Positions 1 to 64,000 of a DNA stretch of 64,000 nt are shown in pieces. The notes under the pieces were generated by a model, which had not been told where the DNA came from, did not search any database, and was given only the letters and a program-made list of their open reading frames with translations. Every line of letters starts with the position of its first letter. Positions within the stretch are counted from its first letter, which is position 1. A program made the position numbers and the translations under genes. The DNA is from Pseudogymnoascus verrucosus (lineage: Eukaryota), in assembly GCA_001662655.1 (NCBI GenBank), contig KV460226.1. One strand, given 5' to 3'.

Positions 1-1748
1 CATGAGCCCGAGGAGGATGATGATGGCGGACATGAAGGCTTGGAAGTCAACGATGTGGCATATGAACGGCTGATCCTCACACTTCCGCAGTAACAGCCAT
101 CGCTGTATTAATTCCCGACAGGCGTTAAGGCAACAGATCTTGGAGTAGTCGTAGCGTCTGTCGGTGGCTGAGCGAAGCATGAATGGTAAATGCACGAGGG
201 TCTCAATCTGATAGTGCCATAGCTGGCCGAGTAGGCGGTCCATCTCCTTCGTTACACCGTTAGAGTTCATTTTCTTCATGTACTCTTGAGTTGTTGGCAC
301 GTGCCACCAACATGGAAGCATGGTCTGCTTCAAGGTTTCGAGTGCTTCGTCAATCTGCTGCGTCTCGGCGTAGGCGTTGGATTCACCGGAGGAATTGCGT
401 TCGATGACACGGAGGGCAATGGTGCTGAGTTCCTTAATGTACAATTCTTCCTTGCTCAAGGAATCATATGCACCCTCTGGTTGCCCTGCGTAGGGGTCTT
501 TGGCAACGGCTGGTGGTAGGCCGAGGAGCAAGGTTCTGGCATAGAGTTAGAGGCCGCGAGGAAATGACAGCATATATACCACTTACAAATAAACGTCGCC
601 TTTCAAAAGGTGATAATAAATGTAGCTGCGGTGGATATCTTCTGGAGATAAAGGCATTGTGCTATCACGCTTGTTTTTGGCTGGGGACCGGTGGAGGCCC
701 ATTAGCTGTGCGATATTCAATGCCCGACGAAAGCTGAGCCATGCCCTCCGTAGATTTCCCACATTGATCTGGAAGCCTCCAAGCAAGATGAGACACTCGA
801 GACCTTCCACATTTCCAACAAGTTCGTCGTCAGAGGTCACGATATTCGTGATGATTGTCAGGCACTTCTCCATCCATGCAGAAGGCGTCGGCATTTCCAG
901 GGCTTTCAATTTAGACCCTTCTGATGATTGCTGGACACAGAGGCAGAGTGCAAGCAGGTGCCTTGCTATAGCTGCTGGGTGCCATGCCCGGACTTCCTCC
1001 ACCCCAACGGTAGGGATTCCGTAGGGCCTGTCCCCGGTTTGAATGGTAAGTTGTGATAAATACTTATTCAGATACCACCACTCGTTGGCACGGCTTGTCA
1101 GGAGATCACAATCTGCCTGAGAGGGAAGAAGGCGGTACAAGGTACGACGAACGGTGTCTATCTTGTTACACGTATCCATCGATGAGCAGCTGGTTGTGGA
1201 GCCCGGGGTAGGCATTTGCCGCACATGCTGTGGAACAGGAGGCCGGCTCAACTATTACCGTTAATTTCTATTATAAGGAGACAGACAAATCTGGAACTTA
1301 CAACACTATTGTCGAAGAGAGACATAATCGGGGCGTTTCCATACTCGGTATGGCCGCCCTCGTCAGTCGGCACAATCACATCGATACCAATGCATGATGC
1401 GGAGGCTTCTAGATTGTCCGCCGCTTCTTCAGCAGGAGTAGATCTATCGATGCTCGGCGAGACCTTTGTTATCAGCTTCTCCAACAGCTCTTCGACCCTG
1501 CCAAGCCGGTGGCCAAGTCCAGTATTATTTGAACTTGAGCGCTCAGCATCATCGAGGAACTCTTGAGAAACGCATGATGTGCCTCTGTCTAGACATCCTT
1601 TGCATGTGGGCTCACTATCGTCGCCAAATATGCACCTGATTTTCCTACGCTTGCACTCCCAGCAACTTCGCGTCCCTTTTCTTACTCTTCGAACTCTCTT
1701 GTCACGGTGCTCGTCATTGCCATCGTTGGATATGTGCGACGGCGACAT
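1..1748 (-). CDS. Zn(II)2Cys6 fungal transcription factor with middle homology region; 3' end runs off the window
   Basis: CWECKRRKIRC-x7-CKGC-x6-C binuclear cluster; GT-AG introns 1252-1301 and 536-586 splice in frame (GDVYLTLLLGLP); GNLRRAW..FRRAL..AQLMGLHR motif. Confidence 0.92.
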
Positions 1749-2264
1749 CGTGACACAGGCGAGATTTCCTTCAGCCTTATACAGAGAAATTTGTAAACAC
1801 TGACAGGCTCATATCTTTAATTCTGTGCAGCATGCGCCTGGTTGTCTTGAATTGTCATCATCATTGTGATATGTCAGCTTGTCCGCCGTGATTCGGCCGA
1901 ATTAGCCCGGTTTTGTGGAGTTCTCAAAAATCCCGTCAAATTTTGACCATATCAGATAGAACAGAGAGAACATGACATGAGAAACAATATGAAATTTAAC
2001 ACCACCTATAATACATTAAACGACCTTTTTAATGATTATAAGTTCAAGATCCCGAAATATGTCTGAACCAGGGATGTGTGACAGCACCATCAAAGTCACG
2101 TGCATACGTATTTCCTCGGAGCTCGGCTCATCATAATTCCGCATCCCAGAGAAATGTTCGCGAGTCCATCAACGGGGTGACCTCCAAGAACGGCAGCAGC
2201 AACTCCCAATTCGACCGCCAACCTCTTCCCAGACAGAGCGCGACGCCGCAGAGCCACTACAGCC

Positions 2265-2942
2265 ATGCCGCCCAGGCTCCCCTCCCAACCGATTCTCTAT
2301 TTCACGCGCTGCTTCTCCACCACCCCACAAACCCTCGCCAAGTCGACAGAGAAGCGCCTGGCTTTCGAACACAGCGCCATCCCGCCATACCCCTACGGAG
2401 CCTCGAGATGGTATAAGCAGTCCAACTTTGGCCTGTACGGCATGCAGAAGATTCGCTTCGGAAACATGGTGTCTGAGAGGAACGAGATCAAGACCCGCCG
2501 CTACTGGCGACCGAACGTGCACCAGAAGCGCCTGTGGAGTGTGGCCCTCGGGAAGTTCTTGAGGTTGAGAGTCACAGCTAGGGTGCTGAGGACGGTTGAT
2601 AAGTGTGGTGGACTTGATGAGTACCTGTTGGGCGACAAGGCAGGGAGGATCAAGGAGCTCGGAATGGGGGGATGGAAGTTGAGGTGGAGAGTTATGCAGT
2701 CCGAGTCTGTTAAGGAGAGGTTTAGAGCCGAGCGAGAGGCGCTGGGCCTGCCGCCGAAGGAGGAGGTGCTTATTGGAGAGGATGGGCTGCCAGTCACGCA
2801 AGAACAGGTTGCAGAGGAGATACAGAAGTACGACGATGCGCTAGCTAAGGATGTGGAGATTGATATTGGCGAGGACGAGCCTGAAGTTAAGGATGTACAG
2901 TTTATGGCCGAGGAGGGAAAGCCGGGAAAGGTTACGGTATAG
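2265..2942 (+). CDS. MRPL24: Mitochondrial large-subunit ribosomal protein L24 (bL28m family)
   Basis: YKQSNFGLYG..IRFGN.VSE..EIKTRRYWRPN..KRLWS..L..TVDKCGGLDEYLL motifs; basic N-terminal presequence. Confidence 0.93.
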   Translation: MPPRLPSQPILYFTRCFSTTPQTLAKSTEKRLAFEHSAIPPYPYGASRWYKQSNFGLYGMQKIRFGNMVSERNEIKTRRYWRPNVHQKRLWSVALGKFLRLRVTARVLRTVDKCGGLDEYLLGDKAGRIKELGMGGWKLRWRVMQSESVKERFRAEREALGLPPKEEVLIGEDGLPVTQEQVAEEIQKYDDALAKDVEIDIGEDEPEVKDVQFMAEEGKPGKVTV

Positions 2943-3125
2943 AGGGATATTAGAATCATGAGCCGGTTTGGCTTTGTACGATCAATGTAAAACAACATGT
3001 TACCTTCACCCATATCGAAAATGCGTATATATCATAAATGCGGTCATGATTTTGTCAGCAATGAATTCCATGATATTATTTGGGGCTTGCACCTTTATAT
3101 AGATTCATCATCCATCGTACAAGGC

Positions 3126-5147
3126 TCAAGCAAGTCTGACACCAGCCTGTCTCTGCTTTTTCAACTGTTGGCCAACGGCGCCGCTCATGCCCGTCAGCTG
3201 GCTGGAGTCCAGTAAACTCTGTGCCTCTCTCCTCTTCTCGTCCTCAATCTTCTTCAACAACTTCTCTGTCTTCTGTTTGCCGCTTCCCTTGCCATGGAAC
3301 TGATGACTAAGGTGCTTGAAGGCTTCTTTCTGGTTCATATTTCGCCCGAACTCATCAGTATATTTAAGCTCCACATTCGGCCTATATTCCTTATTGAAAT
3401 GTTCCGCAAGTTGCCTCGACTCCTGCTGATCACGGTAGGTGTTCTGCTGGCGTGCGTAGTCCTCCTTCTCTCGTGCGGACATTCGGTCGAGGCGCCCAGT
3501 GGCACGATCCCTCTCACGTTGCTGGCGTGCCTTGAGTTCGGCGGCAGCTTCCCTCCGCTGCTTCTCGGCGAGGAAAAGTTGCTTCTCTCTGAAGATGGCA
3601 TTGCGATCACCAGATTCCGAGGTCTTGAGAATACCTCTATCCTTGAGGAGCTTCAGTGTCGAACCTAGGCCCTTATCAAGGGTGGCCTCGTCATCCATTC
3701 CCATACTGGAAATATTCTCCTCCTCGCGCTTGAGGCGCTCCTGCAAATCCTCGTGATCTTCAATATTAGCATATGATTGCTGCTCCATATTGACATCTCC
3801 ATCTTCGTCTGACTCTGCGCCCATCGTTGTAGCGATATCTGTGTGTTTCGGTGCAACGCGCGGCCTCTTAACTTCCGGTGCCTCTGGCTTCTGAAGATTG
3901 GCTACAAATTCCGAGGTCTCATCTATCACAAGCCCCGTCGACTCTTCTTCTTCAGTAGTGTCAGGGGTAGCAGCTTCCGCACGAAGTTGCTTTGCGATAT
4001 CCTCGGGCCTGACTCGCTTCCTTTTCTTGAGCGCATTCCGCCGTTGTGCCGCAAGTGATGCTTGTAGGTCGTCGTCATCAACGAATGAGACGTCTTCGTA
4101 TGTTCGCTTCTTTATAATCCGGGCTCCCGAGTCAATTTCCATATCGTTGCTATCCGCTAGTACTTCATCCACTGGTGGGACAATGTCGTCTTCATCGACG
4201 GCCCTCTGCCTTGTAGACTTGGCCTTCTTCTTCTTTGGCTTGCGGATCTTGATATCTGCAGCATCTATATAATCAGAAGATGGCTCGTCCTCTTGAAAAA
4301 AATTAGCACTGAATCGTTCCCAATAGCCGTACAAAGACTTACTCAAAAAATCAAGGCTGATAGCCTTTGGTTTCATTCCCAGTGTTGCGCCACTTTTGAT
4401 CGCTTCCAGTTGCTCTTTTGTGCTTCCCTGCCCATCCAGAGTGAACCTGCTGGATTTTTTGCCCTCAATCTCAACATCATAATGCGATAAAATGGTCCTA
4501 TCCTCCGAGTCATCGATATCGTTGGGGTTGTAAACCGGCTTCTTCTTCTTCAATTCCAACAAATCCTTGAGCTTTTCCCGCTCTCTCAGATCTGTGTTCT
4601 CCAGCTCATCTCCTTCCTCTTCATTCTCGTCAATAGTTGTGTCCTTCAGGGTAAGGACGTGGTCCTCTCCTTCCTGGAATGTGCCCAGCTCATGGCCAAC
4701 CTTGACTCCCGCGAGATCCTTTTCCGTATATTCCGCTTCCTTCTCAGCCTCTATTCGTTCCTTTTCGAGTTTTCGAGCCTTCTCAATCTCGCGTTGGCGC
4801 TTCTTTTGTTTGATGAGCCAGCTCTTAGCATCCTGGTCGCCCTCGTCGGCCTCCCCGAGGCCCTTGCCTTCGAGTTTGGCGAATCGTCTCGCAGCATCGC
4901 GAGCCTTCTTGATGGCCTCTGCTTTCGCATCCCGCTTGCGCCTGGCTTCTTCGGCATCTTGAAGCTTCTGGTAATTCGCGTAGCTTTCTGCTTGTCGCGA
5001 CTCAAGAGTGCTCGCCACTTCTTCGTCGTCCGGAGAGGATTTGGTGGCGTCTTTGAAAACGGGCCCGACTCCTGGTACTGGCAAAGGCGCCAGTCCCAGT
5101 GATATACGAAGTCGATTCGTTTCTTCGATAGATATTGCGCTCGCCAT
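3126..5147 (-). CDS. SNU66: SART-1/Snu66 U4/U6.U5 tri-snRNP protein; one 51-nt intron (4292-4342)
   Basis: N-terminal HIND motif SIEETNRLRISLGLAPL; C-terminal KEAFKHLSHQFHGKGSGKQKTEK; GTAAGT..GCTAAT..AAG intron. Confidence 0.93.
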   Translation of the reverse strand: MASAISIEETNRLRISLGLAPLPVPGVGPVFKDATKSSPDDEEVASTLESRQAESYANYQKLQDAEEARRKRDAKAEAIKKARDAARRFAKLEGKGLGEADEGDQDAKSWLIKQKKRQREIEKARKLEKERIEAEKEAEYTEKDLAGVKVGHELGTFQEGEDHVLTLKDTTIDENEEEGDELENTDLREREKLKDLLELKKKKPVYNPNDIDDSEDRTILSHYDVEIEGKKSSRFTLDGQGSTKEQLEAIKSGATLGMKPKAISLDFLSKSLYGYWERFSANFFQEDEPSSDYIDAADIKIRKPKKKKAKSTRQRAVDEDDIVPPVDEVLADSNDMEIDSGARIIKKRTYEDVSFVDDDDLQASLAAQRRNALKKRKRVRPEDIAKQLRAEAATPDTTEEEESTGLVIDETSEFVANLQKPEAPEVKRPRVAPKHTDIATTMGAESDEDGDVNMEQQSYANIEDHEDLQERLKREEENISSMGMDDEATLDKGLGSTLKLLKDRGILKTSESGDRNAIFREKQLFLAEKQRREAAAELKARQQRERDRATGRLDRMSAREKEDYARQQNTYRDQQESRQLAEHFNKEYRPNVELKYTDEFGRNMNQKEAFKHLSHQFHGKGSGKQKTEKLLKKIEDEKRREAQSLLDSSQLTGMSGAVGQQLKKQRQAGVRLA

Positions 5148-7008
5148 ATTGAGTTGTGAGTAGGTGGACTTTTGAATCGTTGTGTTGGTTCAAATCCAGT
5201 CCGTTGTGATGGAGGCAACGAGGCGACATGAGGCTGAGGCTACCAATTTCAGTATCTTGGCATGACGGGCGCATGCGCTAGCTTACTAAGCTAAGCCAGT
5301 TTAGCGTCTACAACTATTCACTTTTCCACGCGCCTTCATCTTCTTCACATTATATTCCAGATTTGAAGCCAGTGATTGTTTTATTTGGCTGCCTGGATCT
5401 ATGAAGTGAAGTTGATTATTGAATTAGTTTGGCCGCCTATACAGGCTTGCTGAGGTCAAAATGCCAATTTCCCATCAACAGATCTCTATACTGGTACTTC
5501 CAAAGCTTAGACTGGTGATACAATCTGGATTTTGATGATGAGATATTCAGGGCCTCATATTCTACTTACTTTTTCCTGTGGTCATTCCGTTGTGAGATTG
5601 GGATATGCTACATGCACCGTCTTCGGGCTGCCTGTTCTTTTGCGAAGAAGCCCTTTAAGGGGCAGTTCAGCAGATGATCGATTCGATGAAGACAGAGATG
5701 CAGAGTGAAGACGGATGTCGGCACCGTGAGCCATAGACACCCTGTGCGGTTTGGAAGAGTGATTATTTTATTCACATATCCCACTTGCTGAGCGATATAT
5801 CGAAACCGACGATAGCTTCAAAAGCGCGCTGTGGCTTATTCCTCACTTTCTTACCAACTCTCAGGCACAATTCGAACTGCCAATAGGGCCGAATTACTCT
5901 GTGAAAGGGCTGGATAAATTGGATTCATATCCCGTCTCACCAGCCACTTCCGAGGCTCTTTTGATGCCCCTCTGGCCAATATGGCGCCTTCGACAGTGGA
6001 TAATATGGCCTACAAGACCACAAAATCACTACATCGGGCCGTTCCTGAAAAAAGCAACATTGTAGTGCATATCCCACATGCGAGAAGCAGCATGCCAAAC
6101 TCGTTTTTTTCATATATAGCCACTAGTAATAATCATCGGACGGCAACTATTGACCGCCGGAGGCGTGCCGTGGACGCCTTTAAACCCCCCTGTAGGGCTT
6201 ATTGATCCTGCGGCTTGGCTAAGAATCACGTCGTATGCCCATCGAGACACCCCATTTACACCATTATCCTGTATGATCGGCTTCTTTAATCGGCTAAGAC
6301 TACGCGTGGCAGTGTGATGAAGAAGGCTATTTAGCGGCGTTTCCTCGGCGAGCGGCTGATCCATGGGGAAATCTGCAAAGTTCCTTGAATAGACGTGATA
6401 ATACCTGTACGCGCATCCGTAGCTGCCGAGTGTCGGCCGCATAAACGAATAAACAAGTGAGGGGCATGTCTTCAATGGCAAGAGTAGCCGCGCGCACTAT
6501 ATATTAGAGTGCAGAGACTCCACGATCGGCACGTAACGGCAGGCACCGAGAAATCGGATTGGTGGTGCTGGAAAAGCCCTAGGAAAAGGGCCGTCTCGTC
6601 CTGTTCACGAGTTGCATGGATGCTTTTTTCAGTAAGCTTTTCCCCGCGCACGTGGAAATAATCAATATGGGGACCCCGCATCGGCGCATATGCACGGCGG
6701 GTCCTTGCTTTTACAGTGCGTTGGGCTCACGAGATGTTCCGTTCACGAGACAGTTGTAAGCTGCCAAAGTCAACGGTGATGGATGCACTGAAACAACCCC
6801 GATTGAAAGTGACTGTATTGCCGTGAATTAACGGATGACTTGTACAGGTCGTAGCTTCCTCATTTTATCTTCGCGAATCACATCAGACAAACAGACATGT
6901 GCTCCATGATGTAAGTGAGGAAATGGGATATTGGCGGTAAGTGAGACATTTTGGCTCAGGTGCCGACACGAAGTCGCACTCGACGCCACAAACTGCCACC
7001 GAAGCCCA

Positions 7009-7142
7009 CCTCTTAGCTTGCCCATCCAGGAGGACAGAGCCCACTATCGCCGCATCATTTCCGCTTTTAGTTGTTCCTCTTAGCTTGCCCATCCAGGAGG
7101 ACAGAGCCCACTATCGCCGCATCATTTCCGCTTTTAGTTGTT
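7009..7142. repeat. Perfect tandem duplication, 2 x 67 bp, in the glucoamylase promoter
   Basis: cctcttagcttgcccatccagg...ccgcttttagttgtt at 7009-7075 and 7076-7142. Confidence 0.97.
7050..7130 (-). promoter_or_regulatory. Two AmyR-type CGG-N8-CGG sites (7050-7063, 7117-7130); CreA-type SYGGRG at 7164-7169 and TATA box at 7284-7290 nearby
   Basis: Minus-strand CGGAAATGATGCGG twice, ~250-330 bp upstream of the glucoamylase ATG. Confidence 0.7.
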
Positions 7143-7378
7143 CGCCGAGAAGATGGCGCCTCTCTCCAGGTACGATAGATACGATATAGGCTCATTAAGA
7201 TGCCTTCGCAGGCTTCACTGTCGGCCCGTCTTGACCCCACTGACATTTGTCTCTGAATAGACGGGTCCAAGACTCAAATCCTCTATATAAGTCTCATGAG
7301 GGCGCTCTTCATTCAGCTCCCTCTTCATCGCCGATCCCACTTCGCTTCTTCCATAATCCCTTCACCATCAAGTTCATC

Positions 7379-9455
<2,077 letters not shown>

Positions 9456-9846
9456 GCGGAAATCATGAGGCGGAGATGGATGCGCGAGTCTGGGGGTTGC
9501 TTTTGATTGTGAGAGCGAATAGCGAAAATAAACAAAGTCGGGCGGATTAAGCGGGGTGGTTATTATATATAAGGGGCGAGTTCGTTTACTCTGTACATAG
9601 AATACCTATTAGTTATCAAATGCATGCGAGGAATTTCATCTCTTAATCTGCGGTTCTCACATTGCTTGTTCCTGGTTCCTGGCAGCGGCTTATAAGTTAT
9701 CACAGCCTCGTCGCGTTGACATCCACAAGGCTGACACCCATCACAGCCTCGCCACCCAACCCCCACCTTGCCATCAACATACAGCCATACAGACAGTTCC
9801 ACCACAAGATCTCCCCATAAATCTGCCATCTATACAAACCCCCACA

Positions 9847-10648
9847 ATGTCCCATCACTGCCATGATGAACACGATGGCCACGGCCACTCCCACGGCGAC
9901 GACGGCGCCCACGACCACAGCGACGACATCACCCCCGCGATCCAGCACTCGCTATACCAACACATCGACTTCGACGCCATCACGACGCTGAATGAGGCTG
10001 TTGCTGGGTCTGGGGCGGCGGTGGTGAAGAAGACGTGGGCGGAGCGGTTGGAGGATGTGCCGGAGGTGGGGAGTGATGCTGATGAGCAGCTTTTGATGCA
10101 TATTCCGTGAGTCGTCCTCCCCTCGCCAGACACCCCGGCGGCCCCTCCACAAACCCCCCCCCGAACAGTTCTTGGGTGGGCGCGGCTGTTACTGGTGGTG
10201 GAATTTAGCAGGAGCTGATCTGACTGAACCGCGTGGCAGGTTTACGGGCCAAATCAAGCTTCACTCGATACTAATCCGCACCTCTCTCTCCCCTTCCGCC
10301 CCCCGCACACTCAAACTCTTCATAAACCGCACCGACATCGACTTCGACCTCGCCACCCAACTCCCCCCCACGCAAACCCTGCACCTCTCCCAAACCTCCG
10401 AGATCCAAGATATCCCCATCAAGCGCGCCTTATTCGGTAAAGTGCAGAGCTTGACGCTGTTTTTTGAGGATAGTTTTGGGGAGGGGGACGAGGAGGTTAG
10501 TAGGGTGGGTTATGTGGGGTTTAGGGGGGAGTGGATGAGGTTGGGGGGGGCGCCGGAGGGGGTGCTTTATGAGGCTGCGGCGAATCCGAGGGATCATAAG
10601 GTTAAGGGGGTGGGGGCGTTGGGGATGGGGAGTCGGTTGGGGGGGTGA
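9847..10648 (+). CDS. PITH-domain protein (PITHD1-like); intron 10107-10239
   Basis: His-rich N-terminus; SDADEQLLMHIPFTGQIKLHSI; APRTLKLFIN; LYEAAANPRDHK. Confidence 0.92.
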
Positions 10649-11206
10649 GGGGGAGGGGAAGGAGGGGTGATGAGATAGGGTTTGGGGAGGAGGGTTATAA
10701 CTGAAGATGCCATGGGATGAAAAGGGGATAGGATGGGAATCGAATTGGTCGTTGGTATGATTCAAGGTAACTCTGGACAGAAGTTACAGTACTCGTTTTG
10801 AGTTGCGAGACTTGGGAGAAGCGGCAGGGCCACAGCTGGGTTGTGAAAGCTATCATTATTAGTAGTAACTATGATTACTGAGGCATATGCAGATATAATG
10901 CAAACCTCCTAACTTAGAGCTGTTCAGGTACTCTTGAGAAGTTAAACTACCATGCCTTATCCCACAAAATAGGATTAAAAAGAACGAACACTTAAATCCC
11001 AAAGACACCTGTATACCACACCCTCCCATCTCGTCTCGTACAACTCCACCCCGCGTTATGCATATCATATGTATATGCAAGGTGGACCCCCTACTCCCAC
11101 ATCTCTCACAGCCCAACCCACCCAGGTAATGAGTCATATATCACCTCCACAACCCGACCCATCGACTACAAGAACCCACACAAGCAGTCTCCTCCCATCA
11201 AATCAA

Positions 11207-11278
11207 AGCAATTTGGCGCAGCGGAAGCGCGCCGGGCTCATAACCCGGAGGTCGCATGATCGAAACATGCAATTGCTA
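11207..11278 (+). tRNA. Initiator tRNA-Met (CAT), intronless
   Basis: Cloverleaf with acceptor stem AGCAATT/AATTGCT (A1:U72), CCGGG/CCCGG anticodon stem around CTCATAA, initiator-type T-loop GATCGAAAC, downstream oligo-T terminator. Confidence 0.95.
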
Positions 11279-12389
11279 ATTCTTTTGTGGTTTTTTTTGT
11301 CTTTTTGTTTTTATTTTTTATTTTTATTTCGGCAGTACTGTATTTTTTGGAGGGGTGGGTTTGCCGAGGGGTAAAAGTGCGAGGCTGAGGGGGAAGGCTG
11401 AGGGTGGTTTTTTTTGGGTGGTGATGATGCTCGCTTAGGGCTAGCGATGGGATTTTTATATGGAAGATGAAGGTGGGTGATCTGGGGAGCCTGGTTTACG
11501 CCATATGTGTTTTATATGGCGCAGTAGCAGTAGGGTAGCCAGAACCGAGTGAGGCATGCAGAGTGAGGGATGAGGGATATTCTAAAAAACCCCTTTCAAA
11601 GTCTGCGGGATTATCACAGCCAGCCACACACATCTGCTGCCTGGCCTGGTGCGGCTGTTTTGTCAACCTCAGCCTTGCATGAGCCGATGGATAGCCGCAT
11701 CATATACATATATACGGTAAGCGATGCCTTGGACAGTGGGAGGAAGATTGCCCCGGAATATGGGGGAAGAAGGGGTATGTTGTATGAGGCGGTGGATGCC
11801 GTGGCTTGCATGGAGTGGAGGAAGGGGCGTTTTTTTCTGGAGGGAGGGTGAGGTTGAGTGTGGGGAGTACGGTGGTAGTGGTAGTGGTGGTGGTGGTATG
11901 TGGTGAGGGGAGGGAGGGGGTTCGGGTAGCGGCGTATTGACAGCTACTTTGGCGACCGAGTCATGGTATGGCGTAATGTGGCTAGTAAATAGAGTCTATG
12001 CCTTCACTCACTTCATCTAGTATGGTGCCTGTTACTTCACCATATAATAACAATTTCCTCACTCATACCTCTCTCTTCTCTCTATTTTCCTGTTGTCGCC
12101 GTTTTTTACCTCACATGAAGACATATAATACTCGGCTCCAGACCGTTATCGATAAGAAACCACCCACAGTGAAAAAGCCGGACGTGCCCGCGCATCCATC
12201 CATCCCCACCAAATCCGTTTTTTTACACAAAAACAGTACGTACTCCATGCACAAATATACCATCTTAGTACTAACTTTACTCCAGTATCCAGTCCTTTGT
12301 GAGTCCAGAATTCTCTGCCTGGTCCTAAATGTCCTAAATCCCACTTTAATATCCCACTCCAGCTCCTACTTGCTCCTCTTTGCTCCATC

Positions 12390-12580
12390 CTTCTAAGCCC
12401 TTTGAGCCTTCTAAACCCTCTAAGCCCTCTAAGCCCCCCTCAATCCTGTACACAGCTCACAAAGAGGACCAGGGCCATCAAGCCGAACTCCCCACACCCG
12501 CTCTAGAGTATTCTACCCACTACCACCGCTTTTACCAGCCTTTTACAGCCTTTACCAGCCTTTACCACCCTTTACCAAAT
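12390..12580. repeat. Low-complexity degenerate 9-10 bp tandem repeats (ctaagccct; tttaccagcc)
   Basis: Units repeated 4-5 times each upstream of PTC2. Confidence 0.6.
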
Positions 12581-13076
12581 ACCTCCAAAAGTACCCTACC
12601 ACCCAATTCACTACTATAAGGTACTTAACACCCACAATTGCCCACTGCCAAATTAGCCTTGCCCACCACCCTCAATCGTCATCCCCCCATCAATCAACCA
12701 CCCACCACCACACATCCACCTTAACTACCAACAACCTGACCTAACCTCGTTCCCCCCCTTCCACCACCACCACCCCCTCCTCTTCCCGCATTCACGAAAT
12801 TCCTCACTTTCAAACTCGCGTGCCTGTGCAAATTCATATTTATTTGTTAAAACCCTCAACCACATCTCGACACTTTCGTGAAATCCTCATGAATATTGAC
12901 TTCTAGCCCACCATCCAACCCTATCGACCCTCCCACCTCGCCCACCGCCGACCCCGCACCTCCAATAGACACATTGCGATAATTTTCTCACCAACCCTTC
13001 TCTCAACCACTACGACTACGCGCTTGCCTGTCTGAATATCAGTGGTGTTGCAAAGTGCTCAGAATATCAGTTCGCC

Positions 13077-14901
13077 ATGGGCCAGACTCTCTCAGAGCCG
13101 GTTGTTGAAAAGGTGTGTGGTGTTTCTTTCTGCCTGTTATTTGGGGGCTGTGTGGTGTGGGTGGACGTGTCGAACTTTTCGGGTTGGCGACAACAATGGC
13201 CTTTCGTGACGAAATACGGTGTATATCATTGCAGTGGATGGGGATATACTATTTCCGCGTGTCGAGGCTGGGTTTGTGGTTGTTTGGGAATGCAGAGAGA
13301 CGTGCGGGTTTACCAACGGATGTTTGTGCTGACTCTTCCCTTTCTCACAGCACTCGTCCAGCGGCGGTGATGAGCGACTGATATACGGAATCTCATGTAT
13401 GCAAGGATGGCGTATCAGCATGGAAGATGCGCATGCCACGATTCTTGATCTACAGTCCCAGTCCGACAAGCCCAGGCAAGACGCGCCCGCAGATGAACGG
13501 CTCTCGTTCTTCGGAGTATACGACGGACACGGCGGAGCAAAGGTGGCCTTGTTCGCAGGTGACAATGTGCATCAGATCATCGCGAAGCAGGAGGCGTTCA
13601 AGAGAGGCGATATCGAGCAGGCGCTGAAGGATGGGTTTTTGGCGACGGACCGTGCGATTCTGAATGGTTAGCTTTGCTGCGCGCTGTAGACGTCATTCAT
13701 CTTTGCTGACGTTCTAGATCCACAATACGAGGATGAGGTCTCTGGTTGCACGGCTACGGTCGCAATCATCTCGGGAAAGAAGATCTACGTGGTAAGTTGT
13801 GGAGCGTATCTCGTGCCATTGTACGTGCTAATTGAGACAGGGTAACGCTGGAGACTCAAGAACCGTGCTGGGAGTAAAGGGACGCGCAAAGCCGCTCTCC
13901 TTTGACCACAAGCCGCAAAACGAAGGTATATATACTGCGGAACTCATGAAAGAGACCCAATCTAATGCGATATAACAGGCGAGAAGGCCCGTATCACGGC
14001 CGCTGGTGGCTTTGTTGATTTCGGAAGAGTCAACGGCAACCTGGCGCTCTCTCGTGCTCTTGGTGACTTTGAGTTCAAGAAGTCACATCAACTGGCGCCC
14101 GAGCAACAGATTGTCACCGCATACCCCGACGTAACGATCCATGACATCTCCGAGGACGATGAGTTTGTGGTTGTTGCCTGTGATGGTGAGATTGGAGGCA
14201 CATGAGACGTGGATTCTGGATTCTGCTAACACTGAAAAGGTATCTGGGATTGCCAGTCTTCGCAGGCTGTTGTCGAGTTTGTGAGGCGTGGAATTGCCGC
14301 CAAGCAGGACCTCGAGAAGATCTGTGAGAACATGATGGACAACTGCCTGGCCTCCAACTCGGAGACCGGCGGCGTTGGTTGTGACAACATGACCATGGCA
14401 GTCGTTGGTATCCTCAACGGGCAGACCAAGGAGGAGTGGTACGAGAAGATCGCACAGCGAGTTGCCAACGGGGAAGGCCCATGCGCCCCTGTTGAATATG
14501 GTCAGGACGGTTCATTATTCCCGGAGTTATTCTTCACTAATGCGTGGACAGCTGAGTTCCGCGGCCCCGGCGTTCACCACAACTTCGACGACAGCGACAG
14601 CGGGTACGACATGGACATGGACCAGCGGTCGAGAAACGTCGTCGCTGGCGGTAAGAAGGGGCGCATCATCCTCCTCGGCGACGGGACCGAGATCCTCACG
14701 GGCCCCGAGGACGCGGAGATGATCGACAACGAGGAGGAGGAGGAGGACCTCGCGAGCCAGGCACAGCCCGTCAAGGGCGAGGAGCACGACCACGTGCCGC
14801 TGCCGACGAGCGCCGCGATCCCGGACAAGATTACGAGGCCGATCGTCGACGTGAAGGAGAAGATACAGAATGTGGTCAAGGGAGAGGCGAAGAGCGAGTA
14901 A
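13077..14901 (+). CDS. PTC2: Protein phosphatase 2C Ptc2/Ptc3, multi-exon
   Basis: [61 protein letters not shown]. Confidence 0.96.
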
Positions 14902-16246
14902 TCGGGGGAATAGATTAATCTGCCATATATTTGGCCCTCGTGCGCGCGCGGCAGGGAGGTGGAAGGAGGAGTGCAGGTGTAGTGGGCGTAATCGTGCATT
15001 GCTGTGCTGCTGTGGTGGAGCTGGAGCTGGGGCGATCTATCCCGGGAGGGAGGGCGCGGGAGGGATAGGGCTGGCTTGGCTGGGGAGGGGAGAGGATGTG
15101 GAGAGGGGGGACGGGGCGGCCACCAAGGCCATTTTGGGCAGACGATGATGAGATGATGCAGCGAGCGTTCTGTGGCTGCTGCTACTGCTGCGGCAGGCAC
15201 ATCTACGGAGGGCACTGACGAGCTGACGAGCTGAAAACACTTTTTTATTTCTTGCTTGTCTGTCTCCCCAGTGCGGAGTTTCCTTTTTGTCTCGGGTGCG
15301 AATCATACCAGCGCGTTCTTGTTGTCCGATGGGGTCCTGTTCGATTGCGCATACATGCTGCTGTCCGTCTAGGGAGGGGGGTGGTATAGACTTAAGACTC
15401 TAGTTTTCGAAAGCATTTTTTGTATTTTCTGAAGAGTGATTGATTGAGGGGGGGTTGATTTGATGTCTGGTGTGGTTTAATGCCTTGAGAGGTGAAACTG
15501 TTGAAGTATCCCAGGCGTCTGGGTTGGTGGTACAAGGTAATTCGCCATCCCAGTGTGCTCAGTAAGTAATCCAGTGAAAACCATCCGTATACGAAAACAT
15601 AAAGAACTGTACCGCGTCACAATTATAAATGAAATGAGGAAAAAGGAAATTATGATATTATCCAAAAAAGCAAACCCCAGCAAACCAACTTCCACACTTC
15701 GCGCTGTGGCGGTCTTTCACCCGTCCGTTGTGGCTGGTGTCTGTCGTCCCAGGTCCTCTAGCTTGCATTGAAATGACGAGCTCGCGCTTGCTTGCGAAAG
15801 GTGGAGTGGGGGTCCGGGGCACGAAACTTGGCCAGGGAACGCGAAACAAGCGAAATATATTTAAGCGGTCGGGAGACCACCGTGGTCGGTCAGCTAGGAA
15901 TGACATAGCTCCGTCTGTCGACAACTCTCTCCTCCATTTTCCCAATTCGTCAGACGCTACTTTAATTATCTCGACCTGATCGCGTTTTATAGAGAGTGGA
16001 TTTGTTCTTGAGCGTTCCGATTGATCTTCTGCGCGATACTAATAAGGATCTGCGACAACGGCGAGCTTGTCCACCTACCCGAAAATAAAAGGAGGTCTAC
16101 TGGGAGCTCAATCAAGGAAGTTGTAGGCTCAACACACCAGCCTTCGCAATTGAATTCTACGAAGCTACTATCTCTACAATCCCATTCAACACCGGGCCAA
16201 AACTCTTCGCGTCCCCTAACTTCCACCCAACCACCACACACACAAA

Positions 16247-17762
16247 ATGTCCTCCGCATCATCCCTCAACTCCGCCCCCCCCGCCGCCGCCGCCCCAGCC
16301 GGAAAACGCAAGCGCGACGCGCCCATCACCCTTCAACCCTCCTCTCGCGACGCCTCGGGCGAAGAAACCACCGCGCCGCCACTGAACCAGCATCACAAGA
16401 AAGGCGGGCCGGGAGGACTCGCGATCGAGACCCAGCGGAAGCGTCAGCGGTCCGGATTGGCGACGGAGAGGTCGGTGGGTAGTGCAGACGAGGAGGAGGA
16501 TGAGGAGAGCAGCAGTAGTGTTGGGCTGGGAGGGGATGCGATGGCGGCGCCGCCGGTGGGGAGGTTGACGGATCCGGTGGGGTATAAGACGAATGCGCCG
16601 CCTGAGGGGAGGGCGGTGAGGGTTTATGCTGATGGGGTGTTTGATCTTTTTCATCTGGGGTGAGTTTGGTGGCTTCTTTCTTCGTGATGGTGGGGTTGAG
16701 GTGTGTGTGCTGACTGGGGATAATAGACATATGCGCCAGCTCGAACAGGCGAAGAAGGCTTTCCCGGAGGTATACCTGATTGTTGGGGTGACGGGGGATA
16801 AGGAGACGCACAAGCGTAAGGGCTTGACTGTGTTGTCTGGACAGGAACGCGCGGAGACGGTGCGTCACTGTAAGTGGGTGGATGAGGTGATTGATAATTG
16901 CCCGTGGATTGTCACACCGGCGTTCTTGGAGGAGCACCAGATCGACTATGTCGCGCACGATGACCTGCCATATGGAGCGGACGAGGGCGATGATATCTAC
17001 AAGCCGATCAAGGAGGCGGGCAAGTTCCTCGTCACCCAGCGCACGGAGGGCGTTAGCACCACTGGGATTATCACGAAGTAAGCAACCCCCCCCCCAATTT
17101 CCCCCCACACACCCCGCTCATAACTAACCCCCCCTTCCCAGGGTCGTCCGCGACTACGAGAAATACATCGCGCGCCAATTCAAGCGCGGCACCTCGCGCC
17201 AGGAACTCAACGTCTCATGGCTCAAGAAGAACGAGCTGGACCTCAAGCGCCACGTGGGCGAGATCCGCGACTCCATCCGCAATAACTGGACCTCGACGGG
17301 CCAGGAGCTGGGGAAGGAGCTACAGCGCTTCTGGCAGCCTAGTCGGCCTGCTAGTCCGATGCGGGGGCTGAGCGGGGGGGCGGAGGGGGGTGCGGTGGGG
17401 AGTCCGAGGGCGTTGGGACATCTTAGGGAGAGGTTGGAGTTGCCGGGGGGGTGGGGAAATGGGAATGGAGGGGATTTTGCGACGGGGTATAGTTTGGGAC
17501 TTATTGGGGGGGTGAGGTCGTGGGTATGTGTTCTCTCCCTCTTGGGTTTATGGGTCGAGGAATCATGGATAAGGGCTAATGGGAGTAGATGACACGCAGC
17601 CGCTCGTCGAACAGGAACAGTCGCCAGGGAAGCGATGATAGCGATGCCGATGACAGTGATGAGAAATCCCCCAACGATGAGAAGTCGCCTACGAGGGGCC
17701 GCACGGGAAAGGCGGACACGACCGCGAGCACAAGCCGTGATGAGGAGACTGCACAAGCATGA
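16247..17762 (+). CDS. PCT1: Choline-phosphate cytidylyltransferase; introns ~16660-16725, 17078-17141, 17524-17588
   Basis: [25 protein letters not shown] (HxGH); RTEGVSTT; amphipathic C-terminal helix region. Confidence 0.96.
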
Positions 17763-18437
17763 ATAGTTCCAGATCCTTAATAGGCTTTTACGCTGCTGGA
17801 TCGAGTGGGGTGGGTAGTAGATAGAAAGGTTTTGCTCGTGGCAAGCGACCGTGTGTGTCTGGGAAATGTTGTTCTCTTCGAATCAGCTGCCGCGTAGCTG
17901 TGTGTTCAAACCAAGTTATTATTTTATTTCTCGTGGGTTTTTTTCTTGGCGCAATGGGAAAGCAGGGAGAGCGGTAGATAAAAATATTATAAAATGGCTG
18001 GATCGGATATATATGGCTTGTATTGTAGAAAAGTGGTGGGCGAGCAATGCTGATTCTGAAGGGGCCGAGGCTTCACGATGTTTTATCAAATTTCTTGGCT
18101 GTCTCTGGGCTCCTCTATGATGTCTTTGGCCGGCTGTCTTCCCCACGCTTGGTCTAGAGATGCAAGTGCTAAAGACTCGAGGCCTGTAAAGCGATCATCT
18201 TCATCCTCAAGCAGAAAGTTTTCAGAGATCCATTTCCCGTGTTGAGCACTCCCCGCACCTGTGCGGAGGCGGCTGTGGGTAAGTGGGGCAATAGCATCAT
18301 TTACCCCTCCTTATAAAGGTTTCAAAGATACGAGAAGCGCCCTCTTATCCTAACTCCAACCTCTATCATCAGAGTAGCTCTGCAAACATTACCAAGTAAA
18401 CCTCATTATCTCATATTTTAAACCATAACCACCCACC

Positions 18438-19437
18438 ATGTCCGCAAAAACCACCATCAAAGTCCCCCACCTCGGCGGCATCGACGTAGGTTACCGCCTC
18501 TCCAACAACAGCGTCGACGCCACAAAACCCACCGTCGTCCTAATCAACTCCATGTGCACGACCTCCTCCCTCTACAACGAGCAATTCAACAGCAAGTCCC
18601 TCACCGATGCCGTGAACCTCCTCGCCATTGAGCCGCTAGGCCACGGCGCTACTACCTCAGCCACAGAGCACTTCACGTATTGGGACACGGCGACTATGGC
18701 GTTGCAGGCTATGGAGGCGTTGGGGGTGGAGAAGGCTTTTGCGCTGGGGACTAGTCAGGGGGGGTGGATGGTTGTTAGGATGGCGTTGTTGGCGCCTGAG
18801 AAGGTATGTCTTCCCTGCGGTATTCTAAGAGCAAGAGTGTACTAACTACCACCAAGATCCTCGGTCTCCTCCCCCTCGGAACATCCATGGACTACGAATC
18901 CGCATCCTCGCGCGAGAAGGGTTGCTGGGACCCTAAGACCAACCTCCTCCCCTTCTACCTGAAGTGGTCCGTCCCCAACCCCGACTTCGTAGTCGACGCC
19001 GTCTGGTGCGGTATGGTAGGCAGCCTCGGCTTTTCCGGGACCGTCAGCGCGGAGACGCTGGCGTTCTGGGATGAGACGGTGAGGGAGGTGTATAGTGGGG
19101 AGGAGGGGAGGAAGAGGTTGAGGATGGCGGTGATTTGTCTTCTAGAGAGGGATGGGTTGTTGTTGAGGTTGAGGGATGTGAAGTGCCCTGTGTACTGGTT
19201 GCATGTGAGTATTTTCTTGCTGGGTTGAGATGGGTGGGAGGCGATGTGCTGATATGGGGATAGGGACCTGAGGATCCGGTGTTTAGCAAGACTATTCCGG
19301 AGGAGCAGATTAAGCTCTTTACGTCGTCGCCGGAGGCGACGCTGACGATTGTTGAGGGTGCGGGACATTATCTTAATGCTACGAGTCCCAAGGAGACAGA
19401 GGAGGCTATTTTGAAGATGGTCAGCAAGTACGCTTAA
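18438..19437 (+). CDS. Alpha/beta hydrolase, 3 exons
   Basis: LGHG; GTSQG nucleophile elbow; GPEDPVF (Asp) and GAGHYLN (His). Confidence 0.88.
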
Positions 19438-20074
19438 ATGTCATCATGGAGGGCTAAAGGATTCTTGTGGTTCTGGGGCCAGGAGTCAATATATAGGATT
19501 GGGCCTCAGGGGATGAATACTATGGATTGGAGCTTCCCCTTGATTTCTGTACATATCAATCACAGTACTGCATTTCATGTCTACTCCAACTAAAGTTGAA
19601 ATGCATTGCCACCAGTGCTATATCGCATCATTTGCTTAAAATGCGCCCAATGGTCTTTATTGGCCTTCATAGCTAGAGACCCGATGATAGAGATCGGATT
19701 TGGCGGGGATATTAGCGCGGCGCGGACCGCAGGACCAGCCATTTATTATTGAACCCTAGAGCGACCCCGCACCCCTTTCCTGCAGTATGCTACATACGGG
19801 AATACTCGAGCTATAGATACATATACTCATAATGAGTCTTATCGCGCTACGGAGCATGTCCCACAATTATTTATGGGTGTCCCTTTAACTGTACACCAAA
19901 GAATAAATATGAGACCCAAAGCCTCGAAAGTCAGATGTTTTGCCTGCAACAACTTTGGAGTTTCATAAGGCTTCACTGAGAAGAAAGAAAAATAGCCTTC
20001 ATCAATCGCTCATTCACGCCATTACGAAATCAATTCGAGGCCATATACCTTCAGACCTACTCCAACCACACACA

Positions 20075-21304
20075 ATGGATTCTCCCAACTACCCACTGCC
20101 ATCAGGGCTCCATCCCATCCCGCCCCATCTACTCGACTTACGCCCAGACTCCGAGGTTGACCATGATCTCCTACACCCCAAACCCGTCTCAGACGAGAAG
20201 AACGTCTGGTTTTTCTGGCACTCCGGCTACACGCAGATGCACCCCTACACCCAGCGAAACATCCGCGCCTGGCACCGGCGTTTCTCCAAGCAAGGCTGGA
20301 CCATTCGCGTTCTCGATAGGCTATCCCCTTACCCTTTAAATGTGGCGAACTTCCTCGATATCTCAGACCCGGATACTTTCCCCCGTGCCTTTGTGGATGG
20401 CACTATTGGCGGAGACTATGCGCCGCAGCATACATCTGACCTCGTTCGCTGGCCGCTCCTGCTGAAGTATGGCGGAGTATATGCGGATGTGGGGCTGATG
20501 CAGATTGGGGACTTGGATAGGATGTGGCGTGAGACGGTCGGCAATCCGGCTTCGCCGTTTGAGGTGTTGTCGTATAATATGGGAGGCGTAGAGGGGCGAG
20601 GTCTGACGAATTATTTCCTGGCGTGTCTCCCTAATAATCCGCTGTTTGAGCGATGCCATAAACTGTTCCAGGCTTTATGGGCTGAGGACGGCGGGAAAAC
20701 GAGCACCGACGGGATGCACAGCAGCCCATTGTTAAAGGGTCTGCCGATGATGGGAGGTTCATTTACGATTGAGGAGGAGGATAAAAAGATTGGACCGGAG
20801 GAGGTGAGCAAGATGTTGACGGATTATATCATTCAGGGGCAGGCTATGACAATGGTCATGGGCCTTGTTGACGACGAGGACGGCTGGAATGGACCTAAGT
20901 ACGTTGCTGAGCACGTATATGCCATCGACTACATGGTGGGTTCGCAACTCATCAACGAGATCACAGGATGGGATGGGCGGAAGGCGTTCGATCTGATGTC
21001 GCTGTCGCTTCCCAAAGAAGGTGAGACTGAGAGCGCGGAACAAAAACAGGCAAGAGAAATAGTCGAGGCTTGCCTAGGGAAGAGTTTTGGGTTTAAGCTA
21101 GCTCATGGGTTGATTTTGAGAGTTTTCAAAGAGACTTTGGGGTCGTTATGGAGGAAGCACGAAGGGTCAGACGATATCCCCGGGACGTATGCGCATTGGT
21201 TCAGGCACGGGACTACGTATTGGAACCAAGATGGACTACCGCCAAGGTTGGAATTTGAGGTCATTGAGCCGTTTAAAAGTGGCCCATTGCTGAGAGAGGT
21301 GTAA
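20075..21304 (+). CDS. Caps_synth/GT32-like glycosyltransferase (capsule polysaccharide synthesis family), intronless
   Basis: KNVWFFWHSG; QHTSDLVRWPLLLKYGGVYADVG; first good ATG at 20075. Confidence 0.85.
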   Translation: MDSPNYPLPSGLHPIPPHLLDLRPDSEVDHDLLHPKPVSDEKNVWFFWHSGYTQMHPYTQRNIRAWHRRFSKQGWTIRVLDRLSPYPLNVANFLDISDPDTFPRAFVDGTIGGDYAPQHTSDLVRWPLLLKYGGVYADVGLMQIGDLDRMWRETVGNPASPFEVLSYNMGGVEGRGLTNYFLACLPNNPLFERCHKLFQALWAEDGGKTSTDGMHSSPLLKGLPMMGGSFTIEEEDKKIGPEEVSKMLTDYIIQGQAMTMVMGLVDDEDGWNGPKYVAEHVYAIDYMVGSQLINEITGWDGRKAFDLMSLSLPKEGETESAEQKQAREIVEACLGKSFGFKLAHGLILRVFKETLGSLWRKHEGSDDIPGTYAHWFRHGTTYWNQDGLPPRLEFEVIEPFKSGPLLREV

Positions 21305-21470
21305 ATAGTGAGTTTTTGAAGGTGTAACGTGGACTTTATTTGGTTAGCTTCGAGAAGTAAATTTATATACTGATATTGGTAAGTTTACCAAGCAAACCCG
21401 CATATGTGACCTCATCCAGATCCTATCAAATTGTGAATATCCTTTTTCTGGCCTTTCTCCGCGGATATAA

Positions 21471-22973
21471 TAATCATGGTGCAGTTATGGTTCAGTAATC
21501 AGAATAGAGTTGCAACTTAACAACTAGTCTGGCCCCTAATTACTCAACTATCGTGGCCTTAATCCAACCACAGGCGAGAGCAATACGTCAAAATTTATCA
21601 CCTGAGCTTCTATAGGGCGCAACCACCTCACACAAAGCATTGGGGATGACGGATTATTCAGAAAGGATGGAACCGCGCATATAAAGTTTCCTGCGTCCCT
21701 CATTCTTCATTCATTACCTTTGTCGATTAAATTCATTCCATTACAAGACTGTCTCGAAAGCATTGTCACAAAATGCCAAGTTCCAAGGGAAAGATCTTGG
21801 TTATAGGTGGCACAGGTGCTCAAGGAGTACCGGTAGTAAAATGTATTACACTACTTCACTTCCATTGCTGTTGCTGACCCTTTCAGCTTTTGCGTCAGGT
21901 TCGAAATATGCCGTACGCGTTCTCACCCGAGATGCCTCATCTTCGTCTGCTTCTGAGTTGGCAGTAATACCTGGAGTGGAGATATTCGAGGGTGACTCCT
22001 ATGATGAAGCCACCCTTCGCAAGGCGTTTGTTGGCATTGATTACGCCTTTGTGAACACAAATGGCTTTGCCATTGGAGAAAAGGCGGAGATCTACTGGGG
22101 CATCCGCATGTACGAGCTTGCCCGAGAATTTGGCCTGAAGCATTTTATTTATGCCGGTCTCGAGTATGCTTCGAAACTCGGGAACTTTGACCCAAAATAT
22201 AGATGCGGCCATCTCGATGGGAAAGCCAAAGTTACAGACTACCTCTCCGCACAGCCGACAACCCCGATGGCGTGGTCAGTCTTGACCTCTTGTTTGTACA
22301 TGGAAGGGCTCTCAGAGGTGCTTGCCCCTCACCCTGATCCGAATAACCCTGGTACGCTCATCTTCGCAGCCCCTCTTGGGACTGCGAAGTGCCCTCTCAT
22401 ATATCTCAAAGATTATGGAGACTATGCCCGCTGGATGCTCGATACACCTGCTCGGAGCAACGGGTTGGTGTTGCACGTTGCTACAGAGGACATCTCCTGG
22501 AAGGATTTGACTGCTGCCTTCACAGAAGTGACGGGTATAAAGTCAGTTTACAAGGACATCACCTTGGACGAATATTTCAAGCTTGGAGTATTTGAAGACC
22601 CAGAGGCGAAGGTTGGGCATTCGGTTACCCGCAATGATCCTACGTTATTCACTATCCGCGAGAACTACTCGGGGTTCTGGAATACGTGGAAAGATGAATT
22701 GACTAAGAGGGACTACAAACTTTTGGATGAGATTTTGCCCACAAGAGTGAAATCTGTGAAGGAATGGATGAAGAAGACAGAGTATAAGGGGAAGTCAGCA
22801 CCAGTTCTGAAAGACTATCGTGATGGTGCTCGTACGAGAGGCGTTCGTCAGTAAAAAAAATGGAGCAGGCGGAACGTTGTCTAGGTATCATAAGCAGCAT
22901 TTCCCACGAAGAGATATAATCAGGGTGCAGTTAAGTTTTAGTAATCAGAATAGAGTTACAACTCAAAACTAGT
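21471..22973. repeat. Imperfect ~58-bp direct repeats (21471-21528 and 22917-22973) flanking the NmrA gene
   Basis: taatcatggtgcagttatggttcagtaatcagaatagagttgcaacttaacaactagt vs taatcagggtgcagttaagttttagtaatcagaatagagttacaactcaaaactagt (6 mismatches, 1 gap). Confidence 0.9.
21773..22854 (+). CDS. NmrA-like NAD(P)-binding protein; intron 21843-21887
   Basis: Spliced N-terminus MPSSKGKILVIGGTGAQG; VRVLTRD; EIYWGIRMYE; GHLDGK. Confidence 0.9.
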
Positions 22974-23140
22974 GTGATGAGGTGAACAGGTGATATTTAG
23001 GGTAATGGTCCTGAAATCTATATTTCTACGTATTTACAAGCAAACGTCATGTCATGCCACCTACATACTGCACAAAATGATATAAGAGAACTGGAAGCAG
23101 CATCTCCCCTGAGAGTGCAAGAAGCAATTGATCATCAAAA

Positions 23141-24190
23141 ATGCCGCCTGGAAATACTAAGCCGAGTCCACGGATAGCGATTATCGGCGTTTGCCAGGTC
23201 GGCGCCGCTGCTGCCAACGCGCTCATCCTCGGCTCCGTCGCGACCGAGCTGGTCCTAGTTGATGTTAAAGTTGACCTGAGAGACAGCCAGGTCCGCGATC
23301 TCTCCGATGTGACCTACAGCCGCAACAGCGCTACGAGCGTGCGAGCCGGCACGCACCAAGAGGCAGGGCAGTGCGACATTGTTGTCATTACCGCAGGGTC
23401 AAAGTATTCTTTAGGTAATAGATCAAGTTGATATCCTGGGGGCGCGAGCTTATGTGATTTGTCAGGTCAACCTAGCATCGACCACATGTACCGGAACATT
23501 GCGACTATTCGGAGTGCAATCAAAGCAATGAAGCCATTTAGATCAGACACCATCTTACTCGTCGTGGCGAACCCTGTCGATCTTCTCACGTCCCTTGCTC
23601 AAGAGCTCTCCGGACTTCCGGCATGTCAAGTTTTGGGCTCAGGCACCTTCCTGGACTCGGTGCGTCTTCGTGGGCTGTTGGCAGCCCAAGCTGGAGTACG
23701 TGCATAGAATTCCTACGTCCCCGTCCAAACGTCCTGATTAAGATAGGTCGCAGCCAATTCAATAGACCTCTACGTATTAGGTGTGCATGGCGATTCTCAA
23801 GTTGTTGCATGGTCGACTGCAACTATTGCTGGTGTTCGAGTCGAGAAATACCTCTTGCCTAGCATTTTCAACCATGCCGACCTTGAGAATGATTGCAAAT
23901 ACAGATCGCAGAGCGTTATCCAGGTTAAAGGGGCGACACCCTTTGGAACCGGCGCTGTTGTGTCTAGCATGTGTTCTTCTATTCTCTTGGACAAGCGGAA
24001 TGTTCGTCCCGTTAGCCATTTCCAAAAGGAGTTCGGTTGCTGTTTCAGCTTGCCTGTGGTCCTTGGGAGGAAAGAGATCATAAAGACCATTCAGATGCCG
24101 CTGAATGGCGACGAGAATGCTGATATAGCCAAGTCGGCGATGACGCTGAAAGGCATGATTGAGCGGATCAAAGAGGATCAGCAGGCTTAA
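23141..24190 (+). CDS. L-lactate/malate dehydrogenase-like protein, 3 exons, atypical motifs
   Basis: DIVVITAG; VANPVD; GSGTFLDSVRLR; GVHGDSQ; KGATPFG; introns ~23414-23465 and ~23696-23746. Confidence 0.9.
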
Positions 24191-24495
24191 AGGAAGTTAC
24201 CAAACGGAACCTACTGGTACCAAGTGGCTAGCTACAATGCAAGTCCATTCAGTGCTAACATCGCTGGCGGTGTAGGAAATGGGCGCATTCTAGTTCCCCA
24301 ATACTTACAAGGATAAAATTAAAAAATAAATGTATATTAGATACGGTAGGGGTGGCCCCCTACCCTGTGTCAAAATCAAAGGAGACAAAACTCTGGGGTA
24401 ATGGTAACATAGTCGTATATTGAGCTATATATAACCTTTTTGCAACATTATCCAACTACAAGCAACTATATTTCAATACTCCGTGTTGGTGTAAA

Positions 24496-24818
24496 TCAGC
24501 TGCAGCAACCTGTGGACTGGCACAAGAGAATGCACCCCAATCTCTGGATGCTGCAGTCGTGGCCAGGAGCGCAGGGCATATCTAGTAACTATTAGATTTC
24601 CGTAGATTTTGTTTCCACGCCCCCATTCCTGTACAGGGCTAGACATAACGCTTACCATTGTAGCAGTATGCATGGCAAGCTGAGCAGCCTGAGTAGGCGC
24701 ACTTCCGCGCCTCTAGTGTAGAACCGACGGCCGCGGCGCTCTTTGCCTCGACGGGGGAGGCAAGTACGACGCTGGAGAAAATAGCCGAGACAGCGACGAG
24801 GATGGTGATTAGCTTCAT
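24496..24818 (-). CDS. 82-aa secreted prepropeptide with a 10-Cys mature peptide (not in the ORF track); intron 24582-24655
   Basis: Spliced product MKLITILVAVSAIFSSVVLASPVEAKSAAAVGSTLEAR-KCAYSGCSACHAYCYNDMPCAPGHDCSIQRLGCILLCQSTGCCS*; GTAAGC donor, CTAAT branch, TAG acceptor; TATAAA ~105 bp upstream. Confidence 0.88.
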
Positions 24819-25853
24819 GGTGGCTTTATTCGAGTTTGATATTGACTGGTTTGGTTGTTGGCTGTTGAGGTAGATGAATGCAAGTGTGTTTGTCCGTTGG
24901 AAAGAAGTGCGAGCACGCCATCATTTATAGACCATATACGCCATAAAACTCCCCAATTCAAAAGAGTCTCTTCTGCGTAAGTGAGAGGCCATATCGTAAG
25001 TTGCCTTTTTTGAAGAAGCAATTCGGGAAACAACCTCTCCGTGAATTAAAAAGAGTCAGTTACGGGAGAGCGTAGTTATAAGGATCGTACTAATAAGCAT
25101 AACTTTATATTACGGGTGGCTTGCGTCTATAAATTCCACCAATAATCCAAGACGAGGCGGCGCCTCATGTAACATAAATGTTTATACCATGGTACTGTTG
25201 TCAAATCAACGTAAGAGCACCGCGAAATTAATACGAAGCATTGCTCGACCTCACCCTATCTACCCTGCTCCCTCGCCTCCTTCCTCTGCTCACCGTCGCA
25301 TTACTCTAAGATTACTCTAAGATTATCATTTAACCTACAATAAATCCAGATCCTATGCTAAATCCATTGACATGATTCGGGCAGAAAGCAAGTGAGTTGA
25401 AAACCTTCCTCTCTGTAGCTGTGTCGCATTGCAATTACCTACTGCAAGAAGCGGAGTTTGGATTTAATTGTCTGGAAGAAGATGACAAGGTGAGTCTGCT
25501 GATGGAATACAGCAGCGATTACTCGTGAGCTATTACTGACACCATCCGCATATCACACTCGACTAGCACAACGAACTGCGATTGAGCCGCTTACTCAGAG
25601 TCATAATTCTCCGTCCATTGAAAACGGATAAGACTGGTTCTATCTCATTAAATTACAACGCATAGCTATGGCATAGCTATGCTATAGATAGCTAGTGAGC
25701 TGCCAAACATCGCCCACCGTCGTTTGGCTCAGGCAGCCTGTGCCTAGGAATTAACCCCGCGGCGCAGTTTAGCATCTGTTAAGATAACTAACTACACGCT
25801 TCAAGGCCGAAGTCATAACTTCGTTGTGCCATGTGTGGGTTAGACGTGCTGGT

Positions 25854-26322
25854 TTAACATGGCCCAAGAGCAGCTGTAGTATCAAATTAGCAACAGCACA
25901 AATACGACATTTGATCTTTAAAAATAGAATGCACTTACCAATCGAGCAGCTGCTATCAGTCAGCGATCCACTGAGAAAGCAGGATCCGCCATCGTAGTGT
26001 AGCTGATCCCAAGTGCTGCGGACAATGTTAGCCATCTTAGCCACATGCTTGGCATAATTCTCACGCACCAGTTTCCATTGACACACTCGCCCTTCTTGTA
26101 GCATGAGAAGGCGTGCTTTGAACCGGCATCCACCTTCTTTGCAACAGGATAGTCGGTGCCGGGCCCAGTGCGACAATTTGCAGTGGTTCCAGCGCTTATG
26201 TTGATGACCTTACATGATATAGCTTTAATTACTTGGCACTGCTCGGTGGAGGATTCTGCGGCAGGCACGGCCAAGATGGTGGCAGGGAGGAGGAGGAGGG
26301 CAGCGGTGATAGAAAACTTCAT
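25854..26322 (-). CDS. 116-aa secreted Cys-rich protein with an SH3b-like domain; introns 26016-26068 and 25874-25938
   Basis: Signal peptide; NCRTGPGTDY..FSCYKKGECVNGNCTWD..CFLSGSLTD..AALGPC*; canonical splice signals. Confidence 0.85.
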
Positions 26323-27044
26323 TATGGCGACGCTAAAACTTCAAAAATAACAATGCGATGTCGAAGACGATCAACCTAATTATCTGAAGATGCTCCCTTT
26401 ATATGTGGTAACATAGCCCCGTTGGCTTGGCCCGTCTGTGGTTTACATTAGTGTCAGCACGGCACAATTGTTCACCCGTAACTCAGGTCCAGACCAACTA
26501 GCTTCAACCAACACGATTAGGCTAATATTTCTTAGGAAAGAGGATACGTTAGTGGGCTTCATGGAAAACCATTTCAGGGGAGCTGAAATTAATGCACATA
26601 AAAATAGCTAACATTCCACGCTATACTTCTTGGCATGATTGAGCCTACTCCCAAGTAGTACTTAAGCTTGTGAAAAGAAGAGTGAAGTCGATGTCAAATC
26701 TCTTGAATGATTGCATGTGGTGGGATTTCTCGTATCGTGGTAATAACTGCCATCTGGATGGTGGAGCAGGGACTAGTAGAGCGCCATGATCGGGATCCCC
26801 GCTATACCCCATATAATTTGCAACTTAAAAGTTAATATCGACATCTAACAATTTAGAGATATGCGTTTCGCTCTTAACTTAATAGGTGATCAAATTGAAT
26901 ATCGTTTCTAATATCCGAGCCTTGAATGACTCCCTTGGTTTGTGGCTGTGACTGACGGTGACTCACTCCATCCATATCACCAAAACCATTCTTCGCGATA
27001 GCCTTCGCTGATTAACAAACAACACCACATTGCCCATTGACAAC

Positions 27045-29201
27045 ATGCATTCCGCCAAAGCTACAGCCAGCAGTATGACGTAGAAAGCTCTTTCCGTTAA
27101 TCTAAAGAACCCATATGGATTAAATCCCAAGAAAGAAAATGCACCAAAACCACCAAACCCCAAAGGCAAGGCCACACCTCCATCTCGCGACGCCCAAAAT
27201 GACCCCGACTCAATGTTCAAGGGCGGCTTCCTTGCCGACGTGTACAGCAAGAATCCCGTGAGATCAGATGGCATGGGAAGAGTCGTCACACGCTTTCCGC
27301 CTGAACCCAATGGCTTCCTCCATCTGGGGCATACCAAAGCGATTATGATTAATTTTGGATTCGCCAGGTTCCACGGCGGCGATTGCTACCTGCGCTTTGA
27401 TGATACGAATCCGACGGAAAAAGAAGAAAAGTATTTCATAACTATAGAAGAGATGATTAACTGGCTGGGATTTAAACCGGTGAAAGTTACCCATTCCAGC
27501 GATAACTTTGACCGCCTTTATGAGCTTGCAGAGGAGCTCATTAACAAGAACGGTGCCTATGTCTGCCATTGCACCAGTAAGATTTAGATATTTATGAGAC
27601 CTCTGATCGTGGCCGGTGTCTAACATTTCCTACAGAAGAAGAGGTTGTAGCCCAACGCGGTGGCGGCAAAGGCAAGGCTAGATACGCCTGCCCTCACCGA
27701 GGCCGACCCAATTCCGAATCCCTGGCCGAATTCCGAGCAATGCGTGACGGGAAATACGCACCACGCAAGGCAGTCCTCCGCATGAAACAAAATCTAGAAG
27801 ACAATAATCCTCAGATGTGGGATTTGACGGCTTATCGTGTCCTTGACGAGAAGCACAAGCATCACCGGATGGGGAACAAGTGGAGGATTATCCCACCTAC
27901 GATTTCACGCACTGCCTATGCGATACCTTCGAGGGGGTAACACACTCGCTTTGCAACACGGAATTTGAGCTTTCTCGGGTTTCGTATGAATGGCTATGTG
28001 ACAAGGTTGCTGTTTACAAGCCGATGCAGCGAGAGTTCGGCCGCCTCGGGATCTCGGGTACTGTTCTTTTGAAGCGCAAGATACTTGCTCTTATTGAGAG
28101 TAATCATGTCCATGATTGGGATGACCCTCGTTTGTATACGCTTATTGCTCTTCGGCGCCGGGGGGTTCCTCCCGAAGCGATTCTCGGTTTCGTCAACGAG
28201 CTTGGGGTTACCATGGCCGAGACTACTATTGATACAAACCGATTTGAGCAATGCATTCGTCGCTATCTAGAAGTCACAGTTCCTCGCCTGATGCTTGTCC
28301 TCGATCCTATTCCAGTGGTTATTGATAATATCCCAGAAGATTATATTGAGATGGTGGAGCTGCCGTTCTCCAAAGATCCAGCTTCTGGTGTAAGTGATTT
28401 ACCTCTATAGACCTGTGCGATGAGAAAACCCCCTTGAAGTTTTGTGCATACAGAGCCATCGTTTTGGTTTTCCTGTCTTTACATTCACGAACGGCTAATC
28501 ATAATCCCTTGCCAGGTCCATACCGTTCCATTCACCAGAACCGTCTACATCGAACGCAGTGACTTCCGAGAATCGGCCTCAAAAGACTTCTTCCGTCTTG
28601 CACCTGGCACATCTGTCGGACTGTTAAAAGTCCCATATCCCATCACAGCAACTGGATTCGAAACAGACCCTGAAACAAGATTAGTTACTCTAGTGAACGC
28701 TCGTTATGAAAAGCCCGACGAAGGGTCTGCATTTAAAAAGCCTAAGAGGTATGTATTATCCTTACTATCTTCACCCCCAAAATATATCAAAGCTAAATGT
28801 AGATGCTAACCTTCTCACTAGTTAGTTAGATCCACTGGGTTGCAAAATGCCCTTCAAAGAACAGCCCCGTCAAAGCTACTGTCCGCGTCTTCAACTCCCT
28901 TTTCAAATCAGACGACCCCAATACTCGACCTGAGGGATTTCTGTCTGATGTCAACCCCCACTTCGAGGAGATATTCCCAAACGCAATGATTGAGACTGGC
29001 ATCGAGGAAATCAAGCGCACCGCTCCATGGCCAAGACCCCGCGAGGGGTATACCGAGGCTGCATCTGGCATCACACCACCAGAAACCGTTCGATTCCAAG
29101 GGATGCGCATTGCATATTTCTGCCTAGACCGCGACAGTACAGAGACAAACCTCGTTTTAAACAGGATAGTAAGTCTAAAAGAGGATGCCAAGAAGGCATA
29201 A
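27045..29201 (+). pseudogene. GLN4: Glutaminyl-tRNA synthetase paralog, pseudogenised
   Basis: [29 protein letters not shown] motifs; in-frame TAG at 27081; 1-nt deletion at ~27888 (KWRI/YPTYDF); TAG at 28827 in S*IHWV. Confidence 0.88.
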
Positions 29202-29263
29202 TCAAATAAATAGCTATATAAAAATATAATTCCAACCTTCCCTACTACATCAATCCTTCCCAC

Positions 29264-29450
29264 TCAACAACCCCTCCACCTAGCAAGTCCCCCATCTCCT
29301 CCCTTTTCCCCCTCTCCCTCCACAACCCTCTCCACCAACCCCGCAAAATACCCCAGGCAACCCCCATCCACACCCTCCTCTTCACAAGTCCTCAAAATAT
29401 TCCTCAACCCCTCTCTCTGCATCGCTACCGGACTCCCCAATGGAGAGTGA
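29264..29450 (-). pseudogene. Probable orphan 3' fragment of a helical NAD-dependent oxidoreductase C-terminal domain
   Basis: GSPVAMQREGLRNILRTCEEEGVDGGCLGYFAGLVERVVEGEGEKGGDGGLA preceded by (agtcca)n instead of an N-terminal domain; family resemblance from memory only. Confidence 0.3.
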
Positions 29451-29580
29451 AGTCCAAATCGAAGTCCAAGTCCAAGTCCAAGTTCAAGGACTTTTGTTGT
29501 CATTCCAGGTGGGACAAAGACTCATCTAAAGATGATGCTCCTTTCCAACTGATCGTATTAACGCCATACTTGATTAGTCG

Positions 29581-30127
29581 CTAGTTATGACCAAATCTTC
29601 TTGCAATGTCCCGTCTCTCTTCCTTACCCTTGACAAGTTCATTGTACTTTTCGGAGCCAAATGTTTTCTCAAACTCTTCATCTGTGTAGGAGATCTACGA
29701 AACATCAGCTGAGAACCCCTAAAAATAACAGGAAGTAGCTTACGCTTTGAGGTCTATTGGCAGGGTTAAATTGATACCTCTCCTCTAGTTTTCTAGCGGC
29801 GTATGGCGGCAATGGATAGCGGACACTGCATCTTATATCAGCTACAGCATGAAGACTATGATCTTTCAATACATACAGCTCTGCCCCGTTCCATCTGAAA
29901 AATGAGATTGCATAGTCTGTACTATCCACTGGACCATTATCAACAAGTAGGGAGCACCGAACACCAAACGAAAATTCTCCCTCCATTACAAAACGATCGC
30001 CAAGAGTCTCATTAAAGTCTCGAGCGAAAACCATTTGACAGGCTTGATTAGTAAGAAATGTAGCTTTATCTTTGTCTGCACCAGGGACTGTATGCGATTT
30101 GCAGGTAATGAGAATACGTGTTGCCAT
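29581..30127 (-). CDS. Hypothetical protein, at least 3 exons; 3' end uncertain
   Basis: TATA upstream; GT-AG introns 29826-29876 and ~29695-29744 keep the frame; no recognisable domain. Confidence 0.6.
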
Positions 30128-30331
30128 TATCGTTACCCCGATTGAATTGAGAACGTTGCAAGAAGGGTTGAGGGGTAGGCATGGCTTATATAATTAGGAG
30201 CAGTGTAAGCCTATTTCGTTCTCGTCTACCTGACGTATCACCAACTCCTCCTCCTCCAAATCGTCCACTAGCGATTTCAAGCAAGCACGTGCATAATAGT
30301 TAAATTGGTGCCATCTAGCATTTCAAACTAT

Positions 30332-30787
30332 TTACAGCACTGCTTTACCCTGCTCAATCTGCTTTATCACCGAATCGGTATCGACGAGGTCCCACACATC
30401 AGCGAATTTGCCATCCACCGGGTGATAAAGAGTGAACTGTGAAGCAGTCACGCGGCAACCAGTTGGCTCAATTCCCTGGAAAGTGCCTTGGTGGGTACCA
30501 GTGACCCTAAGATGCAGGGCGAGGTAGTTGCCTTCGATAGTGAGATTCCTCATCTCCCAATGCCAGTCGGGGAATGCGGCAATCAGAGGCTTGAACTGCG
30601 CCGTAACTTTGGATGGAGCCCAGGGTTCATCGTTGACGTTAATAGGCGAGGTATAGAATGACTCCATTGCCTTGAAATTGTGTGCATTGCAATGCTCAAT
30701 ATAGGAAAGGTATAGTGCCCGGCGTTCTTCGTTCTGGGCTGCGTAGCCAGTTACTCCAGAAACAGGCGGTGTTCCTTGAGTAGCCAT
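30332..30787 (-). CDS. SnoaL-like ester cyclase/polyketide cyclase (NTF2-like), intronless
   Basis: AFPDWHWE..GTHQGTFQGIEPTG.RV..FTLY..DGKFADVW. Confidence 0.9.
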   Translation of the reverse strand: MATQGTPPVSGVTGYAAQNEERRALYLSYIEHCNAHNFKAMESFYTSPINVNDEPWAPSKVTAQFKPLIAAFPDWHWEMRNLTIEGNYLALHLRVTGTHQGTFQGIEPTGCRVTASQFTLYHPVDGKFADVWDLVDTDSVIKQIEQGKAVL

Positions 30788-31395
30788 TGTCTTATGTATG
30801 AAAAAAGGAGCTCTTTAAAGCAGGGCCGGTTTAATAGACGTGAAATGGTGAATACTTTCTTCTGAGAAGCAGTCCAGCTTATAAGAATTTATATGGGCGG
30901 ATAGATAAAGTTTATAAACTAATGAGAACAATGTTAGACACACTTTTTTGTAAACCGGGGGCCAGAGGGAAATTACAGGCTAAGATTGAAGATGCTTTTA
31001 TAAATCTGACGCTGTAGGTTGTATCTGTCAAATGTAAATAGAAATTGCCAAAATATACTTGGTATATTTGGTGATATTGGAGTTGTCGTTACGAGAATAG
31101 AATTGGGGGGTTGTTAAGAGCTAAGGGGATGAAGGTCTTAGTTATATACACAAGGGCGATGCCATGTAGGTAGGGACACCTCTTAGCTAAGAAGAACATC
31201 GTTTGGCACCAAGACGTATCAATAAAATCTGCTGTTGTCAGATTACCTAACCAGCTTACCTGACCAGCTTACATGACCCTACTGACAGATGGCTATTTCA
31301 GTACCAATTAAAGTCTGGCTTCACATGATGATGTAATCTAATACAGGCAAAAAAAATACAAAGGCAGCCTGTCAGGGAAACTGGAAAGTACGCCC

Positions 31396-31444
31396 TGGCA
31401 GAGCGGACGGGATGCCTAATTCTCTTGAGTCTGTGGTCGTATGC
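31396..31444 (-). rRNA. Truncated 5S rRNA gene (first ~49 nt only; pseudogene)
   Basis: Minus strand GCATACGACCACAGACTCAAGAGAATTAGGCATCCCGTCCGCTCTGCCA matches the 5' part of dispersed Pezizomycotina 5S genes; similarity then stops. Confidence 0.85.
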
Positions 31445-31692
31445 GATTGTTCTTCCTGTAGAGTGGGCTATCAGGAGCCGTTTCTTCTGTTTACTTTCTC
31501 CAAAAACACCAGTATTAAAATAAACGCCACGACCCGAGCACAGACTAGAAAAGCACGGGGGCCACAAAACTTGGTAAAATAGGGCAAAGGTCTTGAGAAT
31601 CGGTACAGTATAGTAGTCATAATCCTGCCGCTGCCTGGCGATCTGGCCTGACTCCCGTCACTCTGTACGATGTTTAACATATTAGCAACATT

Positions 31693-33424
31693 TTACTTCT
31701 TTACAAGTATCCTGACCCCTTTAGAGCCATCTGGCGCCACAGGGATGAAGACGTCCTTGGTGAGTTCCACATCATACATAGTCGTCTCGAATAGTTCCAA
31801 GTACCCCGCATCATCCTCGAACCTTATATCCTCGCTCCCGTAAGCCCTGAATATCCTCGCCAGAGCAACATAAAGCTCTGCGTAAGCCAGATTGATGCCA
31901 ATGCATTGTCTCGTGCCCTTTGAAAAAGAGACAAGGTATTTAGACAACTGTGGGTTGCCAATCCAGCGTTCAGGCAAGAACTTCCTCGAGTTGGGAAAGA
32001 CCGACTCGTCATGGTGAATGAGAACGCTCGTCATGCTGACCGGTGTTCCGGGAGGTATGTACCAGTCTTTGTTTCCGTCGTTAAAAGACAAAGTCTCGTC
32101 AGGTGCAATGCGTTGGAGGCGAGTGCATACGCCGTAGCTCAGTCGAATGCACTCCTGGACGCATCCTGTCAAGAATGGAAGCTGCTCCAAGGCAGCCAAG
32201 GTAATGGGTGAGGAAGGACTTTTCAACACCGTCTGCAGTTCCTCCTTAAGTTTTTTTAGCGTCCCGGGCTGGGAAAGAAGATAAAAGACGGCAATGCAGA
32301 GTCCCCAAGCTGTGGTGATTGTTCCAGCAATGACAACTGTCTGACCATCCTGCGCGAGTCGAGCATCTGACTTCTCTTCGGGCGGCAGGTCGCTGTTAAT
32401 AATCTCATAGAAAATTGTCCGGTGATCAGCACCTTTGTCGTCAGTTATTCCAGCCTTCATCTCCTTAATCTGTTTTTTAATCATCTGTATCACAGGGTTA
32501 GTGTAAATTCTTATAGAAAGGTGTTCAATGGATAACGTTAGTTGAAAGAAAGCAACCAACATTTTGAAGACCAAAATACGAGGCCATGTCGGGATCTAAC
32601 CAGGTCATAAATGACTCAGGCAACGACTGCATGAGAGGCAAGATCCAGGGATATTGCTTGACGAGAGCACCGCCGCTGCTGCCAGCAATAGACGCATTGT
32701 GAAATGTGGGTTCAAAGTCATGCTGATCAACTCGACGGTCAGACCGTGCAAAGGCATATTCTTGAGCGATGTCTGTAACGACTGTCAGCGGAGTCAAGGC
32801 GGCAAATGATATATATACCATTAGTGTATGCAGAGAATGCGTAGTTCAGAATTATGAGCTGGCTGGAAGCTTGAAACTCTTGAAAGCGGTTCAGCAGCGC
32901 GTCAATTCTCTCGTCAATGATAGGTTGCAGCTTCCTGACCGCGCCTTTGGAAAAGAATGGATTGACAGCTGCTCTTCGGATGCGGTGGGAGTCGTGATCG
33001 TTAGTCCCGAACATGGATTCGGGCAAGCCAAACTGTGCCGAAAACCAATCCCACCGATGGCGACGCTTTCCGGGCCCTGAGTACAGTTTCTCGTAGAAGT
33101 CGGGTGATGAAACGTGCAGCTCATAGGGATTGATGCGGATAATAGGGCCATATTTCTCGTGCATCCGACCAATCTCAAACGTATACTGCCCACCTTGTAC
33201 TACATCGTAATAGAATTCATACCTGTCATTCATCAGTGTAATCTATAGAGTGTGTCTTATTATTTTACTTACCAGAAGCTCACTGCTGCTAGCTTGGGCC
33301 CTGGGAACTTGGCTATTGGACTGAAATATATGCGATAGACAGCTTGCGTGATAACGTACACGAGCCAGGCCGTGAGTGTCGCGGCTAGTGCTGAAGCAAC
33401 AGATCCGCTGAAGATCGAGTTCAT
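31693..33424 (-). CDS. Cytochrome P450 (trichodiene oxygenase/CYP58-clan-like), 4 exons
   Basis: N-terminal TM then [50 protein letters not shown] heme Cys. Confidence 0.95.
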
Positions 33425-34053
33425 AGTATACTGTTATAATTATAGCTATTAACGTGATAATGCAGATTAAGATGAGTAGAGGGGTAGGCTTAAAGTGTGA
33501 GATAAAGGAAGTAAAGACGAGACGCAGAGTGTTGGACATAAGGGAAAACGGTGCCGCAGCCCGGAACCTACCACAGGGATTGCCGAGGATTGTCGGAGAA
33601 ATACAGTACAAACTAGGGCTGATCCCTTCCGTAAAATAACCAGTCGAATCAATTACAATTTTATCCTTAGTATAGAGATATGGCTACGACTGTTCCTTGG
33701 CAACTGCCATGGGTGGATCGGGCCGCTGGCACCGCCGAGTGGGGGTCCAAGCTCCCAACACCGTACTATAGCGCGACCTGACCCACTAAAAATCAATGGG
33801 ACGGGCATTACCTCCTTGACTTGCCACCCTTGCAACTCAGCCGGACATTTATCACCATCCGTTTGTTCTCCTCGAGAAGGGTTCATCATATCCATTTGAT
33901 ATATATGAGCTTGACAATAGCCCTTAAGAAATATCCATCTTCAATAGTTTCCGCTTGCTGCGAACTTTATCTGTTCGAGTAGGGCAGAAATGAAGGATGA
34001 CTCTACTGCTTCCTTCTTTACATACTTATGTTTCCTGGCATAGTCTCCCTGCA

Positions 34054-37000
34054 TTATTTATCTTCCTCGGTGCCTTCAACATAAGCGAATGTCGGTCCTG
34101 TTAGAGTGAAGTTAGTAAATATTATATCTAAAGTAGCATCTATAGCATGACTCTACTGGCAAAGGTACTGCTCGTGTTAGCATCCTTCGTGATTCTCTCA
34201 CTTACTCCTTTGGGGTGGTTCCATCTCAGGGTCCTGTTCTGGACCCTTTGCTTCATTGTCGCCATTTGAACCCTCATTCTTGGTATCTCCAGGATCATCT
34301 GCTGCGTGATTTTTATCATCCGTCTGTGTATTGGCAATCCCAACCTGCGGTCCATCATCAATCTCAACCTGCGGCCCATCACTCTTCTCGTCTTGTGTGA
34401 CTGGTTGTTTAGCTTCTGATTTTTTATCACCTGAATAGATGGGGTCCCAAGTATCGTCAACCTGCGATCCATCATCAATCGTCTCAACTTGCGGTCCATC
34501 ATCAATCTTCTCAACTTGCGGCCCATCATCAATCGTCTCAACTTGCGGTCCATCATCAATCTTCTCAACTTGCGGCCCATCATCAATCTTTTCAACTTGC
34601 TGTCCATCATAAATCTCAACCTGGGGTCTACTATATTCCCGGTATTGTGCGACTGATTGTTCTTCTCTTGGCTCTATATCTCCTGAATAGATGGGGTCCC
34701 AATCATCGTCTGTTGTACTTGAGGTTGTACTTGAGTCCTGCTCTGTTTCCTCTATGATGTCTTCAACTGCCTTCTTTGCATTTTCTTTCTTGGCTATCCT
34801 TGCTTTGATCAATTCTTTTCTGGAGCGGTACTCCTTCTCTTTGGCTTCCTTTTCCGTCTTCGACTTTTCCTGCTCGTATATGCGAGCCTGCATCATCTCT
34901 TGGGTTAGCTGACGTTCTTCTAATACCTTTCTTCTCTCCAATTCAGAATCTCCCTTAGAATGACCCTGGTATTGGGGTAACGGTTGCCTTACATCTTCAG
35001 CCATTTGGTTGTAAAAGCTGAAGTTGGATAAGTCAACAATCATGTCCTGGGGCAAATCCCCAGCCACAGCTCTTGCCGCACGTTGGGCCTCTTCTAGTTG
35101 CACGGTAAATTGTTCCTGGAATCGAAACAATGCACTTTGAATCATCCGTTTGCACCACTCCATGAGGGGGTTTTCCAGAATTCTAGCGAAGTTTGGCGGT
35201 GATGACATTTGGTCTTCAAAGTCGGCTAGCTCATCCCTTAGGGCTTGGAGTTGTGCTTCGTCATGTGCGAGAAGGTATTTTGTAAGACATGTTTGCAGAT
35301 AGCCAACCATGTCCCCTTGCGTTAACTTCTGTAAGTTGCCAAGCTTTGCAAGTAGTTCCGTAGGATCTTCAGACCGGCAGGCGAGCTCTCTAAGAAAGCT
35401 TGCCTCCATACGGTAATCTCCTAGGTCCTGAGCAGCTTTTAGACCAGTATGCAATAGGTCGGTTGAGTTGCCCTGGAGAGTACTGGCACACCATCCTGGG
35501 TTTTCAGCACTGATCGGAATGTAAATAGGTAATGCGTTTAACCAGACGGTAAGCCCAGGAAACCTCCTTAAACTCTTTTGCGTCGATGTTGCATCATTTC
35601 CAAAGCCTGCCACGTGTCTTGCTAGCTCCGCCTCTGCTAATATCCATCTTAAATATGGCCTTGACTTGACATGCTCAGGATTGTTGTCCTTAATACAAGT
35701 AGAGAATCTCCTCGCAAGCTCTAACACTTGTTTTGCATTGCCAATAGCTTGCTGATTAAGCCTAGGGCGGAGCTGCGAAATAAAACTCTGGCCTAGAGTT
35801 GCCAGGATATCGAGAGTAGCGAGATATGATGATTCGTCGTACTCTTCAAGATTCCAATCGCGTAGGAAGTCAGCAAAGAAAGCGGAGGAGTATATATCGG
35901 CGCCAATAAAGGTTTTCCAGGTATGCTTTTGTCCTAGAGCTGACACAGATGCTGAAATTATATCACGGACGTCCCATATTCGCCCATCCGATAGAAGTGA
36001 CTTATACAACCCTGGCCGTTCAGACCAGATACCGGAATACATGAAAGGCGGAAAAAAACTCGATTTATCTCTCAGATAAGACAGGACTTTGAGGTAGTAT
36101 TGAAGTATTTGTAGCTTTGCATGTTAGAATAGCTCTCATATTATGGAAAACGTGCCTTGAATGACATACATCTGATGAGCAAGGTTGTCTGTCCGTCTTT
36201 CTTGTGTTGATGTATGTTGAGAGCTCGTCCAATTCTACGGTTTGAAGTCCCTTTTTAAAAAGACCCTTGGAATGAAATTCCCTATACGCTGAGCGGAGGT
36301 AGATGCTAATCTCGGTTCTCGTAACAGGCTCTGGTAATTGTCCGGGGGTTACTCCTCCTCTCTCCATAGCCATGATGTTGGACCTGCCAGGACCGAAGTT
36401 GCCGTTGTTCAGAGCATGACGTTCACTTTCCGTACCATAATTTTGTGCAGGTTCTGGGCCGTCGCCACCCGGAAGAGGTGTCTTATGTGATTCATCTTTC
36501 GTATAGTTTCCACGATCTAGAAGCATGTCTGAGTACTCTAAGAGGACGGGTTCCAGGTCGTTGTGGTCGAAGAGATGCGTCTCAAAGTGCAGCTCGGCTT
36601 CTTTGAAGTGCCCTAATCTAACCAAGCGGGAGAATTCTTCTAGTCGGCTCTCGACATCATCCTCTACATCAAGTTCCAGATGAACGGTTGTATCACGAGG
36701 CGAGGAAGGGTTCCATGTAACGTTGACAGCATCCGAGGAACTTCCGCGAGCTTGAGACTGAACCTTCTCCCGCGAAACACTTGTCATTTTACCCCGTTCG
36801 TTTTGATCGCGCAAAGAAACCCCATTTCGAGGGTCGTAGTTAGGAATTTGGTCCTGCCACCATGGATAGCGCTCATAATCCCTTCCTGGCCCTGATAAAT
36901 CCCTGCCATCAGACTTGCCACTGTTATCTCGAAAACGATACGGTATGTCTCTCTCCCTCACCGCGAGCGGCTCCGCAGTTTCAATATCTGCAGCATATCT

Positions 37001-37493
37001 TCGCTGTGTAGTATTTACATTAAGCGGAGTACGGCGAGGTGGCACGAACGGATCCTCGGGGTTTTCTTGACTCATAGTACGCACATTTCTATCTGAATCC
37101 AGTTAGTATCGCTACTGTTGATGATAGAAATAATGTACCATAGTAGATATTGTGGTAAGGCGTTTTGGCTTCTAGATGAACCGGAGGTGCTTCGATCGGA
37201 TTACCATAGGCATTCATTATTCGAGCGCCCGGAGGAGGGGCTAGCTTAGGAGAACCAGGCGCTCTGTCTTTACGCATCTGTGACTCTAAATCGTCAATAC
37301 GCTCGCGCTCGACTTTGTTGATGCGTCCGAGTTCGCGCTCGATTTTGTTGACACGATCGAACTCACGCTTCATTTCGTCGAGCCGTACAAGGAGTCCAGG
37401 GCCGTCTGAGACGGCCGTGGGCACCAAGAACCGAGACTGGGCGTCTCGGCTGCTATGCAGTCGGGCTCGCTCCAGAGACGACGACCTATTCAT
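34054..37493 (-). CDS. Large hypothetical helical (TPR-like) protein with C-terminal acidic repeats; multi-exon, 3' end uncertain
   Basis: ORFs 37089-37538, 36065-37084 and 34198-36042 join in frame through GT-AG introns (~37093-37138, ~36115-36169). Confidence 0.7.
34340..34700 (-). repeat. Coding minisatellite, 27-bp unit (GPQVE[K/T]IDD) about 6 times, nested in a larger duplication (WDPIYSGD twice)
   Basis: tcaacttgcggcccatcatcaatcttc-like units; tgaatagatggggtccca at ~34432 and ~34684. Confidence 0.93.
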
Positions 37494-37736
37494 TTTACAG
37501 GATGCTAAAAACAAAAATAAATCATGAATCTCGTGCAAGGTAGTCTAGAAGGCTGTCGCTTATGGGTAGTGTGAGGGGATTTAATTGTAGCAATAGAAGC
37601 CACGCAGTTGCTGCGCCTTGGCTGCAGCATGGGGCCAAAACTAAGCGAACTGCGGACTGCGGATTTATATACTCAGCCTCACAGCTTCATAGGATTGCCT
37701 CTCAGCTGGGGCCAGCCTCCCTCATGTCAGTTAGAT

Positions 37737-37810
37737 ATTTACTCGATTGATTTTACTCGATTGATTTTACTCGATTGATTTTACTCGATTGATTTTACTC
37801 GATTGATTGA
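37737..37810. repeat. 14-bp minisatellite (ttttactcgattga) x5
   Basis: Five near-perfect tandem units between two divergent genes. Confidence 0.96.
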
Positions 37811-37865
37811 GCGCACCAAATCGTTCATAGTAGCAACCCCGCAACAGTTGTGGATTCCAAGAAGC

Positions 37866-39263
37866 ATGACTTCCCAACAGCCTGGCATCTCCGCGCGGAA
37901 GTTCGGCCGGTCTTTCGAATGCTTTGATTCCCTATCATCAGCGAGCGTGGGCAATCGAGAGCTCGGAAAGGTCAAGATAGACTGTCGATTCCGTCTATCG
38001 AAATCGAAATGGGGTGTGTTGGGAAACGCAGAACGGTCCGCTGGAATTCTCTACATGGATCTCTGCTTTGATCAACCAAAGGACTGCAGGCTATCTAGCG
38101 CAACGGTTTTATTGACGTTAGATCATGAGGTTAATGACATAGATAGGTATCGGAGACCAGATCCTGTGTCCATTTCTCGGGCAAACTCGCTTCAGATGAC
38201 CAATTATTTCGGACCAAGGCAGCTAAGCGGCAAGCAAACGACCGTGAATATGAAGTCTACTTACCGCCTCACCCCCGAGGTCAATGTCATGGGCACTGGT
38301 CTGGGAGGATTAGGGAAAGATGTTGAGACTAAGCGGGAAGTCACCAGTAGGTGGACCTTCACCGGACAGCTTCAGCCAGGCAAGACTGCAGCCTACCGAA
38401 CTCTGAAGTGGGAACTGAGCGAAAACGAGTTGGACCTCCAATCGCTACATAGTAGTACCATCCACACGGGATTTACATTTGAGCATGATCAGAAACCATG
38501 CTACCTTCGCGTTGAAATCACAGGCAAACTGCGGGGAGTGCGGCACCGTATAAAGGAGAACCTGAAGTTCCCTCCAAAGCGATCAAAAAACCAGGGCGAG
38601 ACCGTCGTTAAGATGGATCTTGGTCCACAGCACAAGTTCAACACTCGCCTTGACTCGTTAGCAGATGGCTTAGCGATGGCAATGGAAATGGAGAATTACG
38701 AGAAAATTCCAGTTGAGATGCCCGAAGCTATACCGGCGTTCTTCCAGGAAGTCCGCAATCAGCAAAGTCAGCTAGCAGCGACTTCCAATCCAGCGCCACC
38801 CCCTTCGTCGGAAGAGGCAATAATAGGTCGGATCGATCTTACTCCAGCGCAACCGCCAATGCTCACCGCACCAGTCGCCGAAGACCCCCTCATTGAAGAG
38901 CTCGCTAGGGCGCATTTGTCCTTCCCTCTTCCAGCCCAGATCCGGCGGAGGGCTCCCAAGAGTATGTCCTCAAGTTCGACGGTGACACTAGTAGGAGTGG
39001 AGGAGCGGGATGAGGAGATATCTGCAGCGTTAAAAGGCGCGCAAAACGGGGTACCTGAGGTACAGAAAGAATTCAACGAGGTTGGACAAGCTATACACGC
39101 TGTGCAGGATCTCGTGAAGACAGAAAAGGAAGAAGTTGATGCTGCTCTAGAAACGTTTATGCGACTTTCACAATCCCCTGCACTTCTGTTTCTTATTCAT
39201 GTATTTGCTAGCTTCTTGGATTTGTTTGCAAAGAAGCAAGCGTCTGTTAAAAAGAAATTTTAA
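37866..39263 (+). CDS. Hypothetical protein, intronless; beta-rich N-terminal domain, Pro-rich linker, hydrophobic C-terminal helix
   Basis: 486-codon open frame; first ATG at 37866; divergent from the 34-37.5 kb gene. Confidence 0.8.
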   Translation: MTSQQPGISARKFGRSFECFDSLSSASVGNRELGKVKIDCRFRLSKSKWGVLGNAERSAGILYMDLCFDQPKDCRLSSATVLLTLDHEVNDIDRYRRPDPVSISRANSLQMTNYFGPRQLSGKQTTVNMKSTYRLTPEVNVMGTGLGGLGKDVETKREVTSRWTFTGQLQPGKTAAYRTLKWELSENELDLQSLHSSTIHTGFTFEHDQKPCYLRVEITGKLRGVRHRIKENLKFPPKRSKNQGETVVKMDLGPQHKFNTRLDSLADGLAMAMEMENYEKIPVEMPEAIPAFFQEVRNQQSQLAATSNPAPPPSSEEAIIGRIDLTPAQPPMLTAPVAEDPLIEELARAHLSFPLPAQIRRRAPKSMSSSSTVTLVGVEERDEEISAALKGAQNGVPEVQKEFNEVGQAIHAVQDLVKTEKEEVDAALETFMRLSQSPALLFLIHVFASFLDLFAKKQASVKKKF

Positions 39264-39786
39264 ATTGGGTAACTGCTCAACTTCAAAAATATTCTTTTGG
39301 CAGGACTAGGGCTGGTGGTTTTGTTAATGATATCTATACCCTTATCATTTCTTTGGTTTATAGCTACTGTTTGTAATATATTGATTTTAGCACTCGTCCC
39401 GTTTTTCTGCTCTCCTGGGGGGAGGAGTTGGTTGTCTTATGACAGAAGATACTATTATTATTAGGGGTGCAAAATGACATAAACTAGAAGCCGTGATGAT
39501 TGTTTTGAATTAAACGGTGCAGACTGAATAGTACAGTGAGAATCAGATCCCCCGCAGATCAAACCTCCAAGAAACCATCAAAGAACTCCACCCTCCCAAA
39601 CCTCCAGTAGGCCACAACCTCAAACTCCAATAAACCTTTCGTAAATCGACTCTGTACCAACATGTGGTTCAACAGGAGCCACTCTGCCAACCTAAGCGAC
39701 AATGTCCCAATTCCAGCTCTCCCACCCTCATAGCAGCTCGGATACCACCCCGTAGACAAAATCGCGGCGTCTTTCCCTATTCACCC

Positions 39787-40543
39787 TCACATAACTCCAA
39801 TCTGCACCGCTTGCACCGTCTGCACATCACCCACCCCACTCCTCCTCCCCACCCCCTCCTCACTCCTCCTCCCCTCCACATCTCCCACCCTCCCCCTCCT
39901 CCTCCACCTCCCCAACACCCCCCCACTCCCACCACCCCTCCCTCTCTCTCCACCCACCCCCGGCCTCCTCACCCCCTTACAAGGACACCTAAACCCATCC
40001 ACCTGCACCCAATTCGCGAATTTCTCGCAACTCCCACAGAACAGCGTCTCCGCGGGCATCCAATCCCTGATATGGAAGTGCAGCGCGCATTCCTGGGAGC
40101 AGGAGTGTGGACACAAAGGGGGTGGGCCGGGGAATCGCTTGTGTTGGAGGATTGAGGTGCGCCAGCGGATGATGGCGTGTTCGAAGGCGGGGGAGCCGAG
40201 GGCGGCGTGGCGGAGGGTGGAGATTGGGCAGGGGGTTGTGAGGGGGATGGGGCCGGGGTTGAGGGAGGAGTTGATGATGTAGAGGCGGGGTCTAAAAAGG
40301 GGGTTAGTTGGGGGTTGGTGGGGTGGGGCTGAGAGGAGGGAGGGAGACTGACGAGGAGAGAGACAGGCAGGAAGCGTCGATGAGCTCAAGGTTGGTGAAG
40401 ATCTGGATTAAAATCTCGGTAGGTAGAGTGTCGAGAGAGTGTTTCGGCGGGCATGGAGGTGGTTCAGGGGATTGGCTCGAGCCTTGCTGGCGCGTGAGGA
40501 GGGTTTTGAGGTGCCCTAGGGACATACGGCGGCGTTCCTCCAT
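39787..40543 (-). CDS. F-box protein with Cys/His-rich C-terminal domain; 1 intron
   Basis: LDTLPTEILIQIFTNLELIDASCLSL; CPHSCSQECALHFHIRDWMP..CGSC. Confidence 0.8.
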
Positions 40544-41695
40544 TGTTTCCGAGGGATCGCGTGAGGAAGACGATGAGCGGCGACGATGCTCAGTGGGGAG
40601 GGTCAAGTGTGACCAGAGGGGTGTATAGAGGTTTCCGATATATCTCATGTAGGCCAGCTATTTCGATGACAACAAAATCGACAACGATGGAGGAGAAAAG
40701 GGCGCCATAGCAGCTCCCAAGAACTGGGCATAGCTATTATATAAGTCAACTGACTGCAGATCGACGACTGAGGAAGCCCCGGCCGAGAGGCCAAGCGGCC
40801 GCCAAAGCAAGGCTGATTGAAATGTGAGAAGCGGGGGACGTGGTCTGTGCGTCCATTTATCAGAATGCTTGTTTCTGCTGATGCGGGTACGAATTCGTGA
40901 TGCAAGTGCCGGGAGAGATTTATCCGGACCGGGGAGGATGGGAGTTAGTGCTCGTACCTGGCTTCATTTACTTTAGTAAGGCAGTTGTATGTAGGTTATA
41001 ACTGATGTGATGAAGTTTCTGTTCTTAGAATGCCATATATCACCACTTCAGGTCAAAATATCCGGGCCGCCATCCCGGAGACAGCACGTTTTTCTCAGGC
41101 TTATCAATGCCAACACTTCCACTAACCAGCCGGAATCTCTCCCCGTCCCGACCTTCTGCCGAACTTTCGCCGGAGAAAGAGCCTGTTTCTCTTCGGCGAG
41201 CTGGTTTGGGATCAGTGTGATGGGCGTGGCGGATTAATAAGGTGGATGTTGTAGAGATCGACGGTGCCTCTGGTGCGTGTGATGGTGGATCCTAGAAAAA
41301 ATGCAGTGGGTTGAAGCCCGCGACTCCGCGGTTTTCAACTCTATCCGTGACGGTGGGTGGCCTTGTCGAGCATTCAAAGGACTTGAAAGGCTTGAAAGGA
41401 GCCGCGGCATTTGACCTGTGCATCCGGGCGTGGTCAGAAGGGCGCGTCCTTCTTACTCATTGAAGAATATAGCAAAGATAAGCAGAATATGAGCCAACTT
41501 CACCAGAACCTGATTTGAAAGCGTATTATTCATTAAGTGCCCACGCGAGATAAGTGTGGTTCTGCACATGACGCGCTATATGAATACACATACCCATACA
41601 TACATACACCAGTCCTAATCATCATTAGGGGACTGGTTGATCTTCGAGTCACCAACGCCGTCCATATGCAACTCCAACGCCTCGATATCCCGTTG

Positions 41696-41766
41696 AATCA
41701 TAAGGCTCCCCTTAAACCATAAGACTCCCCTTAAATCATAAGGCTCCCCTTAAATCACAAGGCCCC
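41696..41766. repeat. 19-bp tandem repeat (aatcataaggctcccctta), about 3.7 copies
   Basis: Directly visible units. Confidence 0.85.
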
Positions 41767-41908
41767 TCTGCTTCCCCAGAACAACTCCCCCAAATAACCC
41801 GCGGACTCCTTTATACCTCCCCTCTCGCCTAAATCCGTCTCTTCCATAACCATCATAACCCTTCTCTCATAAACTCCATTTCGATCATCATCATTCATAC
41901 ACCCCCTC

Positions 41909-42547
41909 TCAAAGCTTACTAGCCTCCACCGCCGGCTCCTCAATATTCGGCAACCAATGCCTCCCACACATCATCGGTTTCGGCGGGTTACTCCTAAAAC
42001 ACCAATCCTCCACGCCCTCCTTCGCCTTCAACCCAAACACGCCCCTAACAGCGCAATACTCGTACCTCCCCGGCATGAACTCGCGAATATGCATGTGTAG
42101 CTCACAGCGATAGATGCCGCAGTACCTGCACGCCGTGACGGGGCCGAGAACCTCCCACGCCCTCTCGAGCGTGTTGGGGCCGCGACGGCGCTGGTTCAGG
42201 GGGACGCGCACGCGGTGGGTGGTGCGGTAGGCGGTGTAGAAGTGGCGCGAGGTGAGGCCGAGACAGGTGCTGTCGATGGGGTCGAGGGAGGAGAAGATGA
42301 GCAGGTGGAGTTCGGTGGGGAGGGAGGTGAGGGAGGTTGTGGGTGCGGCGGTGGGTGTCTCGACGGGGGTGAGAGCAGCGGCTAAGCTGGGGATGTGAAC
42401 TGGCGCATGCGGCAGGTCGATCGTGGCGTCGTAGTGGGCGCGCATGGTGGCATCGATGGCGCCGCCTGGGTATAAGGCGAGAGTGGGGGGGTCAACGGCG
42501 GAAGTGTGCATCGCGTGGGTGGTGGTAAGGACCTCGGCGGTGGCCAT
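41909..42547 (-). CDS. F-box protein with Cys/His-rich C-terminal domain
   Basis: LTSLPTELHLLIFSSLDPIDSTCLGLT; CRYCGIYRCELHMHIREFMP..C. Confidence 0.85.
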   Translation of the reverse strand: MATAEVLTTTHAMHTSAVDPPTLALYPGGAIDATMRAHYDATIDLPHAPVHIPSLAAALTPVETPTAAPTTSLTSLPTELHLLIFSSLDPIDSTCLGLTSRHFYTAYRTTHRVRVPLNQRRRGPNTLERAWEVLGPVTACRYCGIYRCELHMHIREFMPGRYEYCAVRGVFGLKAKEGVEDWCFRSNPPKPMMCGRHWLPNIEEPAVEASKL

Positions 42548-44602
42548 TTTTATAGCTGCACTCGTCTTTCGCTTGGGGGGCGTTCGGGTGGGACGGCTGT
42601 GATGACTGTTAGAATGGTACGATTTTTTAAGGGACGGCGGTGAGGTGTCATAGGGGACTTACCGAGTCCGGGAATCGACTCACGACGAAACACGACGGGC
42701 GAGGGCACGATGGTGCGGGGAGGTTGTGTTGGGTTCGAGTGCGTTTCGTGGCGCGACGAGGTGAGGGCGACGGTGTGAGAAGATGGCTCTCGAGATTTCC
42801 ACAGTGGCGAGCAAGATTTGCGCGGTCCGTTTGATTGAAGCGAGTAAACGAGTGTGAGCTGAGATTGGCGACCTCTTTGGACTCGAGGTTGTAGTTGTTG
42901 TTCGTTGCAAAAGGAAGAGAGTGTGATGTGAGTAAGAAAGAAATAGGATCGGCTTTGGGGGTGAATTTGTCGACGCCTCCTGTTGTTGCCGCGGCACAGG
43001 AGAAGGAGGGCCACACACCACACCAATAACAAGGCTGAGCGTTTCCGCCTTTTCACTTAGTTGGACCCGGACCCAGGGCGGTCAACCCGGGACTGGGTGG
43101 GTGGACGGGAAGGGAAGGTTGTATGTGGGCTTGTTTAGAGGCTGTATGGGCTGTAGGGGTTGTAGGGACTGTAACTCGAGTGGGCAGTTAGTTTGGACAG
43201 TTTGAGACTGAAAGGATGAAGATTTTCAAGATTTTCAAGATTTTTTACTGTACGTACCGGCCGACAGCCTCGTGGAAGACGGTGAAGATGCAGAACGAGG
43301 ATTTCCCGCATCCCCGGACGGTGGCGGTGGAGCGATTGAGTGGATGGATGTGGGGTCACGGGGTCGTCATTTCTAAGTTTGTCGTGGGGCTAGCATGAGT
43401 AGTAGTGCAGTTTAACATGCGAAAGGGGGAATGATATGCCATTTATAGTTGGCTGAGTTGTACTAAGTTGGAAGTAATGTTACAAACTTACAGACCCCTT
43501 TTTTAACATGTGTGTGATCGTGATCTGTTAGACTAGTTTGTTAGAATACAGACTGTTGTAACCCGACCCGACTCCGTACACTCCGACCCGTGTCAGCTTT
43601 CAATATCAGTATTTAGAGTATCACACATCTCGGTATGCCCAGTGCGTACAGCATCACAGATCAAATTCCAGACTGGTCTAGATTGGACGGGGGGCCTAGA
43701 GTTACATGCCGACATGCTACGTATTCCTTAGCAGGCGTACTATAAACAGGCCATAGACAGCTATAGACGTGGCGAGTTCTAATTCCGTGCAGGATCACTA
43801 TCTCCACCCCTGCTGTCAGGGATGTGTACTTCAAGAATCCTACACACCACTTTGTAATTGTGCTGTATGTACAAGTACTAAATCTACTAAATCTACTAAA
43901 TATGCATGATAGAGGGGCGTGGGGTGTGCCGAAAGCCAGCTGCGGGTTACGGCGATGCCGGATACAAGAGTGCATAAGGAGCTTTGACTTCCGAGGTTCG
44001 TATCACTGTAGTGATACACCAGACCGATACACGTGACTGACATATGGTTTTGCATCTGTTGAAAGAAATCGGACTTTCCTAAGAAATACAGTGTCGTTTT
44101 TACTCCCAAAATGACAGGTCTTTCTCGAGGAGTTGTCCGGGGAGCTGGATAAGTCCCCCGGTTGGCTTGGCGGGTGATGCGGCGTGCATGCAAGGCCGCT
44201 ACCCGCTCACTAAGTTCAGTCACAACTAAATTCCAGAAGCCTTCAGCCAGTTGGGGTTTCAGCGCTTCCCCTGAGGCCTACAAATAATGTACATAGACCC
44301 GTAGATAATGTAGAAATCTTATTAATTCTATTATCCTATATACTGTACTCTACTGTAAGACTTCCGTTCCGTTGTGTTGAGAGAGCGATTAAGTGAGCCG
44401 GAGGTTCTCACATGGTAGCATCATTGCGAGCTTCCAATACTCACCTGAATAGCCTCAGCCGTTGTTGCTTATTAGTATTCATGACTTCCACAGGAGTAAA
44501 AAAACGGAACAGCCAGTTCTTTGCAACCGTCCTGATCCAAGATGAGGGCGAGCCAGAGCAGGATGTCGCGGACGCAGGAAGGTCTGATGCCCATCTGCCC
44601 AT

Positions 44603-45588
44603 CATGTCCGCGCCACAGAGCGACGACACCTCTCCAGCTATTATGGGCTTCCTTCAGTACCTATCACCTAGCGAAAGTTGAAACATCTTCCCCGTGAGTA
44701 CAGGTGGCAGCACTGGCATTGCTCCTGCCCAGATCCACCCGCACCCTCTAGCGGACCGGACAAGGGATAAGGAGAAAGGGCGTATGGAGGGCAGTGGTTA
44801 TGTGTCCCTTTATAGCAACAGTCTGCCTGGTTACGTGCCGTATCGGAGCTCTCCCCTGAGTACAGAAATAACCCAGTTCCAGCCACAGCCTCAGGAGGGT
44901 CGGGCAAGGGATAAGGGGAAAGGGCGCATGGATGACGTGCCGCCTCAGAGCGACAGCCTCCTTGACGCGCCACAAGCCCGGGAACCCACGAGCCTCGGAA
45001 GATTTCTCGTCCGTATGTGTAGCAAGGAAAACCGCGAGAGGCCAGGGAAGACAATCAGTGCCATGCGGAGAGTACCAGACGGTACGTTACCTCGTTCATC
45101 TACCATGGCCCAGCCCGGACGATCCTATTGTCCAGCGTGAGATCCTGCACTTATGTCGGTTGAAGAAGAACATAGTACAGGTCGAGGTGATGCTGCGCAC
45201 AGCACACCTGAGCGTACAAGATCAGAAGCCGGCAATTCTGCACGCTCTTGGGGGGATTGATGGTGCGCTGAACGAGAATCCGTATGAGGGCACGTGGAGG
45301 AAGTATCGGCATCATATAAAACTCATTGACCTCCTGTCTGACCCTGGTGCGATTGGGGGTAACTTGACTGCGCTGGCTATTCTCATTCCAGCGGGGTTCA
45401 GCTGGATCGAGGGGCACGAGACGTCGCTGGCGACGGGCGACTCGATGCAGGCTACTGTGGCGGGGGTGATGGAGAGGGTGCCGGAGCTTCGTCAGCTTAG
45501 TCTTGAGCTGATTCCGTATGGAGTCTGGTTGATGGGGGAGTCGGAAGGGCCTCCGCCTTCACTATTGAAGGGTGTAGAGGTGTTTTAG
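44603..45588 (+). other. Orphan coding-like segment split over several frames (possible pseudogene)
   Basis: Protein-like ORFs 44694-45140 and 44932-45588 overlap out of frame with no clear intron between them. Confidence 0.4.
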
Positions 45589-45992
45589 GGGGTGTTTGGA
45601 TTAGTAGTTTTGAGTATTTGCATCGGCAGTTTGAGTATTTGTATGAGCAGTTATGTGGTGGTGATGATTTAGACTAGACTTTATATACCAAATTTGCAGT
45701 AGAATGTCATGCAGAGTACGGCCATACATAGAGTCTGACGTTCAACATATCATATCCCTAAGGCTAGTCAGTTCCACTTCCCTGCATTGCATTTTAAGAA
45801 GTAGGGTCCAGTGTGGGCACATAGTCGTCGTTCACCGCTCGTAAACTGCCATTTTTCATATACAAATGCCATGCTGGTATGCTTCTCCATGTTCTCATTC
45901 TCCATGCTCATGCTCCAACTTTCACTCCCCATCTGCCATTTCCCCGCTCTCTCGCCCTCCACACCCTCACCATCCACCTTCCCCTTCTTCAC

Positions 45993-46768
45993 CTACAACC
46001 CAACCCAAATAACACTAATCACCACATCCAGCCCCCTCCCCCCCTCAAACTTAAAACTCCACATCCCATCCGTAGCCTCATTCCAATAAGCCCCCGTCGC
46101 GCTATGCATTCCCCTCCTCCCCGCCTGCTCCGCTGTTGCTCCTCCTGCCTTCTCCTCTCCGTCTTCCTTCTTGACGCTGGATGACTTTCCGAGCGCGGTG
46201 GTGGGCACGAGGTGCTGGATGATGGTGCTGTTGATGGCGAATTTGAAGGCGGGTTGCGTGGCGGGGGGGGTGGTGGATTCGGAGATTAGGGATTTGAGGA
46301 TTGCGTTCTGGGAGGGTGGTAAGGGGTTAGCTGGGTGTCTTTGGTCTGGGGTGAGGGGGTAGGGGGTGAGGGAGGGGGGGAAAGGAAGGGTAAGAAAGGA
46401 GGCAAGGGGGACGTACGATGATGGAGTTGTTCCACTGTGCGGTCTTTGGGTGGTCGTAGAATTCTGCGCCTTCGAGGGCGGAGGTGCAGGCCTGTGTTGT
46501 GTTAGTTGGTTGGTCTGTGGATGTTTTCCCTTCCTCTGGCCATTCATTCAATCGTTCACTCAATCGTTCGTTCATTCGTTCGCTCGCTCGCTAGCGGGGA
46601 GTAGATTGAAAACATACATCAGTAGCAATCTGCTTCAAACGCGTAGTACTAATCGGCTTCACACAGTTAGCATCAACCATCACCATCATCCAGAAGCCTC
46701 ATTCAACTCACCGGCGTCGCCTTCCCCGCCTCAGCCTTCACAGGCGTAACTGGTGCAGCAGTCGACAT
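45993..46768 (-). CDS. Dynein light chain Tctex-1 family, 4 exons
   Basis: WNNSII/NAILKSL; FKFAINSTIIQ; RRGMHSATGAYWNEATDGMWSFK. Confidence 0.9.
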
Positions 46769-46955
46769 ATCTACTGCTCGTGTTTGTATGTGTATGTATG
46801 TAGGGGTTCTCGATCTATCAATCGTGCGTAGTTGAGACAAGTTAATAATGCGGCTCAGCTTGTCACAATCAATCGAACCCGCTAATTGTCCAATGCACAC
46901 ATACACCGTGTTTACACCCACCGCTCACGCGCCCCAGCAACGGGTCTGTGCTTAC

Positions 46956-47096
46956 CACGTGATCCCGACAGAACACATGCGGCGGATATTTAGGCACAGC
47001 CACAATTCAGAGTCGTCCCATATATGAGACAAGCGCCACAGCCAATCCAGTCGCAACGCCAAGCGAACCAGTCGGGAGCGTTAACGAACACACGTG
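46956..47096. promoter_or_regulatory. Two CACGTG E-boxes (46956-46961, 47091-47096), putative PHO-regulon bHLH sites
   Basis: Upstream of VTC1, a known PHO-regulated gene. Confidence 0.55.
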
Positions 47097-47609
47097 TAGA
47101 TGTGGTTACCGGATTGGGGTAGCTGTGTTTTTCCCTTGGGCCAGACAGAGAGGAGCCAGAGCGAGAAGCAGGGCGATGCTGGGAAGAGGATAGCCGCGAA
47201 ACATCTTTCGTGTGTTCCCCCACCTTCTTGTCTTTGAAGTTCTTCTTTCTGTCTGTCTCTGTGTTACGCATATCATTGAGGGTTCTGTATAGTTTGGAGA
47301 TATTCTTGGGACTTTTTGGGAATTGGCAGTCATTGGCATCGATTGCTAGAGAGAGAGCTCCGAGGTATCGACGGGAGTGACGACAGCTTGACGACAGAGG
47401 TTGAGACGACGACGAAGAAGCTTGACGGCGAGTCATTGAGGTTCTGCACATCTCGATTGCATATGCCAATTGCACATATCAACACACATACATACATCTG
47501 AAGTTCTACACCAGCTCGGCCAGCGCATCCAGCTCATCAATCCTCCTCAACCTCACACCACAACCACAAACCACACACCTACCACTACACACCCCAACAA
47601 CCACCCACC

Positions 47610-48002
47610 ATGTCCACGCAACCACTCCTCCAATCCGCCCCCGGCAAACGCATCGCTCTCCCCACCCGCATCGAGCCCAAAGTCTTCTTCGCCAACGAGC
47701 GCACCTTCCTCTCCTGGCTCAACTCAACCATCATCCTCGGCGCCCTCGCGCTCGGGATGTTAAACTTCGGCGACCGCCCCGCCTTCATCTCCGCGTTCTT
47801 GTTCACGGGGATCAGTATCGCGACGATGATTTATGCGTTGATTACGTATCATTGGAGGGCGAGGAGTATTAGGAGGAGGGGGCAGGCGGGGTTTGATGAT
47901 CGGTTCGGTCCGAGTGTGTTGGCGGTTGTGTTGGTGGTGGCGGTGGGGGTGAATTTTGTGTTGAGGATTGGGTATGGGGGGAAGAAGGATGGGAAGAACT
48001 GA
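47610..48002 (+). CDS. VTC1: Vacuolar transporter chaperone 1
   Basis: [18 protein letters not shown]; 3 TM segments; FDDRFGP. Confidence 0.96.
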
Positions 48003-48704
48003 GGAGGGGGAGATGGGGGTAGATATGGAGGTCTGACGGTGGTACAAAGTTGTGGTGGTGTACAAACGAGCGGGGTGTACAGACAGTAGCATGGTGGCAC
48101 GGTGATACAACGGCGGAAGTGGCGACACGAAGCGGGAGATGGGCGGGTGTACAGAACGAAACAGAACACAGCGGCGTTTCTAGACGCGCGTGAGTGTGCA
48201 GGGCGATTGGGGGGGGAGGGGGATTTCATGGGGAGGGATTTCAGTTTATGTCGATGTTGTGTTGGCGTATGGTCGGGGGGTATATAAGCATGGATGAATG
48301 GATGGGGGGGTTGGTAGATGGGATGGCGAAATTAAATTGAATTGTGGTTGACAATGGATGGTGTTTATTTTGTGTGATGTGTGGACTGCTTGCTATAGGC
48401 TCTAGGTGCATTGTGTGGTTGCAAGGTGATGGGGTATTAGGCTCTAATGTATATATATCCTCCTCCATCTGCTGTGTATTCATATCATACCCTCCCTCTT
48501 GGCACCATATTACACCCTCCCTCTCAGTACCATATTATATCCTCCCTCAGTATCCGTCTGTGTGCTGCGTATATCTTCTGGGGATGCAGTACATCCATAT
48601 ACCATCTTCCCACAGAATCCACCGATCTTTCCTCTCCTCGTCTCATCCAGGTTATCACCTCTGGTATATATATTCCGCCACTCGATCTTCCCACCAGTCG
48701 TCAT

Positions 48705-49574
48705 TCACCTCTTTGAATTCGTCTGCTCCCTACACGCCAGCAAGTCAGCATATCTCTCTCTCAATCTATCGCCCCCCATCGACTCCGCACAGAAGAAAGA
48801 AGGGGAAAAAGAGAAGGAAGAAACTCACCCATAAGCCTCCCTCAACGCCTCCACCCTAACCCTCGACAAATAAACCGTCATAACAGGCACACTCCTCACC
48901 TTCTCCGTCCCCTCAATCGCCCTCTCAATCCTCGTCTTCATCTTCTCAAACCCCTCATCTTCCATTTCCACATCCCCATCCCCCCCCTTCGCTTCCCCTC
49001 CATCCCCCTCCCCCTCACCCCCCCCATCTCGTGGCACCCCAGCAAACCCCTCCCCAAGCCCATTATACTGAAACCACACCCCCCCCTCCCCCTCCAACTC
49101 CCTCTTCACAACCTCCACCACACTAACCAGCTTCCCCGCACTCTTCGCTTTCGCCCACGCTATCACGATAACGGGTTTCGCTGCGGGGGCGGAGAAGGAG
49201 AAGGACTTTAGTTGCGTGAGGAGGGTGGTGATTTTGGTGTGCATTTTGGTGGAGGTGAGGATTTGGGTTGTGTGCAGGGTGTGGGTTGTGGGGGTGAGGG
49301 AGGGGTGGAGGTGCGGTGTTGTTGGTGTGGTGGTGGGGGGGGGGATGGGCGTGGTGGTGGCGGGCGGGGAGGGTCGGGGTTTTTTGGCGGGGGGGGGGAT
49401 GAGGGTGTCGTGTGGGTTTGGGCGTTTGGAGGTTGTTGTGATGGGGAGTTTCATGGTGGTTGGTTGTGTGGTGGGTTGTTTCGGTGCGGATGGTTTTGTG
49501 GGAGGTTTTGCGGCTGGGCGGTGGGTGGTTTGTTTGCCGTGGGCCTTTTTTGGTTTGGATGCGGCGGAGGGCAT
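48705..49574 (-). CDS. Alba-like DNA/RNA-binding domain protein; short last exon (EQTNSKR*)
   Basis: AGKLVSVVEVVKRE..WFQYN; VPVMTVYLSR..L..AYG/EQT. Confidence 0.75.
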
Positions 49575-49941
49575 GGTTGTGGATGTGGTGAGGTTGAGTG
49601 GTTGTTATGAGGTCTGTGGAGGTTGTGGTGAGGTCGTATGGTGAGGTAGACGTGGTAGCCTGGTCGTCTTGTGGGGTTTGCTGTCGAGGCTGTGATTTTG
49701 AAGTCGAGGCTGCGATAAACGTGAGTTGACCGTAGAGAGGTTGCTGATCGGGATTGCGGGTGGTTATATAGCTTCTAGCGTTCAAGCAAGAACTATTCGA
49801 TCTGTGAGTGTATTTAACAACAGCTCCTCATCCCTCTCGGCGACAACTCGATACGTCAAGTCCCTCTCAGCTGCCAGTCGAAGTTCCTGGAGTAGTCGCT
49901 CGAGTTGTGTCTCTGGACTTACTATTTCGATCGGTTGATTG

Positions 49942-50048
49942 TTAATCCGGTATCTTTTCAACAACGGTGAATAGTTAATCCGCTATATTTTCGGCGACGG
50001 CATATTATTAATCCACAATTTTTCGGCATCGGTAGATATTAATCCGCT
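49942..50048. repeat. Degenerate 31-33 bp tandem array with TTAATCC cores at 49942, 49975, 50008 and 50039
   Basis: Units share TTAATCC..TTTTC..CGG. Confidence 0.75.
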
Positions 50049-52699
50049 CACCCGGAATATCAATACTCCACCCCATCATCCCCCAAAGGTACCCATGTAC
50101 AGAACTCACTCACTCTACTTCACCCAACCCACCACCACCACACCCCATACCATACGGTCGCAGCGCAGCCCCCATCCTCCCCTCTAATTGGCCCAACACC
50201 ACCAGCATCACCAGGGTCATCCCCGCCACCACATTAAACCCGTTCCCAGCCCGTTTCTCCCCCCCTAAAACATGTCTCGGACGGGATGGGGAGTGTACCG
50301 TAACGGGCGTGCGATGGTGCGAGATGGGCGAGATGGGCATGGACGACGGATATGAGCATGGACATGGGGAGTAAGCTGAGCTGCGCTAGTGGTGGGCAGG
50401 TCGGGCAGGGGAGAGAGGAGGGTCTGGATGCTTGGTGGGAGGGGTGTGTGGTGGGAGGGGGTGTGTGGTGGGTGGTGGGAAGTTGGAAGTGGAGAGGGAG
50501 GGGAGGAGAGGGGGTGATGAAGTCAGAGGTGATAAGGGATAGGGATAGGAGGTATTGGTGGTTATGATAGAGGGGGAGGTGTTATCGTTGACTGTGTGGG
50601 AGTGAGGCTGGTAGTAGAGTTGGTTGGGCGGGGTGAGGGGATTCTGCTAGTCGTCGCTTTTGATGGCAGTTAGTCCCTTACAGCTTACAGCTTGCAGCTT
50701 GCTTGAGGTAAGGCACTGTTGCCTGAATCACGTGATGTGTTCCAGGCTGTGGTGTTCTGTCTATACTGTACTATACTGGACTGTACTATACTACACAGTT
50801 TGTATACGGGGCCACAGGTCCAGTCTAACTCCAGTACTAGCATGGTCTAAATGGGGATACACGTGAGACTGGCCACTACGAGTCGAGCTAGACTTCTAGT
50901 AATCTAGTAATCAAGCTACGGTCCCAGCTAACGGGCCCATAGTTATGAGTCTTAGTCGGAGATATTGTCTCCGCCCTGTTCCGTGAAGGGAGGTATAGAT
51001 AGATAGTACTTGCTTTTGCTGTGGTGGGAGTATTGGAGGTGCGTGTACCCTTCTACTGGTTCTCCATACTCTCCGTCTATACTTGGTAATGCGGGAATAC
51101 GAGGCGAGACATCCATAGCATACCAGAGGAGCAGAGTACAGTATCAGAACAAGATAGAGGACGCGTCTTCGTTCCCTTGCTGTCGTGGTTACTCGTACAG
51201 CGTATAGCGTACAGTACAGCCCTGCGTACAACACAGAATGCATCTCTGTTCTGTGCTGTGTGATCTATCTATCCGTCCCAGCCACACTCTGTGTATATCC
51301 TCACATTCTATATCGAGAATCTGTAAACAGCTGCAGGCAGGCACTCATATACTATCCCATATCAAACACCCTGAATGCGGTCTTTCTCGTGCATATAGTG
51401 CATATATCCTCTTCTCCCCCCTCGACGATCGCGCAAACGCCAAGTCCTTCTACTGCTCTACTACAGCACCTCATCGCAGACGGTACATGCGCTTACCCGT
51501 TCTTCCTGCCCGACCGTATCTGCGCTAGGGAGGATGATTGCACGTACCGTTAGGTAGGGGTGACTTGTTCTCTTGTAGTTGATTGTAGCCTATTTCTTGC
51601 CTCAGGCTTCAATAATCCCTTCTCTTCCTAGTGGTGTGAATGCTCTTCCCTCCCTTGCTTCCACCAAACAACCCACCACAACCCACCACTAACCCACCAC
51701 CAACTCACACTAATCACCTCCCAACACACCACCCTCCACCCCATTCCTTCCCTTTCCTCACCTTCCACTCACATACAATTCAACACCCAAATAACACCCA
51801 AATGTACTCTACTCCCTCTAAAAGTACATTTACATCAATACACCCTCCAAATACAAAACCCACATACAACCCATCCCAGTACCCATCCTAGTACCCCCCC
51901 CCAATCCACCACCCACCCACCCACCTCGTCCCCCCCTCCCTCCTTCTTCCCCTTCCCTTCCCTTCCCTCCCTCTCCCTTCCATCCTTCAAACTTGCGCGC
52001 TCTTGTCGTCGCCCATACTGATACAACCACCAAACTTCAATTTCCCCATATTCACGATACTTCATATCCCTTCCTTTGATTCTGTTACTACTCTTTTTGT
52101 TTCGTCTACTTATAAAAACTCTTTTTAATTGAGAAAGGTACTCCTGATACCACTCTGCTTGTCACTTGTCATTCGTCACCTCGCCCAACCAAATTCGCTC
52201 TTCCCCTAACTCCCGCAATCCGTCCACTCTTTCGCCGCTTCCACACCACACCCCGTTTGTCCGCCGCGACTCGCTCAAATCTCCCCCCCCCTCCACCCTC
52301 TACCACCCCATCGCGACAACATTCGCCATCGCAAACCCGCGATTCCGACGCAACAACAACAGCATTTCATACTCTTTTCACGACCTTGTACCAGCATAAC
52401 TACTTCAATACTCACTTTTTAATCGTCCATATTACACTCCGACAACTGTCGCAACTCGCCCGGTCGCTTCCGCGTCTCCTCATCCCGTCGCATCGGCATA
52501 CGTCAGCTTTGCGACACGGCTCCGTTTGCGCCCAACACCACATCGCACCACTCTAGACCCTAACCAACCCATGATCTAGAGTCCGAACCTCATCGCGACA
52601 ACAGGCGCACAGGCGTCGCTGCTAGACAGCGGCGACACGGCGAGCAACAGGCACGCAGAAACGGGGAACCCTTTTACGCCCAGACGTCACCATCAGCGC

Positions 52700-54706
52700 A
52701 TGCGAATGTTCCGCTTCTCTTCGTGGATCTCGGAATCCAGGGGAGGCGACGAGGCGGTCCATGGACACAACAAACTCGCCGGCATGGAACAGCCGCTCGA
52801 CAAGGACGCCCGCGACTACTCGGTCCAGCCCGTCGGCGCGACGAAGCGCAAGCTGGACGATCGCGACGCGCCACCGCTCGGGGTGAGCGCGTGCGCCGCG
52901 GCGGCGAAGCGCAAGAAGGAGTGCGACAACAACATGGGAGCAGGGTTGAGCGCGCCGCAGGCGGGGGAGATTGAGGCGACTGCGACTGTGCCGAATAGGT
53001 CGAAACCGGGCGCGCTGGCGAGGATGCGCGAGGTCATCGATCACCAGCTCAGTCTCGAGGTGCTGATGAAGCATGATGAGCTGCGTCGCATCGATCAGGA
53101 ACTTGCGAAGGCGACGGTGGCGCTGGATCAGTTGCGCCGTTGCCACCTCATACCTTTCCCTGTGTCTCTGGGGAGCCCGGAGGCTATGTTGACGGTCAGC
53201 ACTGGGACGGGCCCATCGATACCTCAGGCGCGTCGCACGCAACCGCGCATGGCGGCGCCGTTTGGCGTGACGGAGGGACCGTACAGCAGGCATTACGCCA
53301 GCTGGCTCATCCCGGATCCGGAGTTCGACGGTGTGCAGACAGGTTGGGGCATGCTGCCTGGCGCAGCTGCGGGGAACAACACGGCACCGGGTCGCACGAC
53401 GAGGAATAGTCTTGCTCTTGAGACGCCAACGACGAAACCACGACGCGGCGCTGCGTCGAGTAAGAAGCTTCAGGCGCTACCGAGCGGGTATCCGCCACCC
53501 AAGGAGACTGCGGGACCGCTCGTGCTCAAGCGCGCTGATGGGCAGTGGGTCAAGCTTGTGTGTCTCGTGTGCCAACGCGAGAACTTCGGCAGCACGCAGG
53601 GCTTCATCAATCACTGCCGCATCGCTCACCACCGCGAATTCAAGTCCCACGAAGAAGCCGCATCGCAGAGCGGACAGCCCGTCGAAGTCGACAGCGTCAC
53701 CGGCAGTATCGTCGGCGGTGACTCGTCGAAACCCGCGCCACCTACGACCAACACACCCACCGGCTCAAGCACACTCGTGCACCCGCTCATCCGCTCTGTA
53801 CCATACGATCGCCAGACCGTCAACACGCTACTCGAGCGCATCAGCGAGGGGACGCGGATGTTCTACGAGGGGAAGCTGCCGGGTATCACGTCCATCCCCA
53901 GCGTCGCCCCTGCTGCGCCTTCGCGGAAACGCTCAGAGCCGCATGATGGATTTGTGGCCTCTGACTCTGCACCTTGTCTCTCGCGCCTACTTCATCGGAG
54001 AGGGTTCGGGCAGAACCTAGATCAGCTTGTTGAGGAGGTTAAGACGCCGACGAAGCGGAGGAGAGTGGTTGGGACGGATGGGGTGAGTGATTCGGCGAGT
54101 GATTCGGACTCGGAGTTCGAGATGGACGCTCCTGAAGCTGCTGTGTTGTCACATGATGCTCCCGTCAACGGCGAGGTCGCTGCTGTTTCTGCTACTGCTG
54201 ATGCGGCGGCGCCGATGTCTACACCGCAGCCGCAACGACATGCTCCGATCTTACCGCCTGGGTTTGCTAGACCGGGTAGTAGCAAGGGCCCTTCTACCAC
54301 GCTTCGTAGACCGGGTATGATGCCTTCGAATCTGTATAGCACGCCGGGTAGCCCACCCACGCCCGCCTCGCAACACATACTCCGCCTACCCCTCATGGGA
54401 CCGTATGACACCATTTCCTCCTCCACCTCCTCGGACGACATCGACGTCGAGATGGACGCCGCGGATCTCTCGCCCGCTACTGCATCCAACAAAGCACCTT
54501 CTTTGATCTCGGATGATGGGGAGTACAGCTATGTGGAGGATGGGGAGAGTAGTGGTGCGGAGGAGAGCGTGGAGGGGGGTGATGAGGGGGAGGGAGAGGA
54601 GGAGGTGGAGATTGAGGAGGTTGGTGTGGTGAGGACGGGGAAGGGGGGGGCGAGGAGGAAGGGGGGGGAGGTGGGGTTTGTGAGGGCTGTTAAGGGGGGG
54701 AAGTAG
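52700..54706 (+). CDS. AHC1: ADA histone acetyltransferase complex subunit Ahc1
   Basis: LEVLMKHDELRRIDQELAK..LDQLRRC; KRADGQWVKLVC..C.RENF.STQGFINHCRIAH. Confidence 0.88.
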   Translation: MRMFRFSSWISESRGGDEAVHGHNKLAGMEQPLDKDARDYSVQPVGATKRKLDDRDAPPLGVSACAAAAKRKKECDNNMGAGLSAPQAGEIEATATVPNRSKPGALARMREVIDHQLSLEVLMKHDELRRIDQELAKATVALDQLRRCHLIPFPVSLGSPEAMLTVSTGTGPSIPQARRTQPRMAAPFGVTEGPYSRHYASWLIPDPEFDGVQTGWGMLPGAAAGNNTAPGRTTRNSLALETPTTKPRRGAASSKKLQALPSGYPPPKETAGPLVLKRADGQWVKLVCLVCQRENFGSTQGFINHCRIAHHREFKSHEEAASQSGQPVEVDSVTGSIVGGDSSKPAPPTTNTPTGSSTLVHPLIRSVPYDRQTVNTLLERISEGTRMFYEGKLPGITSIPSVAPAAPSRKRSEPHDGFVASDSAPCLSRLLHRRGFGQNLDQLVEEVKTPTKRRRVVGTDGVSDSASDSDSEFEMDAPEAAVLSHDAPVNGEVAAVSATADAAAPMSTPQPQRHAPILPPGFARPGSSKGPSTTLRRPGMMPSNLYSTPGSPPTPASQHILRLPLMGPYDTISSSTSSDDIDVEMDAADLSPATASNKAPSLISDDGEYSYVEDGESSGAEESVEGGDEGEGEEEVEIEEVGVVRTGKGGARRKGGEVGFVRAVKGGK

Positions 54707-55370
54707 ACTGGCCCGAGTGCTGTCTGGCTTTCGTGTTGGGGAGGAGGGATGTGATCTCCCGAGGTGGAGTGTGGCCATTACCCACGACTCCTGTTCTACG
54801 CCACTCTGGCATCTTTTTTTTTGACACTCTTATTACGCTTTTTAGTTCCGGGGAAAAGGGAGGGGATGTTCTGTTTTTTTCTGTGTTTGAGATGCTTTCT
54901 TTCTCGAACACGACATACAAAACCTGTTGGTCGATAGGGTGGGGAAGGGGTGGATGGGATGGATGGGGTGGGATGGCGTCTAGCGGCTTAGCATGCATTG
55001 TTTGGTCGGTTTTTGCGATCTTTGTGATTTTCTGGGGGGTGGGGTGGGGGGTGATTTTCTTTTGTTTTGGGGATGGGGAGGTGTATGATATAAGAACAAG
55101 GGGAGGGTGGATGATGGGGACGGGGATGGAGGGTGAAGTGAAGGGGTAGATGGCTGTGGTTTGGCCTGGTGTTGTGTGATGATTTGTACGGGAAAGGAGG
55201 GGAGAGACGGGAAGGAGACGAGAAGGCGTAGAAAGAATGAAAAAAGATATGCTTTTAATCTTACTCTTAACTCGTGAAGTGATGGATAGACGTGTTTGTC
55301 CTTAAGCCTGTGCTCATGCTCGTGCTCGTGCTTCGTATTTGCCCTTTTCCATTCCTCACTCGCCCGTCGT

Positions 55371-55750
55371 CATCAGTTTATACTCTGATGTGCGTTCATG
55401 AAGATACTAAGTCTTCATGAACCCACAGGTTTCCCTGTTATTTATGTGTATTAAACTCCCCTCTTTCCCTCCCTAGAACAACGTTTCGGACACACGCTCA
55501 GACTCGCCCATCTACTGTGTGACGACGAGGTGGTAAGATAAAAAACCCCTCGTCGTCGTGGTTGTGATAGTTTCTCCCCGACCTCGTAGACATCGTTGGG
55601 GTACTATCCAGCAACCTGTTCCGTCTGCCTCCTGTGGCTGTTGAGCTGGGTATTGATGGGTCTTACGGCACTTACAATAGGGAAAGCTTGAGATACATGA
55701 AATAGATACTGGTGGTGCTATTGCTGTCGGTGGGCGCTACTATTGTTAGG
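55371..55750 (+). ncRNA. Candidate structured RNA (unassigned)
   Basis: Seven closely packed stems; G-U pairs favour the + strand; no known family recognised. Confidence 0.35.
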
Positions 55751-56839
55751 GGATTGATTCTCACTGTGAGTTTTGAATTCTCATTTTCTTGTCACTACTT
55801 CCCGATGCTGTTGTCGAGGCATAAAAAATTCTAAGTTACAACCTTCTTTCTTGTCGCCGTTCCAACGCTGTTGTCGTTGAAGACCTGCTGCTGTTGTTGT
55901 GGTAGTAATTCTTGGACTTTATTTCCCCGTCACCCCTCAGTGCTGTCGTTGAGCCTCCCCCACCACCACCACCACTGCTACCTCACAACCCGCCAACTCA
56001 GCTTCACCACCCTTCCTCCGCCATCATCCTTACTTATCCAACACCATTCCAACTCACCCCATCATCCTCCATCATCATCCTCATTCACCCAGTTCTCCAC
56101 GCTGGGTGCTGAATTCCGAGTGGTGCTCAACCCCCGCCTCAGTCATCCTACCTTACCCCCCCGTCGTTGCCACTAGCGGCAAGCTTAATCCTAGCTCCGC
56201 GCTCACGGTCCATCGAGTAAGCCAAACCGGCAGCCTCGTCCTTTCAACACCTCGTGCGCAACACTTCCACGGGAATTTATTTTCTGTCTTCTTTGTTCCG
56301 CCACAACTCCGCGATCTTAACTTTCTTCTGACGAAGCTTCTTTTTGCGAAAGAGGGGTTTTTTCTTGTTTGGGATCGTCGACGACTGTTGCTGTTGGGTT
56401 CTTTTCTGCTGGGAGATTGGATAGGTTGGTAGGATTGGGATTTTGAGCAAGAGGGAAGGATTTGGGGTTAGTGGTATGTTTGGGCTCTTGTCTGCTTTGC
56501 TTGCTTTGGGTTTCCTGTCTGTCTGTTTGGATTGGGCTGGTTCATGGTGATGGGGGTGGAAGGTGCGAGAAGTGTGTGGGCATCTACTGGCTTTCTTTGA
56601 GTTTGCGCTCAGAGCTGGTTTGATCTACACAGTTCGCAACTCTCTTCCGTTTCCTGTTGCTGGCTTTCTTTGGTCAACACACACACTCGCTCTTCAACTT
56701 TCTTGGTGTCAGGCTTGCTTTGATCAAGGGGACTTCGCTAACGTCGCGCGCTGCGGGTTCAGGTTCTATTCACTACTGCACGACGACAAAGACTTCTGGA
56801 TACCTACTTCCTTCGACAACACAACACCCAAACACAAAT

Positions 56840-57685
56840 ATGTCGGATACCGAGCCAAAGCCGGCCGATGAGGTGATGGCCGCTGGGGATGATGAGACGA
56901 ATGAGGAGGTAAGCTCCCCCTCCCCCACTCCCATCGACACGCACATACCCACAACACAGAAAGACAAATACTAACACCCCACCCCCAGGAAGAGATCTCC
57001 GCCATGAAGCGCCGCGTCGCAGAGATGGAAGAAGAAGCCGCAAAGCTGCGCGAGATGCAAGCGACCCTCGACCAACAGAGCTCGGAGATGCACGATGACA
57101 AGGAGGACATTGATAGTCGCTCGATCTTTGTGGGGAATGTGGATTATGCGGCGTCGCCGGAGGAGATCCAGGCGCATTTCCAGAGCTGTGGGTCGATTAA
57201 TAGGGTTACGATCTTGTTGGACAAGTTTACGGGACAACCGAAGGGGTACGATTCCTGATTTAGTTTTTTCTCGTTGTTTTAATATGTCTTTTGGTCACGA
57301 ACTGTGACGGATAAGTGGGAATTGGGGGGTGCGCTGCCTGGCAAGAGATGGATGCTAATTAGGTGGTGCAGGTACGCGTATGTTGAGTTCACGGAGCCGG
57401 CCTTTGTGGCGCAGGCGTTGGTGCTCAATGAGAGCTTGTTCCGTGGGAGGAACCTCAAGGTTTGTGAATTCTGATCTGGCCGAGTGGATTGGTGGGCATG
57501 TGGATGATTATACTGACAACGTGCAGGTCGACCCGAAGAGGACGAACATCCCAGGCATGACGAGGGGTCGCGGCCGCGGACGCGGAGGAAGGGGAGGCTT
57601 TGGAAGAGGGGGTTTCCCGCCGAGGGGAGGATACAGAGGAGGCTATCGTGGGAGCTCGCGTGGACGTGGATTCACTCCTTATTAG
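56840..57685 (+). CDS. PAB2: Nuclear poly(A)-binding protein 2 (PABPN1/Pab2), 4 coding exons; probable 5'UTR intron
   Basis: Coiled coil [35 protein letters not shown] tail ending FTPY. Confidence 0.95.
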
Positions 57686-58685
57686 ATGATGGTGGAGGAC
57701 GGGCCGGGACCAATTGGAAACTCACTGTACGATAGAGCAGGCCGCGAGGGAGAAGATTTGGACCGGACCGCCGCCATGAATGGAGATCAGATCAGATGCA
57801 GATGCAGATGAGGTGAAGGGAGCCAAAGGGAAAGGTGATCTTTTGAGTTAATGATGCTGCTGCACTCCTCTGCGTAGTTATTTGGACTGGTTTATACACG
57901 CACACTCATGGCCTGTGTCTGGCATTTGTGCCCGTTTATAAAATGTGACTGTTTGACTGGTGACGCACATGGACCCTTTCGATTACGATTGGCTTTTTTC
58001 CCTCGTTGCCGAGAAAAAAAAATCCCTTCAGGGCGCCAAAACTAAAATAGTAACTCGGGCGACTGCATACTATCACTACAGATTCAAAATCCAATTGCCC
58101 ATTGTTCAAAACAATCGTCTTAATTCCTCTCCAATACCAAAAATCCTCGCCAAGCCGTCTCCTTCGTAAGCAGCCGCCCTCCCAAAACTCCCCTCCCGTC
58201 CTTGTAGCGAGAATCGGCGAGAGACGAAACGGCCTTGTGCGCAAAACCCCACTAAACCGCATTCAGCGAAGTGGGCATTCCAGCTCTCTATCGCCCAGGG
58301 AAGGTGTGACACTGACGGCGGCACAACCTGTTATCTCGAAGGCCTTCACCAACGATCGGCAGCAACCCCCTCGCAGCATCAAACCTACATCTCGCAGACT
58401 TCCCTCGAGGCTGCCGAGCACCCCCGCCACACGCACCCGCACCAGTGATGCTGACGGCCCGCGTCTGAACGCCCTAGCTAGCCTGCTTTTCGACTCCGGG
58501 GGCGACACGCCTTGCACAGCCCCAGTCATTTGGAACGAGTTGGAGAGAGGCGCCTACGCACGACAACGAAACCCGACAGACTCCTACACCCAACGGCGCC
58601 GGGTCTGTTCCCAGGACCTAAAGATTCGCCCGCCGATTTTTAATACCACGCGATTAGAGGCGAGTGTGAGAGAGTTGTTGCTGCC

Positions 58686-61492
58686 ATGTCGGCGAGAACG
58701 GGCGTCGATACCAGTCTGCCTGGGTAAGCTCCGCGTCATCTGTTGTGTGTGGACGGGGACTAACTGTGGATTAGGCAGCCCAACATCAGGGTTACGAGTA
58801 GGAGACCCCTTTGTGGAGAGTGTGATGGGATTGTACTGACGAGAGTGTAGTCATTGCTGCTGATGGATTGTATAAGCGCGAGGTGTTCCGTATGTCGTCG
58901 ACTCGTCCTTCCCCGCTCTCGAGTCCGTGGAGAGGCTGATTTTTGTTGGTTTTAGGATTCCCGGACCCTTTTGCTGTCGCGACGCTCAATGGCGAACAAA
59001 CGAATACGACGTCGGTGATTAAGCGGACGCTGAACCCGTACTGGAATGAGACGTTTGAGATGTGCGTGTTGCTGTCATCGGTGCTGGTGGGGTTTGTTGG
59101 GTGGTTCATTTGCTGACGAGGCTACAGGCGTGCTACGGAGGATAGTATACTCGCGGTTCAGGTGTTTGATCAGAAGAAGTTTAAGAAGAAGGATCAAGGA
59201 TTCTTGGGGGTTATCAATGTTCGGATTGGTGATGTGGTCGACTTCAATTCTGGGGAAGATGGTGAGCCGTCCCGCTGCCAACGGTCTACTCCTACGATAT
59301 ACTAACGACCATGACAGAGATGCTCACGCGTGACCTGAAGAAGTCAAATGACAACCTCGTCGTTCATGGAAAGCTAATCATTAACCTGTCGACTAATATG
59401 TCCGAGCCAGTACGCAATGCTGCCCCAGCACAATCGACTCGACCAACGTTAGGATCCGCACAAAGTTCGGTTGCCAGCGGTGGATTCCCAGGAGCCAGGT
59501 CAGATACCCATGTAGCGGAACCACAAGGTGTCATGATGGCGAACGGTGCGATCTCGACTGCCCCAACGCCTGGACGAGCCCCAGTCGCTGGAAGTATGGG
59601 CGCCTCAACAGCCAGCCAGTCCACCGTACCGTCCTCTCGCGCACCGACTGTGCTCAGCTCATTTGAAGATGCACAGGGCAGACTACCTGCTGGCTGGGAG
59701 CGCCGCGAGGATAACGTTGGGCGCACGTACTACGTTGATCACAATACCAGGTCTACGAGCTGGGTCAGACCGCAGGCTAGTGGAAACGCCGAGACCCAGC
59801 GCAACGAGCGTGATGCCAATACGGCGGTGGAGCGACAGAGACATCAGAACCGGACCCTTCCAGAGGACAGGACTGGCGCCAGCTCACCAGGCATACCGCA
59901 GCCATCACCACCTCCCTCCGTTAGTAGCCAGGCGACCAGCAGCTCACTCGCTATGCTTGCCACTGGAGCCACTTCTGCAGGTACAGGCGAACTACCACCC
60001 TTATGGGAACAGAGACATACGCCAGAAGGACGTGCATACTTTGTCGACCACAACACTCGAACTACAACATGGGTGGACCCTCGTCGGCAACAATACATCC
60101 GGATGTACGGTGGGCAGAACCAGAACAATACCATCCAACAGCAGCCAGTGTCCCAGCTTGGGCCGCTGCCCAGTGGATGGGAGATGCGACTCACAAACAC
60201 CGCCAGGGTGTACTTTGTGGACCACAATACTAAGACGACGACTTGGGATGATCCTAGACTTCCTTCTTCCCTGGACCAGAACGTTCCGCAGTATAAGAGA
60301 GATTTCAGGCGCAAGCTTATCTATTTCAGGTCCCAGCCGGCCTTACGCATCTTGTCTGGCCAGTGCCACATCAAGGCCCGCCGTTCTCATATCTTCGAGG
60401 ACTCTTATGCTGAGATCATGAGGCAGAGCGCGACGGATCTGAAGAAGCGCTTGATGATCAAGTTCGAGGGCGAAGATGGTCTCGATTACGGTGGAGTTTC
60501 CAGAGAATTCTTCTTCCTCCTCTCTCACGAGATGTTCAATCCTTTCTACTGTTTATTCGAGTACTCAGCGCACGACAACTATACCCTTCAGATCAACCCT
60601 CATTCCGGTATCAACCCGGAGCATCTCAACTACTTCAAGTTCATCGGCCGCGTTGTCGGCCTTGCGATTTTCCACCGCAGGTTCCTGGATGCGTTCTTCA
60701 TCGGAGCGCTGTACAAAATGATGCTGCATAAGCCTGTGTCACTACAGGACATGGAGGGTGTCGACGCCGACTTCCACAGAAGTTTAGTGTGGACGCTCGA
60801 GAACGACATTGAGGGTGTCCTAGACCAGACATTCTCGACAGAAGATGAGCGCTTCGGTGTCACAAGCGTGGAGGACCTGAAGCCCGGCGGAAGAGACATC
60901 GCCGTGACGAACGAGAATAAGAAGGAATACGTTGATCTGATGATCAAGTGGCGCATCCAGAAGCGCGTGGACGAGCAGTTCCAGGCCTTCGTTACCGGCT
61001 TCCACGAGCTGATCCCCGCGGACCTGGTTAACGTCTTCGATGAGCGCGAGCTCGAGCTGCTGATTGGTGGTATTGCCGAGATCGATGTCGATGACTGGAA
61101 GAAGCACACCGATTACAGAGGATACCAGGAGTCGGACGAGGTCATCAAGTTCTTTTGGCAGACGATCAAGAGTTGGGATGGCGAGCAGAAGTCTCGTCTC
61201 CTGCAGTTTGCTACTGGTACATCGCGTATTCCCGTCAACGGATTCAAGGATCTCCAGGGTAGTGATGGGCCGAGACGCTTTACGATTGAAAAGGCGGGTG
61301 ATGTTGGGAATTTGCCGAAGTCGCATACTTGGTAAGTCTTGTCTATCTATTGATGGGGAGTTTTGGGGACATTTGCTAACACGTATGAACAGCTTCAACC
61401 GTCTGGACCTGCCACCTTACAAATCACTAGACGCATTACAGGGCAAGCTCACGACGGCGGTGGAGGAGACCATGGGCTTCGGGCTGGAATAG
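58686..61492 (+). CDS. RSP5: NEDD4-family E3 ubiquitin ligase Rsp5/HulA (C2, 3 WW, HECT), multi-exon
   Basis: [17 protein letters not shown]2 exons; three WW domains; HECT with LPKSHTC(spliced)FNRLDLPPY. Confidence 0.98.
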
Positions 61493-62224
61493 AAACGTAT
61501 CTTTACTCCACAATGCAGAGGGTGCAGAGGAGGAGGAGGAGTAGGATTTTTGTCTTGGTAGTTTGGGACGGATGAGAGGACCAAAGAAATTTTAACTTTT
61601 TACGATTTCTAGTGTGGAGGGGGAGGTATAATAAAAAGGTACACGCCCCAGCCGAAGATCTTGTCCGTTCTCTTTTTCTTTTTTCTTTTGCACCATCATC
61701 AGCTGGGTTCCGAGGGAGATGCATCTTTGTTTGGGAAAACTACTTTGCTTGAAAGTTGAGGAATGGGGTGGGTAGATGGGTGGATGTTGGAGGATGTTTG
61801 AATTTGTGCGGGAGGGGGGGTTTTTTTGGATTGAAAAGGGGGGGTGGGTGTGGGATAGTGATACATAGTGACTGGACGTAATTACTGGTTATTATGCTTG
61901 TTTTGAGATGTGCTGTGTGTGTGTGATGTGATGAGATGTGAGTCAGGTTTGGAAGGAGAGTGGGAGAGCATCCCTTTTTTATGTGAATGGTCACTTGATG
62001 CATCTTTTATGAGTTTTTGAAATCATTAATGGATTATTCTATTGCATCCGCATAATCTTTCTCAAACAAACGCCATATCCCAACCCTTTTTTGGTCTTTC
62101 TGTTTTATCCCAATATTTCCCAGACAAACACCGTATTGCAAACCAAAAAAAAATGGTATCCTTTCGTATTCTATCCCAAACCTTTCCCAGCTAAACGCCA
62201 TACTTCAAACAAAATTTCTCACTC

Positions 62225-64000
62225 CTAGCAACTTGATCCGCCCTCGAGGCTCAACTTCCCAATCCCAGCTGTGACGCCCTCTTTGGCCAAATTGCCTGGG
62301 AGGCGTTTCCGACGACAGGAGTTTGTGGGCAGCGAGCGGATTTTGCGGTCAGTGATCTGCCCCAATTTCCAAACGAGGACTCGAATACGCTCGTCCCTGC
62401 TCAGTTGGAAATGGTTCACAGTTTCCAATATCCGGCTGGCGTTTTTGACGTTTGGAACCCCCGAGGTTACATATTTTGTGTCTATACCTCCTGGCCAAGC
62501 AAATAAGGGGCATGTGATGGGACCTCTGTATTTCACTAAGCTGTCCAGCTTAGCTATTGTTTCGCTCTCGCTCTTGCTCCATTCCTGGGTAGAAATGCTT
62601 TGGGCTAGGTATTCCCCTCCCTTGTAGAACGGACGATGGTAGCGCACGTTGAACAAGGGATATGTGCTGATTAAAGCTTTGATCTCCCTATATCGTTTAT
62701 AGTCATCACACCAGAACCTGTGAACTTCGACCTCGTGGCAATCGGGATAGTCGATGTCTAGAAAGTCTTTGTATAGTGTCGCAGTTCCCATGATCTGATT
62801 AGCCCGATGGTCGACTCCACATCTTAGATGTTCAGGGCCATGTTCTCTAGTTCCTTTGATGACATTGCGAAGAAAGTTGTTTAGCCCCAGGTCACTTGCC
62901 GTGTCATGAGGAAACAGCCCGCTATCAAAGTATTGTTTTGCTTCTTTCTGAAGTACGAAAAGATCTTGATCATAGCACCAGGAAGAAGCTATTGTTTCGG
63001 CTGACTCTGACTCTGTCTCGTTTCGGACTGGAGCTTCTGTTACCTGTTTATGTCGGCGTCAAATCAAGAACATGGAAATATAGACTTACCTTGAAAGGTA
63101 TCAAGATCCCGATCTTCTCTGCCGCCTGAGTATCATCCCACCCCTGACTGTGAATACAGGAAGCAATATACCAGTTCCCTTTTTCATACCCCTCACCCTC
63201 ACCCTGATAATCACGATGATCGAAAAGGTGATAAGATTCGACAAGTTTACACAGTTGATACCAACGATGAGTGCCAATACCTGCTCCAATCTCGACTTCG
63301 ACGTCTTCGCAATTTTTCGTAGAAAGGTGCCAAAGATCCTTATACTTCGTCGCCATTTTCATGAGCTTGAGGCGATAGTCGATTTGGCGTTGCAGGAGTT
63401 CAAGCTCGATAAAGTTAGGTGTCAACGTGCCCTTGGTGATACCGCGAAGCTTCTTGTGCAGCGCTCGGTTCCTTATCTTGTAGTCTAAGCCAGGGAAGCT
63501 GTTGAAATAAACCTTTGCCTCATTCTTAACCGCAGTCAAAAGCTCATCGTAGCCGGAGGTTGCATCCTTCAACAGGCACCATCTTCGATGGAATTCGCTA
63601 ATATGGATGCCTATCCGCTCTGAATACTCAGTCTCCCACTCATCGTCGCCAGAGAACAGAGACATGTCCTTAGACTCCTCCTTCTCGAGAATGCCTTCGA
63701 TAACGCTCGACAGCCTTTCTTCATGCTCCTCAAAATCAGGATCTTTATCCCCATCGTTTTCTACAGTCTCATAACCTTCGAGGTGGAGCCTCAAAAGCAT
63801 ATCAACTATTCGATGAGAGAATTCTGGTCCACATGGACGCTTGTTATTGGTTCCGCTAATTGGCCATGCCATAGACTCGAGATATTTTCCTTGAGAAGCG
63901 ACAGGGGCGACATTCATATCAGGATTGATAGCCCACGCACCAGTGCGGTATTCAGTGGCCAGTAAACACAGCCCTGCTTCCGGTGCCTGAGATCCAATTG
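62225..64000 (-). CDS. Hypothetical protein with an internally duplicated ~160-aa domain; 5' end outside the window; intron 63044-63089
   Basis: ORFs 63048-63917 and 62225-62791 join in frame via the 46-nt intron and an 84-codon open stretch. Confidence 0.75.

Follow-up and report, generated by a model that had tools for sequence, protein, structure and literature searches.

The glutaminyl-tRNA synthetase (GlnRS) gene at positions 27045-29201 of the 64,000-nt stretch analyzed here (the window) is best explained as an accessory second GlnRS gene of Pseudogymnoascus that has just become a pseudogene, a reading to which we assign a probability of roughly four in five. The original prediction of a decaying copy agrees well with what we found: a frameshift private to the strain, a nonsense codon, and changes at 5 of 159 near-invariant columns, against a median of 0 in the family. 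We infer that the window gene formerly encoded an active GlnRS and was lost neutrally.

The decay would have proceeded in steps. In an ancestor shared with the sister strain, a stop codon probably arose within the N-terminal linker, along with replacements at several near-invariant residues of the catalytic core and a cryptic splice donor. The window strain alone would later have exchanged Glu for Lys at a conserved position and lost a single base pair, a deletion predicted to end the protein near residue 280 of 631, short of the KMSKS loop and of both anticodon-binding domains.

Gene structure and conserved domains

An exon-intron model was built from the letters of the window, tblastn alignments of proteins P0002 and P0001, and Pfam matches. 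It describes a full-length GlnRS homolog of four exons, with introns, on the plus strand (Table 1). Three ORF pieces matched positions 2-101, 100-185 and 179-313 of the 314 positions in PF00749 (E = 2e-40, 7.8e-12 and 7.6e-33), establishing the presence of the catalytic Rossmann-fold domain tRNA-synt_1c, and both anticodon-binding beta-barrels were also matched (PF03950, positions 2-42 and 38-90 of 91; PF20974, positions 2-57 of 69). The HIGH signature, in the form HLGH, is identical in all aligned relatives. The reconstructed model of 631 residues aligns without indels to P0002, which is also 631 aa long.

Table 1. Coordinates of the GlnRS gene, its lesions and two neighboring genes in the window
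Feature	Position	Strand	Remarks
Exon 1	27045..27576	+	ATG 27045, Lys/Pro-rich N-terminal linker, start of catalytic domain; tblastn, PF00749 2-101, donor GTAAGA 27577
TAG, codon 13, in frame	27081..27083	+	G, E or D in orthologs; shared with run X2
In-frame ATG, codon 57, MFKGGF...	27213..27215	+	Possible downstream start; A. versicolor model P0011 begins at this Met
HIGH-type motif HLGH, intact	27321..27332	+	Sequence, alignment
AAA (Lys), E126K	27420..27422	+	Glu in all relatives; G at 27420 in X2, X3 and X4; column at least 98% conserved
Intron 1, GTAAGA...CAG, phase 1	27577..27635	+	Sequence, tblastn
Exon 2, remaining catalytic domain and start of anticodon-binding domain; contains frameshift	27636..28389	+	PF00749 100-185 and 179-313 in different frames; tblastn
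1-bp deletion site, T missing	27887..27888	+	T behind 27887 in X2, X3 and X4, absent from X1
AAC (Asn) in SLCNTEF	27955..27957	+	Thr in the family
KMSKS-type loop, VLLKRK for VLSKRK	28063..28080	+	Ser to Leu at 28069-71; codon TCG in X4
Intron 2, GTAAGT...CAG, phase 0	28390..28515	+	Sequence, tblastn
Exon 3, anticodon-binding domain, ends ...KKPKRY	28516..28752	+	Pfam, tblastn, junction alignment
Intron 3 (in-frame model), GTATTA...TAG, phase 0	28753..28829	+	Junction alignment, match to P0342
Exon 4, IHWV... to stop TAA, second anticodon-binding domain	28830..29201	+	PF20974, tblastn
SnoaL-like gene	30335..30814	-	PF07366, E = 1.3e-22
Cytochrome P450 gene	31696..33242	-	PF00067, E = 1.6e-39 and 1.6e-06 on two exon ORFs

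Lesions in the reading frame

The frame of the whole enzyme is interrupted twice, by the TAG at codon 13 and by a 1-bp deletion at codon 262, and both had been called correctly in the original prediction (as a TAG at 27081 and a frameshift near 27888). The TAG falls within the N-terminal linker, where conservation is poor, upstream of the in-frame ATG at 27213, and is common to the window and the sister strain; the contig of run X2 differs from the window at only three places, none of them at this codon. The stop may be harmless, either through the downstream ATG, which we presume could serve as the start in the window strain, or through an in-frame intron of 63 nt that is annotated in the public model from the sister strain, P0001, a continuous protein of 597 aa. 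The sister strain's copy may still be working.

The deletion changes ATTTAT to ATTAT, a T being lost after 27887, and shifts the frame within the catalytic domain. The shifted frame meets a stop at 27938-27940, which cuts the product at about residue 280, so that neither the KMSKS loop nor either anticodon-binding domain would be reached. A Logan contig of run X1 is identical to the window over all 2401 bases (0 differences, 0 gaps, word depth ~212) and so reproduces the deletion in an independent assembly, although X1 is possibly the source data of the window, in which case the deletion is backed by a second assembler and not by a second isolate. The T is present in runs X2, X3 and X4, making the deletion private to the window strain among the four runs. 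The public protein P0342 (324 aa) equals residues 308-631 of our reconstructed model letter for letter, as would be expected if the frameshift had cut the annotation short.

Splicing of intron 3

A third lesion had been proposed at TAG 28827, and its existence depends on the splice model. The triplet enters the mRNA only if a GTATGT donor at 28749 is joined to the acceptor AG at 28824-25; with the donor GTATTA at 28753 and the acceptor AG at 28828-29 it is removed, and the junction is in frame and reads KPKRY-IHWV. In all intact orthologs this junction is KPKSY/TY/AY-IHWV, colinear with that of the window, and P0342 uses the 28753/28828-29 splice. The consensus GTATGT donor, four nucleotides upstream of 28753, was created by an AGG codon. 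There is also a TTAG duplication at the 3' end of the intron, and X4 is without four letters at 28819. Judged on these letters, TAG 28827 looks like an artifact of the splice model and is at best ambiguous, and the count of three independent lesions does not stand. An X3 contig that joins 28746 to 28824 without intron 3 was considered as evidence of splicing and set aside; it is only ~83% identical, hence a relative's, and is uninformative for the window allele.

Replacements at conserved positions

The motif drift noted earlier was confirmed by alignment, with VLLKRK for VLSKRK and SLCNTEF for SLCTTEF. Across 147 other sequences, conservation of the Ser column in the KMSKS-type loop is 98% or more. 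There are 159 columns with this degree of conservation, and at five of them the window deviates, the second highest number among 149 rows. One of the five, E126K, is private to the window strain, given that X2, X3 and X4 have G at 27420. Comparison with X4 gave 35 coding differences among those listed, 16 synonymous and 19 non-synonymous.

A relative-rate test detected no acceleration, with 24 unique changes on the window branch and 21 on that of the intact sister (p = 0.77). With an overall rate no higher than that of the sister, the decay is visible in where the changes fall and not in their number. A mutation bias of the RIP type was considered and rejected, since from the window to X4 the A>G and T>C differences sum to 44 and the C>T and G>A differences to 45.

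A second glutaminyl-tRNA synthetase locus

The expectation that this is an extra gene, with another copy elsewhere in the genome, was borne out. Runs X1, X2 and X4 each carry a second GlnRS-like locus on a separate contig of 47-56 kb, found through its match to 27889-27935, the one in X1, distinct from the contig that carries the window gene, being 53.8 kb long. The flanks of this match are identical in the three runs and translate to HHRTGDSWKI and ISHSLCTTEF, both canonical GlnRS motifs. The stretch common to the two loci is 47 nt long with three differences, and beyond it the second locus is unlike the window. The three runs thus hold the second copy that a self-resistance paralog calls for. 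As far as its 107 nt suggest, the second locus is presumably the working housekeeping enzyme that charges tRNA-Gln, and the window copy would therefore be dispensable. Metagenome scans for the second locus, one with a 30-nt stretch of its flank and one with a degenerate back-translation of GDSWKIYPTYDF, each gave 0 matches.

Lineage and relatives

Among named Pseudogymnoascus strains, at least 11 have orthologs of the window gene, as do Cadophora and Hyphodiscus. The intact proteins P0002 (Pseudogymnoascus sp. VKM F-4518, 631 aa) and P0341 (VKM F-4519) are colinear with the window model over their full length at 89% (557/629) and 92% (559/606) identity, and colinearity extends to Cadophora (P0006 and P0357, 72-76%), Hyphodiscus (P0007, 78%, 455/587) and Aspergillus versicolor (P0011, 71%). 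The window copy and the intact orthologs have in common a short N-terminal linker and the KPK-x-Y-IHWV junction. They differ in that the intact orthologs have an open frame and canonical HRTG, CDSFEG, SLCTTEF and VLSKRK motifs, whereas the window copy has M, T, N and L, respectively, at these four motifs in addition to the codon-13 TAG and the 1-bp deletion.

Together with some Aspergillus and Talaromyces sequences, the Pseudogymnoascus, Cadophora and Hyphodiscus proteins form a distinct GlnRS lineage of patchy distribution (SH-aLRT 95 in a 75-row tree and 100 in a 36-row tree). Monophyly of the Eurotiales sequences was rejected in AU tests under LG+G4 (p-AU 4e-50 and 3e-124 on 36 and 34 rows). 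Several sampled taxa carry two GlnRS copies, additional copies being common in Pezizomycotina. In the ESM Atlas, P0002 fell in with generic GlnRS clusters only.

Residues 192-809 of Saccharomyces cerevisiae Gln4 (cytosolic GlnRS, PDB 4H3S) align with residues 24-630 of P0002 at 700 bits, and the two share the catalytic domain and two anticodon-binding domains. The difference lies upstream of Gln4 residue 192: the window lineage is without the N-terminal domain of ~190 residues (PF04558, PF04557) that is canonical for eukaryotic Gln4/QARS. Gln4 is the single, essential enzyme of yeast, whereas the window gene is a spare copy. A search with a profile of six long-form GlnRS found PF04558/PF04557 in 120 of 120 long-form basidiomycete and yeast matches; this search returned only long forms of the basidiomycete type and the query rows and is uninformative on a long form in Pezizomycotina. 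Neither domain was recorded for any match in our other GlnRS protein searches, including that with Xylogone protein P0025. The Xylogone query matched Eurotiomycete and lichen proteins and not the Leotiomycete housekeeping copies hoped for.

Genomic neighborhood

The SnoaL and P450 genes said to lie close to the GlnRS gene are indeed there, 1.1-4 kb downstream. They belong to an accessory island (~18-40 kb) of lower GC that also holds NmrA-like, LDH-like, alpha/beta-hydrolase and glycosyltransferase-like genes and is bordered on both sides by conserved non-biosynthetic genes. When 243 ORFs (97 + 146) from the whole 64 kb were searched with Pfam, no core enzyme turned up, whether PKS, NRPS, terpene synthase, DMATS or any other; only genes of the tailoring type lie near the GlnRS copy. 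A suspected stop at 23429 in the LDH-like neighbor proved to lie within an in-frame GT..AG intron, leaving that gene intact, and no signs of decay were seen in the neighbors, among which the LDH-like gene alone was checked in detail. The window contains no tRNA-Gln gene. In gene models of the VKM F-3557 group a downstream kinase is fused to the GlnRS; no remnant of this kinase was found in the window, and the flanks therefore differ from those of that group.

Alternative explanations

The original prediction also proposed a relic of self-resistance. On this reading the paralog would once have guarded against a GlnRS inhibitor from a neighboring pathway or a competitor and would have decayed when the pathway or the pressure was gone. 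We consider this unlikely, and at the window locus the idea is unsupported; for intact orthologs it may still apply. There is a precedent in a Lys-tRNA synthetase, likewise a second aminoacyl-tRNA synthetase copy in a filamentous ascomycete, which is listed in Table 1 of FunARTS as the self-resistance gene for cladosporin, a known inhibitor (PMC10320164). The window gene is similarly a second copy of an essential class of drug target, it sits among tailoring-type genes in an island of lower GC, and its lineage is patchy across classes, as is often the case for resistance genes. However, no core enzyme lies in the 27 kb upstream of it or in the 35 kb downstream, and it is broken. The island is closed off by conserved non-biosynthetic genes, the LDH-like neighbor is intact, and the intact orthologs retain every canonical motif with no obvious substitution of a resistance type. 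Two GlnRS copies in several sampled taxa further lower the prior. Literature searches found no natural GlnRS inhibitor and no paper tying glutaminyl-tRNA synthetase to self-resistance, nor, in the library searched, any that mentions both together with a biosynthetic gene cluster.

Three other readings are less probable still. It is very unlikely that a fragment, either the C-terminal anticodon-binding half or the N-terminal half, has taken on a role outside aminoacylation. Aminoacyl-tRNA synthetase domains, appended or free, are generally known to take on other roles, and the 324-aa ORF that starts at Met308 runs open to the natural stop and is annotated in a public record, but the deletion, confined to a single strain among the four runs, leaves too little time for selection of a new function, and evidence of conservation of the truncated form is absent. 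Slightly less likely again is a functional gene disguised by errors, the frameshift being a sequencing error and the stops being spliced out. The lost base does belong to a short run of Ts, P0001 of the sister strain is continuous, and one reported lesion vanishes under the right splice; yet the X1 contig repeats the deletion at its high word depth with no variant listed, the public model identical to the window allele is cut to 324 aa, and the same allele has E126K and four more changes at near-invariant sites. Scarcely credible is a recent neutral duplicate of the housekeeping gene, to which the shared 47-nt stretch might point, given that the loci are dissimilar outside it, that orthologs are spread over Pseudogymnoascus, Cadophora and Hyphodiscus, and that these group with Aspergillus and Talaromyces sequences in a clade of good support.

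About as unlikely as the relic of self-resistance is a broader proposal, in which a mobile accessory GlnRS lineage moved between Eurotiales and Leotiomycetes and was kept wherever a natural GlnRS inhibitor was made or met, its repeated decay in Pseudogymnoascus reflecting loss of the pressure. The Pseudogymnoascus, Cadophora and Hyphodiscus proteins of this lineage are sisters of some Aspergillus and Talaromyces sequences and stand apart from other Eurotiales GlnRS. If the proposal were true, a first GlnRS inhibitor among natural products could be sought through the intact members; should these prove to belong to a conserved cluster, that cluster would provide a lead to such an inhibitor.

Implications for annotation and genome mining

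Read as a newly formed pseudogene, the window locus would represent the ordinary loss of a duplicated housekeeping gene. The GlnRS genes of Pezizomycotina comprise several old paralog lineages with a gene tree strongly at odds with the species tree, and duplication alone is therefore a weak flag in mining for self-resistance genes. The main use of the present result is in correcting annotation, because in the public models of the window gene and of its sister alleles the lesions are either concealed or cut off. Judged from the protein models alone, those of five other strains (P0005, P0008, P0348, P0349 and P0353) contain internal gaps or frameshift-like segments, and this broken appearance could in part be annotation error.

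The disrupted GlnRS gene

The glutaminyl-tRNA synthetase (GlnRS) gene at 27045–29201 (+) is a genuine accessory paralogue that was inactivated recently; the lineage to which it belongs is old and patchily distributed. Its four exons (see the table) make a complete GlnRS homologue. Pfam matches both anticodon-binding domains, and the class-I Glu/Gln catalytic domain is matched on three ORF pieces (profile positions 2–101, 100–185 and 179–313 of 314), the last two of which overlap in different frames and so mark a frameshift. Reading through two breaks, each written as X, gives a model of 631 residues that aligns without indels to the 631-residue intact orthologue P0002 of Pseudogymnoascus sp. 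VKM F-4518 (557/629 identical), in agreement with the original prediction of a full-length GlnRS with introns. Identity is 559/606 to the intact orthologue P0341 (VKM F-4519), 455/587 to a Hyphodiscus protein and 403/567 to one from Aspergillus versicolor, and the 324-aa public protein P0342, which is named for P. verrucosus, is exactly model residues 308–631; the window thus belongs to a Pseudogymnoascus genome. The Pezizomycotina GlnRS proteins compared here match residues 192–809 of yeast Gln4 and are without its N-terminal domain.

Three independent lesions had been predicted; two of them hold, and only one, a 1-bp deletion, is certainly inactivating. One T is absent after 27887, which alters the reading of KWRIYPTYDF and leads to a stop at 27938–27940 in the shifted frame. 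Sequencing run X1 contains all sampled words of the window and may be its source; its Logan contig matches all 2401 bases with no other letters and no gaps, at a word depth of about 212. Only three positions separate the sister strain (run X2) from the window: a synonymous C>T at 27380, an A>G at 27420 that turns Lys into Glu, and a T inserted behind 27887, which is present in the relatives X3 and X4 too. Since the X1 contig keeps the deletion and X2, X3 and X4 carry the T, the frameshift predicted at about 27888 is upheld when the same reads are assembled a second time, and the deletion is derived and private to the window strain.

The in-frame TAG at 27081–27083 (codon 13) is likewise real. 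Orthologues carry G, E or D at this position, and the E of P0341, the closest intact orthologue, is one base from TAG, as judged from the protein. Compared with the ancestral gene this stop is a lesion, though it need not inactivate: it sits within a Lys/Pro-rich linker of low conservation, the A. versicolor model starts from an in-frame ATG at 27213 (MFKGGF), and a 63-nt in-frame intron takes the stop out of the sister strain's public model, P0001. The TAG at 28827, as read from the sequence, depends on the splice chosen for intron 3, and no stop is forced. Joining the GTATGT donor at 28749 to the AG acceptor at 28824–25 yields K-S-stop-I-H-W; joining the GTATTA donor at 28753 to the AG at 28828–29, the splice of P0342, yields KPKRY/IHWV, colinear with the KPKSY, KPKTY and KPKAY that precede IHWV in all intact relatives. 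The P0001 and P0341 models pair the first donor with an acceptor farther downstream and lose 13 conserved residues. The consensus GTATGT donor arises from an AGG codon for Arg at a site that is Ser in most relatives. The acceptor's TTAG duplication is derived, since X4 is without 4 letters at 28819. Mis-splicing of intron 3 may itself be a lesion.

A functional copy had been expected elsewhere. A separate contig in X1, X2 and X4 (53.8, 56.3 and 47.1 kb) matches 27889–27935 with 3 differences and diverges from the window beyond, which shows that a second, divergent GlnRS-type gene is present in the same genome. Its printed 30-nt flanks are the same in all three runs; by hand translation they are in frame (HHRTGDSWKI before the match, (G)ISHSLCTTEF after) and keep the canonical Thr residues lost in the window copy. 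We infer that this second locus is the working enzyme.

Drift and decay

The window model was aligned with 148 type-A GlnRS proteins of 560–760 aa, leaving out shorter fragments and longer fused models. With the window and P0001 set aside, the remaining 147 rows show conservation of at least 98% at 159 columns. The window departs at five of these (E126K, S275T, T285N, S323L and S553F), among them the predicted drift in SLCNTEF (T285N) and VLLKRK (S323L). P0001 departs at four and the median row at none; only P0005, a visibly broken model, exceeds the window, with ten. Four of the changes date from the common lineage of the window and P0001, because P0341 retains the canonical residues; E126K is confined to the window strain. 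The overall rate is not raised (24 vs 21 unique changes in the window and P0341, outgroup P0002, p = 0.77), and window versus X4 substitution counts show no RIP-like directional bias. Of 126 differences to X4, the 39 displayed, a non-random subset, include 35 coding changes (16 synonymous, 19 non-synonymous), giving a crude ratio of roughly 0.3–0.4.

P0005 (strain 23342-1-I1) has three segments out of register. About 96 catalytic-core residues are missing from P0008, P0348, P0349 and P0353, three of which have a C-terminal kinase fusion; this kinase has no counterpart within the window. Judged from protein models, the pattern fits repeated GlnRS loss in the genus, though annotation error is a possible source of these broken models.

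Phylogeny of the GlnRS lineage

Among the named matches Pseudogymnoascus strains rank first; next come Cadophora gregata (84% on exon 2) and Hyphodiscus (82%), followed by lichens and Eurotiomycetes (68–77%); no Botrytis- or Sclerotinia-type Leotiomycete protein is among the named protein-search matches. Cluster look-ups named 11 Pseudogymnoascus strains with the gene. Phylogeny of the window copy (the original prediction had proposed a tree of both copies as a check) groups it with Cadophora, Hyphodiscus and some Talaromyces and Aspergillus. In a 75-row maximum-likelihood tree (LG+C20+F+G4, quick search; rows chosen for named taxa, leaving out unnamed rows, P0005 and the P0008 group), the sister clade of Pseudogymnoascus, Cadophora and Hyphodiscus consists of three Talaromyces and six Aspergillus (versicolor, puulaauensis, sydowii, oleicola, stella-maris and pseudoustus; SH-aLRT 95), and the joint group is separate from the clade of Penicillium, A. 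fumigatus, Rasamsonia and Coccidioides. A 36-row LG+G4 tree recovers the same group with support 100. Forcing all Eurotiales rows together cost 191 log-likelihood units (p-AU 4e-50), and 126 units (p-AU 3e-124) without A. cristatus and Coccidioides; the constraint groups were named after the tree was seen and the AU tests were run without the mixture model.

The Pezizomycotina GlnRS gene tree is strongly at odds with the species tree: Onygenales are split over three clades and lichen-forming fungi over two. Two proteins each are listed for Blastomyces percursus, Caeruleum heppii, Variospora fuerteventurae, Polycauliona sp. and Seirophora scorigena, so extra GlnRS copies are common in Pezizomycotina. 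A further paralogue class may be represented by P0170 (ENA, 653 aa), a fungal-type but divergent GlnRS-like protein whose core motifs are altered (YPTYDM, HPLCDY, IMSKRL) and which has a long acidic insert close to its C-terminus. Run X3 includes three or more distinct homologues of the GlnRS stretch (about 97%, 85% and 83% identity), one without intron 3 and another with a replaced intron 2.

Genomic surroundings and self-resistance

The gene had been read as a possible relic of self-resistance. Nothing in this window speaks positively for that reading: when ORFs were scanned with Pfam (97 of at least 70 aa between 17.5 and 41 kb, 146 of at least 95 aa in the remainder), no PKS, NRPS, terpene synthase or other family of core biosynthetic enzymes was detected. 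Cladosporin with Lys-tRNA synthetase is a known self-resistance case in Table 1 of FunARTS, whose criteria are duplication and BGC proximity (PMC10320164); in the accessible text of a 2026 review, aaRS-guided mining is mentioned only for a bacterial ThrRS case (PMC13515044). Literature searches joining glutaminyl-tRNA synthetase with self-resistance and biosynthetic gene cluster, or with filamentous fungi and paralog, found nothing.

The GlnRS gene lies in a lower-GC stretch (0.45–0.49 vs 0.50–0.60). This block, about 18000–40000, carries accessory-type genes, is flanked by higher-GC blocks in which the genes are conserved and non-biosynthetic (upstream L28, SART-1, glucoamylase, PITH, PP2C and cytidylyltransferase; downstream F-box, Tctex-1, DUF202, RRM and HECT/WW genes) and looks like an accessory island. 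Directly upstream of GlnRS, two small ORFs without a Pfam family resemble effector-like or secreted peptides.

Exons of the window GlnRS gene and features of the lower-GC stretch
Feature	Coordinates	Strand	Remarks
GlnRS exon 1	27045–27576	+	
GlnRS exon 2	27636–28389	+	
GlnRS exon 3	28516–28752	+	
GlnRS exon 4	28830–29201	+	
Small secreted Cys-rich ORF	24639–24920	-	starts MKLITILVAV, signal-peptide-like, several cysteines
Small secreted Cys-rich ORF	25960–26340	-	starts MKFSITAALLLL, signal-peptide-like, several cysteines
Large ORFs (641 and 345 aa)	34198–37102	-	no Pfam match
Large ORF (494 aa)	37779–39263	+	no Pfam match
Alpha/beta hydrolase			
Caps_synth-type glycosyltransferase			
NmrA-like gene			
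LDH/MDH-like gene			intact, since its apparent stop falls in an intron
SnoaL and P450 genes			

A tandem acidic repeat (DDGPQVEKI...) is encoded around 34400–34750, in the large minus-strand ORF region. The window holds no tRNA-Gln gene; its sole tRNA is a tRNA-Met (CAT) at 11207–11278 (+). A short GTCCAA-type hexanucleotide repeat occupies 29455–29490 in the GlnRS 3' flank.
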